64,000 nucleotides of DNA from positions 128,001-192,000 of the forward strand of contig CAWABA010000007.1 in NCBI GenBank assembly GCA_963780185.1, in the 5' to 3' direction. A program made the translations under genes and the position numbers. The notes beneath the pieces are model-generated. The model had not been told where the DNA came from, did no database searches, and saw only the letters and a list, made by a program, of their open reading frames with translations. Of the stretch, positions 1 to 64,000 are shown in pieces. Position 1 is the first letter of the stretch. The number at the start of each line of letters is the position of its first letter. Origin of the DNA: Candidatus Bathyarchaeota archaeon (GTDB lineage: Archaea; Thermoproteota; Bathyarchaeia; Bathyarchaeales; Bathycorpusculaceae).

Positions 1-456
1 GCCATATCAGTAGAGCTCGGCTCTATGGTTATTCTGGTTGGAAACGTTCTTTCGGCTACAGGTGGGGTTGTGGCTGGACTTTTCGTGAACAGGGTAGGCC
101 GCAAAAACCTGGGAACCGTAACTTGCCTGCTTGCGGCGTTGCTCACGTTGACATTCTCTTTCATGCCCACATTCGAATTGTCCTGGGTGCTTAATGCTCT
201 GCGCTTCTGTTTCGCGGGCATGTCGTTCACCGCAGGCGGAAGCTTAGTTATCGAGCAACTACCCAAGTTCCGTTCAACCATGATGTCCCTCAACACGACC
301 TTCATGAATCTCGGAATGCTTCTGGCGTCCCTGGCAGGCGGAGTAGCCCTCGACCTATACGGCTACCAAAGCCTCGCGTTGATTCTCGGCGGCTTAGGCG
401 TGCTTGGCTCCGTTATCTGGATAACCCTAGTCAAAGAACCAATCAAAAATCCATAA
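1..456 (+). CDS. MFS transporter, C-terminal part (runs off window start)
   Basis: Frame open from base 1; several hydrophobic helices; MFS-like loop motif GLFVNRVGRK. Confidence 0.75.
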   Translation, partial: AISVELGSMVILVGNVLSATGGVVAGLFVNRVGRKNLGTVTCLLAALLTLTFSFMPTFELSWVLNALRFCFAGMSFTAGGSLVIEQLPKFRSTMMSLNTTFMNLGMLLASLAGGVALDLYGYQSLALILGGLGVLGSVIWITLVKEPIKNP

Positions 457-619
457 AATCGTCAGAAGGAAGAAAAAAGAATGCTTAAGCGCAATGTATA
501 GAGTGCTTCTATGCTTGAAGCGATAAAGATTAAGCCAAATATGAGCAGGCGGACAGCCGCTTTACCCAGAAATCACCCTGGAAATGCAAAAAACGCATGA
601 CAGCAAACCCAAAGACCTG

Positions 620-2548
620 CTATGGTAGAGGAGAAGATTTCGCCATCCGACGTGAAACGGTTCGCCTTTTGCGTTGGATAATTTGCGTTCGATTATTTCC
701 GATATTTGTAAAGTTATGAATTTTGTGGTTCCAAGGTAATGAGATTTTCTTTCTACTACAAAATATTACAAGCGCTATAAAGCATGCAGAAAGCGCGGCG
801 AATGCACCATAGGTATATTCAGGAAGGACAAGGAAACCGCCTCCTACGGTTACGGCATTATTAACGAGAACATCTATGCCTACGTCATATCTGCCGTTGC
901 CGTTTATGTCAATTAGAATATCATATTGCCCGGGTGATGCATTAGGATAGACGCTTGTGATGGCAATATTGCCTGAAATATCGGTCGTCACGCTGGTTGC
1001 TGTACTTGGCACAGTTGGAGTAACGGCTTCACAGTCAGTCCAATCTGTTTGATGCTGAACAATATCCATCGCATAGCTTTCGGACTTTTCAAAGTCAACA
1101 CCTTTTAGGTATACAGTTTCGCCTGAATTGAATATGTTTTTTTGCGTACCAGTTATATCGCATGTGGTAAGCTTAGAAGCAAGACCCCTTTCAGCGTCAA
1201 CTTGAATTTGCTCAGATGTTCTAGCGCAGTTATAGATTTTAACTTCGTCAATTATTCCAGCGAAGTATGTCCATGACCAATCTCCGTGACGACCTATTTG
1301 AACTGGAAGGCTATTGCTAAGGGTCGTTTGAGGAGTGCAACTGCCAGTAAGAACCTGTTGACCATTCACATACATAGCGTAACTATTGCCTGACCAAGTT
1401 GCAGCCAGATGGTACCATTTGCCTACTTGCGTGATTAGTTGAGAAGATTGTCCGCCAAGAATTGCTACTCCGTTGTCAGTCTCAAAAAACAATCGACCAC
1501 TATCAACAGTTCCAAGGAAATACTCCGCGTTTGTTGGAGGAGCCCAACCATCACATTTGCTGATTATACCGTTTGGTCGGGATGGGATACTATCTTCTTG
1601 AACCCAAGCTTCTAATGTTATCTGTGAAAACCCAGTCAAAGTCGGATTGTTCGGTACTTCAACCCAGCTATCAACACCGTTAAAATGTAGTGCCCCATCA
1701 ATTTTTCCTGTAGTCCACGTTGCATCGTAAATTATGCCGTTGTTTCCGTTTCCCGAGGAATCATAAGCCACATTGCCTGAGTCTTCATCAAACTTCCAAT
1801 AACCCACTAGTCCTGCATTGGGATTGGCGTAATCATTTTGAATATCCGTTGGGCTTCTTGCATAATTGTAGATTTTAACTTCATCTATTGCTCCATTAAA
1901 GTTATTATCATACCCCAATGAATGAGCGCCGATTGTAAGAGGGAAACTGGTTGGGTAATTTAAATTGCCTGAGAGGGCCTTGGTATTTTGCAGAGAGCCG
2001 TCAACATAGATTTTGAGGTTACTTCCATCATATGTGCCTGTAAGTTGATGCCATACACCTGCCTGCCAGTGACTAGTAGTTGTGGTGACTCCCTGCCAGT
2101 TTAGTCCTTGGAGAATAACTGCGAACCATATTCTGCCGTCATTGGGGTTGACCTGAAAAGTGTACTCATCTCCTTTATCAATAATGCTCGTAATTCGATT
2201 TAGGCTGCCGTCCAAAGTAACTGTCGGTTTAATCCAGCACTCTAAAGATATTGCATTCCCCTGAACAGCAACGCTTGGAGAAGTTGGAATAGAAACGTAG
2301 TCTTGAGAGCCATCAAAACTTAAGGCATTCGCAATAATTCCCTTAACCCAATGAGGCGCATAGCCAATAGTCCCAGTGTTCCCATTTCCACTGCTGTCAC
2401 TCACGGTAGTTCCTAAGCCTTCATCAAATTTCCAATAACCAAATAGCCCTGAAGATGGGACTGTATCTGCTATAACTTTAGAAGTTGGTATTATTAGCAT
2501 TGATGCACAAAGTACTACGAGAATAAACGTTGCTAGTGGCTTCTTCAC
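620..2548 (-). CDS. Secreted/surface protein with two LamG-like jellyroll domains and a C-terminal LPEY-TM-basic anchor
   Basis: Two repeats of GYWKFDE...DSSGNGN.G...IDEVKIYN; signal peptide after GTG at 2548 (ORF track starts at 2644); C-terminal LPEYTYGAFAALSACFIALVIFCSRKK. Confidence 0.85.
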   Translation of the reverse strand: MKKPLATFILVVLCASMLIIPTSKVIADTVPSSGLFGYWKFDEGLGTTVSDSSGNGNTGTIGYAPHWVKGIIANALSFDGSQDYVSIPTSPSVAVQGNAISLECWIKPTVTLDGSLNRITSIIDKGDEYTFQVNPNDGRIWFAVILQGLNWQGVTTTTSHWQAGVWHQLTGTYDGSNLKIYVDGSLQNTKALSGNLNYPTSFPLTIGAHSLGYDNNFNGAIDEVKIYNYARSPTDIQNDYANPNAGLVGYWKFDEDSGNVAYDSSGNGNNGIIYDATWTTGKIDGALHFNGVDSWVEVPNNPTLTGFSQITLEAWVQEDSIPSRPNGIISKCDGWAPPTNAEYFLGTVDSGRLFFETDNGVAILGGQSSQLITQVGKWYHLAATWSGNSYAMYVNGQQVLTGSCTPQTTLSNSLPVQIGRHGDWSWTYFAGIIDEVKIYNCARTSEQIQVDAERGLASKLTTCDITGTQKNIFNSGETVYLKGVDFEKSESYAMDIVQHQTDWTDCEAVTPTVPSTATSVTTDISGNIAITSVYPNASPGQYDILIDINGNGRYDVGIDVLVNNAVTVGGGFLVLPEYTYGAFAALSACFIALVIFCSRKKISLPWNHKIHNFTNIGNNRTQIIQRKRRTVSRRMAKSSPLP

Positions 2549-2734
2549 TGCTCTTTCCCCTGTTCTTTTCCCGCAGAAAACTATACCAAATGTTGTATTT
2601 TGTACTTTTTTAACATAGAAATGATAAGAAAAGCTTCGCTTCAACTCAAATTTTTGATATTAAACGCTATGGTGTGCCGCAAATAAGCGCAAATAAGTTA
2701 AAAAACAAAAGAAATTGAGAGTCTTTACACTTTT

Positions 2735-4159
2735 TTATTTCTTATTTGTTAGGTATTCGTGCATTGCTTTTGCTGCGCGTTTGCCTGCGCCCATTGCGCT
2801 GATGACTGTTGCTGCGCCTGTGGCTACGTCTCCGCCTGCGTAAACGCCGTCTAAACTGGTTTTGCCTACTTCGTTAACGCATATTGTTCCGTGTCTGGGG
2901 TCGCTTTGTAATCCGTCGGTGGTTCGCTGTATGATGGGGTTGGGTGTTTGACCGATGGCGATGATAACTGTGTCAACGTCCATTGTAAACTCTGACCCTG
3001 GAACTTCTCGGACTCCGCGTCTGCCTTTTGCGTCGGGTTCGGTGAGCTCCATCGCTATGCATTTCATGCTTTTGACCCAGCCGCTTTCGTCGCCGTAGAA
3101 TTCGACTGGTGCACCGAGAAACTTGCAGACCAAGCCTTCTTCTTCGGCATTCTCGACTTCTTCATGTCTTGCAGGCAACTCAGCACGCGAACGCCTATAG
3201 AGTAAGCAAACTTCAGCGCCAAGGCGCATGCTGCTTCTTGCGCAATCCATAGCGACGTTTCCGCCGCCGATTACGACCACATGTTTACCGATGCGTATTG
3301 GTGTATCATAGTCCGGGAATTGGAATGCTTTCATGAGGTTGACGCGAATTAGGAACTCGTTAGCTGAGTAGATTCCGCCCAGATTCTCTCCTCCGCAGCC
3401 TGTGAATTGTGGTAACCCTGCACCGCTGCCGATGAATACTGCGTCGTAACCGTTTTTCATGAGTTCTGGGATCGTGTGGATTCTACCAACGAGGTTGCCG
3501 AGCCGCAAGTCAACGCCGAGTTTCTGGATGTAGGCTACTTCATTTTGCACTATTGCTTTGGGTAAACGGAACTCTGGAATGCCGTAAGATAACACTCCGC
3601 CACCGACATGCAACGCTTCAAACATTGTGATTTCGTGACCGAGCTTTACAAGGTCAGCTGCCGCGGTTAAACCGGCTGGACCGGCACCGACTATTGCTAC
3701 TTTCTTGCCTGTTGGTACTGCTTTGGGTGGAAGTGCATAGCCGTTATCTCGTTCCCAATCTGCTAGAAACCGTTCTAAACGTCCGATGCTAAGCGGATCG
3801 CCCATTTTGCCTATGACACATTTACTTTGGCATTGTACTTCTTGGGGGCAAACACGTCCGCAGACAGCTGGCAAAGCGTTCTTGGTCTTTATCAATGCGA
3901 TTGCTTGATCGTATTTCTTTTCTCTGAGCAGTTTTATGAAGCCGGGAATTGGGACTTCTACTGGGCAACCAGTCATGCATTGAGGCTTAGGACACTGCAG
4001 ACATCGGCTTGCTTCTTCTTGCGCTTCCGCTTCATTGTAACCTAAAGCAACTTCACTGAAGTTTTTAGCCCTAACTTTAGGCTCTTGCTTAGCCATCTCA
4101 ACTGCTTTCTTGTTTAATTTCGGTTTAGGCTTAACTTCTGCCACACTTACAACCTCCAC
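2735..4159 (-). CDS. nfnB: NfnB/SudA-like flavoprotein (GltD-like large subunit of NADH-dependent ferredoxin:NADP oxidoreductase)
   Basis: RCLQC..C..GCP and CGRVCPQE..C Fe-S motifs; GAGPAG and GGGNVAMD nucleotide-binding motifs; adjacent to nfnA-like gene. Confidence 0.85.
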   Translation of the reverse strand: MEVVSVAEVKPKPKLNKKAVEMAKQEPKVRAKNFSEVALGYNEAEAQEEASRCLQCPKPQCMTGCPVEVPIPGFIKLLREKKYDQAIALIKTKNALPAVCGRVCPQEVQCQSKCVIGKMGDPLSIGRLERFLADWERDNGYALPPKAVPTGKKVAIVGAGPAGLTAAADLVKLGHEITMFEALHVGGGVLSYGIPEFRLPKAIVQNEVAYIQKLGVDLRLGNLVGRIHTIPELMKNGYDAVFIGSGAGLPQFTGCGGENLGGIYSANEFLIRVNLMKAFQFPDYDTPIRIGKHVVVIGGGNVAMDCARSSMRLGAEVCLLYRRSRAELPARHEEVENAEEEGLVCKFLGAPVEFYGDESGWVKSMKCIAMELTEPDAKGRRGVREVPGSEFTMDVDTVIIAIGQTPNPIIQRTTDGLQSDPRHGTICVNEVGKTSLDGVYAGGDVATGAATVISAMGAGKRAAKAMHEYLTNKK

Positions 4160-4970
4160 GCATTTCCCACAGTACTGAACTTAACCTTTCTTCAGGCAAC
4201 ATCGTGCGCTGCCTCAGAATCAACTCGTCAAAATCGGTTTGGTGACCGTCAAATTCTGGTCCATCAACGCAGCCGAACAGCATTTTGCCGCCGACTGTAA
4301 CTCGGCATACACCGCACATCCCCATACCGTCAATCATTATAGGCGTTAAAGTCACGATTGTCGGTATGCCGTAGGGTTTGGTGATTTCGCTAACATCCTT
4401 CATAAGAATGACTGGACCCATAACTACGCAGCGGTCAAACTTTTCTTTCTTAAGCAACTCTTTGAGGAAGTCTAACCCTTGGTAACCGGCTGATCCGTCG
4501 TCCGTTGCAATGTATACTTTGTCACTGTAACGTTTCGCTTCATTCTGCATCATTATGAACTCTTTTGTTCGCGCACCAAGAATCGTTGTTACGTTGTTGC
4601 CTGCTTCCTTCATGGCTTTAGCTTGCAGCAGCAAGGGTGCAATCATTACGCTTCCGCCGACGCAGAGAACTTTGCCGAATTTTTTGACTTCAGATGGGTT
4701 GCCAAGTGGGCCTGTGACGTTGTCGATGCATTCGCCCTGGTTTAGCAAGCCCAGTGCTTTGGTGGTTTTGCCGACTTCATGGAAAGCAAACGAAACCGTT
4801 CCTTTCGTCGTGTCGTATCCAGCGATTGTCAGAGGTATCCGTTCGCCTTCTTTACCGTTTATAACTATTAGGAATTGCCCAGCTTGCGATTTAGCTGCAA
4901 CATCTGGAGCTTCAACTTCGAACAGTTTTATTTTCGGGGCAAGTTCTTTTTTAGTAACTATTTTGTACGT
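4131..4970 (-). CDS. nfnA: NfnA/SudB-like FAD/[2Fe-2S] subunit; probable non-canonical ACG start
   Basis: Frame stays open 74 codons upstream of the ORF-track start (TYKIVTKKELAPKIK...GQF...GERIPLTI); DGMGMCGVCRV...CVDGPEF motif; 279 aa. Confidence 0.85.
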   Translation of the reverse strand, partial: TYKIVTKKELAPKIKLFEVEAPDVAAKSQAGQFLIVINGKEGERIPLTIAGYDTTKGTVSFAFHEVGKTTKALGLLNQGECIDNVTGPLGNPSEVKKFGKVLCVGGSVMIAPLLLQAKAMKEAGNNVTTILGARTKEFIMMQNEAKRYSDKVYIATDDGSAGYQGLDFLKELLKKEKFDRCVVMGPVILMKDVSEITKPYGIPTIVTLTPIMIDGMGMCGVCRVTVGGKMLFGCVDGPEFDGHQTDFDELILRQRTMLPEERLSSVLWEMRGGCKCGRS

Positions 4971-6181
4971 TTTGCTTTCGCCTCCACGGTTATTTCACGT
5001 TTTGGTAACGCAGAGATTTTTTTGTAGAAATCATCCAGTTTCTGATTGAATTCGTCAGCGCATCTGGGTGACTCCTCGTATATTGTGAATCGTTCAAGCA
5101 GATTGTTCTTTTTCAGCACGGTGAATAACGCGGCTAAGTTGCGCTCTGCGGTTGCTCTGCCTTCTTGAAGCTTACAGTCTTGTGCTGAGCAAACTACTGC
5201 CATGACGCCGTCGAACCCACAGTTTAACGCGTTAACGACGTGAACGGGGTCTAAAGATTTGAAGCATGGAACTTCAAGAGCTAACACATTTTTGCCTGCA
5301 AAGACGCTGTTGGGGTTGTCTAAAGCTGAAAAGTTTGACCATTGACAGACGAATGCGAGGACTGCTGGACTCTGGTTTTTGGCTTTTAACTTTGCAAGTG
5401 AATCAGCGTAGCGGTTAACAACCTTTTCAAATTCGAATCCTTTTACTTGAATAGCGTGGTGTGGACAAACCAGTTGGCATGCGCCGCAGCCTACACATTT
5501 CTCAACGTTTACTTTCGGGGTGGCGAAGGATTCAAATTCAATTGCTTTGTAGGGGCAGATGAAGATGCATTTATCGCATCCGACGCATTCCTGCACATCG
5601 TAGACTGCTTTACGAGAGAACTTCACGACCTTAACTGCGTTCTCGTCGAAGCCCAGTTGTTTTAGAACGTCTCTGGCTAAAACAAGCCGGCGAGTGTTGA
5701 TTTTTGCACCTTCTTTATTTCTGCAGAACTGGTCTTCACATTGAACCGAAACAATATTTTTTACGCCTAAGCTTAATGCTTCAAAAACAAAATCGGTTGG
5801 AACTCTACCTGCGCAGGGTAAACGCAGTGCAATGTAATTGCCGACTTTCAATCCTTGCTCCTTAAAGATATCATGTACTTCGCCCGTTGAAGGTGAGTTT
5901 CCGCGGCACATCAAGACAAGGGTGTCAACGTTTTTGGTTTTTTCAAGCGCCTGTTTAACGAAGTTTGACAGGTTATCGTAAGTGTAATATTGCGATTTGA
6001 TAGCTGAACTTGGACAAGCACTGTAGCATATACCGCAGACTTGGCATTCTTGGCTGTTGACTTCCACTTTCCCAGCTGAGTCGCGTTTTATTGCATCATA
6101 GGGGCAAATTGACTGGCAAACGTAACATCTGCTGCACAAGTCTTGGTCGATTTCTACTACAGCGAGACATTTTTCACTCAT
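4958..6181 (-). CDS. Tandem (2x[4Fe-4S] ferredoxin + MvhD-like [2Fe-2S]) x2 fusion protein
   Basis: Four CxxCxxCxxxCP motifs in two pairs, each pair followed by an MvhD-like block (PCAGRV...QCEDQFC; VCQW...PC...GFDGV..VVC..QDC). Confidence 0.8.
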   Translation of the reverse strand: MSEKCLAVVEIDQDLCSRCYVCQSICPYDAIKRDSAGKVEVNSQECQVCGICYSACPSSAIKSQYYTYDNLSNFVKQALEKTKNVDTLVLMCRGNSPSTGEVHDIFKEQGLKVGNYIALRLPCAGRVPTDFVFEALSLGVKNIVSVQCEDQFCRNKEGAKINTRRLVLARDVLKQLGFDENAVKVVKFSRKAVYDVQECVGCDKCIFICPYKAIEFESFATPKVNVEKCVGCGACQLVCPHHAIQVKGFEFEKVVNRYADSLAKLKAKNQSPAVLAFVCQWSNFSALDNPNSVFAGKNVLALEVPCFKSLDPVHVVNALNCGFDGVMAVVCSAQDCKLQEGRATAERNLAALFTVLKKNNLLERFTIYEESPRCADEFNQKLDDFYKKISALPKREITVEAKAKRTK

Positions 6182-6453
6182 TCTGAAGCCTCTTTTCATA
6201 CACCGCTGCTACTTTAAACTGATCGTTTAAAGCTGATTAAACGCATGCAAAGGGTTTTAGAATGATATAATCCTTTCCCCGAATTTTCCGCAATATTCAA
6301 TATATTTTTCCCGCCATCATTTCCCTCTTCAGAGCCTTCTTTCTGGGAAGTTGAGACTGATTACACCTTTCCATACAGTTAACTGAGCAAACCGTTGCGT
6401 CGTTAGGCGTTTAATCTAAGTCGGTGCGTTTTGAGGGAGAACCCTGTTTTCAC

Positions 6454-7387
6454 CTATTTTCTGTAGTACGGTCTTCGAATGTAGCTGTAGGCTTCGAGGG
6501 CTGCAGTGATGCCTTGACCGACCGCTGTGCCTACCTGCTTAATCGGCTGGTCCGTAACGTCTCCGGCGGCAAACACACCTAAAAGATTTGTTTGCTGTTT
6601 CACGTCGACTTTGATGTACCCATGATCATCGGTCTCTACCCCGGCTGCTTTAGCGAGCTGGCTATTTGGTGCTTCGCCGATTTGTACAAAAACCGCGTCC
6701 ACCGCCAACTCACTTGTTTTGCCTGTCATGTTGTCTGAGTAGGGATACAGTTCTGACTTGTTTGTCGCCTTTGATTTCTTGAACTTCAGTGTTCCACATA
6801 ACCGTAACGTTGTTCTTGGAAGATATGTCCGTGACTAAGCTTTCCTCCGCCCGGAAGGCTTGCTGTCTATGAATCACGACGACTTGGGCCGCTAACCCTG
6901 AAAGATAAAGAGTCGTTATGCAAGCAGTGTTTCCGCCCCCGACGACTAGCACTCGCTTGCCCTTAAAGAAAGGTCCATCGCATATGCCGCAGTAGCTGAC
7001 GCCTCTGCCTTTGAATTCGTTTTCGCCTTTAACACCGATCTCCCGGTAGTGTGATCCTGTTGAGTAGATGATTGCTTTGGCTTTGTATGTTGCTGCCGAG
7101 GTTTTAACTGTCTTCTCTTCGCCCTGCAACTCCAATTCACTTACGGGTTCCAGCTCGTGGATGGTGGCGCCGACCTTTCTGCAGTGAGAAGCCATTTTTT
7201 CAGCAAGCTCTCCTCCGCTGATTTCAGCAAACCCAGGGTAATTAACAACCGTGGATGCATCGGCGATTGTTCCTCCCGGAAGTTTCTCATCTAAAATTAG
7301 GGTTTTGAGTCCGCTTCTTACAGTGTAGATTCCGGCGGATAACCCCGCGGAGCCAGCGCCGATTATTATTACATCCCAGTTCGCCAT
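6454..7387 (-). pseudogene. trxB: Thioredoxin-disulfide reductase split by a 1-nt frameshift near 6736
   Basis: GAGSAG, GRGVSYCGICDG and GGGN in 6710..7393; GVFAAGD and AVGQG in 6454..6729; removing one base joins the two frames. Confidence 0.85.
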
Positions 7388-7514
7388 AAACACGCATCTC
7401 TTTAAGGAATAAGGGTTTAGGGCGGTTTATGAATTGTTCGATTCTTTTTTGCCGTTGCCAATAAGCTGATAAAGGTGAGTAGATTTATTTGTTTTAGATA
7501 ATGTGTTTTGAGGT

Positions 7515-9284
7515 GTGGTTTTGGCTAGGTTCAGGTGCACTGTTTGCAACTACATTTATGATGAAGCAAAAGAAGGAATGAAATTTAACGATTTGCCTAA
7601 AGAATGGGTTTGCCCAGTTTGCGGAGCCCCCAAATCATCTTTTGTCATGTTGACGGAGACCATTGAGAAGAAAACAGAGAAAAAGATTGAACACACTGTT
7701 TCAGAAGTTCTGATAAACCAGATTGCCGAGTGGGGCGTCCAGTACGTTTTCGGTATCCCCGGTACTTCAACTTTGGGCGTCGTGGATGCCATCCGCAAAA
7801 CCGACGGAAAAGTCAAGTACATTCAAGTTCGGCATGAACAGACCGCTGCGTTTATGGCTTCAGCCTATGGGAAACTAACTGGGCATGTTGCGGCTTGCCT
7901 AGGTATTTCTGGTCCAGGCGCGACGAATCTGGCTACTGGCCTCTACGATGCGAAGCTGGATCATGCGCCTGTTCTGGCGTTGACTGGTTTGGTGGCTAGG
8001 CAAATGATTGGTCCCGGCTCGATACAGGAGATTGACCAGTACGCCTACTTTGAGCCGATATGCGTCTTCAACAAGATCCTTATGGCTGAAGAGCAAACCA
8101 CCATGCTGGCTACTCTGGCGATTAAGCACGCACTTTTAAATCAAGGCGTCTCCCACATCGGGATCCCAAACGACGTGCAGAAGCTGCCGTACGAAGCCGA
8201 CATCTTGCCGTTTGAAGGCAGAATGCCTAATCTCGCCTATGGGCAGGAAGAATGGCTGATTGAGAAGGCAGCAAAACTTGTCGACCAAGCCGCGCGGCCT
8301 GTGATTCTTGCAGGTTTCGGCGCACGGGGCCAAGGCAGCAAACTGCTAAAGTTGGCAACGAAGATTTCAGCGCCCATCATGACAACATTCAGAGCTAAAG
8401 GCGTCGTGGATGAGTATGATCCGCTGAGCATCGGCTGCCACGGCGACCTCGGATCAACCGCTTCCGCAGAACTAATGGGGAAAGCAGATTTGCTTATTGC
8501 GATCGGTTCGTCGTTTTCAGATTTGAGCCATATTCCCCGGAAACGCACGGTGCAGATTGATATTAACCCGCTTATGATTGCGCGCAGGTACCCTGTGGAG
8601 GCATCTTTGCTTGGCAACAGCGCTGTGCTTATCCCGAAGTTGACGGTGCGGGTTCAAGAGAAGAAGAACGCAGCTTACCTCGAGGAAGTTGCCCGTTTGA
8701 AGCAGCAATGGCTCAGCCAAGTGGAGAAGGAAGCTAACCCCACCGTGAAGCCGATTAGACCCCCCTACATAATGAAAGTGTTAAACGACAAGCTTGCCGA
8801 TGACGCCGTGATTTCATTGGATGTCGGCGAGAACTGCTGGTGGTTCGGCAGAAACTTCAGGATGCATAGGTCGCAGAAGATGGTGATGTCTGGAACTTTG
8901 GCGACGATGGGTTTCGGGTTGCCTGGGGCTTTGGCTGCGGCGTTAGCTTACCCTGGCAAGCAGATTGTTTGTTTGACAGGTGACGGCGGCTTAACGATGG
9001 TTTTAGGTGACTTCCTGACCGCGCTGAAGTATCAGTTGCCCATCAAAGTCTTCGTCATAAACAACAGACGCCTCGGCATGATCATGCAAGAACAGAAAGT
9101 TGAAGGCTACGAAAGCTGGCAAACCGACCTATTCGACTTCAGCTTCGCCGATTTTGCAGAGCATGCAGGGGGCTTTGGCATCAGGGTTGCTGAACCAGGC
9201 GACCTTGAAGCAGCGGTTGACAAGGCATTAGCATCTGACAAGCCAGCCATCGTTGACATAGAAACCGACCCGCGAAGATTTTGA
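7515..9284 (+). CDS. Rubredoxin-fused TPP-dependent enzyme (pyruvate oxidase/acetolactate synthase family)
   Basis: N-terminal CTVCNYIYD...WVCPVCG; FGIPG, VRHE, GPGATN and GDGG...NN TPP-enzyme motifs. Confidence 0.85.
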
Positions 9285-9318
9285 GGCATAAATTGGGCTG
9301 ACTTGTAGTTTTTGTGGT

Positions 9319-9487
9319 GGTTTTTGGTTGTAAATACTATACCCCCTCCCTCGGTAGGCGGCTTCTGCGTGGGGTCTGTTTTGGGTTGCTTTTTTGGTTT
9401 AGGCTTAAATCCTTTAAGATTTTGAGAGCTAAAGAAACAGGGAAAACCATTGTTTCCGCTTGAAGTTTTGTAATATTACAAAAGTTT
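9319..9487. repeat. Dispersed non-coding repeat, copy 1
   Basis: TGTAAATACTA..CCCCTCCCTCG..GGCGGCTTCTGCGTGGGG and palindrome TTTTGTAATATTACAAAA (9466-9483), shared with 20683-20850. Confidence 0.8.
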
Positions 9488-9601
9488 GCTGGAAACCCTG
9501 ATGGCATCAATCAAACAACATCTCGCGCAAAGCAGCAATCGTTTAGGGTTGCTTTTTCCTAGTTTAGAGCTTGAATCTGGTTTAGGTTAGATGGCAAAAA
9601 G

Positions 9602-10363
9602 CTACCAGAAGGTGAACGCATAAGAAAGATGGAAAAAGCTGGCAGGAGTTTGCGGAGGCTCCTGAGGACTCTGCGGCTGCGTTTGGTTTTGCTCGTCTGG
9701 CTTAGGCTTCTTTTCTCTCAGCTGCGGCAGAACGAACTCTACCACTGCAATCACCAAAATAAGTGCGACGATTACTGGCAGACCCCACTTGTTATCATGC
9801 ACAAAGATTGTTACCCACCCAAACCATGGAATACGCATATCCACCTTGCCAACCACGTAACTCGCAGGTACTCCCGGCGGATTGTAGCTGTCCCACACGT
9901 CGTAGCCTGATTGTGGTGTCTGCGGATACGGGTTTCCGTTGCCATCACCTTTTGTGATGAAGTAAAGTTTGCCGTCGACTGTTTCGGTGCGGACGATGCG
10001 GTGCACAATCAAAGTGTCATACTGGCCAGGTTCAGGGTCATGGAAGACTATTATGTCGCTGTGGGGGTAATTCGTTTTTAAATCCTGAAGTTTGACACCC
10101 TGCACGATTATGATGTCGCCCACGCTCAGGGTTTTGTCAAACGGCGTGGCGATGGTTAACCAGAAGTTGTAGTCGGCTGCGTCATAAGGGATACTCATGC
10201 TGCCGCTTACCACAGTCAACGCTGGATCAGGCGTGTTCAAAGCTGACCGCAAACCGAAGAACAAGCCGAAAACCACCGCAATAACCAATACTATGGCGAC
10301 CGCAGTTTTGAAGTACTCATTTTTCCAAACGTTTCTTACAGTCGTCAAGTGGTTACCTCGCAA
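9602..10363 (-). CDS. Archaeal signal peptidase I (S26B/Sec11-like)
   Basis: VVSGSM catalytic Ser, GDII, IVHRIV, ITKGDGN; N- and C-terminal TM helices. Confidence 0.85.
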   Translation of the reverse strand: MRGNHLTTVRNVWKNEYFKTAVAIVLVIAVVFGLFFGLRSALNTPDPALTVVSGSMSIPYDAADYNFWLTIATPFDKTLSVGDIIIVQGVKLQDLKTNYPHSDIIVFHDPEPGQYDTLIVHRIVRTETVDGKLYFITKGDGNGNPYPQTPQSGYDVWDSYNPPGVPASYVVGKVDMRIPWFGWVTIFVHDNKWGLPVIVALILVIAVVEFVLPQLREKKPKPDEQNQTQPQSPQEPPQTPASFFHLSYAFTFW

Positions 10364-10458
10364 CAGGAACTTTTAAGTAGAGTTATACGTAAAACGTCAC
10401 GGTTAAGCATTACGGAAACATAAGAGAAATTGCAAAAGTAAATTTTGCAAGTCTCAGC

Positions 10459-10755
10459 TTATTTTTTCTGCTTGACGATGTAGACTTCTCTGTTTCGGAC
10501 TCTGAGGGCTACGTTGTATTTTCTGTTCGGCAGCTTGTTGTATGACTTAACTCTGAACGAGAATGGCGCGTACAGTGACCTAACTGTTTTGCCTTCGACC
10601 TCGACTTTGAACATTTCCTCTGGGCTTTCAATAATCTGCTTGAAAACGGTGTCGTACTCGGGAATTTTGACTCTTTTTCTTCCTTCAGGTATTTCTTTTA
10701 CGGGGGTGGCTTTTGCGACGATTTTTTTATTGATGGTTTTTTCTGGATTAGACAT
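10459..10755 (-). CDS. Small basic hypothetical protein
   Basis: 98-aa ATG ORF filling an intergenic gap; AT-rich promoter-like region upstream. Confidence 0.55.
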   Translation of the reverse strand: MSNPEKTINKKIVAKATPVKEIPEGRKRVKIPEYDTVFKQIIESPEEMFKVEVEGKTVRSLYAPFSFRVKSYNKLPNRKYNVALRVRNREVYIVKQKK

Positions 10756-10894
10756 TTATTTCACTAAGTATAATATTGTATGCATTGCTATATAACACTA
10801 TATCACTAACGGCACTAAAATAACAATGACTTAACACATTTTATAACAGTTAATACATTGACGTTAATAAGAAGCTAGTATAAGCGGAGCCAAT

Positions 10895-11923
10895 CTAATT
10901 CAAATTTCGCGGTTTTATTTTATTTGGGAAAACCCAATCTGCCCAGCTACGCAAATCCCATGAAAGAACCAGAGAAGGCTCCACGTAACAATGAAGATTG
11001 CATTTTACACAATCCTGCATGGCTTTCCAATCAAAATTTGAAGTTGCCGATTTAATGCTGTTCTCAAAAACAGAAACACCTGTCTCATACTGATTATGAA
11101 CGTAACATGGCAGAACCAGCCGTCCGTCGGTGCCAATATTAATGATGGACCAGGGTTTGCATTTCCAGTTCTTTTCCTTAGCTATCACTTTAAAATAACC
11201 AGTCGAGTTCATAATCGGGTAGCCTTTTTTCTTTAATTCAATAAGCTCTTTGGCGACCTTTCTGATTTCGGCGGTTTGAGGTGCAGATGCATCAGCGCTA
11301 CGGTATTCGTGCCCAACCGACAAAACTATTTTCACGCCTAAATCCTTAGCCAGCCTCACCAAGTCCGGCACATCTTGGACGTTATCAGCCATAACGGTCG
11401 TGTTGATGGTTATCGAAACCTTCTCTTTTGCTTCAGTTATGCCTTCTACCGCTCTTTTGAAACAGCCGTCAACACCTCTAATCATGTCATGAGTTTTCTC
11501 CAGACCATCTAAAGAAACAAAGAGGATGCCGCTGATAAATGGGGCTATTTCATCTACCCTTGATTTGAGCAGCGTGCCGTTGGTAATAATGTTGGTATGC
11601 AAAGGCAGAGAACGAGAATAGGCCAAAATTTCAGGCAGGTCTTTTCTTAGGAGTGGCTCTCCCCCTTCAAACGCAACGGCACAGACACCTGAATCGTATA
11701 GTTGCTTTAGAATTTCTTTTTCTTTTTTAGTGCTTAAATTTTCGCTGGAACGTCTCCAAAAGGGACACATTTTGCATTTAAGGTTACAGTTATAGGTTAA
11801 TTTATGTCCACCAAATAATGGCGTTTTTACTCCGATCGAGTTTAGAATTAACCCACGGTACAATCTCAAGCCAATTCGAAAGGTTTCTTGATACCTGATA
11901 GCCTTGTTAGCCAAAAATGTCAA
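10895..11923 (-). CDS. Radical SAM protein with SPASM/twitch-like C-terminus (PTO1314-like)
   Basis: CNLKCKMC, GGEPLL, TNG and SLDG motifs; C-terminal Cys cluster. Confidence 0.85.
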   Translation of the reverse strand: MTFLANKAIRYQETFRIGLRLYRGLILNSIGVKTPLFGGHKLTYNCNLKCKMCPFWRRSSENLSTKKEKEILKQLYDSGVCAVAFEGGEPLLRKDLPEILAYSRSLPLHTNIITNGTLLKSRVDEIAPFISGILFVSLDGLEKTHDMIRGVDGCFKRAVEGITEAKEKVSITINTTVMADNVQDVPDLVRLAKDLGVKIVLSVGHEYRSADASAPQTAEIRKVAKELIELKKKGYPIMNSTGYFKVIAKEKNWKCKPWSIINIGTDGRLVLPCYVHNQYETGVSVFENSIKSATSNFDWKAMQDCVKCNLHCYVEPSLVLSWDLRSWADWVFPNKIKPRNLN

Positions 11924-12055
11924 CCTTAACCGAAATTATTGCCAGTGAAAGCCCTACGCTTCGCGCTTAAAAACAAAAAAGTAAATAACCTATTTAGGGT
12001 TATCTGGACACACAGTTTTCTTGGTGTTGTTTTATCGACGATTAGCATTGTCAAT

Positions 12056-12682
12056 TTACAGTACGAGTGGAGCTTGCAGAACGTTAAGAGTCGCGGTTTT
12101 TCCAAGACGCACCTGTCTTTCGCCCTTAAATGTGGAAACTGAAGCGTTCTTAATCTGCACAGTGTCTCCTACGGCAAGATTGTCTGCTTGCTCATTCCAA
12201 AGGCAGAGCTTGATTTTCCCGGTCTCGTCAGCTATCCAAGCATTGGTTACTTTGGCGCTGTTTCCGTAGCGCGTTTGAACTATCGAGGGCTTTTGAGTTT
12301 CAAGAACTTTGGCTTCCAAGTTGACTTTTTTCATTCCATGGCGAAGGTTTTGTACTTCCATAGACATTTTGGGCGAGGTGTTCTGTTTGTTCATCTGCCG
12401 ACGTATCTTGTCGGTGTCCATCCAGCTTTCAAAACTGATGTTTTTTCTAAGAAGAATTTCCTCAGCAATCCGAAACTGAACAATTACCTTAGTGTTTTTG
12501 GTGATTAGGAAGATAGCTTCGCCCTTTATGGTACCACGATATTCTACAGCTAAAGTTTGGCAGTTTGCTTTTCCTTTTTCTTTGGCTTCAACCATGGCGC
12601 GATGAAGCTCTGGAAGGTAGACACCTTCTTTTACTGAAAGAGAAGCGAGATACTCCATTATTGTTGTCTTTTTCTGATTCAA
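12056..12682 (-). CDS. OB-fold ssDNA-binding (RPA/SSB-like) domain protein
   Basis: C-terminal IADETGKIKLCLWNEQ...GDTVQIKNA...FKGERQVRLG. Confidence 0.75.
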   Translation of the reverse strand: MNQKKTTIMEYLASLSVKEGVYLPELHRAMVEAKEKGKANCQTLAVEYRGTIKGEAIFLITKNTKVIVQFRIAEEILLRKNISFESWMDTDKIRRQMNKQNTSPKMSMEVQNLRHGMKKVNLEAKVLETQKPSIVQTRYGNSAKVTNAWIADETGKIKLCLWNEQADNLAVGDTVQIKNASVSTFKGERQVRLGKTATLNVLQAPLVL

Positions 12683-12975
12683 GTTCTTGACTCCATGATT
12701 GTATTTTGCCAGAAACTATGGTAAATCAAAGTTCGGCGTAGGGATTACCCTTCTTCAATAAATTCCCCACAAACAAGTGATATGTGCTGTTTTAGTATAT
12801 AGGCTAGTAACCTAAGAAACGGTTTCTCTCCATGCAATTCCCAATTTTAGAACCCATTTAGGCGTGGTTGGCATCAAAATACATGGAAGAGTCCAACAAA
12901 ATTGGTTGGCAAGTTCGGGCATGTTTTTATCTGATGCCTGATTTAGGCTTCGATATAATTCAGAAGGGAGCTTTT

Positions 12976-13350
12976 ATGAAAAGTATAGCGTTGGTTGCAC
13001 ATGACAATAAGAAGAAGGATATTGTTGAATGGTGCGATTTCAACAAGGGAACGCTGTCAAGCCACTTTCTTTACGCAACTGGAACCACGGGTCAGCAGAT
13101 AATTGACAAAACAGGGTTGCAGATAAGTTTGCTGAAAAGCGGACCCTACGGCGGAGACATGGAGCTTGGAGCCTTGATTGCCAACAACAAACTGGATATT
13201 CTGATTTTCTTTTGGGATCCTTTGGAATCTCAACCGCACGATGTTGACGTAAAAGCGGTTCTCAGATTGGCAGTTTTGTACAATGTTCCCACGGCTTGCA
13301 ACAGAGCGACAGCTGACATGATAATTTCCAGCCCCATGTTCAACAAGTAG
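12976..13350 (+). CDS. mgsA: Methylglyoxal synthase
   Basis: IALVAHDNKK, ATGTTG, SGPYGGD, FFWDPL..QPHDVDVKA. Confidence 0.95.
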   Translation: MKSIALVAHDNKKKDIVEWCDFNKGTLSSHFLYATGTTGQQIIDKTGLQISLLKSGPYGGDMELGALIANNKLDILIFFWDPLESQPHDVDVKAVLRLAVLYNVPTACNRATADMIISSPMFNK

Positions 13351-13394
13351 CAATAGGCTCTGAGACAAACCTCAATGTTTTTTGTTTGCGGTCT

Positions 13395-14636
13395 CTATTT
13401 CTTGGGCGTAAGGATTGCGGTTGCGTAGTTTTTGTCTTGGAAATATTTGTTTGCGACTGCCGTAAGGTCTTGCGCGGTCAACGAATTTATCTTGTCGATG
13501 TAATCCACTAATGAATTCTGGTTTTCGAAGAGAATCTCTTCGTAGGCGAGAAGTCTGGGCAATTCATGAGAACTATCAACTACCCTGAACAAGTTTCCAA
13601 TCAGCAAATTCTTACTTTTATCTAGTTCGTTTTTTGCCGAGGGTTGGTTTTTGATTTTTTTCAGCTCTTTCCGAATCAATTTTTGGGTAATATCAAGCGA
13701 CTTGTTTCTAACTGCACAGCCTACGGAGAAGTAGCCGTAATCCAAACCTGAAACATTCTCGGCGCCAAAATCGTAGGTTAAGGCTCTTTTCTCGCGTAAC
13801 TCCACAAACAGCCTGGAGCTTTCGCCCATTCCCAAAAGTGCTTCTATCAAATCCAAAGATGGCGTATCATGATCTTTCGCTGGAGCCGTTCTAAAACCAA
13901 AACTTAGGTAGGCTTGAGATAACCCTGATTTTTTGATTACTGCTTCTTTTTTGGGTACGCTATCTTCAGGCTTACGGTTCCTTCTTAAAACTGTACCTTT
14001 GTTGCCCTTGTCTTGAAAGTCTTGAAGCACAGTTTCTGTCTCTTCCTTGGAAAAGTTCCCCGTCAACAGCAACACCATGTTTTTTGGCACATAATAATTC
14101 TGGTGGGTCCGCTCTAAGTCTTGGATTGTGACCTGATTAACTGTTTTTTTCAAACCTAGAACTGGGTTTCTCAGCGGGTGATTCTCGAAAAGACATTTAA
14201 CTAAAGTTTCTCCAATCAGGTCTGGGGGATTATCATGGGTTTCAGCAATTTCATTAATTATTACCTTGCGTTCCAGCTCAAATTTGTCTTTTTCAAACGT
14301 GCAATCGAAAAGAAGCCCTGAAAGAACCTTGGAAGCCTCAACGATTTTTCCAGACAAAACATCCATGGAACTAAAGGTAACTTCGTCAGAGGTTTCAAAA
14401 TGCGAGCATCCTCCTAACTTCTCTATTTCATGATGGAGCTTTATTCTTCTCTCGGAGCCGCCTACTAGCACATGCTCCAGAAAATGAGCCATGCCTGAAT
14501 CTTCGTCGTCGTCATCGTTTGACCCGTATTTAATGGCAACAGACAATTGAGCCGTCATCCTCGACGGACGCGGATAAAGCAACATGGTTAACCCGTTTGA
14601 AAGGACTTTTCGCTCCCAAGACAGACTATTGTTCAT
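13395..14636 (-). CDS. M16 family zinc peptidase
   Basis: GMAHFLEH inverted zincin motif; SRLFVELREKRALTY. Confidence 0.9.
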   Translation of the reverse strand: MNNSLSWERKVLSNGLTMLLYPRPSRMTAQLSVAIKYGSNDDDDEDSGMAHFLEHVLVGGSERRIKLHHEIEKLGGCSHFETSDEVTFSSMDVLSGKIVEASKVLSGLLFDCTFEKDKFELERKVIINEIAETHDNPPDLIGETLVKCLFENHPLRNPVLGLKKTVNQVTIQDLERTHQNYYVPKNMVLLLTGNFSKEETETVLQDFQDKGNKGTVLRRNRKPEDSVPKKEAVIKKSGLSQAYLSFGFRTAPAKDHDTPSLDLIEALLGMGESSRLFVELREKRALTYDFGAENVSGLDYGYFSVGCAVRNKSLDITQKLIRKELKKIKNQPSAKNELDKSKNLLIGNLFRVVDSSHELPRLLAYEEILFENQNSLVDYIDKINSLTAQDLTAVANKYFQDKNYATAILTPKK

Positions 14637-14854
14637 GTAAACCGAAGTAGCTTGCGAGCCTAAAAAGCCTGATTCCAAAAAATTGAAGTGGGAAAGCTGG
14701 TCTGCCGAACCAATTTAAGAGATTCAAAGCTCTCGCGAAATCAGAAAAACACGAAACAATTCTCGAAAAATAGTCTAATTCGCATATGTTATTGAAAAAT
14801 TGTGGCAAACGTCTATATGTTAGATGTCAGGATTTGAACTAGCAGCGATCTAAA

Positions 14855-15037
14855 ATGAACCCAGAGAATTACAAAACAAAAAGGAAGGGACAGCCAAAAT
14901 CAAGAAACTCGGCTGGACGAGCCAAAAGACGCGCAGCAGCTAAACCTTGGATTCTAACCCCCAGTGCAAAACTACGCCAAATCTACGCCACCAAAACAGA
15001 ATGGGCAACAAAGATTCTGCCTAAACTAAAAGAATAG
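14855..15037 (+). CDS. Small basic hypothetical protein
   Basis: 60-aa ATG ORF in an intergenic gap; no recognisable motif. Confidence 0.35.
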   Translation: MNPENYKTKRKGQPKSRNSAGRAKRRAAAKPWILTPSAKLRQIYATKTEWATKILPKLKE

Positions 15038-15143
15038 ACACTTAGCAGTTCATTATATTTTCAAAATAATTAGAAATTAAATGCAATTTTTATTTTAAGT
15101 TTCTCTCATGCCAAATTGGAAATTAGGTTAGTTGGAATTTTGG

Positions 15144-15221
15144 TGGTGGGCCGAGCCGGACTTGAACCGGCGACCTTTGGCGTGTAAAGCCAACGTCCTA
15201 ACCAGGCTAGACGACCGGCCC
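15144..15221 (-). tRNA. tRNA-Val(TAC), encoded CCA
   Basis: GGGCCGG acceptor stem, TTGGC/GCCAA anticodon stem with TTTACAC loop, GGTTCAAGTCC T-arm. Confidence 0.95.
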
Positions 15222-15315
15222 GCACAGTTTGCTTATCTGTTGCTTGATTTAAGCTGTTTGGATTAAGAAAATGCGTTGGTTCATATTAGAATTTTCCTTC
15301 TCTACGCAGCCTTCT

Positions 15316-16239
15316 TTAGGTTTTGTTTTTGGGTTTATTGAAGGTTACCAGGTAGACGCCTATGAAAATCAGAACTGCGCCCGCGATGACTGAGGGGTAG
15401 AGCACTTCGCCGACGAACATGACCGCGAAAACCGCGGTTATCAGGGGTTCGGCGAACAGGAAGGTGCTTGCTGTTGCTCCTGCCTTCTTGAGCACGTAGA
15501 ACCAGATGAAGTACCCAAGCAGCGAGCATGTTAAAGCCAGGTAAAGCACGCTTAGCCAATCGCCAAGAGTCATGGTGAAGAGCTGCATGAAGGAGCCTTC
15601 AGCCAGCGAAAAAGGAATCAAGCATAAGCCGCCGATCAAGCTAACGTAGGCGACTACGAGGAAGGCATCGTATTTCTGCATGATTTTCTGCCCCAGCAAG
15701 CTGTAACCCGCCCACATCAAAGGGGTCGAAAGCAAAATCAGGGTGCCGACCAGAAACGTCATATTTCCCTCAAGGTTCAAAAGGTCCGCTAAAACAACCA
15801 GCAAAGTCCCCGCAGCCGCAACGGCGATGCCGATGAACTGCTTGTTTCTTAGGCGCTCTCCGAATAGCCGCGTGGAAAAAACGGTGATGAGTATGGGCGA
15901 TAGGAGGCAGACCATGATGGCTGCTATCGTGGAGCCTGCCAACTGGATCCCCGTGTATTGGATGGTGAAGAAGAAGGTGACGCCGGTAAGCGCCAAAACC
16001 AAAAAGGCAAAGAGGTCTTTTCTCTCAACGCTAAGCTTGTAGTTTGGGCTCATACGTTTCTTTACCAGTAGCACGATGAGGAAGAATGCTCCAGCCACAA
16101 GAAACCTAAACGTTGCGACGGCAACCGGCGTCAACCCGACATCCAAAAGCTGCTTGACAACGACAAAGGAGCTTCCCCAGAACATAATCAGCAAAACCAT
16201 TAAGAAAACCTGAAAAGAACTGATTGACTGGGAAGCCAT
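15316..16239 (-). CDS. DMT/EamA family transporter
   Basis: About 10 TM helices in two repeats; FWGSSF...FRF and EP...GE motifs. Confidence 0.9.
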   Translation of the reverse strand: MASQSISSFQVFLMVLLIMFWGSSFVVVKQLLDVGLTPVAVATFRFLVAGAFFLIVLLVKKRMSPNYKLSVERKDLFAFLVLALTGVTFFFTIQYTGIQLAGSTIAAIMVCLLSPILITVFSTRLFGERLRNKQFIGIAVAAAGTLLVVLADLLNLEGNMTFLVGTLILLSTPLMWAGYSLLGQKIMQKYDAFLVVAYVSLIGGLCLIPFSLAEGSFMQLFTMTLGDWLSVLYLALTCSLLGYFIWFYVLKKAGATASTFLFAEPLITAVFAVMFVGEVLYPSVIAGAVLIFIGVYLVTFNKPKNKT

Positions 16240-16378
16240 GCCTCAAAATACAGCCAATTGCCTTTTAAGCGTTAAACCCGCCTTCAAACGAATTTCACAT
16301 GAAAAGGCAAATGAGCACATCTCTGGCTTAGGCTGATTTATATATCGAGTTGAACTTAGCTTTTTAAGGTGAACGATT

Positions 16379-16837
16379 TTGGTTTCTGAAAAACTCGTAG
16401 ATTCCCTCAACAAAGCTATAGCCCGCGAGCTCCAAGTCAGCATACAGTACATGTGGCAGCATATTCAAGTCACGGGGATGGACGGCGCCGTGGTGGAAGA
16501 CATCTTCCGCAAGACAGCCATCGCCGAAATGAAGCATGCCGAACGCCTAGCCGAGCAGCTGGACTACCTCAACGGAGTGCCAACGGTTAAGCCTGACCCG
16601 ATTTTCGTCGGCGGCAGCCTCATCGAGATGCTTACCCAGAACCAGCGGGATGAAGAGGACGCTATTGAACTTTACAAGGAGGCAATTCAGGCGGCGGCGC
16701 AGGAAGGCGACTACACCACGAGGCGGCTGCTGGAAGAGATTCTGGCGGAGGAGGAACGGCACATTAACACATTTGGCAAACTGCTCGTCGGCATGACTGA
16801 GCCATTCACCCAGCCTGAAACCTCACAAACGGGATAA
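16379..16837 (+). CDS. Ferritin-like (bacterioferritin/rubrerythrin-like) di-iron protein
   Basis: E..QY, EMKHAE, EEDAI and EEERH four-helix ferroxidase ligands. Confidence 0.85.
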   Translation: MVSEKLVDSLNKAIARELQVSIQYMWQHIQVTGMDGAVVEDIFRKTAIAEMKHAERLAEQLDYLNGVPTVKPDPIFVGGSLIEMLTQNQRDEEDAIELYKEAIQAAAQEGDYTTRRLLEEILAEEERHINTFGKLLVGMTEPFTQPETSQTG

Positions 16838-16922
16838 CAAAGAAAAACGGCTTTAAGGCAACTCAAGCGTTCCGCCTTTATAGCAAACACATATATCAAC
16901 GTGGGCAGATGGGTTTTCTTCA

Positions 16923-18737
16923 TTGGTGCCAAGTTTGGACAGCCCCGTGTTTTTAAGATGCCCAGTTTGCGGAATCCAGATAGATGTAGAGAACTCGGCA
17001 ACAAAAATCGAAGCAGCATGCGAAAGCTTCGGGGGCAAAAAACACTGTTTCTGCAGCGAAAACTGCCGACGGCACTTTCTGGAGGACCGCCGAATCGCGT
17101 ATTTCTCCATGGAAATAGGCATCTCCAGCATTATGCACTCGTACAGCGGCGGCTTAGGGGTTTTAGCAGGAGACATAGTGAAATCCAGCGCAGACCTGCG
17201 GCTCCAGATGGTTGCCATCACATTGGCAAGCAGAAAAGGCTACTTCAGGCAAAAACTTACCCCGCTAGGCGACCAGCAAGAGTTTCCTGACGAGTGGGAC
17301 CCCGCCAAAACCTTAACCCGCATGCCCAACGTCGTCACTTTAACCATTGAAGGGCGCCCCGTTAAAGTACAGGCGTGGCTTTACGAGTTTCAGAGCGTCA
17401 CAGGCGGCATGGTGCCGATTCTGTTTTTGGATACGGATATGGAAGAAAACGCTCCTGAAGACCGAAGAATAACAGATTCACTTTACGGCGGCGACAAAAG
17501 CTACAGGCTAAAACAAGAGATTGTCCTGGGCATAGGCGGCACGAAGCTGCTGAAGAATTTGCCTTTCAAAATCCGCAAGTACCACATGAACGAAGGCCAC
17601 TCCAGCCTGCTAACGCTTGAGTTGCTCAAAGAAAACGGTATGGATGCGGAAAAAGTCCAGAACCTCTGCGTCTTCACCACCCACAGCCCAGTAGAAGCCG
17701 CGTTTGACCAATTCTCCTACGAGCTTGTCCAGCAGATGCTTGGCAAAGAGTACCCGTTGGCTGAGATGAAGCAGTATGCGGGAGCAGAAAACCTCAACAT
17801 GGCCTTCTTAGCGCTTAACTTAAGCAAATACATCAACGGCGTCTCGTTGGCGCATGTGGATTACTCCAGAAAACTTTTCCCAGGACGCTACATAAGGGCA
17901 GTCACAAACGGAGTCCACTCCTCCACATGGACAAGCCTATATTTCCGTCAACTCTTCGACAAGTACATTCCCGGCTGGGCAAACGAACCAATCCTTCTCG
18001 CCAAAGCCACCGAGATTCCTAACCGAGAAGTCTGGGACGCCCACATAAAAGCAAAAACAGATCTGCTGGCTTTCATAGAGAAAACCAACGGAAAAACATT
18101 GGATCCACAGGCGTTGACACTTGGCTTCGCGAGAAGAGCCACAGGATACAAACGCGCAACCCTAATCTTCAGCGACCTGCACAGGTTAACTGATATTAAT
18201 CGGAAAGAAAAAATCCAGATGATTTTCGCTGGAAAAGCCCATCCCAACGACACCGACGGCAAAAGGCTTATAAGACAAATCCATGACTACGCACGCACGC
18301 TGGAGGGTCAGGTGGATGTTGTTTACTTGGAGAATTATGATATGGACATCGCGGCGAAGCTTACATCGGGCGTGGATGTTTGGCTTAACACGCCTCTGCC
18401 GCCTTTTGAGGCTTCAGGAACCAGCGGCATGAAAGCTGCCCACAACGGCGTCGTAAACTTCAGTGTCCTTGACGGCTGGTGGATGGAAGGCTGCATCGAA
18501 GGCGTCACAGGCTGGGCCATCGGACCGCACCCCAAAGAGCTACTGAGCGAAAACGAAAAACGGGAACTGGAACTGCAAGACCTCTACAGTAAACTCGAAT
18601 ACCTAATCGTGCCGACATTCTACCGCCAAAAAGACGCCTGGATAAACTTGATGAAGAACTCCATTGCAAAAATCGCCTACTACTTCCAGACGCAATGGGT
18701 TGTGCGAAGATACATCACAGAAGCCTACCTCATCTAA
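16923..18737 (+). CDS. glgP: Alpha-glucan phosphorylase with N-terminal YHS/TRASH metal-binding domain
   Basis: AYFSMEIG..YSGGLG, HMNEGH, ARRATGYKR, EASGTSGMKA (PLP Lys); N-terminal CPVCG...FCSENC. Confidence 0.9.
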   Translation: MVPSLDSPVFLRCPVCGIQIDVENSATKIEAACESFGGKKHCFCSENCRRHFLEDRRIAYFSMEIGISSIMHSYSGGLGVLAGDIVKSSADLRLQMVAITLASRKGYFRQKLTPLGDQQEFPDEWDPAKTLTRMPNVVTLTIEGRPVKVQAWLYEFQSVTGGMVPILFLDTDMEENAPEDRRITDSLYGGDKSYRLKQEIVLGIGGTKLLKNLPFKIRKYHMNEGHSSLLTLELLKENGMDAEKVQNLCVFTTHSPVEAAFDQFSYELVQQMLGKEYPLAEMKQYAGAENLNMAFLALNLSKYINGVSLAHVDYSRKLFPGRYIRAVTNGVHSSTWTSLYFRQLFDKYIPGWANEPILLAKATEIPNREVWDAHIKAKTDLLAFIEKTNGKTLDPQALTLGFARRATGYKRATLIFSDLHRLTDINRKEKIQMIFAGKAHPNDTDGKRLIRQIHDYARTLEGQVDVVYLENYDMDIAAKLTSGVDVWLNTPLPPFEASGTSGMKAAHNGVVNFSVLDGWWMEGCIEGVTGWAIGPHPKELLSENEKRELELQDLYSKLEYLIVPTFYRQKDAWINLMKNSIAKIAYYFQTQWVVRRYITEAYLI

Positions 18738-18795
18738 AACCCAAAACCAACCATTCCGAAAGAACCAAGAAAAATGAAAAGGAAAAGAAAGCGGC

Positions 18796-20142
18796 TTAGC
18801 GGAGTTTCATGAGGACCATTTCTGCGGCGAGTACCATGGGTTCCCATGTTTCGCATAGCGGCGGCGCGTAGGCTGTGTCTGCTTTCGCTAGTTCCCGAAC
18901 AGTCATCTGCTTCTGTATGGCAAAGGAGAGTGCGTTTATGCGTTGGGTGACTTCTTCGCCGCCGATTATTTGGGCTCCGATTATGCGTTCCGACTCTTTT
19001 TCAACGATAAGTTTGACTTTGATGGGTTTAGCTGTGGGGTAGTAGTCGGCTTTTGTCTTGCTGCTAATCGCGCCCACGACCACTTCGATGCGGTTGCGTG
19101 CAGCCGACGTTTCACTTATGCCCGTGGCGCCCGCCTCAACCTCGAAAAGCCGCGTTACCGCCGAAGCCAGAACACCCGTGAACTGCGAGTAGCCGCCGCC
19201 CGCGTTTGCCCCCGCAACCTTGCCTTCGCGAACCGCAATCGTGCCCAGCTGAGCGCAGGTTGCCCTATGCGTTATGATGTTTGGGGCTTCCGCGCAGTCG
19301 CCCACAGCGTAAACGTCTTTCACGTCAGTTTCCATGCGTGCATTCGTCTTTATCGCTCGGGTTTCCCCCAACGGAATGCCCGCGTCCACAGCGAGTTTGG
19401 TGTTGGCTCTCACGCCAAAGGAGCTAACGAATAGGTCGGCTTCGATTTTTTCGCCTCCAGCCATGACAGCTGTGACTTTGGTTTCGCCGACGAATTCTTC
19501 AACGGGTTTGGTAAGAAGGATACGCATGCCTTTTTCCTGCAGGTGATCCGCAACCAGCTTCGCCATGTCCGCGTCAAGCAGCTGAGGCAAAATCTGAGGC
19601 AGCATCTCTACAACCGTTACCTGCAAGCCACGCTCGATTAAAGCGACGCCGAGTTCCAACCCGATTAAGCCAGCGCCCATAATAACTGCGGATTTCGCGC
19701 CTGCCTTAACTGCCGCATCGATCTTTTCGCCATCCTCTATGCCGCGGAGGCTTAGCACTCCAGGTTTTTCCCTGCCTTTAATCGGCGGGGTGAAAGAGTC
19801 AGCGCCCGTTGAAATAACTAGGCTGTCGTATGGGAGAACTTCGGTGGCTCCTTCTTTGGTGGCGATGGTGACGGTTTTTTCTTTGGTGTTGATTGCTGTG
19901 GCTTTTGTTTCGCTGCGTAAATTCAGCTTCAGCATTTGAAAGTATGCTGGTGGGTAAACGATTAAGTCGTTGAAGCTGGGGATTTGTCCGCCGATTACGA
20001 AGGGTAAGCCGCATCGGGAGTACCCAGCGGTTTTTTCCTGTGTGATGAGGGTGATTTCGGCTGCTCGGTCTTTTTTTCGTGCGGCTGAGGCTGCTTCTAC
20101 GCCGGCAGCGTTTGCCCCGATGACGATTACGCGCCTTGCCAT
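18796..20142 (-). CDS. FAD-dependent pyridine nucleotide-disulfide oxidoreductase (NADH oxidase/CoA-disulfide reductase type)
   Basis: GANAAG, YSRCGLP single Cys, GAGLIGLE, YAVGDC, YAPP. Confidence 0.85.
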   Translation of the reverse strand: MARRVIVIGANAAGVEAASAARKKDRAAEITLITQEKTAGYSRCGLPFVIGGQIPSFNDLIVYPPAYFQMLKLNLRSETKATAINTKEKTVTIATKEGATEVLPYDSLVISTGADSFTPPIKGREKPGVLSLRGIEDGEKIDAAVKAGAKSAVIMGAGLIGLELGVALIERGLQVTVVEMLPQILPQLLDADMAKLVADHLQEKGMRILLTKPVEEFVGETKVTAVMAGGEKIEADLFVSSFGVRANTKLAVDAGIPLGETRAIKTNARMETDVKDVYAVGDCAEAPNIITHRATCAQLGTIAVREGKVAGANAGGGYSQFTGVLASAVTRLFEVEAGATGISETSAARNRIEVVVGAISSKTKADYYPTAKPIKVKLIVEKESERIIGAQIIGGEEVTQRINALSFAIQKQMTVRELAKADTAYAPPLCETWEPMVLAAEMVLMKLR

Positions 20143-20156
20143 CGCGACGCCTTCAC

Positions 20157-20573
20157 CTATTTTTGTTGGACCTGACACTTATGCCAGTCGACGGCTTTGT
20201 CAAAGTCCATTAAATTCGCAAGCTCCGCCTGCAAGTTGGAGGGTTTAACAACTATCAGCCAGCCTTTGATGTATGGGTCTTCGTTGAGGGTTTCGGGTTT
20301 GGACTGGACTTCCTCGTTCACTTCCTCGATTCTGCCACTTACCGCAGCTACAAGGTCGGAGACGGCTTTAACAGATTCCAATGTTCCGTAAGGCTCGCTT
20401 TGCTTAACTTCGGTGCCTACACTTGGCAACTCCGCGTAAACGATTTCTCGTAGAGCCTTCTGCGCGTAGTCGGTGATGCCCATGCGGATTTTGTCGCCTT
20501 CAACCTTTATCCACGCAAAATCTTTAGAGTAGTAGAGCCCTTCCGGCACTTCGTACGATTCAACTTTAACCAT
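20157..20573 (-). CDS. gcvH: Glycine cleavage H / lipoyl carrier protein
   Basis: GITDYAQ, ESVKAVS lipoyl-Lys, NEDPY.GW. Confidence 0.9.
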   Translation of the reverse strand: MVKVESYEVPEGLYYSKDFAWIKVEGDKIRMGITDYAQKALREIVYAELPSVGTEVKQSEPYGTLESVKAVSDLVAAVSGRIEEVNEEVQSKPETLNEDPYIKGWLIVVKPSNLQAELANLMDFDKAVDWHKCQVQQK

Positions 20574-20682
20574 GACATGAACCTTCCAGATTTTTGACAG
20601 ATAACAAATTTCAGATTCAAAGATTAAAAGGTTTCACAGCGGTTTTGAAAAGGGGTGAATTTTCGGGGTTCATTTTTGTTTT

Positions 20683-20850
20683 GGGTTTTTGATGTAAATA
20701 CTAATACCCCTCCCTCGTCGGCGGCTTCTGCGTGGGGCTTGTTTCGGGTTGTTTTTTTGGTTTGGGGCTTGATTTTGTTGTGGGTTTTGGTCGGGTTGAG
20801 CTGGGTTGGGTGGGTTTTCTGTTTGGGGTTTTGTAATATTACAAAAGTTT
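20683..20850. repeat. Dispersed non-coding repeat, copy 2
   Basis: Same modules and spacing as 9319-9487; palindrome at 20829-20846. Confidence 0.8.
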
Positions 20851-20946
20851 AGCGGCTTGAATGGGTTGGCACCAGGGGAAGGCGGGTTTGGTTGGGTTTT
20901 TGTGTGGGTTTGGGAGGTTGGGAGCGAAAAGCCTTTATGTAACTTT

Positions 20947-20964
20947 TTGATTACATGTAATCAA
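20947..20964. promoter_or_regulatory. Perfect 18-bp palindrome, probable operator of the adjacent ArsR regulator
   Basis: TTGATTACATGTAATCAA between a TATA-like TTTATG and the start codon. Confidence 0.6.
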
Positions 20965-20984
20965 TTTACTACGTGAGGGGTCTG

Positions 20985-21287
20985 ATGTCCAAAACAATCG
21001 AACTCGCCAAAAAACTCGACGCCCTATCTCACCCCCTCCGCCTCAAAATAGTCGCCGCCCTCACCGACCGCGAAATGTACCTAAACGAAATAGCCAACAA
21101 AGTCGGCGTCAGCCGCGCCCTCGCAAAAATCCACCTAAAAAAACTCGAAAAAGCAGGGATAGTGGCAAGCCGCATAGTCACAGCAGAAAACGAAGCAAAA
21201 GCCCTACGATACTACCAACTAAAAAACTTTGACCTACACGTCAACCCCCAAACCATCCGAAAGGAGGTGGAAAACAATGGACAGTAG
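20985..21287 (+). CDS. ArsR-family winged-helix regulator
   Basis: ALSHPLRLKI...EIA...VSRALAKIHLKKLEKAGIV. Confidence 0.85.
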   Translation: MSKTIELAKKLDALSHPLRLKIVAALTDREMYLNEIANKVGVSRALAKIHLKKLEKAGIVASRIVTAENEAKALRYYQLKNFDLHVNPQTIRKEVENNGQ

Positions 21288-21570
21288 ATCAGCCATAATC
21301 GGCACCTGCTGGATCGCCATCGCCGTCATCTCAGCCATGTACATCTACGTTGGAGGCGTAAACCTCGGCACAGACATCATCGTAGCCTTACTCGTTCTCC
21401 TCGCAACAGGCATCACCTTTGCCGTCGGCTTCGGATTGGAAGGCATGCGAAGGTACGGTCCACCCTCAAGAGCAGAAACCCAAGCATCCCTCGACCTTAC
21501 CGAACTGAAAAACTCCATAATTGAACTAACAAAAAAGGTGGAGGCACTACAGAAAGAACTACAAGAATAA
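21277..21570 (+). CDS. Small two-TM membrane protein with C-terminal coiled coil
   Basis: GGAGG RBS; overlaps the ArsR stop; two hydrophobic helices. Confidence 0.7.
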   Translation: MDSRSAIIGTCWIAIAVISAMYIYVGGVNLGTDIIVALLVLLATGITFAVGFGLEGMRRYGPPSRAETQASLDLTELKNSIIELTKKVEALQKELQE

Positions 21571-21627
21571 AAACGGAGACCAAAAAAGGTCCTCCGCAAC
21601 TATTTTTTGAAATTTAAAGAAAAGGAT

Positions 21628-22713
21628 TTAGCGTTCCCGTTTGCCTGCTATCCAGTCTTCTGTCCATTGGCGTGCTTGGGAGTCAGGAACTTGGACTGGA
21701 GGATGTTTGAATGCATACGAGGGCATGCTGATGAGGGTACCTGAGATTTTGCGGTCTAAAGCGATTTTGGCTGCTCGGATAAGGTCGATGACTACGCCTG
21801 CACTGTTGGGGCTGTCTTCAACTTCAAGTTTAACGCTCATGTTAATGGGGCGGTCTCCAAAAGCGCGGGTTTTAAGCGAGATATAGCAGATTTTCTTGTT
21901 CTTAAGAAACGGCACATAATCTGACGGACCGATGCGCGTGGGCAAAGCGTAGGGAACAAGGCTGGTGACTGCTTCGGTTTTGCTGATGCGCTTTGACGTG
22001 AGGCGGTTTTCTACGGTCATGTTTTGGAAGTCTGTGTCGCCGCCAAGGTTAAGCTGGTAAGTTTCGTCGACGATGACGCCGCGGTCTAGGCAGAGGCGCA
22101 CGAGGGTTCGGTGCAGTATGGTGGCGCCGACCTGGCTTTTAATGTCGTCACCCAAAACGGGCAAGCCTGCCGCTTCGAATTTCTTTGGCCACTCCTTTGA
22201 CGCATCTGAGCCGATAAATTCAGGCATACAGTTTACTAAAGCGCATCCCGCGTCGATGGCACATTGAGCGTAAAATCGGACTGCATCATGGCTTCCCACA
22301 GGAAGATAATTAACAAGAACCTGAACTTTGGCGTCTTTGAGGGTTTTGACGATGCTTTCTTTGGTGGTTTTGCTGTCATCGTACACGCTGAAGGTTTCGC
22401 GCATGTGGGGTGCTGCGCCGTCAAGAATGATGCCAGGCGACACTTTCACGCCCAAATTGGGGACGTCGCTGAATTTTTCGCAGCAGTTAGGTTTAACCCA
22501 GATGGCTTCTGAGAGATCTTTGCCGATCTTGTTTTTGTTAACTTCAAAAGCGGCAACAAAATGTATGTCCTTTATGTGGTAGCCGCCGTAATTGACATGC
22601 ATCAAGCCGGGAACCGTTGTGTCTTCTTTTGCATCTTTATAATATTGAGTTCCCTGAACCAGGGCACAAGCGCTGTTGCCAACGCCCACAAGTGCAACAC
22701 GAATTTCAGGCAT
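21628..22713 (-). CDS. ino1: myo-inositol-1-phosphate synthase
   Basis: VGVGNSA, NYLPVGS, GDDIKSQVGAT, YQLNLGGDTDF, DSPNSAG. Confidence 0.95.
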   Translation of the reverse strand: MPEIRVALVGVGNSACALVQGTQYYKDAKEDTTVPGLMHVNYGGYHIKDIHFVAAFEVNKNKIGKDLSEAIWVKPNCCEKFSDVPNLGVKVSPGIILDGAAPHMRETFSVYDDSKTTKESIVKTLKDAKVQVLVNYLPVGSHDAVRFYAQCAIDAGCALVNCMPEFIGSDASKEWPKKFEAAGLPVLGDDIKSQVGATILHRTLVRLCLDRGVIVDETYQLNLGGDTDFQNMTVENRLTSKRISKTEAVTSLVPYALPTRIGPSDYVPFLKNKKICYISLKTRAFGDRPINMSVKLEVEDSPNSAGVVIDLIRAAKIALDRKISGTLISMPSYAFKHPPVQVPDSQARQWTEDWIAGKRER

Positions 22714-22783
22714 GTAACTGCAACCATCCAAGAGTTTTCTATGTTAGAATAGCCTTAATGTCCACCTACGCTATAACTTTTTC
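22658..22783. repeat. Direct repeat copy A: ino1 5' end plus promoter
   Basis: Aligns with 24069-24191; 29-bp identical core ACCAGGGCACAAGCGCTGTTGCCAACGCC. Confidence 0.9.
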
Positions 22784-22797
22784 CTCAGTTGACACAA

Positions 22798-23409
22798 TCA
22801 AGTCTTAAGCAGTTTTCTTATTTCAAACACAAAATCCCTTGCCCGCTGAAGGGAAGTCTGCGCATATCCTCTTTTTGCTTGCACTCCAATATCATACTGG
22901 AACTTGCTCCGTTTCTTACGTTCGCCCTCATAAGAAATAATCAGTTCGTCTGCCTTTTTCTGCATCCTTTTCATCAGTTCTTCTCGACCGACAAGCTCTA
23001 ACCCTACTGTCTGGGCTTCTTCATACTGCTCGAGGAGTTTTGCCAGTTTCTCGTTTGAAGCGAAGAAGTGTATGAGTGCATCAGCTGTGACCTTGTGCAC
23101 TATCTGCCCCGTGGCTCGGATGCCCTGTTTTGCCAGTATTGCCGTTGCCGCATAAAACATGGAGTAGTATGAAGAAACGATTACCCAGAGGTAAGACTCA
23201 AAATCTGCGCCGACTTTCAACGTATCTTTTAGGGAGTTATCGTCTGATACTTCCTGCAAAATTGAGGCAGTCCGCAGAGAAAAATCAGCGTTAGCCATGA
23301 AAAAATCCACAAATCGGGCTGCATCTTTATCACCTGTCCTTAGTAAGTCATCTTTAATGTAAGTTTTGACGTTTCTTTTGGCTTCCTCTAACCGCGCCTT
23401 TTCTATCAT
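22798..23409 (-). CDS. HEPN domain protein (UPF0332-like), putative toxin
   Basis: SYYSMFYAA...G...H and RSKFQY motifs; 4-nt overlap with the MNT gene. Confidence 0.75.
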   Translation of the reverse strand: MIEKARLEEAKRNVKTYIKDDLLRTGDKDAARFVDFFMANADFSLRTASILQEVSDDNSLKDTLKVGADFESYLWVIVSSYYSMFYAATAILAKQGIRATGQIVHKVTADALIHFFASNEKLAKLLEQYEEAQTVGLELVGREELMKRMQKKADELIISYEGERKKRSKFQYDIGVQAKRGYAQTSLQRARDFVFEIRKLLKT

Positions 23410-24023
23410 AGTACTTCCTCCAATGTTTTAAGCAGAATCTCCGCCCCATATGGAACTATTCTGTTGTCTATTGCTTCCCAAGCAACATTAGGCTTTTCCT
23501 GTTTGAGGAGCTCCATAAACTCGCTATTAGTTAATATAATCTCATGGATCCCTAGTGGGCTAACACGCTGCACAGATCCTACCGCTGCCTCTACCTCTTT
23601 TTCGAAACTGTCCTCAGGAATTATTAAGAGCACGTCTAAATCCGATCTTGTTGAAGCAGTGCCCTTTACATGGGACCCAAATAGTATGAGGGTGAAGAAG
23701 GGCGATGAAATCTTGGAGGTTAAATCGTTAACGAGGATTTCTATGTCTTTATGTTTCTCAAAGAAGCGGCTAGCACGTACTCCTTCTATGTAGGCAAGAA
23801 GCGTCGAAGTGCCTTTTAGGTTGAGTCTGCAAAAAGTTACTGGACGTTTCTTCTCCGCAATTATGTAATGTTGCTGGGCTAGCCGCATGGTCATGGTGTA
23901 TGTGATTTTGTAGTCTTTTCCGATTGCTTCGGCTATTTGTCTCACTGTGAAGCTTTCCCGAATTCTTGAACTCAGAAAAGCTAGAATTTCGATTGAAGTC
24001 TTAGTTAATGGTTCTAAGTACAT
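23406..24023 (-). CDS. HTH-fused minimal nucleotidyltransferase (MNT antitoxin)
   Basis: N-terminal wHTH (TVRQIAEAIGK); LFGSHVKG...SDLD (GSx10DxD). Confidence 0.8.
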   Translation of the reverse strand: MYLEPLTKTSIEILAFLSSRIRESFTVRQIAEAIGKDYKITYTMTMRLAQQHYIIAEKKRPVTFCRLNLKGTSTLLAYIEGVRASRFFEKHKDIEILVNDLTSKISSPFFTLILFGSHVKGTASTRSDLDVLLIIPEDSFEKEVEAAVGSVQRVSPLGIHEIILTNSEFMELLKQEKPNVAWEAIDNRIVPYGAEILLKTLEEVL

Positions 24024-24035
24024 AATATTATGTAC
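24018..24035. promoter_or_regulatory. Perfect 18-bp palindrome over the MNT start codon (probable autoregulatory operator)
   Basis: GTACATAATATTATGTAC. Confidence 0.55.
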
Positions 24036-24055
24036 CTAAATACACATGTTAGCTA

Positions 24056-24191
24056 TTAATTTTGCGCTACCAGGGCACAAGCGCTGTTGCCAACGCCGAC
24101 CAAAGCTACACGAATTTCAGGCATCTAAAGGTAACCATCCGAGATTGTTATGTAGTTTAGCCTTAATGTTCGCCTACGCTATAACTTTTTC
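24056..24191 (-). pseudogene. Direct repeat copy B: truncated ino1 5' end (MPEIRVALVGVGNSACALVAQN*) with promoter
   Basis: First 19 aa identical to ino1, differences synonymous; stop at 24056-24058. Confidence 0.9.
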
Positions 24192-24379
24192 TAAAAACTT
24201 CGGTGAAAAATTAGGACTTGGGCTTGTTTTCGTCTTTTTGCTAAGTGATTGAAGTTATCCGTTGTTGATTGAGGCGCAATCTTTTAACTGTAATGGGGCT
24301 TGACTGAATCGCCCATGGAAATTCAATAACAAAAAACAATTCAAAGAACTTAAATACGGTAAGCAACAATGTGAATTAA

Positions 24380-25012
24380 TTGCTTCCCAAACAAGCGATA
24401 TGTTGGTCGTTTGAAACATTGATTAATCTTCCAAAAATGATTAATGCAGTGGGAAACGATTGCGTAGTGGCAACGGTCACCATGGTTTGCATGTATTGGC
24501 GACAAAGGAAGCAAGACTTAGACTGGAAGTTGCCGTTAGATTTTGAACATCAGAAATGGAAGGATTTTTACAAAAAAGGATTAACTTATGTACGAACGTC
24601 AGGAATGCCAGCCAATAACATTAAACGTTTTCTGAGCAAGTTAGAACTGCCCTTAAGCGCCAAACTTGTCCTTCTTGAAGACAAGTACGGGTTAAGGAAT
24701 TTGATCGACACAATGGTTCCGCCGATAGTTTTTTACGACCATACATATTTTCTAAAAAACGTTAGAGGTCCTGGACATGCTGTTATACTTGTTGACCAAA
24801 CTGACGAGCTCTTTATATCCGTTGACCCCTCTTTAGGACCGAAGTATTATTCTAAACCTGCCAAAACTGATTTTGAGGAAGCATGGAAGTTGGATCATAA
24901 TGCCACGATTATCCTTCTTCCGAAAATTGATAGTATCATAGAAAGAAAGATTCCCAGTCAGACAAAAAGCCTTATGCCATACTTAACAAGTAATCCAGGA
25001 GATAGAAAATGA
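24380..25012 (+). CDS. Papain-fold cysteine peptidase, C39-like
   Basis: NDCVVATVTMV (Cys), GHAVIL (His), VDP (Asp), FEEAW. Confidence 0.65.
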   Translation: MLPKQAICWSFETLINLPKMINAVGNDCVVATVTMVCMYWRQRKQDLDWKLPLDFEHQKWKDFYKKGLTYVRTSGMPANNIKRFLSKLELPLSAKLVLLEDKYGLRNLIDTMVPPIVFYDHTYFLKNVRGPGHAVILVDQTDELFISVDPSLGPKYYSKPAKTDFEEAWKLDHNATIILLPKIDSIIERKIPSQTKSLMPYLTSNPGDRK

Positions 25013-26007
25013 AACTAAAACTGCGCGTTCAGAAACTCGATGATCCTGAACTCATTGCTTACGACAGGATTCTAAGACACTACGGATCGGGCTGTTATGC
25101 CCAAACTCCAGAAGATAACGAAACATACTGGCGGGTTCCAATCGGAGCATATCTGCAGTCTAATGTGGTTGACGAGAAAACTGAAAAAGAAAGAGTATTT
25201 ACGCTTAACTTCCGCAATGTCGGAGAAATTACGATAAAAAAATCAACCATGCGAGTAAGTAAGGCCACACCCTTGTGGTCATTAGGAAAGAACATTTTTA
25301 ATAAGAAGAGCGAAATTAGGCGAGTTGTTGAAGAGGATTTAATCAAAATATTGGGCAACAGAGAGACCGGTATTCGTTTCGGGCAGCTCAAGTTCGCCTT
25401 CAGTGGCTTACAACCGATTTACCGCACGATTAACAGACTAATAGTGGAGGATTATCCGTCTTACGATGAAATAGTTAACGCGGGTAAAAACTATCCAGGA
25501 CAGGTTGACCTTTTGGTTGACATTGGTTACGCTGAGTACACGACCGATGAACCAAGAAAACTAATTGCCACGAACAAACTAAAGGAACTCTACGAGGAAA
25601 AGAGGAATATTGAGAAAACCGTCGATGTAGTTTTTGGCTTGGTTCTAGCAGAATTCTATTATGATTTGCAGAGATTAAGAAGAATTGCACAGTTTATTCC
25701 TTACGTTAGAGCGAGTACAGCTTACTATGGCAATGCCATCCAGTTTGGTAGATTAATCGGCATGCGAGAAAATACTCTCTGTGAGAATATCCGAGAGTAC
25801 TATAAGGGAGCACCAACGCCGCCCAAATTAAGGTATGGCTATCCTACCATAATTAGAGAACTAGTCGATGCGCAAATTCTGGAGTTCGACGATAACGAAT
25901 GTGTCACTGGAAAAATGGGCATTTTCAAGAAACTGATGTCGGTCAGGGAAAAAATACCCTATGGTGAAGTGCCCTTTCCCTTTGGAGACCTGATTAATGG
26001 GGCTTAA
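25009..26007 (+). CDS. Hypothetical protein (possibly two winged-helix-like segments)
   Basis: ATGA overlap with the peptidase gene; AGGAG RBS; 332 aa; no recognised catalytic motif. Confidence 0.7.
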   Translation: MKLKLRVQKLDDPELIAYDRILRHYGSGCYAQTPEDNETYWRVPIGAYLQSNVVDEKTEKERVFTLNFRNVGEITIKKSTMRVSKATPLWSLGKNIFNKKSEIRRVVEEDLIKILGNRETGIRFGQLKFAFSGLQPIYRTINRLIVEDYPSYDEIVNAGKNYPGQVDLLVDIGYAEYTTDEPRKLIATNKLKELYEEKRNIEKTVDVVFGLVLAEFYYDLQRLRRIAQFIPYVRASTAYYGNAIQFGRLIGMRENTLCENIREYYKGAPTPPKLRYGYPTIIRELVDAQILEFDDNECVTGKMGIFKKLMSVREKIPYGEVPFPFGDLINGA

Positions 26008-26575
26008 TCAAATTGTCTCAGAACTCGTAAAAGTCTACAAAGTTGAAGATACGTATTACCCAAAATTCTCAATAGAAACAGATATCGAAGGAGGACTAAA
26101 TGGCGAAGCAAAGATAATTGTGAATGGTTTGTCTGAGTGCGGTTTCGATATTTCAACTGAGAATGTTTTTAAAATTATGGAAATAAAAAGGCTATTACTA
26201 AGCCGTTATCTATTGGACAAGGATGGCATTGAGTCAAAGCAAAAGTATACGAAATTACTTCTTGAAGAGATCAAACCAGTAGGTTCACTTTTGCCAATTG
26301 ATTTTTTGCTAGTGAATGGGGTTGTCGCCGTCACCCTGTATTTAGTTGCCCGCTTCGGCGGCAGCTTCATGGATGAAGCAGGCAAAATAGCAGCTCAGAA
26401 AGTTTTGGGCCAAAGCAAAAAAGCAGCTAAAAAACTCAATATGGATGTGTCGGAATACAATTATTTTATTGGGGAAATTCATTTGCTCATCCAAAACGGT
26501 GAATTGGAAAGGATAGTGAACCACGAAACACTAACTAAAAGCAAAAGCATTAGAAAGAAAACAAAGTTTGACTAA
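25997..26575 (+). CDS. Hypothetical protein with one central hydrophobic segment
   Basis: Overlaps the upstream stop; GGAG RBS; LLPIDFLLVNGVVAVTLYLVARFGG. Confidence 0.65.
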   Translation: MGLNQIVSELVKVYKVEDTYYPKFSIETDIEGGLNGEAKIIVNGLSECGFDISTENVFKIMEIKRLLLSRYLLDKDGIESKQKYTKLLLEEIKPVGSLLPIDFLLVNGVVAVTLYLVARFGGSFMDEAGKIAAQKVLGQSKKAAKKLNMDVSEYNYFIGEIHLLIQNGELERIVNHETLTKSKSIRKKTKFD

Positions 26576-26708
26576 GTGCAGTCCGTCAAAGCGCGATGTA
26601 TTTTTTATGGTGCATGAATTCATGGCAAAATTAAAAGGGAACCACCGACACACTAGTTGACCAGCTGAAGATGAAGTTCAGTTTCTGGAAAATTGTGAGC
26701 CATTGATT

Positions 26709-27113
26709 TCATTTTCGTATTCGTAGTAGGTTTATGTTTGCGCCGTTGAATTCTTTGTCGCTGCCGACTACTAGTTTGGCTTTGTTGGCTTGGGCGGTGG
26801 CTACTGCGAAGGCGTCTGCTAGAGACATTGAATGTTTTGATTTGAGAAGGGCAGCTTCTCTCCACAGTCCGTCGTCTTCTATTGGAACGACTTTCAGGCC
26901 CATTTGTCGGAGCTTCTTCTCTTTTTCTTCCGCTAATTTCGGGTCTTTCCGACTGAGGATGTAATAGATTTCGGCTAGGTTGATTATGTTTATGTTGCCG
27001 TCGGCTGAGCCGTCACCGATCTGTTCAAGGATATCTTGAACAACTTCTGCTCCTTCTTCATTCAAATAGAAGGCAAGTAAGGCTTCTGCATCAAATGTGT
27101 AGTTTTCGGGCAC
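26709..27113 (-). CDS. vapC: PIN-domain VapC toxin
   Basis: FDAEALLA, NLAEIYY, SLADAFAVATA, SDKEF; GTG start inferred at 27113. Confidence 0.85.
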   Translation of the reverse strand: MPENYTFDAEALLAFYLNEEGAEVVQDILEQIGDGSADGNINIINLAEIYYILSRKDPKLAEEKEKKLRQMGLKVVPIEDDGLWREAALLKSKHSMSLADAFAVATAQANKAKLVVGSDKEFNGANINLLRIRK

Positions 27114-27360
27114 GGCGTTCAAGCTTCCGCTCTTCTGCATATTCTTCTTTTCGCGCCTCTTCAAGAAGCTGCTTTGCGGTTTTTCCTTTGAAAATCTCCT
27201 TCAACGAGCCTCGTTCCTGGCTGGGCAAAGGTGCTGGTCTAAGAACGATTCCGCATTCGTTTTCTTCGAAGATGACCTTGTTCGTTATGCCATATTTCTG
27301 TCTTAATTTTTTAGGTATCGTCGCCTGCCCCTTTTTTGTGACTGAAACAACTTCAACCAT
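27091..27360 (-). CDS. AbrB/MazE-family antitoxin
   Basis: VTKKGQATIPKKLRQKYGI. Confidence 0.85.
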   Translation of the reverse strand: MVEVVSVTKKGQATIPKKLRQKYGITNKVIFEENECGIVLRPAPLPSQERGSLKEIFKGKTAKQLLEEARKEEYAEERKLERRARKLHI

Positions 27361-27515
27361 CCAAACGAACTCCAAGTAATAACATCTGAACCAGTAATAC
27401 TTAAACTTAATGGGAATACTATTCCGAAAAGTAGCACACCAGTTCAGCGTGCGAAAACAAGGGTTTACGGTAATATTAAAAGGGAACCGCTTACACCTTA
27501 AATATCCAGCTAAGG

Positions 27516-27896
27516 ATGAGTGTTATGAGTGCACCTGAAGTAAACATTTCCTACTCGCCATTCAAAGAAATTGTTGTTATGGAGAAAACCTTCTTCACCA
27601 CGCCTGAAGACATAGCAAGATTCACCTCCGTCATAGCAGGGGGCAAACTTGCGGGGCTTTACTGGGTTGAAGGCGTAGTCTTCCTATATTTCCCCCTCCC
27701 AGCATCAACAACCGCCGTGGCACGAGAGCTGCTGGAGAACCGCAAAGTTTTCTGGACGTTTGTCGGTTACTCGCTTATGCCAAAGTATGCGCAGACGATT
27801 GAAACTAAAGAAAGAATGATTGTTCCAGTCGTAGACATATCATCTGATCCTGTTCTGAAACAGGTTGCTATTTGGCTAAAAGAACAGCCGAAGTAA
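27516..27896 (+). CDS. Hypothetical protein
   Basis: 126-aa ORF, co-oriented with ribK, TATA-like element upstream. Confidence 0.7.
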   Translation: MSVMSAPEVNISYSPFKEIVVMEKTFFTTPEDIARFTSVIAGGKLAGLYWVEGVVFLYFPLPASTTAVARELLENRKVFWTFVGYSLMPKYAQTIETKERMIVPVVDISSDPVLKQVAIWLKEQPK

Positions 27897-27915
27897 GCCT
27901 GTTGAAGGCTGATTT

Positions 27916-28302
27916 TTGCCGCAGATAACCTTCAAGGGCACGGTTTTTTCTGGCAGAGGCGAAGGACGAAAATTCATCGCTTTACCGTGGGTTAAGCGGC
28001 AGATAGAGCAAAAACTCGGGTTTACCCCATACGCTGGAACACTAAACATCCGCCTAACAAAAGAGAGCGCCCTGCAGAAAGGGATGCTTGAGAAAGCTGA
28101 AAAATTTGAGATTTCTCCCGAGAAAGGCTTCTGCACTGGATTCCTAATTAAAGCGTGCTTGGGGGATTTGATTTGCGGGATTGTGCTTCCGCAGGTGCCT
28201 AGTTATCCTCAAGATGTTTTGGAGGTTGTTGCCGCTTGGAATCTGCGGGAACGCCTCAAACTGGGGGACGGGAGAGAGGTCTGCGTCGCGGTTACTGTGT
28301 GA
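27916..28302 (+). CDS. ribK: CTP-dependent archaeal riboflavin kinase
   Basis: GTVFSGRGEG...LGFTPYAGTLNI...LEVVA..NLRERLKLGDG. Confidence 0.85.
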   Translation: MPQITFKGTVFSGRGEGRKFIALPWVKRQIEQKLGFTPYAGTLNIRLTKESALQKGMLEKAEKFEISPEKGFCTGFLIKACLGDLICGIVLPQVPSYPQDVLEVVAAWNLRERLKLGDGREVCVAVTV

Positions 28303-29806
28303 CTGAGTTGCAGTTCTTTTTTATGAATGCTATGCGTTCGTCTGCAGCGCCGTACTTCTCAAGGTATTCGCCGTAGGTCACCAGTGCCTTCATCGCTCGG
28401 GCAGCAGCCTCAGGCGAAGAGTATGATGGAACGTTGAGTCTGTCGAAGCGTGAGCGGGTGTAGAGTGCCATTTCTGTTTCGCCGATATCGCACATAACGA
28501 TGGGTTTGTTGTATCTTGAGGCTATCATAACGATGCCGTCAATGTACTTCTCACGCAGTCCAGGCATATGATGGAGCCCAAGCAAGATTATGCCGTTAAT
28601 TTCTGGGTCCCGAAACATAACGTCCGCTGAGATAACGAATTGGTCATCAGTCACTGAGCCAGTAAGGTCAACGGGGTTTGATGTGGCGGAAATTTTGAGA
28701 ATTTGGTTAGTGTCTTTGAGCTGCTGGAACTCCGCCAGTATGTCGGGGGTGAATGTGTTGACGGTTAAGCCTAAAACCTCACATTCATCCACCGTCATGA
28801 CGCCAGGTCCACCTGCGTCGGTCAATATGCCCATGTTTCTCCCGACGGCTGGAGGCTGCATAGCGAGGGCTTTTCCCATGCCGAAGAAATCATCCATGTC
28901 CTGCGCCCTTATGACTCCAGATTGCTCGAAGGCGGCGTCGTAGATTTTGTCTGACCCAGCTATAGCGCCTGTGTGTGACGCTGCGGCTCGGGCGCCTGCG
29001 GAACTCCTTCCAGTTTTTATAACGACGACAGGTTTTTTGAGGGTTACTTTCTTTGCGATTTCCATGAATTCGCGCCCGTTCTTGACGTCTTCCAAGTACA
29101 TGAGCGTCACATGGGTTTCTTTGTCGTAGAGGAGGTAGTGAAGTATGTCTGATTCGTCTACGTCGCATTTGTTGCCGAAGCTAACGAATTTGCTTACACC
29201 CATCTGGCGACCTGTCAAGAAGTCAAGAGCTGCGGATCCGAAGGCGCCGCTTTGCGTAATCATCGCGATGTTGCCGGGCATCGGTCTTGGCGTCGCGACT
29301 ACTTCGTCGCCGGTGGTGAGGGTTTTGGTTTCGGGAAGGAAAAGGGTGTCGATGCCTGTTTTTGAATAGTAGACTCCGAGGCAGTTAGGTCCTAGGACGC
29401 GTATTCCGCCTTTCTTTGCGATTGCGACCACTTGCTCCTCAAGCGCTACGTTCCCAACTTCCTTGAAGCCAGCGCTGATTATGACGCAGGCTTTGACTTT
29501 TTTTGCGATGGCTTCCTCCATTACGCTCGGAACAACCGTTGCTGGAACGATGATGACGATTAAATCCACGTCGCCTGGAACGTCGCTTAAGCTTTTGAAA
29601 CATTTGAAGCCTAAGATTGAATCTTCGTTTGGATTAACTGGGTAAAGCTGTCCTTTGTAGACGCCACGTAGTTTGCTTGTTGAGAAGTTCTTGAAGATAA
29701 CGTGCCCTGCTTTATCGACTTTTTTTGTGGCGCCGATGACTGCCACTGTTTGAGGATTAAAGAAAGCATCCAACTTCCTTAATGCTTCTTCCATGTCACT
29801 TTTCAC
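28292..29806 (-). CDS. acdA: ADP-forming acetate/acyl-CoA ligase alpha subunit
   Basis: AVIGAT, YPVNP, GPNCLG, TQSGA, AAASHTG phospho-His, NPVDLTG. Confidence 0.9.
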   Translation of the reverse strand: MKSDMEEALRKLDAFFNPQTVAVIGATKKVDKAGHVIFKNFSTSKLRGVYKGQLYPVNPNEDSILGFKCFKSLSDVPGDVDLIVIIVPATVVPSVMEEAIAKKVKACVIISAGFKEVGNVALEEQVVAIAKKGGIRVLGPNCLGVYYSKTGIDTLFLPETKTLTTGDEVVATPRPMPGNIAMITQSGAFGSAALDFLTGRQMGVSKFVSFGNKCDVDESDILHYLLYDKETHVTLMYLEDVKNGREFMEIAKKVTLKKPVVVIKTGRSSAGARAAASHTGAIAGSDKIYDAAFEQSGVIRAQDMDDFFGMGKALAMQPPAVGRNMGILTDAGGPGVMTVDECEVLGLTVNTFTPDILAEFQQLKDTNQILKISATSNPVDLTGSVTDDQFVISADVMFRDPEINGIILLGLHHMPGLREKYIDGIVMIASRYNKPIVMCDIGETEMALYTRSRFDRLNVPSYSSPEAAARAMKALVTYGEYLEKYGAADERIAFIKKNCNSVTQ

Positions 29807-29896
29807 CTTGTACCTGTACCGTATGTTGCCTCTGAAGTCTTGTTTTTATCTGTTACTCTTCTAAAATCAGGTTTTCTACTACAACATTATCGGTGC

Positions 29897-30757
29897 TCAT
29901 CTATTAACCTTCTTTACTACGCTTTTCCTAACGACGACCAGTGGCTTATGCTTGATTTTTGACAGCATCTCCCAGCTTACCCCGTTTACATCCACTTGAA
30001 ACCTGGAAGCCATATCCCAAACCGTCGCGCCTGAACCCGCACCCCTGGCTCTGTCAGCTATGTTGGTAATCGTCAACGCTTGACTGGCGTCAAGACTGCA
30101 ACCGGCGACCGCCAAAGGCGTCGAGCTTTTCTTGAGCTTAAGGACCCTGCCAATAACATAGGCTACAAGGCCGCCGAAAGAGTATATCCCCTTCATCGGT
30201 TTCGGTCTTGGCGTAAAAAAGAAGTTTCTGAACCTGTAAGTTTTGTCAGTATCAGCCACAACCACGCAGACGTTTCGCTTCAGCTTCAAAAGTATCCGCC
30301 GCTGGATTTCATCCGCCACCGCATCGGCGTTTTCTAAAGGCAAAGACACGTAGGCATAGGGGAGGTTGGAGCCATCGATTCCGCCTTCAGACCCAAACAT
30401 AAGCGCCTGCAAAACACCCGTCTGCTCCAGCGTCAACTGTTTATGTCGGCTGCCTGATTCAAACGGATAATTCCTCAGCCTAACCAACAGTCGCTGCCCA
30501 AAATGGCACATTACGCCGACGGGGTACCCCCAGGCAATTCGCATCCAAAAACGAGCTAAAACCTTGGCGGCTAAGGTGGGTTTCACGGTTTGTTCGTCTG
30601 CAATGTTGCCTTTTGCCGTTGAAACTGCCTTTTCGGAGATGACTACGAAGTCGTCGTTTTCAAGTTTCCCATCTAAAGCCTCGATTACCTTTGCGACGTA
30701 ATCGTCTTTGGGTTTCCAGTAACTGGTACAGACCGCCAGGGCGTAGTACTTAACCAT
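29897..30757 (-). CDS. CofE-like (F420:gamma-glutamyl ligase family) protein
   Basis: DFVVISEKAVS, GGIDGSN, VVADTD motifs. Confidence 0.7.
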   Translation of the reverse strand: MVKYYALAVCTSYWKPKDDYVAKVIEALDGKLENDDFVVISEKAVSTAKGNIADEQTVKPTLAAKVLARFWMRIAWGYPVGVMCHFGQRLLVRLRNYPFESGSRHKQLTLEQTGVLQALMFGSEGGIDGSNLPYAYVSLPLENADAVADEIQRRILLKLKRNVCVVVADTDKTYRFRNFFFTPRPKPMKGIYSFGGLVAYVIGRVLKLKKSSTPLAVAGCSLDASQALTITNIADRARGAGSGATVWDMASRFQVDVNGVSWEMLSKIKHKPLVVVRKSVVKKVNR

Positions 30758-30963
30758 CGGCTCGGCACGTTCACAATGCAGTTCCAACTCACACTTAATA
30801 AAATGTCTTGTCTCAAACCCCCCAAAAACCCAATTGCCACATTCTTTAGTTAGGTCGCCGTCAGCTTCCGAGATGCCACCCTCTTTTTTTGCCCTTAACG
30901 TAGGAAAATCTTAAAACCCAAGAAAACAAGCTTTGAAGCAAAAAATGGGGCATTTAGTGAAGC

Positions 30964-31698
30964 ATGGGGCAATACGGAAAAATCGTAATTTACATGATGC
31001 ATGATTACCCGTTCGTCTACGAGTTGTTGGGGAGTGCAGCTGGGTCTCTGCTCAAAGTGAGGGCGCATGGAACCGTAAAGACAGAGGAGCTAATCGGCGT
31101 AATCTCCAACGTTTTTGCCCCCTTGAAGCCGCTGGGCTGGTCGATTAGTCTTCAGCAGGTTAAGCGGGAAATAGTTACTTTGCTGTCGATTCTTCGAAGA
31201 GAAAATGTTCATTCGATGATGGAGATTGGCACTCGGAATGGGGGAACGCTGTTTCTTTTCAGCTGGACGTTGCCGTCCGACGCGAAAATGCTTAGTTTAG
31301 ATTTACCCAGTGAACAGTCGATTAAACGTGGTTACGACCGCTTCAAGACATCTTACCTATCTAACTTTATCCAGAAAAGCCAACAGTTGACGCTTGTGAG
31401 AGGCGACTCCCACAGCCCCACGAGCTTTGCGAAAGTAAAATCTGCTTTGAAGGGGGAGCTGGATTTTCTTTTTATCGACGGCGACCACACGTATGAGGGA
31501 GTCAAAAAAGACTTTGAAATGTACAGTCCGCTGGTGCGAAGAGGCGGCTTGGTCGCGTTTCATGACATCTGTGGTCACCACCTCGGCGTCAGCGAAGTAG
31601 ACCGATACTGGGCAGAAATAAAAAACAGCTATCGCCACACCGAAATCATTGAAGACCCCCAACAAAAATGGGCAGGCATCGGACTACTCTACGTCTAA
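30964..31698 (+). CDS. Class I SAM-dependent methyltransferase (Methyltransf_24-like)
   Basis: MEIGTRNGGT, FIDGDHTYEGV..D, GGLVAFHD. Confidence 0.85.
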   Translation: MGQYGKIVIYMMHDYPFVYELLGSAAGSLLKVRAHGTVKTEELIGVISNVFAPLKPLGWSISLQQVKREIVTLLSILRRENVHSMMEIGTRNGGTLFLFSWTLPSDAKMLSLDLPSEQSIKRGYDRFKTSYLSNFIQKSQQLTLVRGDSHSPTSFAKVKSALKGELDFLFIDGDHTYEGVKKDFEMYSPLVRRGGLVAFHDICGHHLGVSEVDRYWAEIKNSYRHTEIIEDPQQKWAGIGLLYV

Positions 31699-31717
31699 CG
31701 AAAGTCCTCAGGATCTT

Positions 31718-32773
31718 TTAGAACAGGGCGTAGGGGTACCGTAGGTTGTTTTGGTATAGTTTGCCTTTTATGGGGATTGCTTGTCCGCAGACGGGGCATT
31801 TCATGTCGGCTGTGAGTTTCCATTGTGTTATGTCGTAGCCTTCGCGTCTGATTATTGCTTCGTCGCAGTTGGGGCAGTAAGTGTTTTCGGATGCGTGACC
31901 TGGCACGTTGCCGAGGTAAACGTAGTTTAACCCTGCGTGTTTTGCGGTCATGTAGGCTTTCTCCATGTCTTGAATGTCTGTCGCCGGAACCGTGGTCAGC
32001 TTGTAGTCGGGGTGGAACCGCAGAAGATGAAACGGCGTGTCCGCGCCTAAATAATCTTTAATCCAGGTTGCCATTTGAAAAATTCTGGTCATGGAGTCCC
32101 CGATTTTCGGCACGACCAGATTGGTGATTTCGATGTGGACGCCGCCGAGTTTGAGTTCTTTTAGGGTTTCGTAGATGTGCTCCACGTTTGGCACTGCCAT
32201 AACGGATTTGTAGAAGTCTGGGTCGCCGCCGCCTTTGAAATCCACCGTTGCTGCATCCAGATACGGCGAGATGGTTCGTACAGCTTCGGGGGTCATGTAG
32301 CCGTTGGTTACAAACGTGTTGAATAAGCCTGCTTGGTGCGCTAGCTTTGCGGTGTCGTAGGCGTACTCCATAAAGATGGTTGGCTCCGTGTACGTGTAGC
32401 TTATGCCTTGGCACTGGCTATCCAACGCCGATTTGACGACTTCTTCAGGCGGGAACGGTTTGCCCGCGACTTCCCTGTCTTGGCTTATCATCCAGTTGTC
32501 GCAGAATTGGCAGCGAAAATTGCAGCCCGCCGCAGCAACCGACATGACCAGCGCTCCTGGGTTGAAATGCGAAAGCGGTTTTTTGCTGATGGGGTCAACG
32601 CCCGCCGACACTGCCTTGGCGTAGTTGAGCGTGTAGAGGACGCCGCCTTGGTTTCTCCTCACCAGACAGAACCCAGTTGAATCTTCACTTATTACGCAGC
32701 GTCTGGCGCACAGGCAACATTTTACTTTGCTTTCTTCCTGCTTCTCATAAAGCATAGCTTCATGAAGCGACAT
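31718..32773 (-). CDS. amrS: AmmeMemoRadiSam system radical SAM enzyme
   Basis: CCLCARRC, DPISKKPL.HF, GCNFRCQFCDN, YTYTEP, T.CPNC. Confidence 0.9.
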   Translation of the reverse strand: MSLHEAMLYEKQEESKVKCCLCARRCVISEDSTGFCLVRRNQGGVLYTLNYAKAVSAGVDPISKKPLSHFNPGALVMSVAAAGCNFRCQFCDNWMISQDREVAGKPFPPEEVVKSALDSQCQGISYTYTEPTIFMEYAYDTAKLAHQAGLFNTFVTNGYMTPEAVRTISPYLDAATVDFKGGGDPDFYKSVMAVPNVEHIYETLKELKLGGVHIEITNLVVPKIGDSMTRIFQMATWIKDYLGADTPFHLLRFHPDYKLTTVPATDIQDMEKAYMTAKHAGLNYVYLGNVPGHASENTYCPNCDEAIIRREGYDITQWKLTADMKCPVCGQAIPIKGKLYQNNLRYPYALF

Positions 32774-32882
32774 ACAACTCACTTATCCTCAAACAATAGA
32801 ACTGCGGTTTTGTTTAAAAGCATTAACTACAAGAGGTTGCTACGAAAAAAGGGAGCCCAGCGATTTCTTAATTGCTGAGTGT

Positions 32883-33428
32883 TTAATAGAAATCGGTTTC
32901 GAGATTCTTTTTGAACAATGCTTTTTCCACAATTCTTACATCAAGCTGGTGCTGGGTAGCTATTTTTCTAACTTCCCATAACAGTTTTACATAATTTTTT
33001 GCAGCGAATAAGTTACTAGGCTCCTTGCCGAAAAGCTCTCTCCAAATATGGATGTCGAAAACACAATAGTTTTTTGGATCATAAAAAGTCAAAATAGTGC
33101 TTGCTAAAGCGGGACCTACTCCGTCAAGGTCGCACAGATTCTCAATTTTATAGGAGTCTGAAGTGCGTCCTGATTCAAAGAGCTTACTGGAAACTTTTTT
33201 GAATTTCTCATCGTCATTTTTCTCAATAAGCCCGAGGACTCTTATTCTCCTGCCTTTTAGTTCTTTAAACTTCCATTCGACTACTTGGATAAGATCTTCC
33301 TTGGTTAGTTTCCTTGTTCTCCGCAGTTTATCGCCTAATTCTTTTTCTTTCTGAGTCCACCAAGGATGTTCAGTATCATATCTCTTGTTCCATTGAAGCA
33401 ATTCTTCCTTGTTCAACTTTCTCCCCAC
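32883..33428 (-). CDS. Helix-hairpin-helix DNA glycosylase-like protein
   Basis: LCDLDGVGPALASTIL...VFD HhH-like motif. Confidence 0.6.
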   Translation of the reverse strand: MGRKLNKEELLQWNKRYDTEHPWWTQKEKELGDKLRRTRKLTKEDLIQVVEWKFKELKGRRIRVLGLIEKNDDEKFKKVSSKLFESGRTSDSYKIENLCDLDGVGPALASTILTFYDPKNYCVFDIHIWRELFGKEPSNLFAAKNYVKLLWEVRKIATQHQLDVRIVEKALFKKNLETDFY

Positions 33429-33434
33429 TCAAGT

Positions 33435-34142
33435 TTAAATGTCTTCAAATTCAAATCTCGCCAAGTATTTTTTGAGTTTTAGCCGCGGTATCTCGGTCAC
33501 CGCATATTTTAGTCGCTCATCAAAATCATCGGCAACAATAATCCCGCGCACCTCACGCTCATTAGCCAAGTTCTTCCGTATATAGCTCATATAGCCGAGA
33601 ATTTGTCCGATTACGTGATCTATTGCTTTTCCAACTTTTAATTCAATAACCACAAAAGACCCGGTTTTGTCCACAGCAAGCAAATCTATTCGTCCAACAT
33701 CCGTAGAATATTGTCGTCCGTTTTTTCCATCACCCGAATAAATTTTGAGTCCTTCTTCTATTTGCTCCAGATTTCTTGAAATGTACTCTTCGAGGTCTTT
33801 TTCAAGACCGAAAGTTACTTGATCTGAATCCTCGCCATCGTTTTCCTCTTCATCCTGTGGCCCATCACCAACCAAATGTCCTTTGACATATTTGCCGTGT
33901 TTCGCGCTATCGTACAGTTCGTATCTTCTTTGGCCATGGTCAAAAAGAAATTTTGGCATTGACGCGTGTTGAGTGTAGGCTGGTGGATTGTTTACACTGC
34001 AACCGTATAAGTGAGCATTTAGCGCGCTTTCCTTCCACTTATCAGGGTACCTCTGATTTATAATTTGGATAACTTCCCTCGCGGACATTGTTCTATTAAA
34101 TTCAGAAAATATCTCTTTCAGAGCTTCACTAATGGTAGTCAT
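33435..34142 (-). CDS. NucS/EndoMS-type PD-(D/E)XK endonuclease domain with N-terminal wHTH-like domain
   Basis: EKDLE...GRIDLLA...VIELK...GQILGY. Confidence 0.8.
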   Translation of the reverse strand: MTTISEALKEIFSEFNRTMSAREVIQIINQRYPDKWKESALNAHLYGCSVNNPPAYTQHASMPKFLFDHGQRRYELYDSAKHGKYVKGHLVGDGPQDEEENDGEDSDQVTFGLEKDLEEYISRNLEQIEEGLKIYSGDGKNGRQYSTDVGRIDLLAVDKTGSFVVIELKVGKAIDHVIGQILGYMSYIRKNLANEREVRGIIVADDFDERLKYAVTEIPRLKLKKYLARFEFEDI

Positions 34143-34530
34143 TTTCGCACCCAGTGTTGCTAACTTGGAGTTCAGAGTTTTTACCCCTTTCCAAGCAAAA
34201 TATATTTTTTCGATAGATGACGCGCATCTCTTTTTTTACATCGTCAATTACATACGGGTGCAAACTGCTAAATATTCCAAGGTCAACTTTGCGTTTGAAT
34301 ATCCTGCTTAGTTCATGTTCTATATGGATCAGGTCTAAGAGGCTTTTTTCTTTGCACGGGTCGAATTCAATGGCGATATCAAGGTCGCTTCCTCGGTGTT
34401 GCTCGCCTCGGACATAAGACCCGAACACTGCCAAAAATACAATGTCGTTTCCTTTGCAAATCTCCGATAGCTTCCCCTCCAACCCCTTCCTTTTTAGTGC
34501 TTCAGGCAGCTTTTGAACTTGAATTTCCAT
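34129..34530 (-). CDS. MNT nucleotidyltransferase antitoxin (orphan, no adjacent HEPN)
   Basis: VFGSYVRGE...SDLD, SLLDL...KVDL. Confidence 0.8.
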   Translation of the reverse strand: MEIQVQKLPEALKRKGLEGKLSEICKGNDIVFLAVFGSYVRGEQHRGSDLDIAIEFDPCKEKSLLDLIHIEHELSRIFKRKVDLGIFSSLHPYVIDDVKKEMRVIYRKNIFCLERGKNSELQVSNTGCENDYH

Positions 34531-34651
34531 AACTCTCTATTACGAATTGTATAGACTTAAGTCTTTTCTGAATTTTTCAGCTGTCTATTCGTTGCTTAGA
34601 AAAAGCATTTTAGGGTTGCTGGCAAATTATCCTTTGTCGGTTGTGCCAAAG

Positions 34652-34880
34652 ATGGGCAAATATACAACTATCTCGGTTCCCGTGGAAGTTAAAGAGCAAT
34701 TAAAAATCTTAAAGGGAAATAAAACATGGAGCTGTTTTCTTCTTGAGTCAGCTTCTGAGTGGCACAAGCTTAGGGGCAAGACAGCTTTTCAGGAGTCTGC
34801 GAAGGCTTCTCTCCGACGAGGACCTTGAAGCGATGCGTGAATCAAGCAAGGAATTTGGGGAGAATTTTGCTCTCCGATAA
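34652..34880 (+). pseudogene. Frameshifted VapB-like (RHH) antitoxin remnant
   Basis: MGKYTTISVPVEVKEQL...; continues in another frame as LLSDEDLEAMRESSKEFGENFALR*; no PIN partner. Confidence 0.55.
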
Positions 34881-34889
34881 AATCCGATT

Positions 34890-35225
34890 TTACATCAGTT
34901 TGTTGTAGAAGCAGCTGTGTTGTCCTGTGTGGCATGCGGGTCCCGTTTGCTCTACCATGTAGAGGAGTGCGTCGTAGTCGCAGTCGGTTGAGACGGAGAT
35001 GATTTTTTGGGTGTGTCCTGAGGTTTCGCCTTTGATCCAAAGTTCGTTTCGGCTGCGGCTCCAATATGTGGCTTTGCCTGTTTTTAGCGTGTGCTCGACG
35101 GCTTGGCGGTTGGCGTATGCTTGCATTAGGATGTCTTTGGTTTTGGCGTCTTGCACCACGACGGGGATGAGTCCGTTGCCTTTCTTGAAATCCAACTTGT
35201 CAATCAAGTCTTGATTTGTTGTCAT
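34890..35225 (-). CDS. hisI: Phosphoribosyl-AMP cyclohydrolase
   Basis: WSRSR..LW.KGETSG, DCDYD, ACHTG..SCF. Confidence 0.95.
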
Positions 35226-36025
35226 TGTCGAATAGTCACCCCCATCTTACGCAAGTAATCCTTCACAACAGGCACAGGGTACTCGTTATAGTGAAAAATC
35301 GAAGCTGCCAAGGCAGCGTCAGCCTTGCCTTCGGTGAAGACTTCGAACAAGTGCTGTGGTGTTCCGGCGCCGCCGCTTGCGATAATTGGAACGTTGACGC
35401 GTTCTGAGATGGCTCGGGTTAACTCGATGTCGTAGCCGTCTTTTGTGCCGTCCCGATCCATCGAAGTCACCAAGAACTCGCCTGCTCCAAGACGCTCAGC
35501 CTGCAACGCCCACGCCAAAGCGTCGATTCCCGTGGGTTTCCTGCCCCCGTAAGTCACCACTTCAAACCAGACTTTGCCTTCGGCTGTGTCAACAAAGGTT
35601 TTGCCGTCGCTCGGCGCGCGGTTTCTTTTGGCGTCGATGGCGGTGACTACGCATTGCCTGCCGAAAACATCGGCTAATTCAGTAATTAACTTGGGGTTTT
35701 CGACTGCTGCGGTGTTGACTGAGACTTTGTCGGCGCCGCTGCAGAGCACGAGTCTGGCGTCTGCGACGTTGCGGATTCCGCCGCCTACAGTGAAGGGGAT
35801 GCTGATTGCTTTCGCCACGCCTTCGACGACTCCGCGCAGGATGTCGCGTTTCTCGGAGGATGCGGTTATGTCTAGGAAAACCAGTTCGTCTGCGCCGTCG
35901 TCAGAGTAGCGTTTAGCCATCTCCACTGGGTCGCCTGCCCGCTTCGGGTTGACGAAGTTTATGCATTTCACTACTTTTCCGTGGTCAACATCAAGGCATG
36001 GAACGATACGTTTGGCAAGCGGCAT
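35222..36025 (-). CDS. hisF: Imidazole glycerol phosphate synthase cyclase subunit
   Basis: [30 protein letters not shown]. Confidence 0.95.
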
Positions 36026-36028
36026 CTT

Positions 36029-36763
36029 TTAGGCTCCTATTTTTTGTGTGGCTTCTTTTAAGGTGAATCTGCCTTCATAAAGGGCTTTCCCGATGACTGC
36101 GCCCTCTACCCCGATGTCTTTGAGAGCGGCTAAATCGCCTATGCTGCCGATTCCGCCTGCCGCAATGATTTTGGCGTTGGGGTACAGGGTGGCTTGGCTA
36201 AGAGTTTGCAGGTCTGGACCGCTCATCATGCCGTCTTGGGCAATAGACGTTATCAGAAAGTGACGAACGCCCATAGCAGTGTATTTTTCAAGCGCTTCAT
36301 CCACGGTCATGGTAGTTGCGGTTTTCCACCCCTCAACCATGATAAGCCCCTCCTTATTGTCTAAAGCAACGATAACTGAGTCGAAGCCAAATTTTCTTTG
36401 GATTTTGCTGACAGCTGAAGGGTCACTAAATGCTAAGGCGCCGAGGATAACTTGGGTTATGCCAGTTTGGAAAAGTTTCTCCGCTGCTTCGTAGCTGCGT
36501 ATTCCGCCGCCGACTTGAATCGGCAATTTCACATTTTTCGCAACTTCAGCGATGACTTCGTGGTTGTCGCCCAAGGAAAATGCTGCATCCAAATCGATAA
36601 TGTGCAGTTTGCCGGCGCCTTCATCCCGCCAACGCTTCGCGGCTTCAACAGGTGTACCGAATTCGGTATCGTAGAATTTGGCGGTTTTCGCTTCGCCCCT
36701 TGTGAGCCGAACTATTTTGCTATTCATTAAATCTAATGCTGGAATCAACTGCAAATTGTTCAC
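36029..36763 (-). CDS. hisA: ProFAR isomerase
   Basis: IPALDL, LHIIDLD, QVGGGIR, GKALYEG. Confidence 0.95.
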   Translation of the reverse strand: MNNLQLIPALDLMNSKIVRLTRGEAKTAKFYDTEFGTPVEAAKRWRDEGAGKLHIIDLDAAFSLGDNHEVIAEVAKNVKLPIQVGGGIRSYEAAEKLFQTGITQVILGALAFSDPSAVSKIQRKFGFDSVIVALDNKEGLIMVEGWKTATTMTVDEALEKYTAMGVRHFLITSIAQDGMMSGPDLQTLSQATLYPNAKIIAAGGIGSIGDLAALKDIGVEGAVIGKALYEGRFTLKEATQKIGA

Positions 36764-37365
36764 CTGACCACTGTTTTGGCGAAGTTTTTGAGGATTTGCA
36801 AGCCGAGGTCGCCTGATTTTTCTGGGTGAAACTGGGTGCCGTAGATGTTTTTGCTGGCGACTGCTGAAGTAAAGGTAGTGCCATACTCGGTTTGCGTTAT
36901 CACTATCGACTTGTCGGTTGGCACTGGGTAGAGTGAGTGTACAAAATAGACGTATGAGCCTTCGGCTACGCCGTCGAAAAGCTCGTTTTGCCTGATGATG
37001 TTGAGGGTGTTCCAGCCCATGTGCGGCACCTTAACTGTGTTAAGCAACTGCACCGTTTTGCCTTTGAAAAGCGCCAAGCCTTTACCGGGTCCTTCTGCGC
37101 TGCTCTCAAAGAAAAGCTGCAGACCAAGGCAGATGCCGATCAGCGGCGTTCCATCTTCAACTTTGCTTCTGAGGGTTTCTTTGACTTCGTTGAGTTTCTT
37201 TGCTGCAGGTGTAAAGGCTCCGACTCCGGGCAAAGCGATGGCGTCTGCTTTGGCTAAATCTTTCGCAGAGGTGCCAATGGCTGTTTCTAACCCTGCTTTT
37301 TCCAGCGCGGTCTTCAGGCTGAGCAGGTTGCCGACGCCGTAGTCGAAAATTACTGCTTTCGCCAC
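36760..37365 (-). CDS. hisH: IGP synthase glutaminase subunit
   Basis: DYGVGN, PGVGAF, GICLG, PHMGWN, QFHPEKS. Confidence 0.95.
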   Translation of the reverse strand: MAKAVIFDYGVGNLLSLKTALEKAGLETAIGTSAKDLAKADAIALPGVGAFTPAAKKLNEVKETLRSKVEDGTPLIGICLGLQLFFESSAEGPGKGLALFKGKTVQLLNTVKVPHMGWNTLNIIRQNELFDGVAEGSYVYFVHSLYPVPTDKSIVITQTEYGTTFTSAVASKNIYGTQFHPEKSGDLGLQILKNFAKTVVR

Positions 37366-37367
37366 GG

Positions 37368-37943
37368 CTACATGGCTCCTTTTGAGCTTGGGACGCCTTT
37401 GCGTCTCGGGTCCAAAGCGACCGCTTGGCGCAGGGATAGGGCGAGGGCTTTGACTGCTGCTTCTGCTTTGTGGTGGTCGTTGCTGCCGTATTCGACGTAG
37501 ACGTGGACGTTTGACCCAAGGGAGGTCGCGAATGATTCGAAGAAGTGGACTATGTCTTCTGTTGGCATGTTCTCCACTTTTTTGCCTCTTAGTTTTAGGT
37601 CAATCTTGAAGTAGGGTCGCTTGACGAGGTCTACGGCTGCAAACGCCAAAGAGCAATCCATCGGTGCCGCCGCGTTGCCGAATCGCACGATGCCTTCCCG
37701 CGTGCCCAAGGCCTTGTTGAGCGCTTCGCCGAGTCCTATGGCTAGGTCTTCGACGCAGTGGTGCACCAAATCGCCCTTAACGGATGCGTTTATGTCGATT
37801 AGGCTGTGGGTGGCAAGAGAGGTCAACATGTGGTCGAGGAACGGCACGCCCGTGGCAACTGAGGCTTTTCCTTCCCCGTCAAGATTCAACCTCACATGAA
37901 CCTCTGTTTCTTTGGTTTTACGTACAACTTCTTCTGTCCTCAT
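37368..37943 (-). CDS. hisB: Imidazoleglycerol-phosphate dehydratase
   Basis: RKTKET, FLDHML, HHCVED, NDHHKAEA. Confidence 0.95.
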   Translation of the reverse strand: MRTEEVVRKTKETEVHVRLNLDGEGKASVATGVPFLDHMLTSLATHSLIDINASVKGDLVHHCVEDLAIGLGEALNKALGTREGIVRFGNAAAPMDCSLAFAAVDLVKRPYFKIDLKLRGKKVENMPTEDIVHFFESFATSLGSNVHVYVEYGSNDHHKAEAAVKALALSLRQAVALDPRRKGVPSSKGAM

Positions 37944-39064
37944 AGTGTGTCACCTTGAATCTTCTTAAGTGCCGAAACCAACTTTGCGTTCATCTCAGGC
38001 AAACCCACCGTGACACGGAAGCAGTTCTCGTACTGCAGGATTTTGCCCCATTTCTTAAGCATAATCCCCCGCTTGAGCAGTTCATTGTTAACTTCGTCGG
38101 CGGGTTTCCGCGTGTTAACCAGCAGGAAGTTTGCTTGTGAATCGAATGCTTGCACGCCCTCGATGTCGTTTAGTTCCTTTATCAGTTTCTCCCGTTCGCG
38201 TTTCATTTCCCTGACAGAATCCATCATCATGCCAACATTGTCCAGCATTTTAGACCCCATCCTCAACGTGAAAGCACTCACTGGATAAGGCAACGGAGCC
38301 TTTTCCGTCAAAACTTTTGCCAATTCGGGATTTGCCACAGCGTAGCCAAGCCTCAAAGCAGCTAAACCGAAGGCTTTGGAGAAGGTTCTGAGGATAATCA
38401 TGTTCTGGAACTCGCGTATCCGAGGCACAAGAGAATAATCGGCGAATTCGCCATACGCCTCATCTAAAATGACGATTCCTGGGAATGCCTTGACTAAAGT
38501 TTCAACGTCTGCCAAATTGAATTGGGTTGAAGTCGGATTATTAGGCGAGCAAATGTAGAGCAGTCTGGTTTTGTCGGAGAATTTGGATAGCATCCCTTCA
38601 ACGTCAAGCTGCAGATTGCTCAGGAGCGGAACCGAGATGTATTCGCCTTGTTGCCGTTTAACGCAGAGCCTCGGAATACTGAATGTCGGCGCAAAAGAAA
38701 CTGCACTTTCCCCTTTCTCCACAAAAAGCCTAATTATTCGGTCGATTAACTCGTCGCTTGCGTTACCCACTACAAGCTGGTCTTTTGGAGCCCCGATATA
38801 CGTGGCAAGTTTTTCCCGCAGTTTGGCTTCTTCGTCTTCAGGGTACAGTCGCAAATCTATCTCGTCAGCTAATTCCTTAACAAGTTTGGCTTGCTTTATT
38901 CTGGGGATGAATAGGTTTTCGTTGAAGTTTAGCTTGATTATTTGTCTTGTGGAGACACCTATCTGCTTCGCCACCATTTCGGGTGACGCTCCAGCTGTGT
39001 AGCAGTCTATTGCTTGAAGCTTCGCTATTTTGTCTGTTAGCCATTTTCGGTATGATGTACTCAT
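37940..39064 (-). CDS. hisC: Histidinol-phosphate aminotransferase
   Basis: KLNFNEN, SPNNPT, DEAY, RTFSKAFGLAALRLGY. Confidence 0.95.
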   Translation of the reverse strand: MSTSYRKWLTDKIAKLQAIDCYTAGASPEMVAKQIGVSTRQIIKLNFNENLFIPRIKQAKLVKELADEIDLRLYPEDEEAKLREKLATYIGAPKDQLVVGNASDELIDRIIRLFVEKGESAVSFAPTFSIPRLCVKRQQGEYISVPLLSNLQLDVEGMLSKFSDKTRLLYICSPNNPTSTQFNLADVETLVKAFPGIVILDEAYGEFADYSLVPRIREFQNMIILRTFSKAFGLAALRLGYAVANPELAKVLTEKAPLPYPVSAFTLRMGSKMLDNVGMMMDSVREMKREREKLIKELNDIEGVQAFDSQANFLLVNTRKPADEVNNELLKRGIMLKKWGKILQYENCFRVTVGLPEMNAKLVSALKKIQGDTL

Positions 39065-40362
39065 TTTTCAAACCTTGCCTCTATTGCTTTGTAGTGATTT
39101 GGAAGATTTTCCGCTTCAGCCATAACCTTGATGCTGTCTCTTACCCGCTCCAAACCCGTTCTTGAACTCTCAACTAAGCTTACCCGACGCATAAAGTCGA
39201 AAACGGACAAGCCTGAAAATGCCTGAGCGAAGCCTCCTGTGGGAAGCACATGGTTGGTTCCGCTGCCGTAATCGCTTAGGGCAACAGGGCTATATGGACC
39301 CAGCAGTATTAAGCCCGCGGTCAGTCTATCTGCGATTTCTTTGGGTTGAGCGGTCATGATTTCCAAGTGTTCAGGAGCAAACTGATTAACTAAACCAATA
39401 GCCTCGTCCATGCTCTTGCAGATGATTATGAAGCCGTACTTGGCTAGTGCCTCTGACACTTTTTCGCTCCTTTCTGCTGAAGCCGTAAGCATTGCCAGAT
39501 TCTCTTGAACCTGCAACGCAACCTTTTCGGAAGTTGTTATGAGTCCAGCCACGCTGTCTCCGCCATGCTCTGCCTGCGAAACCATGTCAAAGGCGATGAA
39601 ACGCGCGTTAGCCGCCTCATCAGCCAAAACAAGCACTTCGCTTGGTCCAGCAGGCATATCAATCGCCACATCGGGTGAAACCTGAACCTTCGCAGCCGTC
39701 ACGTACTTGCTGCCTGGACCCACAATTTTCTGCACTGGCGTTATGGTTTTTGTTCCATAGGCTAAAGCCGCTATCGCTTGGGCTCCGCCAACCTTGTAAA
39801 CCTCGTCGACTCCGCAGATATCGGCGGCGACAAGAACAAGCGGGTTGACTCTGCCTTTTGTGTCTGATGGTGAACAAACTACAATCCTTGGGACACCTGC
39901 CACTTTTGCTGGAACCGCCGTCATGATAAGTGTGCTTGGGTAAGCGGCTTGCCCTCCAGGAACGTAGCAGCCGACGCTTTCGATTGGACGCAGAACAGTC
40001 CGAACCCAAAGGCCATCTGCCGAAGAGTTGATTTCAGTTTGGGTAAGCAACTGCTTTTGGAAAGCGGTTACCCTTTCTTTCATGAATTTTAAAGCAGAGA
40101 GTTGTTCAAGGCTGGTTCTGTTGTAGGCGTCCTTGGTTTCCTCTGATTTGACTTTGAGGGTTCGCAGAGATAAGTCGGCTTTGTCAAATTTTTGGGCAAA
40201 CTCCACCAACGCAACATTGCCGTTTTCCTTAACTTGCTTTATGATATCTTTGACGCTGGCTTCGAGTTCTTGAACTACCTTTTCGTCGGCTTTCTGCCGT
40301 TTAAACCAGTCTGCAGGCAACTCTTCCGATTTATAGACTTTCAATTGGCTTTGCTTCTGCAC
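39061..40362 (-). CDS. hisD: Histidinol dehydrogenase
   Basis: GCYVPGG, GGAQAIAA, DMPAGPSE, QAEH, APEHL, GTNHVLPT. Confidence 0.95.
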   Translation of the reverse strand: MQKQSQLKVYKSEELPADWFKRQKADEKVVQELEASVKDIIKQVKENGNVALVEFAQKFDKADLSLRTLKVKSEETKDAYNRTSLEQLSALKFMKERVTAFQKQLLTQTEINSSADGLWVRTVLRPIESVGCYVPGGQAAYPSTLIMTAVPAKVAGVPRIVVCSPSDTKGRVNPLVLVAADICGVDEVYKVGGAQAIAALAYGTKTITPVQKIVGPGSKYVTAAKVQVSPDVAIDMPAGPSEVLVLADEAANARFIAFDMVSQAEHGGDSVAGLITTSEKVALQVQENLAMLTASAERSEKVSEALAKYGFIIICKSMDEAIGLVNQFAPEHLEIMTAQPKEIADRLTAGLILLGPYSPVALSDYGSGTNHVLPTGGFAQAFSGLSVFDFMRRVSLVESSRTGLERVRDSIKVMAEAENLPNHYKAIEARFEK

Positions 40363-41348
40363 GATTTCTCCTCTCTTTTGCTGATTTCATCTAAAGCCAG
40401 CACCTGCCTCGGCTCGTACACCACTAAGCCTTGGGCTAGTTTGCGGATTTTTGGCAACAGCTCGATTAGGCAGTCTTTCTCGATGACTGTGTTGACGCTG
40501 ACCCATGTGTCATCCGCCAGCGGCGAGATGGTGGGGTTCTTTAATGCTGGCAACTCCGTTAGCAGTTTCTGCAGGTTAGACTTTTTGACGTTAACGAATA
40601 TGTGAATTCTTTTCGACCCATCCACGACGCCTTTGAGCAACGCCAATATATCGTGGATTTTTTCCCGTTTCTCAGGGTCCTCCATCGCCTTCTTGTTAGC
40701 GATAAGAATTGCCGCAGACCGCATGACGGTGTCTATGATTTTCAGGTTGTTTGCTTCGATAGTTGTGCCTGTTTCCGTTACATCCATTATGGCGTCGGAG
40801 TTTTCCGGCGGTTTCGCCTCGGTTGCGCCGAAGGAAAGGAAGATTTTGGCTTTCGGGTTGTCGCCTTTTTTCCACCAAGGCGTAACAAGCATGGGGTCGG
40901 CGTCGCCGAAACGCTTCTTGTATTGAGGGGTGCTCTTCAGATAGTCGGAAGCTATGTTGAGGTACTCTGTGCTTATTCGGAAGTTTTTGCCTTGGCTCCA
41001 GATGGATTCCATGAACTCGCCGATCGAGGTGTTTTCACAACTTTTTGGAACAGCTACTACAAGCCTGATTTTTCCGTATTCCAAGTTCTGTAGGACTTCG
41101 ACGTCGGCGCGGTTTTCCTTAACCCAATCTTCACCTGTGATGCCAAGATCCTGTAATCCTTCGCTGACAAACACGGGGATTTCTTGGGGTCTGAGAACCT
41201 TAAGTTCGATTTGTGGGTCGTTTATGCTGGGGCGGTATGTTCGTTCTGTTCCGCCGATTTTAAAGCCTGATTTAGAGAAGAATTCCGCTGTCGCTTTTTC
41301 CAGGGAGCCTTTTGGTATAGCAAATTTTAGTTTATCCATAATTTTCAC
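40341..41348 (-). CDS. hisG: ATP phosphoribosyltransferase, long form
   Basis: AIPKGSL, RPQEIP, DLGITG.D, GATE, ETGTT..AN.L; C-terminal regulatory domain. Confidence 0.95.
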   Translation of the reverse strand: MKIMDKLKFAIPKGSLEKATAEFFSKSGFKIGGTERTYRPSINDPQIELKVLRPQEIPVFVSEGLQDLGITGEDWVKENRADVEVLQNLEYGKIRLVVAVPKSCENTSIGEFMESIWSQGKNFRISTEYLNIASDYLKSTPQYKKRFGDADPMLVTPWWKKGDNPKAKIFLSFGATEAKPPENSDAIMDVTETGTTIEANNLKIIDTVMRSAAILIANKKAMEDPEKREKIHDILALLKGVVDGSKRIHIFVNVKKSNLQKLLTELPALKNPTISPLADDTWVSVNTVIEKDCLIELLPKIRKLAQGLVVYEPRQVLALDEISKREEKSCRSKAN

Positions 41349-41587
41349 CTAAATTTTTATAGAAACCTCTAAGGGTTTTTTGTTTTGCAAGAACGGTACC
41401 TGAAAGGAATGCGCCTAATGTCAAATAACTATTCGATTCTAAAGTTAGGCATTTTGGATTGCTTCTAATGAACGCAATCGCCTTGTATGAACGCAATCCC
41501 TCATCATATACCACTGAAAGACACCTGAACAACTGTCTTCCTAATAAATCGTACCCTAATATTTAACTTGTCAAAAAGGCAAAAGCG

Positions 41588-42196
41588 CTAAACAGAAGGC
41601 AGCTTGCGTTTTTTTAATTCAAAAACCAGCGGCGGCGACGAATTCCTTGTCTCCAACTCGACGCTTAGCAATCCTTCCATTATGCCTTTCCAAATTTCGC
41701 ATTCGTTGATGAATGGTGTTTTGAGAAGCAGAAATTTGTCTTTCAGGTAGAAGTCGCCGAAGCCCTGGGCTTTAAGCCGCTCAAACACTTTTTCCCAATT
41801 TGCCTGCTCGCTTGATTCCACCCCGAGCGTTGACCCAATTGAAACGTTGAGCGCTTCACCCATTTTCTTTCCAACCTCACGCCACTGCTCCTTAGGAATC
41901 TGCTGAGTCAGCAAATTGAATAATTCCACGTTTACAAGCGCCATGCGGCTTATTCCACAGTAGTATTCGCCTGGAAAATGCCAGTCGTAGATCATCATGG
42001 TTTTGTAGATGTCGAGCATTTTTGAGATTAACGGTTTGATTCCTGACTCTTTCCCCTCGGCGATTAGTGATTCGATGAATTCGCGTTCGTTTTTTTCAAG
42101 AATTATTGTTGTTCTTTTGGTTTCTTCGCTCTTGGTTTTGGGTAGAGATGGAGGGAGTCGGCTGTTCTCTTGCATACGGGTTATTTCGATGTGCAT
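41588..42196 (-). CDS. Hypothetical protein, possibly a regulator (RHH-like N-terminus, V4R-like C-terminus)
   Basis: KRTTIILE strand-helix-helix pattern; G..MG...GFG...G..EGLL pattern. Confidence 0.55.
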   Translation of the reverse strand: MHIEITRMQENSRLPPSLPKTKSEETKRTTIILEKNEREFIESLIAEGKESGIKPLISKMLDIYKTMMIYDWHFPGEYYCGISRMALVNVELFNLLTQQIPKEQWREVGKKMGEALNVSIGSTLGVESSEQANWEKVFERLKAQGFGDFYLKDKFLLLKTPFINECEIWKGIMEGLLSVELETRNSSPPLVFELKKRKLPSV

Positions 42197-42354
42197 ATTT
42201 AATATGTCTTATGTATTGAGGAAGAATATTCAAGATCAGTTTTACGCGCCAAACCCGATGAACAGTTAAATAAAACAGGTGCAGTCTCTATGCTTGCCGA
42301 TGAAGAAACTAAAAAGCTGACTGAATGATGCACTCTAGGGTATCTGAGGCAAAC

Positions 42355-42585
42355 TTAGACGGTTATCAGTTTCTTTCGGATGAGAAACGCCATCAGCGCC
42401 ATGCCTGCTAAGAAAACAACAAGGCCAATGCCGTCTGACGTGAAAGTGCCTACTTTTAGTTTAGTCAGCGCGTATGGAAAGTAAGTTGGACCGACAAAGA
42501 TTAGAAGCATAGAAAAAATAACTAAAGTTATTCTCCAGAACTTACTGTATATACCGGTAACTTTCAAGTTTTCATTTTCAGTCAT
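42355..42585 (-). CDS. Small two-TM membrane protein
   Basis: Two hydrophobic helices; follows the PAC2 gene. Confidence 0.6.
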   Translation of the reverse strand: MTENENLKVTGIYSKFWRITLVIFSMLLIFVGPTYFPYALTKLKVGTFTSDGIGLVVFLAGMALMAFLIRKKLITV

Positions 42586-42597
42586 TCGACACCCAAC

Positions 42598-43269
42598 TCA
42601 CTGTTCTTCTGGTGCATTGTTTTCTACCAAACCTTCTTTTATCTCTTTTCCTAATGCCTTCATCAAAAACTTAAAAACAAGAAACCCAGCCTCACGATCC
42701 GCCCTAAAACCCGTCGTTGTCCCAAGCAAACTGACGCCCTCAAGCTTCCGCTCTTTAGCCATCGCCAAGGTAAGACCCGTGCCACCGACGATTCTGCCTT
42801 TACTGTAAATTACGGCGCCTTTTTCCATAAACTCCCTTGCCAGCCTCGGCGAGGTCGCGGCGATGTAAACCTGCGCTTTTTCCTCCGTTATCGGTATCCC
42901 TCCCATTGTTACGATGAATTTGCAGCCTAAAGATTCAACGAAATCAATCACTTCTTCGGTAACCTCGTAGTGAGCAACCACATCGTCAAACGAAGGTTGA
43001 ATTTCACCCGTCATGATAACCAAATTGTTCTTCTCCACAGGAGCATAATAGAACTCGTAGCGGGGCAGGTGAGCAATGCCCTTGGAAGTTATGGAGACGT
43101 AATCGGGAAAACTCGGCGAGTACAGCTCGGCGAAAGGCTTGGCGCTGAAGAATTTTATAAGCAGGTGAGCCGCTATGCGGCCGACGTTGCCGAAGCCAGG
43201 TAGCCCCTGAACGAAAATGGGGTTCTCCAACGTTGGCTCAGACAGCTTACGTATATGTGCCTTATCCAT
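42598..43269 (-). CDS. PAC2-family proteasome assembly chaperone
   Basis: GLPGFGNVG, YSPSFP, TMGG, IVGGTG. Confidence 0.85.
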   Translation of the reverse strand: MDKAHIRKLSEPTLENPIFVQGLPGFGNVGRIAAHLLIKFFSAKPFAELYSPSFPDYVSITSKGIAHLPRYEFYYAPVEKNNLVIMTGEIQPSFDDVVAHYEVTEEVIDFVESLGCKFIVTMGGIPITEEKAQVYIAATSPRLAREFMEKGAVIYSKGRIVGGTGLTLAMAKERKLEGVSLLGTTTGFRADREAGFLVFKFLMKALGKEIKEGLVENNAPEEQ

Positions 43270-43365
43270 CAGCAAACACCAATGCACCATACAGTAAGGG
43301 TCGACACTAAAATGTTTTGTCAATAGCTATTCAATTTCACAAGGCTATTCGTATTGAGATAATAT

Positions 43366-43725
43366 TTAGGTTGGTGGGAATTCCTTGTCCAATTTTTGAA
43401 GCAGTTGCTTAATCGAGCGTTTCAAGGGCGGCAGGTCTTCTTTTATAGCCTTCCACATCACCTGCAAGTTTACGCCGAAATATTCATGAATCAGTTTATC
43501 TCGGGTGCCCGCCATCAATTTCCAAGGGACTTGGGGATATTTTTCTTTCGTTTCCAAAGAGATGCGTTTGGTTGCTTCACCGATAATTTCGAAGTTTCTT
43601 ACTATCGCATCGACGGTTTTGCTATCTTCAGAAAACTGTTCGAAAGTAAGTCCTTCTACATAATTCTGTATTTTTTCTATGGCGTCAAAAATATCGTCGA
43701 GATATAATCGGGAATCTCTTTTCAA
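43366..43725 (-). CDS. DUF86/HepT-like HEPN RNase toxin
   Basis: EIIGEA, PW..MAGTRDKLIHEY (Rx4H.Y). Confidence 0.9.
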   Translation of the reverse strand: MKRDSRLYLDDIFDAIEKIQNYVEGLTFEQFSEDSKTVDAIVRNFEIIGEATKRISLETKEKYPQVPWKLMAGTRDKLIHEYFGVNLQVMWKAIKEDLPPLKRSIKQLLQKLDKEFPPT

Positions 43726-44021
43726 ACGTAAATTGCCTCGTTTAATATGCTATTTTTTATCCGAGGCTTGAGAACATCCCGCATGACCAAATCAACCTTA
43801 ACACCCAGCATCTCGCTGAGAAAATTTTCAAGCTCAATATACCTGAACAAACTTATTGGTTCATAGAAATCAATTAAAATGTCAAGGTCGCTTGAGCTCT
43901 TCTGTTCGCCTCTGACATATGAACCGAAAAAGCCTATGGTCTTCACTTTGAACTTTTCTTTAAGCTCAGGCTTGAGCGGCTCCAATTTGTTTTTTAAACA
44001 ATCAAGTTCCAAAGTGACCAC
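43722..44021 (-). CDS. MntA-like nucleotidyltransferase antitoxin
   Basis: FFGSYVRGEQ..SSDLD, KVDLV. Confidence 0.9.
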   Translation of the reverse strand: MVTLELDCLKNKLEPLKPELKEKFKVKTIGFFGSYVRGEQKSSSDLDILIDFYEPISLFRYIELENFLSEMLGVKVDLVMRDVLKPRIKNSILNEAIYV

Positions 44022-44216
44022 AAGCAGTAATGAGGTAAGTGGTTGTATTTATTTTTTCAATAATCTAATAATGAGTTTGAAAAAACTTTAGACACATTAG
44101 CCATGAGTCCTAAACCCAACTGAGGCTTCATGGATGTAAGCGGAAGCTGGAAAAGAAACTATTAATATTTGACGCTTCACGTATTAGGATGCTAAAACCA
44201 ACTTGTCGCATGATAT

Positions 44217-44317
44217 AGCGGGGTGGGGTAGCCAGGATTAACCCGCTGGGCTCATAACCGCCAAATTGGCTGTGAGACACCCAGAGATCAGTAGTTCAAA
44301 TCTACTCCCCGCTACCA
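44217..44317 (+). tRNA. Initiator tRNA-Met(CAT) with 22-nt canonical intron (44257-44278)
   Basis: A1-U72 pair, GGG/CCC anticodon stem, CTCATA followed by intron, BHB helix CTCA/TGAG, encoded CCA. Confidence 0.92.
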
Positions 44318-44383
44318 AAATAACTTCTTAATTGTACATATATTTTAAAAAGAAAAAGGAACAATCCTTTTTTGTGATCCGAA

Positions 44384-44836
44384 ATGCCGCTTACCCACAG
44401 AGAGGGATTGGTGATGTATTGGTGTGAAGGGGACAGGTCTGAGGAAAGCCGAACATACAGAGCCGCCCTAACATCCGCTGACCCAAAAATCTTGGCGTTG
44501 TTTGTCCAATGGCTCGAAAAGTATTATGGCGTTGAGAGAGGTCGAATGAAGATTAGGCTTCATTTATGGCCAACCGCTGATGAGAAAGCGGCAAAGGATT
44601 TTTGGTCATCAACCCTAGAGATATCGCCAGATAATTTTACGAAATCCTGGTTAAAGCCAAGAGGTAGAAGCTCAAGAAAGCGTGTACATCCAAATGGAAT
44701 TTGCAGAGTATCGGTCTCCTCAAAGGAACTGTTGCGCAAAATAGTTTTTGACATAAATAATGAATTTAATTCTCATCAAGACACCTTCCCAAAACAGAAA
44801 GATGAATGGGAGCCAGTGAGCCCCCATGAAGTTTAA
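44384..44836 (+). CDS. Free-standing LAGLIDADG-like endonuclease-fold protein
   Basis: GLVMYWCEG helix motif, TSADPKILALF..WL, FWS..L.I....F.K, G.C.V.V. Confidence 0.6.
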   Translation: MPLTHREGLVMYWCEGDRSEESRTYRAALTSADPKILALFVQWLEKYYGVERGRMKIRLHLWPTADEKAAKDFWSSTLEISPDNFTKSWLKPRGRSSRKRVHPNGICRVSVSSKELLRKIVFDINNEFNSHQDTFPKQKDEWEPVSPHEV

Positions 44837-44869
44837 TTCAAAACTTGCAAATCAAATGTAATTCTGGTT

Positions 44870-45247
44870 TCATGCCCCCTTCGAGGATCTAAAATAGAAT
44901 ACTGCTACCAGCACTGCCAATGTTACCACTATCGTATCTGAAGCTCCTGCAAAATAGGCGCCATAGTTGCTAAGAATGGCCAGTCTGATTTCTAATGTAT
45001 ACGAAAGAAATGCAAATAACGTCAATAGAGCCTGCATGAATTTTTGCGCTAAGGATTTATACTCATCCCTAAGGTTTCGCTTGTCCTTTCGGACGTGCTT
45101 ATGCAAACGCAGCCACATCCAATTATAACTAAGTGTCTCGTTTATCGCAGGTATACCTGCTGTCGGTAATATAGCCTAGACGGCTACCAGAACCGTTTCT
45201 AAAACTAGTGCGGAAAAGAACCGCTCGCAATACTTATGTGCTGTCAT
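44870..45247 (-). pseudogene. Membrane protein gene interrupted by an in-frame TAG (45176-45178)
   Basis: GGAGG RBS and ATG at 45247, in frame with ORF 44870..45118. Confidence 0.4.
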
Positions 45248-45626
45248 TGTCTTCCTCCAAGATAGGGTCAAACTCATGTATTTTTCACTCCTAACGATTT
45301 AATACTCTTTAGGTTTCCTCCGAATTCTTTGTTTTTTCTAACTCGAACTTGCTTGATTTTCTGTTTTTATTAGGTTCAAACATTCGTTTTCACCGTATAA
45401 GCGTGTTATGGCTAACAAGATTTAAACCTTTTTATTTGATAAAAATTCGCTCAAATTACCTATTATTGTATATTCTTTTCAAACTTTTTTTGTACTTTGG
45501 CAAGCAAAGACTCGCTTTATATGATAACCTATTTTCATCCCAAACCGTCAGAGCAAGATTCTGCCATGAAACAACCCTTATGCTTTAACTTAGGCAGTAT
45601 TAGTCGGGCAAAATGTCTTCTTTAGA

Positions 45627-46517
45627 TTAGTTGCTGAGCGGTGGCGGTGGATTTTGGGTGTTTCGGTGTTTTCTATGATACAGCAGTGACATGGCAATTA
45701 TGATTAGGGATAGGGTTGCCGTTACTGCAACAAACGTGGCGAGGGGCACTGTAGTTGGGTTGGTGTTTTTGTTGGGTGCCTGAGGCATTGGAGTAGATGT
45801 TGAACTTGGCTCGGAAATTGGGGGTATTGTTGTGTTTGTTGTTGGTGTTGTTTGGGTCGGTTGAATCTGTGTGGTTGATTCGCCGTCGGTCACGATTACT
45901 GTTTGAGTATTGCTCCATTCGCTGTATTGGCCTGCGAATACGTAGACGTGCCCTGCCATCATGTAATCAGATGGTTCCATAGACCCAACTATTGCCTGCG
46001 CCTGAACTTCCAGTTTTGCGCCTGCTGGAACCCTGTAGACGCCTGGAATTTGGATTGTTATAGTTGTGTAACCTGAGTGGGATTGGCCCAAGTCTGCGGG
46101 AGATTCGGTGCTGTTGCCGCCAAACATTCCGCCGTAGCGACTTGTGGTCACTCCATTGAGAGCAAAGGGAGTGTAATCCCAATCCGTTCCATAAGCTCCT
46201 TTTATTCTGAAGTTGTAGTATAGGTTGGCTTGGTTACCGTTTGAGTCAGTGTAGGGGGTGAAGGGTTGGTTTTTGATGGTAAACTGAAGTGAGCGGTTGT
46301 CTATGTTGTAGCCGTCTTGTGTGACGATGGTGTTTCCTGTATATTGGTCGACTCCGTACGTTGGTGGAACATAATAGGAAAGGTTTACGTATTTTACGGT
46401 AAATTCTGGAACGGCCGGTTCACTTGTTTGTCCATATGCCGCTTGCAGGATTGTTAGGTTTGGGGCTGCTAAGATCAAAATTAAGAGAAATGGGAAACTT
46501 TTCTTTATTGCGCCCAT
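45627..46517 (-). CDS. Secreted, membrane-anchored protein with Thr/Pro-rich linker
   Basis: Signal peptide; PAVPEFTVK...IKNQPF...SEWSNTQT; C-terminal TM plus basic tail. Confidence 0.8.
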   Translation of the reverse strand: MGAIKKSFPFLLILILAAPNLTILQAAYGQTSEPAVPEFTVKYVNLSYYVPPTYGVDQYTGNTIVTQDGYNIDNRSLQFTIKNQPFTPYTDSNGNQANLYYNFRIKGAYGTDWDYTPFALNGVTTSRYGGMFGGNSTESPADLGQSHSGYTTITIQIPGVYRVPAGAKLEVQAQAIVGSMEPSDYMMAGHVYVFAGQYSEWSNTQTVIVTDGESTTQIQPTQTTPTTNTTIPPISEPSSTSTPMPQAPNKNTNPTTVPLATFVAVTATLSLIIIAMSLLYHRKHRNTQNPPPPLSN

Positions 46518-46565
46518 AATTCAACCTCTATGGATCGCTGTTATAAGAGTTCTCGTAAAACTTTC

Positions 46566-46597
46566 TTGACTACGGTTAGTCAAATTTATTTGACTAA
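46566..46597. promoter_or_regulatory. Triple alternating TTGACTA half-site element
   Basis: TTGACTA-cggt-TAGTCAA-atttat-TTGACTA upstream of the TATA-like element of the 46517 gene. Confidence 0.5.
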
Positions 46598-46652
46598 AGA
46601 TTTGTGCTCAAAACTACCTAACCGTCTCGCCTTTCCGACCTGAACGGCTATT

Positions 46653-47189
46653 CTATTCCAATAGAAGCATAGCAAAATATGTAGGTTTTTCTTCTTTCGT
46701 TTTTCTTACCTCAATCGTGAAGCCGTTCTCTCGTGCGGTGGCATAGACGTCGATGCCGCAGGCTTCCATTGAGGGTCTTGCGAGCCGTGGGTAGGTGCAG
46801 TTTTTGAGGTTGCATTTTTCGCAGCGTTGGCATGGTCCAAGGGCAACGCCGAAGGCTCGGTAGTGTCCCTGCAGGAATGCGGCTCTTTCGAGATTCGCAA
46901 CCATGTCCTGAGTTGCGGTTGATTCGTCGGCGACCTGCATTAGGATGGCGGTTGAGTAGCCGCTTAAAATCTGCTTCATCTGCTGTGGCGTGGGGCTGTA
47001 TGGGGGGCAAGTTAACACTTTTCCGTAGGCGCCGCAGCCAAACTGGCATTTCAGCCGCACCCAATCCGCGACGACAATGTCTTTTGCATCTATGAGCTTT
47101 GCTTCAACGCCGCCCATTGAGAGAGCAAGTTTGAGTAGGTCATCTTGATTTGGCTTAGTTTCGACCGCTTTTTTCATTTTCAAGCCCAA
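46653..47189 (-). CDS. DUF2284 Cys-rich metal-binding protein
   Basis: KCQFGC..YG...CPP, GPC..C..C....C.YP..ARPSMEACGIDV. Confidence 0.85.
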   Translation of the reverse strand: MGLKMKKAVETKPNQDDLLKLALSMGGVEAKLIDAKDIVVADWVRLKCQFGCGAYGKVLTCPPYSPTPQQMKQILSGYSTAILMQVADESTATQDMVANLERAAFLQGHYRAFGVALGPCQRCEKCNLKNCTYPRLARPSMEACGIDVYATARENGFTIEVRKTKEEKPTYFAMLLLE

Positions 47190-47357
47190 GCTGTATTCTA
47201 AGTGCGTTCAGAATATAAAACTAAAACATTTCGACTCTAATGCATTCTCAGAAACGCTTGCCTGCTTGTCTATTTGGATCCTTTAGATGCTCCAAATATG
47301 CTTTTTCAGCGGAAATCGCCTTTTTCGCGCATTTCAGCCACCACAAATTCAAACGTT

Positions 47358-47575
47358 CCAAGCCCCAAACCAAAAAAACAGCCCAAAATAAGCCTTTTTG
47401 AACCTGCTTAGTTGACAGGGGTACCCCATTTTTACATCAGAAAATCAAGGTAAAAATGGATTATAGACCGACGGGAGGGGGTCTAGTATTTACATCAAAA
47501 AACCAATGTAAATATGGGTCCGAAAGACCGATGGGCGGGTCTAGTATTTGTGACCAAAACCAACCACAAAAAGCC
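47358..47575. repeat. Dispersed non-coding repeat, copy 3 (inverted, with tandem degenerate units)
   Basis: GGGAGGGGGTCTAGTATTTACATCAAAAAACC and AAGCCCCAAACCAAAAAAAC are reverse complements of modules at 20.7 kb; second unit GGGCGGGTCTAGTATTT. Confidence 0.75.
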
Positions 47576-47647
47576 ATGGGGATGTCGGCGAAGGGAAAGT
47601 TTAAGAAAAACGCAAGTTGAATAATCTAACATTCCTCGGTGTTGCGG

Positions 47648-48058
47648 ATGAAGAAAAAAGTGTTCATTGCTGGTCCAATTCTTGGCATGGAGAGCAGCCA
47701 GGATTACAGGCTAAAAATCACGGATATTCTGCTCAAGGCGGGGTTTGAAGTGATCGACCCGTGGAATCGGGAGAAAGTCCTCTACAAGGGCGATGAACGG
47801 TGTTGGTGGGATAAAGTTCCAACGTTTGATTTTATTCAGCGGGATTTAGATGACGCTGACCGCTGCGACGTTATGGTTGTTTACATGCCGATTCTGTCGG
47901 CTGGAGCCTGCATGGAGATGTTCTACGCTAAACGTAAAGGAAAGAAAATCATCGTGCTCTCCGAAATCGCTTGCCTTAGCCCATGGATAATAGCGCACTC
48001 CGACAGGGTCGTGAAAGGTTTTGACCAGCTTGAAGATGCCTTAAAAGAAATCCTGTGA
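47648..48058 (+). CDS. Nucleoside 2-deoxyribosyltransferase family protein
   Basis: VFIAGP, DP, RDLDD..RCD, SAGACME..YA. Confidence 0.8.
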   Translation: MKKKVFIAGPILGMESSQDYRLKITDILLKAGFEVIDPWNREKVLYKGDERCWWDKVPTFDFIQRDLDDADRCDVMVVYMPILSAGACMEMFYAKRKGKKIIVLSEIACLSPWIIAHSDRVVKGFDQLEDALKEIL

Positions 48059-48171
48059 CCTCTCAAGGCTTTTCTTGGAATTCAATCGCGTTGTTGTAGC
48101 CTATCTGCAATCACATAGCGTTATTAGTTTTCACGGCGAGTTTCATGTAAAGCTCGCGGTGAGGTGATTTT

Positions 48172-48327
48172 TTGTCAGAAAATCGTTCACGTAGGGATTC
48201 AAGCATAACCGTGCCTGAGCCTGAGATGACAAGCGATAAAAAATACAAGTGCCCGCTGGACCAGCAAATCTACGACAACAAAGAAGACTACGAATCTCAC
48301 TGCAAAGAAGAGCACGATGTGCTTTAA
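48172..48327 (+). CDS. 51-aa C2H2-like zinc-finger microprotein (not in ORF track)
   Basis: GAGGTGA RBS, TTG start; YKCPLDQQIYDNKEDYESHCKEEH. Confidence 0.6.
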   Translation: MSENRSRRDSSITVPEPEMTSDKKYKCPLDQQIYDNKEDYESHCKEEHDVL

Positions 48328-48412
48328 AAGATAAAAAAAACGCCAGCTTCAGCTTCTATTTTTTTGGCGATAAATTTAGAAACGCGCTGACGCCTGACTC
48401 AGTTGCCTTTGT

Positions 48413-48601
48413 TTATCTGATGGCTTCGTCGATTTTTGAGTCACGTCTTGTCTTCGTGACTTCCATGAAAAGTTCTAAACATTCCTCTTTAGTCGGCGCC
48501 TCAATGCCTATGCTTCCATAGGCGCCTATGTCGATTCTGTATTTCTTCCTGTCGCCTCTATCTTCCCCTTGACTCATAATTTTCTTCTCCCCCTTCCCCA
48601 T
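48413..48601 (-). CDS. Small hypothetical protein
   Basis: 62-aa ORF downstream of the tfe operon, same strand. Confidence 0.5.
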   Translation of the reverse strand: MGKGEKKIMSQGEDRGDRKKYRIDIGAYGSIGIEAPTKEECLELFMEVTKTRRDSKIDEAIR

Positions 48602-48647
48602 TAACCTTAATCGGATAACAGATTATTTACGTAATAATGTAAACCGC

Positions 48648-49439
48648 TTATAAGGTTAATGGCATTTCACCGATAAGGCGAAAAACCGATTTAGGGTTAA
48701 AAACAACAAAAACGCCATGCCGCATGTACCTTCCCATTCTCGGAATCAACCCTGCCGCGTCAGTACCCAACTTGCAAGTTAATGCGTACTCAAACAAACC
48801 CAGCCGTTCAACGTCAATAACATCCCGGTTAAGCCTTGTTCGTTCAAGCACCGCCTCGATTTCTCCAGCCGAAGATCCCAAAACGATCAACCTGTCCAAA
48901 AAAGACTGCTGCCACATATGCATTTTCTCCAATTGAGCCGTTGACAATTCAGCCTGCAGAACCTCAGCTCCGTCTTCACCTGTTAAGTCAACCACCTTGA
49001 TGGTTAGAGGCAAATTCTCATGCAGCCCGTAAACTTCTGCAATTCTTTTCAAATCCACTTTCTTGCCGTCTGCAAGCTGCGCCTGCAAATGCGCTAAGGG
49101 GACGGTTGCCAACGTTATTTTTGGTTCAAAAACCCCCACATCAACAGTAAACTCGTTTTTAGCCTCGTCAAGTTTTGTTAGGTACCCTTTGAAGATGGAG
49201 CCTTTTTCGATTCTTTTTATGCTTATGGGGCAGGTGCCGATTTCTTTGTTGATGTAGTTTGTGGCGATGACTTCGTCTTCTCCTTCAAGGGAAACTTGAA
49301 CCCACTTGTTGACTGGAGTGCCTAAAACCTTGAAGTCCAAATCCAAATTTTCAAACTCAGCCTTCAGCAGGTCATCCACCTGTTTGAGCTGCCCCGAACC
49401 CCGGGCTTTCACAAGCAAAGTTAAAACGGTCATAGTCAA
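48648..49439 (-). CDS. DUF2110-like conserved archaeal protein
   Basis: In the tfe-HD operon; LGLFE..L.CKLGTDA.G motif. Confidence 0.7.
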   Translation of the reverse strand: MTMTVLTLLVKARGSGQLKQVDDLLKAEFENLDLDFKVLGTPVNKWVQVSLEGEDEVIATNYINKEIGTCPISIKRIEKGSIFKGYLTKLDEAKNEFTVDVGVFEPKITLATVPLAHLQAQLADGKKVDLKRIAEVYGLHENLPLTIKVVDLTGEDGAEVLQAELSTAQLEKMHMWQQSFLDRLIVLGSSAGEIEAVLERTRLNRDVIDVERLGLFEYALTCKLGTDAAGLIPRMGRYMRHGVFVVFNPKSVFRLIGEMPLTL

Positions 49440-49966
49440 TTACCCAACAACGATATTATTTCTTCATGAAGCTTTCTAACTCTTTCTGCCGCATCCTTAT
49501 GCCCCGCCGCCCGAAGACGCTCAATTTCGACTTCTATTGGAACCCGTCCGCGTTTAGAGTTGTCGACCAGTTTGTCAGCGTACGAAACAATTTTCTCCTC
49601 CAAATTAAGCGGCGAGTAGACGCCTTTTGGCCAGCCGAATCCAGCCGCTTCTTTTGCCGTGAATCCGCCGCCAACATGCGTCTTAACAATCTGGACAACT
49701 GTCAAGGGAAGACCTTCTGACTCTGCGATTTGCGCGCCCACCAAGCCGTGCTCAACGGAGTTTGTTTTTGAACGGCCGATATCATGCAAAAGAGCGCCCG
49801 CCTCAATCAGGTTCAGGTCCAGTTTCAAGCCGCGGCGTTTGAGTTGGTTCGCTATCTCCATTGATATGTCTGCAACCGATTGGCAGTGGCTGATGATTTG
49901 AGGTGAACAATTGTTTTTTCGTAGAAGTTCGATGGCTTGCTCCCTTGTGGGAAGCGACTTATTCAC
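49436..49966 (-). CDS. HD-domain phosphohydrolase (HDIG)
   Basis: SHC, ALLHDIGR, HG..GA, HVGGG, EEKIVSYADK. Confidence 0.85.
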   Translation of the reverse strand: MNKSLPTREQAIELLRKNNCSPQIISHCQSVADISMEIANQLKRRGLKLDLNLIEAGALLHDIGRSKTNSVEHGLVGAQIAESEGLPLTVVQIVKTHVGGGFTAKEAAGFGWPKGVYSPLNLEEKIVSYADKLVDNSKRGRVPIEVEIERLRAAGHKDAAERVRKLHEEIISLLGN

Positions 49967-50471
49967 CGAGTTCCTTCCTTAGTGTGTCAACTTTTTCGGA
50001 AAGTTTACTTATCATTTGTTCGTTTGCGAAATGTACAAGAGGTTTGCCGCAGCCTGAGCAGTGGAAAACCACTTCGACTGCTTCTTCAAAGGGAACCCTT
50101 TTGCATTCTGGGCTGCCGCAGTAGTAGAAGTCGTGGTTCTTTTCGTACTCTAACCTGACGTTGAGTTTTTCTAGTACACGTCTTTTTTGGCTTAAGATGA
50201 AGCCTTCAAGCTGGTCGGGTTGAAGTTTCCAGTGGAAGATGAACCAGCCTGTTTTGGGGTCGCGTGTTCTTCTTAGGCTTACCAGGCTGTGGTCGTAGAG
50301 TTTGTAGAGGATTTTGCGTACTGTGTTGAGGCGTATGCCTATTTTGTTTGCTATTTCGTCGTCGGTTATTTCGTCTACGCCTTTGAGGTACTCGATAAGT
50401 TTGACGGCGTCTTCTTCTCCTAGTGCCACAGCAACCTTCATCAAGGTTGCATCATCAATAGTCGATAACAT
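49959..50471 (-). CDS. tfe: Transcription factor E (TFIIE-alpha homolog)
   Basis: TDDEIA...VRKILYKL...RTRD..TGW wHTH; zinc ribbon C..C...F.CSGCG. Confidence 0.95.
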   Translation of the reverse strand: MLSTIDDATLMKVAVALGEEDAVKLIEYLKGVDEITDDEIANKIGIRLNTVRKILYKLYDHSLVSLRRTRDPKTGWFIFHWKLQPDQLEGFILSQKRRVLEKLNVRLEYEKNHDFYYCGSPECKRVPFEEAVEVVFHCSGCGKPLVHFANEQMISKLSEKVDTLRKELGE

Positions 50472-50591
50472 AACCTAATGTTCCCCACCTACAATACTGG
50501 AACATCCTATAATAAAACTGTTCTTGCACACTTAAACTTATTTAACATCGGTTTGCGCGGTTTTTTGGTTTTGTGTTTTTTCTATTTTTTT

Positions 50592-50722
50592 AAGTTGCGA
50601 CTTTTGTTTTGGTGAAAGTTGCGACTTTCCGCTTTCGGAGTTTGTGTTTTGGGTTGGTTTTTTGGTTTAGGCTTGGTTTCTGTTTGGACGTTGCGACTTT
50701 GGGATGGGCGGGATGCGACTTT
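50592..50722. repeat. GT-rich element with four TGCGACTTT units and a shared repeat module
   Basis: Units near 50596, 50620, 50692 and 50714; TTTTGGGTTG.TTTTTTGGTTTAGGCTT matches 9379-9406. Confidence 0.6.
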
Positions 50723-51100
50723 GTATGTTGACGCTATGTTGGAGTTATTGTCGGTTATGGGCACAACGGCTTTCTCGGCGGGGTATGGTGCAGAGTTTTA
50801 TTGGCTGTTCTGTGAAATTCAGTTGAAATGAGGTTCATGCGAAAAATCGTCGGATGCCCATTTTCATTCTATTTCCTAAAATTACATTATAGGAAACTTG
50901 GCAGATTATGAATATGCACCGTGCATTTTGCAAAAGGTCCATAGAGACTCATCTATGAAAGAGGTTCACCATACTTCTTTGCCGCAACCCCATGTTTGAC
51001 GCTTCGTCCCTTTGCCTGAAAGTGATATAGCATTTTTCCACAAATCTTAATAGTTGAGACCGATAAGTTGTTTGATTGCAGGGAAGGCAGAGGCATTGAA

Positions 51101-51190
51101 ATGAAGCGTTTTTTTGTTGTCTTCATAATCGCGCTTTTGTGCACATCCATGTTCGGGCTGTTTTTGCCAAAAGCAAAAGGCAACGCCTAG
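51101..51190 (+). pseudogene. Orphan signal-peptide-only ORF (29 aa)
   Basis: MKRFFVVFIIALLCTSMFGLFLPKAKGNA*. Confidence 0.4.
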
Positions 51191-51526
51191 CTCGGGGGTT
51201 AAGTGTTAGGTTACGTGGGAGGCAAACAACCCGTAAAAGCAATTGCAGTTAGATTCGCGGTGAAAAGGCTTTTGAAAATCACGCGTTTTTTTAACTGAAA
51301 CAATTTTTTTCTCCCGCTTTCCGACTTTCGATTGTTTTCTTGGTTGGAGGTCTAGCAAGTGGTGACTATGGAAAACATCGCTAACTTGTCCACACCTCTT
51401 AAATACGTAGACGGATGAATATTATGTCAATTTTGTCGGGAAAGGAGAGTACAAATTACGATTAAACATGGATTAAATAGGGATACAGGAGACTTCATAA
51501 AATCCATAAGGCTAAGAAGAAGCAGC

Positions 51527-54500
51527 ATAGCGACTCGCTTAACATTCAAAAAAACACTGAGCCTAACCTTCATAGTAGTAATGCTTCTCTCATGCGCAAC
51601 CGTTTTTCATGCAATGCCGTTGGCAAAAGCAGACACAGTCACCTACGTTAACCAATGGACTTCATGGACTCCACAGCAGGTCCAACTTAAGTTTCCATTC
51701 GGCATAGCCATTAGTCCATCTGGAAACGTCTACATTGCAGACTCAGACAACAGTCGAATACTAGAGCTTTCCAGCACTGGTGCCTACATAACTCAATGGA
51801 GCTATGTAAATCCCACCATCGGTTCAATGAATCACCCATCAGGTGTTGCTGTTGATGCTTCTGGAAACGTTTACGTGGTTGACGGAAACAACATAGAGAA
51901 GTTTACCAGCGGCGGCCAATTAATTACCAGTTGGGGCGGCTGGGGCTATGGAAACGGCAAATTTGTAGGAGCCAGCGGAATAGCAATTAACGGGGCTACG
52001 GGAAACGTCTATGTTGCTGACTGGGACAGAATCGAAGAATTCTCCAGCAGCGGCGCCTACATTACTCAATGGGGCAGCTATGGCTCCGGTTCTAATGCGG
52101 GTCATTATAGTTTCGGTTCACCTGAAGGACTGGCAGTTGACGGGTCTGGGAACGTTTACGTAGCAGATGCATTAAACGGCCGAATAATGGAATACACGAG
52201 TTCAGGAAGCTTTCTTAAACAATTTGGCACCACTTCAAGCATAGGCGTCTATACATTATACATGCCCTACGGAGTTGCAGTTGATAGCTACGGAAACGTT
52301 TACGTAGTTGACATGAGCGGCAACTTCGTTAAGGAATTCAGCAGTGGAGGCTACTATGTAACACAATGGGGACATTATGGTCCGCAGAACGGTAACTTCA
52401 CCGAACCCATAGGCATTGCAATAGACCAATATGGCAATGTTTACGTCTCATCCCCAGGTTATACCAGCACCTATCCATATGCATCCCAAGACCGAGTACA
52501 AGTATTTACCAGCAGCGGCGCCTATATCGCTACATGGGGCAGAACCGGCGTAGGCAACGACCACTTCATCAGCCCCAACAGCATCACCCTCGCAAACGGC
52601 AACGTCTATGTCGCAAACGAAGGCGCAGAAACTGTCGACGAATTTTCTTCAACAGGCACTCATTTGGCCCAGTTTGGAAATGGCAGCTACGGCAGCGCCA
52701 GCAACGAGCTGTCGAATCCTTTCGGCGCCGCAGTTGACTCCGAAGGAAACGTCTACATAAGCGACACCGACAACAACCGCATAGTCGTATACTCGGCAAC
52801 GGGCGGAACAAGCACGTGGGGCTCCTACGGAATAAGTTGGAGCTACTACGACAGCTCCTACAACCATAATCCGGGCAAGTTCAATGAGCCTATGGGCATC
52901 GCCATCGGCAAAAACGGCAACATATACGTCGCAGACTACCAAAACAGCCGCATACAAGAATTCTCTCCAGGGGGTACATTCATAACCCAGTGGGGCGGAT
53001 ACGGCAGCGGCAACACGCAATTTGAGTACCCAAGAGGCCTCGCCATCGACAGCAGCGGAAACGTTTACGTCGTAGACGAGATTGCCGCTCGCGTCCAAGA
53101 ATTCACCAGCGACGGAACCTACATTACCCAGTGGGGCAGTGTCGGAACAGGCCCAGGACAATTTGAACGACCATCAAACATTGCAGTAGACTCAAACGGG
53201 AACGTATTCGTAAGTGACATGGACAGCAACAGAATCACGGAATTCACCTCCAGCGGCGTATATGAGCTTCAATGGGGAAACGGCGGCTACGCACCGGGAC
53301 AAATCAGCGGTCCAATGGGCGTTGCCTCCGACGGCAATGGCAACGTTTACGTTACAGACAATGGCGCAGTAAACATTTTCTCCTTAACCAACCCCACAAT
53401 GCACACGGTAACAGGAACTGTCACCGACAGCTCCACTTCCCAACCAATAGCAGGTGCAAACGTCAATATCATCTCAACTGGCACTAACACAATCATGCAG
53501 TCAGTACAGACAGATGCGAACGGCAACTTCCAGACGCAAGTGTCCGACTTAGTTCTGCCAATCAGCATTTCAGTAACCGCCAACGGGTATCAATCGACTA
53601 CAGTAACCAATGTTGCTCCGGGTTCTGATGGCAGCATTCAATATACCGTCAGCCTACAACCCGCAGTTTGCACGGTTTCTGGCACGGTTACAGGCAGCGA
53701 CACTAACGCACCCATTGGCAACGCCGCTGTCGTAATAAACCAACAAATCGGCATTGTCGAACTGAAGGTCGTAAAAACAGATGCAAATGGCCAATACTCG
53801 ACAACAATTCCTCTACGTGACACGCCGTTAATTATTGACGCTTCAGCCGATGGATACGGACATAAAGTACAAAACGATTTAGCACCAGGATCAGACGGAA
53901 ATATTCATTGTGACTTCACCCTTGATCCAACGATGGAGATCAACTTCTCCGTGACCGACGCAGTAACAGGACGCACAATCCCTGCTTCAGAAGTTACTTT
54001 CACCGACAGCTACGGAACCACCTACATTCCAGAAGTTACTAGCGACAACTATTGGGGCTTAAGCACCTTAACTGCAGACCAATTTCCCATAACAATTCAG
54101 GATGCAACAGCCAGCGGATACCAAGACCTCCAAACCTCCTTTACCATCTACACGCCGCCCACACCAGGAACCGTTGAAACAATCAACATCGCTCTACAGC
54201 CAATTAACACACCTTCACCGGTTACACTTAATCTACAAGTTCAAGACTCCAATGGCAATGGCATCCCGAACGCCCAAGTTTACTATGGCAATCAACCAGA
54301 CTGGTGGCTACAAGGATCCAACACAGACTATTCAGGCACATCTACGATTCAGCTTTGGACCAGCGATTTCCCCTTGACAGTGCAGGTTTCGGCCTCTGGC
54401 TACGTTACCCAGACTGTCACCGTTGATAACTCAGCTGGAGACAACTACGTAAGCACCACTGTTCAACTGCAGCTTGTTCCGCCGCAGCAGTTCCAAATCA

Positions 54501-56540
54501 CAGGCATGGTAGGCGACGGCTCCACCATATACGATTTCGGAGTGAACCCAACGCCAGTGGCGGATGCAACGGTCACGTTGGATTTCGGCGGCACCCAGCC
54601 CACTCAGACTCTAACCACCGACGCCAACGGTCAATTCCAAACAACAGCCTACTACATTCCACAATACGCAAGCAACATGCCCATCTACGTCACCATCACT
54701 GCGCCAGGCTACGCCACCTACAGCCAAACCTACTGGACCTATGACGGTAACGACTTTGACTTTACGCAAAGCTACGGGGCTCTACTGATTTTCCCGCTTA
54801 GTTACACGTTCCCTATAACCTACCAAATTCAAGATTATACCACAGGGAACCCCATAGCAGGTGCCAGCATAGTTGTTACGCCCACCAACGGTTCACCACG
54901 CATGTACACATCCGACGTCAACGGCTACGTAACGATAACATTTACTGCCTCAGAACTGCCATCCGTAATGAGTGTGACGGCACAAGGGTACCAGCCACCA
55001 GGCATGTATTGGGGCTACAATGCAGTAAGTTACGCATACTGGCCTTTAGCCGACGCACACGGCACTATTTACTTGCAGCCACTCAATACCGCGCAGGTGC
55101 AAACAGCCACCGGCACAGGCACAGCCTCATTCACCCCAACCTTTGGGCAAGTAACTAGTTTGTCAGCACTTCTACCAAGCACATTGCCAACGACAGGTCT
55201 ACCGCAGGGATTAACGTTCCCCGACGGCTTATTCAGCTACACCCTAACTGGAAACACAGAATGGGATTTCAACTGGGGTCAAACCATCACGTTAAGCATA
55301 ACGTTGCCTTCACCAGTTCCGACTAACGCAGAGTACTGGATGTACAGTTCAACCCAAGGCTGGATAGAAGTGCCGATTCAAAGCATAAACGGAAATACAG
55401 TGACACTGCAACTTACTGACGGCGGCGCAGGCGATTCCAGCCCAATCGGCGACAGCCAAATCGTTAACCTCGGCGGCATCGCAGTATCCACACCTCAAAC
55501 ACCCACCATCTCTTTGAACCCAGCATCAGGACAAGCTGGAACCACAATCACACTCTCAGGAAGCAACTTTGCAGCCAACGCACAAGTCCATCTCTTCTTC
55601 AACGGCCAAGAAATCACAACCGTCACAGCTGCATCAGACGGCTCCATCACAAACGCCCAACTCCAAATTCCATCAGCAACAAGCAAAGGAGACTACACCG
55701 TTGAAGCCTCCGACGGCGCGCAATCTGCACAAGCAACCTTCACAGTGACTATTCCAGCATCAATTACAATGACGCCCACAAGCGGAACCATTGGAACAAC
55801 AATTATCATTTCAGGAAGCAACTTCCTCCCAAGCACAACCCTACACATCTCCTTCGCCGGAACCCAAGTTATAACTGTCCAATCCGCTTCAGACGGCTCA
55901 TTCACAGGCGCCCTATACATCGTCCCAGACAACACCGCAGCAGGCGACTACACACTGCAAGTCACCGACGGCACCAACACCGCCCAAAAAACCTTCTCGG
56001 TAATCGCCTACCCTTCATCGCAAACCACAACCACCGTTTCCGGCAACACAGCCACGGTTGACCAAACAGCTCAAACAGGAGTCGACGTAACAATCAGCGG
56101 ACCAAGCCTCAGCTCAGGCGAACAAGTCACAGTGACAACAGACAACTATGGGCAGACGCCGCCAGCCGGATTAACAGACCTGCCTAGGAGTCGGAGCAAC
56201 CTACTTTGACGTCCAAGTCCTCCCGCCAACCGGCACAACATTCGGACCAGACGTATACGTCACCGTCAGCCTCACAGACCCATCCTTCACAAGCAACATG
56301 GTCATAACATACTGGAACGGAGCCGCATGGATGTTCGCAACTAACACACACTTCGACGCAGCAACCCACACAATCACAGGAACCATCCCCGCAAGCGCCC
56401 TCTCAGGAACACCAGTAGGCGTCGGCAACGGACCAAGCTTCGCCCTACCAGAATACCCACTAGCAGCCCTCATCGCCACAACCACATGCTTCGCAGCACT
56501 CATAGTCTACAAAAGACAAAGCAACCGCCCAAAGAAGTAA
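51527..56540 (+). CDS. Large surface protein: NHL-repeat beta-propellers, carboxypeptidase-regulatory-like/Ig domains, IPT/TIG-like domains, LPEY anchor; +1 frameshift near 56183
   Basis: About 12 P.GIA.D..GNVYV.D repeats; V.GTVTD..T..PI..A...TDANG repeats; anchor LPEYPLAALIATTTCFAALIVYKR in the shifted frame; signal peptide begins upstream of ATG 51581. Confidence 0.85.
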
Positions 56541-56921
56541 AACAACCCGGAAAACCAACAAAACAAAAAACCTTTTTTCTTTTTTGTTTCTTTTCAAATG
56601 CGAACATGCATCACTTTCTCTCCAAATACTTTTGCTGCTCAGATTGTGATTTGCTAAAGACTCTTGGAACCAAGTAAGCCAACAACACATTCCTCGCGAC
56701 GGCTGGATTGGGCATGGTTGCTGGTTGAAATCAGGCATTGAGGTAGAAATGGGTCGTTTTTTTGGTTTGGGTCTCGAATCTTTTTGCGGGTTGCGGCTTT
56801 TGGGTGGATTGAAAATATGGGGTTAAAATTGTCGGTTTCTGTTGTGTCGCGGGCTGATTGGGTTTTAGGAAAGCTTTAGTACCGTGGTTCCTACTGCTTA
56901 TGGGTAAATGGTGAAGTTGGG

Positions 56922-58172
56922 TTGAAACTGGCTGTCTTTGTGTATGAGTACCCGCCTAAAATCGTGGGTGGATTAGGAACTTATGCGGCTGAGATAACAC
57001 GGAAATTTGTTTTGGATGATCATGACGTGACGGTTTTCACGATGAATGATGACGCGGGCTCCTTGCCTACGCGGGAGATTTGGCGCGGCATCGAGATTCA
57101 TCGTCCCCTCCACATTGACATTTCCGATTCGTTGCCTGACGTGATTGCTGAAGACATCAAGAAATGGGGCAGAGGTCTGCATTTCTTCGGCAAACTCATG
57201 GTGTACAATTATCTGTCAGCGGCTAAACTCATCAACGAACTCATCAAGAAAGAAAACATGAAGTACGACATTGTTGTGGCTCACGACTGGCTTTCAGCCA
57301 TGGGCGGAATCACAGTTAAAAGAGAAACAGGTTTGCCGTTTGCTTTCCATGTTCACTCCACCGAGAAAGGACGCACATTGGGGAACGGCTCCAACGTCGT
57401 CAGCAACATCGAGTTACGTGCAGGCAAAACCGCCGATATGGTTGTGACGGTTTCGTATGCTATGAAAGATGAGCTTATCCAGCTTGGTTTTCCACGCGAA
57501 AAAATCCAGGTAAGCTACAACGGTGTTGACCCGCAGAAATACAATCCTGTAAACGTTTCTCAGGAAGACATTAAACGGGTCAGAAGCAAATACGGCATCG
57601 CGGATGACCAGTTTATGATTCTTTTCTTAGGCAGACTCGTCGCCGTCAAAGGCGTCGACAAACTCATAATGGCTATGCCCCACATCCTAACCAAGATTCC
57701 GAACGCACGGCTGGTGGTTGTAGGCGTTGGCGACCTCCAAGAGTACATGATGAACCTGACAAGAACCATGCGGCTGGACCAATACGTCAAATTCTGCTTC
57801 GACTTCATCCCGGAGGAAGAACGAATCATCCACTACGCGGCATGCGACGTTGCAGTTTTCCCAAGCTTCTACGAACCCTTCGGCATCGTTGCGCTTGAAG
57901 CCATGAGCATGGAGAAAGCAGTTGTCGTCGGCGCCGCAGGCGTAAGCGGAATGCGCGAAATCGTCATCTGCTGCGGCGAAGAACAATGCGGATTCCACAT
58001 TGACCCAAACAACCCCTCAGACATTGCCTGGGGAGTAACCAGCGCATTGGAGAACCCTGAACGGCTCAAGATGCTTGGCAAAAACGGCAGAAAACGCGTC
58101 TTAGCCGAGTTCACCTGGACCAAAATCGCCGCAAAAACCATCGACCTCTACGAAACCATACAAAAACGTTGA
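56922..58172 (+). CDS. Glycosyltransferase family 4 (glycogen synthase-like)
   Basis: EYPP..VGGLG, HDW, H.HSTE, GRL...KG, YEPFGIVALEAM. Confidence 0.9.
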   Translation: MKLAVFVYEYPPKIVGGLGTYAAEITRKFVLDDHDVTVFTMNDDAGSLPTREIWRGIEIHRPLHIDISDSLPDVIAEDIKKWGRGLHFFGKLMVYNYLSAAKLINELIKKENMKYDIVVAHDWLSAMGGITVKRETGLPFAFHVHSTEKGRTLGNGSNVVSNIELRAGKTADMVVTVSYAMKDELIQLGFPREKIQVSYNGVDPQKYNPVNVSQEDIKRVRSKYGIADDQFMILFLGRLVAVKGVDKLIMAMPHILTKIPNARLVVVGVGDLQEYMMNLTRTMRLDQYVKFCFDFIPEEERIIHYAACDVAVFPSFYEPFGIVALEAMSMEKAVVVGAAGVSGMREIVICCGEEQCGFHIDPNNPSDIAWGVTSALENPERLKMLGKNGRKRVLAEFTWTKIAAKTIDLYETIQKR

Positions 58173-58191
58173 CAGCGCCTTGGCGGGTTAA

Positions 58192-58800
58192 TTGGCCACA
58201 GACTTAAAGTCTAAAGTTGCAAGGGAAGCAGCCACCCTACTTTATTTTGGCGCAGAAAAAGAATACAAACAAGCCAAAACACGCGCAGCTCAAACCTTGG
58301 GCACGCATTTTTTGCCGTCTAACTTAGACATTGCGCTTGAGCTTGACAAGATTGCCGAGGAAAGCGAGGGAGCAGACAGGAAGGAACGCCTGATAGAAAT
58401 GCGCACCGAAGCCTTGCACGTGATGAAGCTTCTTGACGCTTACTGTCCCCTTCTTATCGGCAGCGTTTGGCGAGGCAACATACGCAGAGGAAGCGACATA
58501 GACATCGCAGCCTACGCCGACGACCCGCAGGAAATCGTCAACATCCTCAAAGCGGGCGGGATAAAAGTTTTGAAGACCGCTTGGACAACCGTGAATAAGC
58601 ATGGACGCACCTTGGCGTCGCTTAATGTCCGCGCCCAAACTTCGGCGGGGCACGGGCTTGAAGTTGTGGTCCGCTCCAGCGAGGAGCAAGGGGAAAAAAG
58701 GAAATGTGAAATTTTCGGCGACGAAATAAAGGGTTTGAAAACCAAAAACCTTGAAAAACTGCTCAAAGACAACCCGACACAAAAATTTATTCCCGCTTGA
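58192..58800 (+). CDS. Nucleotidyltransferase-domain protein
   Basis: EYKQAK..AA; LIGSVWRG....SDIDI. Confidence 0.75.
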   Translation: MATDLKSKVAREAATLLYFGAEKEYKQAKTRAAQTLGTHFLPSNLDIALELDKIAEESEGADRKERLIEMRTEALHVMKLLDAYCPLLIGSVWRGNIRRGSDIDIAAYADDPQEIVNILKAGGIKVLKTAWTTVNKHGRTLASLNVRAQTSAGHGLEVVVRSSEEQGEKRKCEIFGDEIKGLKTKNLEKLLKDNPTQKFIPA

Positions 58801-58885
58801 ATCGGGGAAAATTCTGATTTTGCCTCAATAAAGAAAATAAAGAACTAATTTGCATAGTATATTTCAAACCTTAAACTGATGCCAA

Positions 58886-59284
58886 ATGGCCATAGACAAA
58901 GAATCTCTAAAAAAGATGTTTCCAAACCTCAGCAAGGAACTGGAAGGCGGAGACGCCAAAATCCAAATAGATGCCCTCCGCAAAAACCCTGAGGAAGCCG
59001 AAGCAGACCTAGCTGAGTGTGCAGAGCAAGAAATTGAACCCGAAGCCCCCACCACTGAAACACCCGACAAACTCCGCCATTTCTACCCGTCTGCTGAAGA
59101 TTTTATTCGCCGATGCGACACCGACGCGCAGGCAGAGGAAATAATTGCTTACCTAAAGAAGAGGGAGGAAATAACAAAAGAGCAGGCGCAAGAGTTGCGG
59201 TCTCAGCTTAAGCGTAAGGGTTTGCGAAGTTTTGGTCCTAAAAAAGAGGAAAACCATTACTTTAGGGAAGCTGGAATTTTATAA
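58886..59284 (+). CDS. DUF2095-like conserved archaeal protein
   Basis: KKMFPNL..EL; P...DFIRRC; GLRSFG.KK...Y. Confidence 0.75.
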   Translation: MAIDKESLKKMFPNLSKELEGGDAKIQIDALRKNPEEAEADLAECAEQEIEPEAPTTETPDKLRHFYPSAEDFIRRCDTDAQAEEIIAYLKKREEITKEQAQELRSQLKRKGLRSFGPKKEENHYFREAGIL

Positions 59285-59493
59285 TTTCTGAATTTCTTTT
59301 TAATCGCTAAAAAAACCGACGGTTTTGACGTGTTCATACGTGGACTGCCATTTATTTGGCGGTCAATGCAGTTGGCTTGCACTGGTTTTTCAAATTTTAA
59401 GTGCTTGTTGCCGCTGAACGGTTTGTTTGACTTTATGTCGGAAAACTAATAAGGCTCAAGTTTGTTGTACAAAAACGGAAAAATGGTGATATT

Positions 59494-60513
59494 ATGGCAA
59501 TAAAAGTAGGAATTAACGGATTCGGAAGAATCGGCAGACTTCTTTACCGCGCAGCACTTGAACGCAACGCAAATATCGATTTCGTCGCAATCAACGACCT
59601 GGCGGACGCCAAAACGAACGCTCACCTTCTCAAATATGACTCAGTCCACGGACATTTCCCAGGCAAAATTGAAGTCGTCGGCAACGACATGGTTGTCAAC
59701 GGGAAAACCCTCAAATGCCTCAGCGTAAAAGACCCAGTGGCTCTGCCATGGAAAGACCTCGGAGTTTACTTAGCGGTGGAATCCACCGGCTTGTTCACCA
59801 ACCGCGAAGGCGCAAGCAAACATTTCCAAGCAGGCGCAAAAAAAGTCCTGATTAGCGCGCCAGCAGAAAACCCAGATGCAACCTTCGTTTTGGGCGTAAA
59901 TGACAAATCATATGATCCAGAAAAACACAATATTCTTAGCAACGCGTCATGCACAACAAACTGTCTAGCACCTGTCAGCAAGGTATTGGAAGACAACTTC
60001 GGCTTAGAAAAAGCCTTAATGACAACATGCCACAGCTACACAAACGACCAGAAAGTCCAAGACCTTGTCCATAAAGACCCCAGAAGGGCAAGAGCCGCAG
60101 CAATCAACATCATCCCAACAAGCACGGGTGCAGCAAAAGCAATCGGGCTGGTTTTGCCAAGTTGTGCAGGAAAAATGAATGGCTACTCACTTCGGGTGCC
60201 AACACCCGACGTCTCTATCGTTGACTTAACCGCTATACTGGGCAAAGACGTCACCAAAGAAGACATCAACGCAGCTATGAAGAAAGCCGCAGACGGACCA
60301 CTAAAAGGCATTCTGCAGTACACGGAAGATCCAATCGTTTCAACCGACGTACTACACAGCACCTACTCAGCAGTCTTCGATGCACAATTAACCATGGTTC
60401 TCGGCGAGAAAAGCAACTTCGTTAAAGTCTTCGCATGGTACGACAACGAATGGGGCTTTAGCAACCGCATGGTTGAATTCATTGAAATGATCGGCAAAAA
60501 AGCCAAACTATAA
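59494..60513 (+). CDS. gap: Type I (bacterial-type) glyceraldehyde-3-phosphate dehydrogenase
   Basis: [39 protein letters not shown]. Confidence 0.95.
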
Positions 60514-60591
60514 ACGCGCAAACAAACCAAAATTTCTTCCACCCCTTTCTTTTGGGAAAAAAACAGCAAAGTTAACTGAGATGTGAACTAT

Positions 60592-61824
60592 ATGGCAAAA
60601 TACAAAACACTCGATGACTTTGACGTAAAAAACAAGGTCGTTCTAGTCAGAGTTGACTTTAACTCGGAAATCGATCCCGTGACCAAGAAAGTTACAAGCG
60701 ACGTGCGAATAAGGGCGCATGCAGAATCAACGCTCAAAGAACTGGCGGAGAAAGGAGCCAAAACCGTCGTTTTAGCGCATCAGGGACGCAAAGGCGACCC
60801 CGACTACACATCACTCAAAGAACACGCAGCAATCCTGGGGAAAATCCTCAAATGCCCAGTGAAATACGTCGACGACTTATTCGGGGAAAAAGCAAAAACC
60901 GCCATCAAAAACTTGCAAAGCGGAGAAATCCTCGTCTTGGAAAACGTGCGCAGCTGGGACAAAGAAACCAAAAGCATGAGCCCCGAAGAAGCAAGCAAAA
61001 CCGAACTCGTCCAAAACCTCGCGCCCCTCGCAGACCTTTTCGTTAACGACGCCTTCGCCGCAGCACACCGCGGACACGTATCTATGGTCGGGTTCACCGC
61101 CGTGTTGCCTTCAGCCGCAGGCAGAATAATGGAGCGCGAACTCAAATCGCTTAGCCGCATCGTGGAGAAACCCGAGCACCCATGCGTCTACGTTATGGGC
61201 GGAGCCAAAGCCGATGACGCCTTAGAAATCAGCAAGTATGTGCTGGACAACGGCATCGCAGACTACATCCTCGTCGGCGGCGTCACCTCGCAGCTTTTCC
61301 TCGACGCAGACGGCATCGACCTCGGCAAGAAAACCATGGCTTTCCTCGCCAAAAAAGAACTCACCCAATTCATCCCAGGCATCAAAGCCCTCATGGCGAA
61401 ATACCCCGACAAAATAGTCGTGCCCGTAGACGCAGCCTTAGATGTAGATGGCAAACGCAAAGAAATCCCCATTAGCAAGCTGCCCACGGAATACAGCATC
61501 TTTGACCTCGGAAAGAAAACCGTCGAAAAATACGCCGCCATCATCAGCAAAGCCAAATCCATCGTCGTCAGCGGACCCATGGGCGTCTACGAAAACAAGC
61601 AGTTCAACTACGGCACCAAAGGCGTCTTCGAAGCCATCGCAAACAGCAAAGCCTTCAGCCTCGCAGGCGGCGGAAACACCATCGCAGCCATAGCGGAATA
61701 CGGCTTAACCAAAAAAATAGGCTACATCAGCACCGCAGGCGGAGCACTCATCGAATTTTTGATGGGCAAAAAACTCCCCGGCGTAACCGCACTCGAAACA
61801 GCAACAAAAACCAAAAAAATCTAA
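60592..61824 (+). CDS. pgk: Phosphoglycerate kinase (archaeal type)
   Basis: RVDFN, HQGR, LENVR, NDAFAAAHR, GGAK, STAGGA. Confidence 0.95.
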   Translation: MAKYKTLDDFDVKNKVVLVRVDFNSEIDPVTKKVTSDVRIRAHAESTLKELAEKGAKTVVLAHQGRKGDPDYTSLKEHAAILGKILKCPVKYVDDLFGEKAKTAIKNLQSGEILVLENVRSWDKETKSMSPEEASKTELVQNLAPLADLFVNDAFAAAHRGHVSMVGFTAVLPSAAGRIMERELKSLSRIVEKPEHPCVYVMGGAKADDALEISKYVLDNGIADYILVGGVTSQLFLDADGIDLGKKTMAFLAKKELTQFIPGIKALMAKYPDKIVVPVDAALDVDGKRKEIPISKLPTEYSIFDLGKKTVEKYAAIISKAKSIVVSGPMGVYENKQFNYGTKGVFEAIANSKAFSLAGGGNTIAAIAEYGLTKKIGYISTAGGALIEFLMGKKLPGVTALETATKTKKI

Positions 61825-61980
61825 ATTCCTTCCCTTTTTGATTTTACAGAATTTTTTTTAAGAAAAACAAATTGGGCATCACAATATCAACAAAGAGTCA
61901 AATAACCACATTAGAAATCATCCGAATGCAAGTTTAGCTGAGGCGAGAGGTCACAGGGCGAAGAAACAATAATCCGTTTT

Positions 61981-62290
61981 CTAAATCCTTTTTTCTGTAA
62001 GGTTTTGATGTTCATCAGTTACCGAGTTTCCATCTTTTGTCGCTTTTATCAACGTCAGCGCCATTTTTTGGTATTTTTTTAAATCAATACATTGCAACCT
62101 TGGAAATACATCTTGTATTTTCTTGAAATCAGTGTTAATGTCATAATATGCCTTGATTCTAAGTTTATCTATTTCTTCAGCGAAGAATACGTTTCCAGCA
62201 GGAACGACAAAAACAATAATCCCATCGTTCCAGAATTTCTTTAAAACTCACTTCTGCTAATCTGCGGTCTTTCATATGCTTATTTAGCTC
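61981..62290 (-). pseudogene. Degraded AT-rich gene fragment
   Basis: Open reading segment WNDGIIVFVVPAGNVFFAEEIDKL...KRI* lacking a proper start; frame break upstream. Confidence 0.3.
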
Positions 62291-62417
62291 ATCAGATAGC
62301 GAATTTCAGACATCTGCTCTTTCTCAGCAAAATAATTTCCTTAAATTTGTGTGGCTCTAACCAGAGGGACAAAAGCATTTATAGATTTAACGCAAATAAG
62401 AGCGTTTGATGGTTTAA

Positions 62418-62576
62418 ATGTCAAAAAAGAAACCAATCGTGCCTCCGGTTAGTGAAAGCGCACCATTCAAAGAGTTGGCAATTAAAACTGGTCTAAGAAA
62501 GCCAGACGCAAATCCGTCCAAAAGGATAGTTGTTCGAACAAAGACAAGAACGGAAATCTACGAGGAAGACCATTAG
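62418..62576 (+). CDS. 52-aa basic hypothetical protein
   Basis: ATG ORF MSKKKPIVPP...EEDH with TATA-like TTTATA upstream. Confidence 0.35.
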   Translation: MSKKKPIVPPVSESAPFKELAIKTGLRKPDANPSKRIVVRTKTRTEIYEEDH

Positions 62577-62715
62577 CGAATACCAACGAAAAACCTATTC
62601 AGCGCCCGCTACCTTTTGGATGTATTGTAACCGTGCTTACGCTCGTGAAATCAAAGGTGATAACGCTAAAACAATCTTATATCTTAAAACAACGGAAGAA
62701 TAGGCTGTCACTAAA

Positions 62716-64000
62716 GTGAAAGCTAATGCTGAATCTTACAAGCTCATAAGATATCTCTTGGTATCTTTGAGTCTCGTTTCAATGTTTTTTGCAGTGGTTT
62801 TTGCCTTCTATTTCTCAGTTCTTGCATATCCCTTCTTGATTTGCGGATTCATACTTTTATTTTGCGAAATCGTTTTTGTCTGGAAGAATCATCGATATTC
62901 TGACAAATCAAAACTAATTGCAAGCAAACTAATTCATGAGGAAATTTTGAAAGAAGCAACAGATATTTCCAATTCAACCAACCAAGTAAAGAACAGTGGA
63001 ACTTACTTGATTTATTCTAATAAAGAGAATATCATTTCAAGAATAAATTATCTGCTGAAAAAAATTGAAGCCTACTCGAATAAAAAAATGTTAGTTGAAG
63101 CTTTTGTCAACAGAACAAAAGGAGTTTTAAACGAGTGCAATGGAGTGATTCAAGCATACAATCATAATTTTGTTTCGCAAAGAAAGAAAGACTATGGCTA
63201 TCTTTGGAACAAAGGCAACATTTTGCTTGACGACGAACAACAAACAGCAATCGTAACGGATGAAAAATACAACCTCGTAGTCGCAGCTGCGGGCTCTGGG
63301 AAGACTGAAGTCTTAATCACAAGAATTGCTTACCTTACCGTTAGAAAACCTGATAGTGTGAATCCAAATAGAGTCTTGGCTATCGCTTACCAAAACAAAG
63401 ATGTAAAACAAATCGAAAGAAGACTTAATCAATATGGCATAATTGGAGTAAACGTAAAAACTTTCCACACCTTGGGACTTGATGTTCTACAAGAAGCCAA
63501 CATAATTAACAAGATTTTAGGCCGAACTGAACGTCCTGGAATCATAAAGACGATATTCGAAAACGAATTATCTGTAAATTCGGAGTTTTATCAAAAGTTC
63601 CTAAATTATATTAAATCCATTCATGAAAACGATTTAAACAATGAACCAACAGAAGAAATTAGCTCCATTAGAACAAGGAGTACATTTCCTTATACAGCGA
63701 TAAATAATGAACCAGTTAAAAGTCATGCTGAAAAACAGATTTTCGATTTCCTGCTAACGAACAAACTGAATAATCGCCCCATAAAAGTTGAATATGAGCA
63801 TGAAATAGAAAACGTCGGAAAACCCGACTTTTACTTACCTGAATACGACCTTTACATTGAACACTGGGGTCTAACAAAAAATGGCACAGTTCCAATATGG
63901 TTTGACCAAACAACTAAAGACTATCAAAGAAATAAAGAAAAAAAGAAACAGTGGTTTGAAGAAAATGGAAAATTGCTTGTAGAGACTTTTTCTCATGAAT
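62716..64000 (+). CDS. UvrD/helicase IV-like SF1 helicase with N-terminal TM helices and an inserted PD-(D/E)XK nuclease-like domain (runs off window end)
   Basis: LDDEQQTAI, AAAGSGKT, TFHTLG; KSHAEK...KPDFYLPEYDLYIEHWG; absent from the ORF track because it has no stop in the window. Confidence 0.85.
   Translation, partial: MKANAESYKLIRYLLVSLSLVSMFFAVVFAFYFSVLAYPFLICGFILLFCEIVFVWKNHRYSDKSKLIASKLIHEEILKEATDISNSTNQVKNSGTYLIYSNKENIISRINYLLKKIEAYSNKKMLVEAFVNRTKGVLNECNGVIQAYNHNFVSQRKKDYGYLWNKGNILLDDEQQTAIVTDEKYNLVVAAAGSGKTEVLITRIAYLTVRKPDSVNPNRVLAIAYQNKDVKQIERRLNQYGIIGVNVKTFHTLGLDVLQEANIINKILGRTERPGIIKTIFENELSVNSEFYQKFLNYIKSIHENDLNNEPTEEISSIRTRSTFPYTAINNEPVKSHAEKQIFDFLLTNKLNNRPIKVEYEHEIENVGKPDFYLPEYDLYIEHWGLTKNGTVPIWFDQTTKDYQRNKEKKKQWFEENGKLLVETFSHE

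What the first reader, a model, noticed from the sequence alone, without database searches (positions are those of the whole stretch)
22658..24191. Integrase-less MNT-HEPN cassette inserted in ino1 and carrying a replacement promoter and 5' end
Seen: about 125 bp (ino1 promoter plus first 19 codons) occurs on both sides of the MNT-HEPN pair, 1411 bp apart. The copies share a 29-bp identical core (22658-22686 and 24069-24097). Their coding differences are all synonymous (GTT/GTA, GCA/GCT, CTT/TTG, GTG/GTC), so both derive from functional but diverged ino1 alleles rather than a fresh local duplication. The upstream copy stops after 22 codons. Known: elements integrating in coding genes often restore the target with their own fragment, and ino1 supplies inositol for archaeal lipids and solutes. 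Inference: a minimal ~1.4-kb addiction cassette that integrates as a circle into a conserved housekeeping gene via a trans-acting recombinase or homologous recombination. No recombinase is encoded in the window.
Basis: partly seen in the sequence, partly recalled or inferred. Interest (0 to 1): 0.78.

Follow-up and report, generated by a model that had tools for sequence, protein, structure and literature searches.

The report
Toxin-antitoxin cassette duplicating ino1's start
A small two-gene toxin-antitoxin cassette with no recombinase sits at the start of an essential lipid-precursor gene in a soil archaeon, flanked by two diverged copies of that gene's promoter and first codons, and the same cassette family shows the same signature at many other genes.

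Summary
A ~133-bp block (ino1 promoter plus 19 codons) occurs twice, 1411 bp apart, around an MNT-HEPN operon. The two copies share a 29-bp identical core, and all their coding differences are synonymous.

The window comes from a Bathyarchaeia MAG. In 11 of 39 relatives, ino1 and the divergent gene o126 start no more than 250 bp apart, which is the empty site. Others carry 0.4-7.4 kb of variable toxin-antitoxin, restriction-modification or defence cargo there. No integrase was found in any of them.

The stub copy B matches the closest relative's working promoter (66 of 66 bases). The working copy A matches nothing better than 86%, so ino1 now runs on an imported promoter and 5' end.

The same cassette family sits at other loci, also flanked by diverged duplications of gene ends: tRNA-Asn, the deoxyhypusine synthase 3' end and the Cas6 3' end. 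In metagenomes, 17 of 55 usable loci have flanking direct repeats and 0 of 55 have inverted ones.

The best fit is "insertion with long target duplication". This is described for restriction-modification genes in bacteria. My searches found no description of it for toxin-antitoxin cassettes or in archaea.

The fixed att core, the circular intermediate and any specificity for ino1 are not supported. How the duplication first arises remains unknown.

The parts
21628..22713 (-). ino1 (myo-inositol-1-phosphate synthase), intact, 361 aa
   Evidence: Pfam PF01658, 102 bits. 84-98% amino-acid identity to orthologues in same-genus genomes.
22658..22790 (-). Copy A: the working ino1 promoter (BRE/TATA-like AAAAAGTTATAGCG) plus codons 1-19. 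Judged to be of foreign origin.
   Evidence: Alignment. Best match in 119 other genus genomes is only 85-86%.
22658..22686 (.). 29-bp core identical in both copies. It encodes the conserved GVGNSAC Rossmann motif. It is a candidate crossover zone, but a fixed att site is not shown.
   Evidence: 2 exact matches, 0 expected by chance. The conserved columns are visible.
22798..23409 (-). HEPN-like (UPF0332-type) putative toxin, 203 aa. An RATGQIVH motif is present.
   Evidence: Pfam HEPN E 0.005, below the cut-off. Homologues are named UPF0332 by one source; 478 clusters. The gene overlaps MNT by 4 nt.
23406..24023 (-). MNT-type minimal nucleotidyltransferase with an N-terminal winged-helix region; putative antitoxin, 205 aa
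   Evidence: Pfam NTP_transf_2, 28.5 bits against a cut-off of 21. The GSHVKGTASTRSDLD motif is read. NCBIfam MntA scores only 25 bits against a cut-off of 60.
24018..24068 (-). The cassette's own upstream region. It holds the palindrome GTACATAATATTATGTAC across the MNT start codon and ends in ...GCGCTAC.
   Evidence: Conserved in all 10 cassette copies aligned. Nucleotide homology to the G127 copy stops at 24069.
24069..24201 (-). Copy B: the displaced resident ino1 promoter plus 19 codons, forming a 22-codon stub ORF (24056-24124). It points into the MNT-HEPN operon.
   Evidence: 94% identical to G088's working copy. From the conserved GAAAAAGTTATAG motif to the ATG, it is 66 of 66 identical to G088 (read from the alignment).
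24380..26575 (+). Three-gene module (210, 332 and 192 aa) with no family match. It is low in GC and lies between copy B and the first o126-promoter copy. It is a separate insertion in the same hotspot.
   Evidence: No hits in Pfam, PADLOC or NCBIfam. No tblastn hit in the loci of 39 relatives. GC 37-42% against about 50% in the flanks.
26619..26674 (+). Remnant copy of the o126 promoter plus ATG; left repeat of a second long target duplication
   Evidence: Repeat D2. Alignment to the o126 upstream regions of relatives.
26709..27375 (-). VapC (PIN) and VapB (MazE/AbrB-type) toxin-antitoxin pair, flanked by the two o126-promoter copies
   Evidence: Pfam PIN 64.8 bits and MazE_antitoxin 28.9 bits.
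27464..27519 (+). Working o126 promoter plus start codon; right repeat, of the resident type
   Evidence: 51 of 56 identical to G120 and 48 of 55 to G088.

Best explanation
[quoted passage not shown] It lies in a toxin-antitoxin/defence-island hotspot between ino1 and the divergent gene o126 of a soil Bathyarchaeia genome.

Shown:
- The cassette carries no recombinase.
- It is bounded by two diverged copies of the target (promoter plus 19 codons).
- Relatives have the empty site.
- The cassette has moved between species.
- The same family carries the same kind of flanking duplication at many unrelated targets.

Inferred for this locus:
- The cassette arrived by host homologous recombination with DNA from another lineage. 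This was either a single crossover of a circle that carried a donor ino1 5' fragment, or a double crossover with a donor allele that already had the duplication.
- As a result, intact ino1 is now transcribed from an imported promoter with an imported first ~12 codons (copy A).
- The resident promoter and 19 codons remain as a dead stub (copy B) that fires into MNT-HEPN.
- Recombination between the two repeats would delete the cassette. Loss of the antitoxin gene would then be penalised, so such structures persist when the cargo is an addiction module.

How the first duplication at a new target arises is not known.
For: Repeat and anatomy.

Empty site: ino1 and o126 starts are no more than 250 bp apart in 11 of 39 relatives. 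Another 7 have 0.4-1.3 kb between them, and 9 have 2.4-7.4 kb islands.

Island cargo: 48 ORFs from 13 islands were scanned. They include PIN/MazE pairs, restriction-modification genes, ParB+PAPS reductase, DprA-SLOG and a ubiquitin-like system. None hit the integrase family PF00589. The genome has 3 PF00589 hits, none in the window.

Foreign versus resident: copy B is 94% identical to G088's working copy, and the promoter stretch is 66 of 66 identical. Copy A's best match among 119 genus genomes is 85-86%.

Mobility: the MNT gene plus upstream region is 94.6% identical between G000 and G004, against 70-84% for five flanking housekeeping genes. MNT is present in only 10 of 120 genus genomes.

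Same cassette, other targets: the tRNA-Asn 3' 55 nt in G019 and the deoxyhypusine synthase 3' end in G071.

Metagenomes: 17 of 55 usable loci have flanking direct repeats of 27-165 nt at 72-99% identity. The inverted-orientation control gives 0 of 55. At least 13 distinct targets are involved, including a Cas6 3' end duplicated over 165 nt at 99.4%.

Same targets, other cargo: the DHS 3' end is duplicated in 8 of 120 genomes, and 5 of those 8 carry PIN or MNT-HEPN cargo. A second ino1 promoter copy occurs in 5 of 41 sources.

Second case in the same island: VapBC lies between two o126-promoter copies.

Other repeat-flanked cargo in G000: Fic twice, VapBC, PIN+MazE+Mrr+ThsA-Macro+ART, and a NACHT protein.
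Against: No circle, excision product or pop-out junction was seen for this form (contigs only, and no run held more than 0.18 of the sampled words).

Homologous integration of a circle can only spread a cassette between orthologous loci. It cannot explain first arrival at 13 or more different targets. The near-identical 165-nt repeats at Cas6 (99.4%) look like a true duplication made at insertion.

The left crossover could not be located. Identity along ino1 is mosaic and noisy.

If G000 and G004 received the same carried fragment, copy A and the G004 stub should be close. They are about 80% identical.

At the DHS site, the remnants are simply the more decayed copies. The 'imported working copy' pattern is therefore shown only at ino1.

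12 of 17 distinct cassette loci in genomes show no clear flanking repeat within 500 bp.

All the genomes are MAGs. The foreign/resident assignment would be wrong if the contig were a strain chimera joined at the 29-bp core.
Confidence: 0.7

Rival explanations
1. The unit is a non-autonomous site-specific element, like a cis-mobilisable element. The two copies are attL and attR, the 29-bp core is the strand-exchange site, and an integrase encoded elsewhere moves the unit.
For: A 29-bp identical core lies inside diverged arms. One sister copy sits at the 3' part of tRNA-Asn, from the anticodon loop to the 3' end, which is a classic integrase target. The genome holds 3 tyrosine-recombinase hits.
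Against: The same cassette family is flanked by duplications of at least 13 unrelated sequences. Repeat length (27-165 nt) and the spacing between repeat and operon both vary. The G004 sister copy has the same cassette end but a stub 51 nt longer. No integrase was found among 48 ORFs from 13 ino1 islands. The core is also simply the most conserved stretch of the gene, the NAD-binding motif.
Confidence: 0.1
2. The insertion made a true local target duplication in this lineage. The two copies later diverged in place, and no foreign ino1 fragment was imported.
For: Young cases have nearly identical repeats: Cas6 165 nt at 99.4% and G082 DHS 51 nt at 98%. At DHS the remnant is the more decayed copy.
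Against: At ino1 the working copy A is the odd one, at most 86% identical to anything. The functionless stub B is 66 of 66 identical in its promoter to a relative. All six coding differences are synonymous. This is the opposite of what in-place decay predicts.
Confidence: 0.1
3. The structure is an assembly artefact: a strain chimera or a collapsed or expanded repeat in the MAG.
For: The genome is a MAG, and a 29-bp exact repeat could mislead a short-k assembler.
Against: The same architecture (promoter copy, cargo, MNT, ino1 stub) is assembled independently in G004 and in contigs of two further runs, X2 (5107 bp) and X7 (3068 bp). 151-bp contigs of run X1 match 23939-24089 and 24140-24290 without a mismatch, although X1 may be the source sample. 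The genome is in 13 contigs of up to 945 kb, which suggests long reads; that is my inference.
Confidence: 0.03

Closest known systems
Insertion with long target duplication of restriction-modification genes (Furuta et al. 2010, PMC2853133: abstract, results passages and Discussion read. Nobusato et al. 2000: seen only as a citation.)
   Same: A small addiction-type gene unit with no mobility gene is flanked by long direct repeats of variable length. An empty site in relatives holds one copy of the repeat. The target is often a gene end or a tRNA. The mechanism is unknown.
   Different: There the cargo is restriction-modification genes in bacteria. The authors state that no archaeal case survived their screen, and the term 'toxin-antitoxin' does not occur in the text. 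In the table rows I saw, their repeats are at least about 88% identical; here the two copies are 79-85% identical and one is a foreign allele. They suggest that DNA breakage by the cargo is the common factor, but the cargo here is RNase- or Fic-type toxins.
MNT-HEPN toxin-antitoxin pairs (type II / type VII HepT-MntA)
   Same: A two-gene overlapping operon. A minimal nucleotidyltransferase with a GS...DxD motif lies upstream of a helical HEPN-like protein with an Rx6H-like motif.
   Different: The MNT has an extra winged-helix region of about 90 aa at its N-terminus. It scores 25 bits against the cut-off of 60 for the NCBIfam MntA equivalog. The HEPN partner is below Pfam's cut-off and has no sequence relative in the PDB. 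The arginine of the motif is lysine in the G071 homologue. Activity is untested.
Integrase-borne integrative elements that restore a tRNA or protein gene with their own fragment, and their integrase-less derivatives (recalled knowledge; Furuta 2010 discusses the tRNA cases)
   Same: Direct repeats made of a gene end. The gene is kept intact by an element-supplied end. An identical core sits inside diverged arms.
   Different: There is no integrase here or in 13 related islands. One cargo family has many unrelated targets. The repeat ends vary.
Single-crossover 'pop-in' integration of non-replicating circles, as used in archaeal genetics (recalled; no paper read)
   Same: It yields a direct duplication of the homology segment around the insert, with chimeric donor/recipient copies, and it reverts by pop-out.
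   Different: It is a laboratory construct. Natural circles carrying a gene end plus a toxin-antitoxin operon have not been shown.
Defence-island hotspots between conserved anchor genes, for example the E. coli immigration control region (PMC12707154; one passage read)
   Same: Conserved boundary genes (ino1 and o126) with an empty site in some strains and variable defence or addiction cargo in others.
   Different: Here individual cargo units also carry their own duplicated copy of an anchor gene's promoter or end.

Membership tests
Insertion with long target duplication (criteria as in Furuta 2010) | A related genome has an empty site with a single copy of the repeated sequence | tested here: met
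   11 of 39 relatives have the ino1 and o126 starts no more than 250 bp apart, with one promoter copy.
Insertion with long target duplication (criteria as in Furuta 2010) | The duplication is longer than 30 bp, and the insert is under 20 kb with no mobility gene | tested here: met
   The duplication is about 133 bp. The insert is 1.27 kb and holds only MNT and HEPN.
Insertion with long target duplication (criteria as in Furuta 2010) | The inserted genes are a restriction-modification system | tested here: not met
   The cargo is NTP_transf_2 plus a HEPN-like protein. This is why I file it as a variant of the kind.
MNT-HEPN toxin-antitoxin | A minimal nucleotidyltransferase with a G[GS]x9-13DxD motif | tested here: met
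   PF01909 scores 28.5 bits against a cut-off of 21. The GSHVKGTASTRSDLD motif is in the translation. The motif definition itself is recalled.
MNT-HEPN toxin-antitoxin | A HEPN domain with the Rx4-6H motif | tested here: inconclusive
   PF05168 scores 17.5 bits against a cut-off of 22. RATGQIVH is present, but the G071 homologue has K in place of R. The AlphaFold model has pLDDT 52 and is unusable. There is no PDB sequence match. Homologues are named UPF0332 by one source.
MNT-HEPN toxin-antitoxin | An adjacent, co-oriented gene pair that is conserved as a pair | tested here: met
   The genes overlap by 4 nt. A full-length HEPN lies next to MNT in 6 of the 10 genus genomes that have the MNT (G000, G127, G072, G019, G098, G071). 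It is truncated or absent in the other 4.
MNT-HEPN toxin-antitoxin | Membership of the characterised MntA antitoxin equivalog | tested here: not met
   NF047752 scores 25.2 bits against a cut-off of 60.
MNT-HEPN toxin-antitoxin | The toxin arrests growth and the partner neutralises it | not testable with these tools
   This needs expression assays.
Site-specific integrative element (attL/attR) | An integrase in or beside the element, or at the same site in relatives | tested here: not met
   PF00589 hits 0 of 48 ORFs from 13 ino1 islands. None of the 3 genome hits lies in the window. Serine recombinases were not searched.
Site-specific integrative element (attL/attR) | One conserved attachment sequence for one element family | tested here: not met
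   At least 13 distinct flanking-repeat sequences occur among 17 repeat-flanked metagenome loci, in addition to ino1.
Site-specific integrative element (attL/attR) | An identical core inside the two repeats | tested here: met
   A 29-bp exact core. It coincides with the most conserved codons of ino1.
Transposon / insertion sequence | A transposase, terminal inverted repeats and a short fixed target duplication | tested here: not met
   Neither gene has a transposase domain. 0 of 55 loci have inverted repeats between the flanks. The duplications are 27-165 nt and variable.

The most novel reading that the evidence does not exclude
Toxin-antitoxin operons in Bathyarchaeia, and perhaps in archaea generally, form a recombinase-free class of mobile element. 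They colonise the ends of conserved genes and tRNAs by long target duplication. Host homologous recombination then passes them between species together with a replacement promoter or gene end. They persist because loss by recombination between the repeats removes the antitoxin. On this reading, the property shared with restriction-modification insertions is genetic addiction, not DNA cleavage by the cargo.
Probability: 0.35. Interest if true: 0.8.

Novelty: new variant of a known kind. Interest (0 to 1): 0.66.

Why it matters
Insertion with long target duplication has been an unexplained route of gene mobility since 2000. In what I read, it is documented for restriction-modification genes in bacteria.

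This work shows the same signature for toxin-antitoxin cargo in an uncultured archaeal class. It recurs at several conserved targets: the ino1 5' end, the o126 5' end, the DHS 3' end, tRNA-Asn and the Cas6 3' end. In metagenomes, 17 of 55 loci have flanking direct repeats against 0 of 55 for the inverted control.

Three things follow:
- The toxins here are RNase- or Fic-type, so DNA breakage by the cargo cannot be the common cause. Addiction-based retention becomes the testable alternative.
- An essential housekeeping gene can have its promoter and first codons swapped for a foreign allele as a side effect of a selfish insertion.
- The dataset holds insertions of different ages, with repeats from 99% down to 72% identical. 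This allows the mechanism to be dissected.

Tried and rejected
HEPN structure: the AlphaFold2 model built on 14 close homologues had mean pLDDT 51.8. It was too poor for a fold search, so none was run. The PDB sequence search found nothing for HEPN and only two weak nucleotidyltransferase hits for MNT. PADLOC gave only weak nucleotidyltransferase-type hits for MNT.

Sequencing runs: none of the 13 listed runs held more than 0.18 of the sampled words. Four were laid. There was no circle or pop-out joint for the window's own form. The 'skips 1424/1432' and 'goes back' joints in X2 come from a G004-like contig that fits both repeat copies, so they are not excision products. Parts without cover carry no meaning.

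Left crossover: sliding 90-nt identity along ino1 against 38 relatives is mosaic and could not place a crossover.

Resident/foreign test at DHS: in 8 genomes the remnants are the more decayed copies, so the origin of either copy is undecidable.

Origin of the o126-promoter remnant: 44 of 56 identical to G016, against 41-42 of 55-56 to the resident types. This is too weak to call.

Carried-over target fragments: I searched for older target fragments between repeat and operon in the repeat-flanked loci. Only same-locus orthologues and subfamily 3' regions were found.

G004's 1-kb segment that replaces HEPN has no match in 40 other loci.

Literature: 'long target duplication' returned 32 papers, all of those listed on restriction-modification or other topics. 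Toxin-antitoxin with archaea and direct repeats, toxin-antitoxin with long direct repeats and empty site, and Bathyarchaeota with toxin-antitoxin and HEPN returned no paper describing this for toxin-antitoxin cassettes or in archaea. Subscription-only papers are not covered by these searches.
Full report
**1. What is in the sequence**

ino1 lies on the minus strand at 21628-22713 (Pfam Inos-1-P_synth, 102 bits). Its promoter and first 19 codons (copy A, 22658-~22790) recur at 24069-~24201 (copy B).
- The repeat finder gives 96 nt at 80% with spacing 1411, plus 39 nt at 90% with spacing 1408.
- A 28-base probe of the core matches exactly twice, with none expected in 100 shuffles.
- The four differing codons are all synonymous.
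- Copy B runs for 22 codons and then stops.

Two overlapping minus-strand genes lie between the copies.
- The first is a 205-aa protein with a minimal nucleotidyltransferase domain (PF01909, 28.5 bits against a cut-off of 21).
- The second is a 203-aa helical protein that touches the HEPN model only below its cut-off (17.5 bits against 22).
- Homologues of the second protein are abundant (478 clusters), and one source names them UPF0332.

I accept 'MNT-HEPN-like pair' as the working name, but the HEPN assignment is not firm. The AlphaFold model was unusable (pLDDT 52). There is no PDB relative. The NCBIfam MntA equivalog is not reached (25 bits against 60).

**2. The neighbourhood**

Record titles of related loci name Bathyarchaeia MAGs. 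The window is contig C7:128001-192000 of a 2.75-Mb, 13-contig genome.

GC content falls from about 50% to 37-46% between ~22800 and ~27400.

In the genus, the usual order is gcvH, then ino1, then the divergently transcribed o126, o128 (riboflavin-kinase-like) and an acetyl-CoA-synthetase-like gene. I fetched the ino1 locus from 39 relatives.
- In 11 relatives, the ino1 and o126 start codons are no more than 250 bp apart. This is the empty site, with two back-to-back promoters.
- In 7 relatives they are 0.4-1.3 kb apart.
- 9 relatives, like the window, carry islands of 2.4-7.4 kb.
- In the remaining 12, o126 is elsewhere or was not in the stretch fetched.

I scanned 48 island ORFs from 13 genomes. 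They include PIN/MazE pairs, a type IIG restriction-modification gene, an N6/N4 methylase with a GHKL ATPase, ParB plus PAPS reductase, DprA-SLOG plus a PRTase, and a ubiquitin-like E1 system. None hit the tyrosine-recombinase family. The genome's three PF00589 hits all lie outside the window.

Empty sites exist, and variable cargo exists.

**3. The island is composite**

Copy B is followed by three genes with no family match (24380-26575). These are absent from all 39 relatives' loci.

A VapC/VapB pair follows (PIN 64.8 bits, MazE-type 28.9 bits). It is itself bracketed by two 56-nt copies of the o126 promoter plus ATG (26619-26674 and 27464-27519, 73% identical). The copy next to o126 is of the resident type: 51 of 56 identical to G120.

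The 4.8-kb island therefore holds at least three separate insertions. Two of them are toxin-antitoxin pairs, each flanked by a duplicated promoter of one anchor gene.

**4. Which ino1 copy is the original**

I searched both copies against the genus (120 genomes including G000). Copy B finds its best match in G088 at 94%. G088 is a closest relative by flanking genes: its acetyl-CoA-synthetase-like gene is 94% identical in nucleotides, and only G088 shares the arsR insertion. From the TATA-like box to the ATG, copy B and G088's working promoter are 66 of 66 identical.

Copy A's best match anywhere is 85-86%.

In-place decay would leave the working copy conserved and the stub degraded. The reverse is seen, and the coding differences are purely synonymous. 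I conclude that copy A came in with foreign DNA and that copy B is the displaced resident.

**5. The cassette is mobile, and ino1 is not its only target**

The MNT gene occurs in 10 of 120 genus genomes.

G004 carries it at ino1 in the same orientation, with an ino1 stub beside it. There, the MNT gene plus its upstream region is 94.6% identical to the window, while gcvH, ino1, o126, the acetyl-CoA-synthetase-like gene and o296 are 73-84% identical. That means transfer between species. The G004-like form also appears in contigs of two further runs.

Nucleotide homology between the window and the G127 copy, which sits at an unrelated locus, runs from 22796 to 24069 exactly. The unit is therefore the operon with about 48 bp of upstream sequence and about 10 bp after the stop. 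A palindrome across the MNT start codon is conserved in all 10 copies aligned.

Other copies of the family carry the same kind of flank.
- In G019, a complete tRNA-Asn lies on one side and a 55-nt copy of its 3' part on the other (91% identical).
- In G071, the last ~135 nt of a deoxyhypusine synthase gene lies on both sides (77-83% identical).
- Among 17 distinct genome loci, 4 show such repeats and 1 more shows them weakly.

I then took 80 metagenome loci. Of these, 55 had both genes and at least 150 nt on each side.
- 17 of the 55 had a direct repeat between the flanks (27-165 nt, 72-99% identical).
- 0 of the 55 had an inverted repeat, which was the control.
- Several of the 17 are the same locus seen twice. 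They represent 13 distinct repeat sequences, among them the 3' end of a Cas6 gene duplicated over 165 nt at 99.4%.

**6. The same targets take other cargo**

The deoxyhypusine synthase 3' end has a second nearby copy in 8 of 120 genomes. The cargo between the copies is:
- PIN in three genomes;
- two MazE-PIN pairs in one;
- MNT-HEPN in one;
- a flavodoxin-like gene in one;
- 4 kb of unknown genes plus a PadR gene in one;
- nothing recognisable in one.

A second ino1 promoter copy occurs in 5 of 41 sources. The duplicated segment ends at four different points: at the ATG, at codon ~6 (twice), at codon 19 and at codon ~31.

Within G000, a self-comparison listed 125 nearby direct-repeat pairs. 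I picked 28 short ones by eye, dropping obvious repeat-domain and paralogue arrays. About six more turned out to be paralogues. Among the rest, the cargo includes Fic twice (one at the 3' end of the second deoxyhypusine-synthase-like gene), VapBC, MNT plus Mrr, PIN+MazE+Mrr+ThsA-Macro+ART, a NACHT protein and an AAA_14/DUF4143 ATPase. I did not check empty sites for these, so they are candidates only.

**7. Mechanism**

A site-specific integrase acting in trans is unlikely as the general cause, for five reasons.
- One cargo family has many unrelated targets.
- Repeat lengths vary.
- The distance between the repeat and the operon varies (from -1 to 282 nt on one side and 10 to 592 nt on the other).
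- The G004 junction has the same cassette end (GCGCTAC) but 51 more nucleotides of ino1.
- No integrase is present.

The 29-bp core is also simply the most conserved part of the gene.

The closest description in print is 'insertion with long target duplication' of restriction-modification genes in bacteria (Furuta 2010). Its criteria are an empty site, a duplication over 30 bp, and a small insert with no mobility gene. All are met here except the kind of cargo.

For this particular locus, the diverged allelic copies point to homologous recombination with foreign DNA. That could be a single crossover of a circle carrying a donor ino1 fragment, or a double crossover with a donor allele that already had the duplication. 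Both routes give a foreign working copy and a stub that is resident on its promoter side.

Neither route explains first arrival at a new target. The nearly identical repeats of the youngest cases suggest a true duplication made at insertion, by a route I cannot name.

Why the cargo is so often an addiction module is most simply explained by retention. Recombination between the repeats deletes the insert, and cells that lose an antitoxin gene are penalised. That step is inference.

**8. Limits**

- All genomes are MAGs.
- Relatives are not independent samples.
- The foreign/resident call rests on sampled lineages.
- No reads of the source sample were available as raw reads. Run X1 gave three perfect 151-bp contigs across two junctions but may be the source sample.
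- Toxin and antitoxin activities are untested.

**9. Verdict**

It is not an ino1-specific integrating circle with an att core. It is one instance of a recurrent, recombinase-free way in which toxin-antitoxin cassettes settle at the ends of conserved genes in this archaeal group. I rate it a new variant of a known kind.

Noticed in passing
window 26619-27519: The VapC/VapB pair is bracketed by two 56-nt copies (73% identical) of the o126 promoter plus start codon. This is a second long target duplication in the same island. The copy next to o126 is of the resident type.
   Followed up: yes
window 24380-26575: Three co-oriented genes (210, 332 and 192 aa) have no match in Pfam, PADLOC or NCBIfam. 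GC is 37-42%. They are absent from the ino1 loci of all 39 relatives and sit exactly between the resident ino1 promoter and the first o126-promoter copy. The 210-aa protein has a Cys...His pattern that looks peptidase-like (my reading only).
   Followed up: partly
window 20973-21570: An ArsR-type regulator and a 113-aa membrane protein are inserted between gcvH and ino1. Among the 39 relatives, only G088 shares them (90% and 71% amino-acid identity).
   Followed up: partly
L026, L027, L033, L039, L054 (G010, G023, G002, G015, G131): In these genomes o126 lies on the gcvH side of ino1 rather than upstream of ino1. The gcvH-ino1 block is therefore inverted or moved relative to o126.
   Followed up: no
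L068 738-792 and 2220-2296 (G019): The complete tRNA-Asn next to the cassette has an odd T-loop (TTCGTTT) and two G-U pairs in the acceptor stem. The displaced 55-nt remnant keeps the canonical TTCGAAT. The working tRNA may therefore carry the imported 3' half.
   Followed up: no
L185 552-716 and 2209-2373 (metagenome contig): An MNT-HEPN cassette lies between two 165-nt copies (99.4% identical) of the 3' end of a Cas6 gene. This is the youngest-looking insertion found and a good case for reading the junctions.
   Followed up: partly
L051 11753-13554 (G071 ino1 island): The ino1-o126 island of G071 holds a ubiquitin-like set: Multi_ubiq, an E1-like ThiF/DUF6791 protein and DUF6527.
   Followed up: no
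G000 contigs C10:52458-53506, C11:29175-30101, C11:69017-69992, C6:165032-169032, C6:735339-738843, C1:12907-14323: Further inserts in the same genome are bounded by direct repeats of 44-122 nt. Their cargo is Fic (twice), VapBC, PIN+MazE+Mrr+ThsA-Macro+ART toxin, a NACHT protein and an AAA_14/DUF4143 ATPase. Empty sites were not checked.
   Followed up: partly
window 21628-22713 against 38 relatives: Nucleotide identity along ino1 is mosaic. For example, positions 460-550 are 91% identical to G088 but 81% to G120, while positions 820-910 are 94% to G120 and 82% to G088. This suggests frequent recombination within the gene.
   Followed up: partly
G000:C6:133876-134889: A second, distant ino1-like gene (44% amino-acid identity) is present in this genome and in most genus members.
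   Followed up: no
L029 4460-5020 and 6079-8910 (G004): In G004 the HEPN gene is replaced by about 1 kb holding a class I methyltransferase-like ORF. The MNT is therefore an orphan. A 943-aa type IIG restriction-modification gene lies just beyond the ino1 stub.
   Followed up: partly
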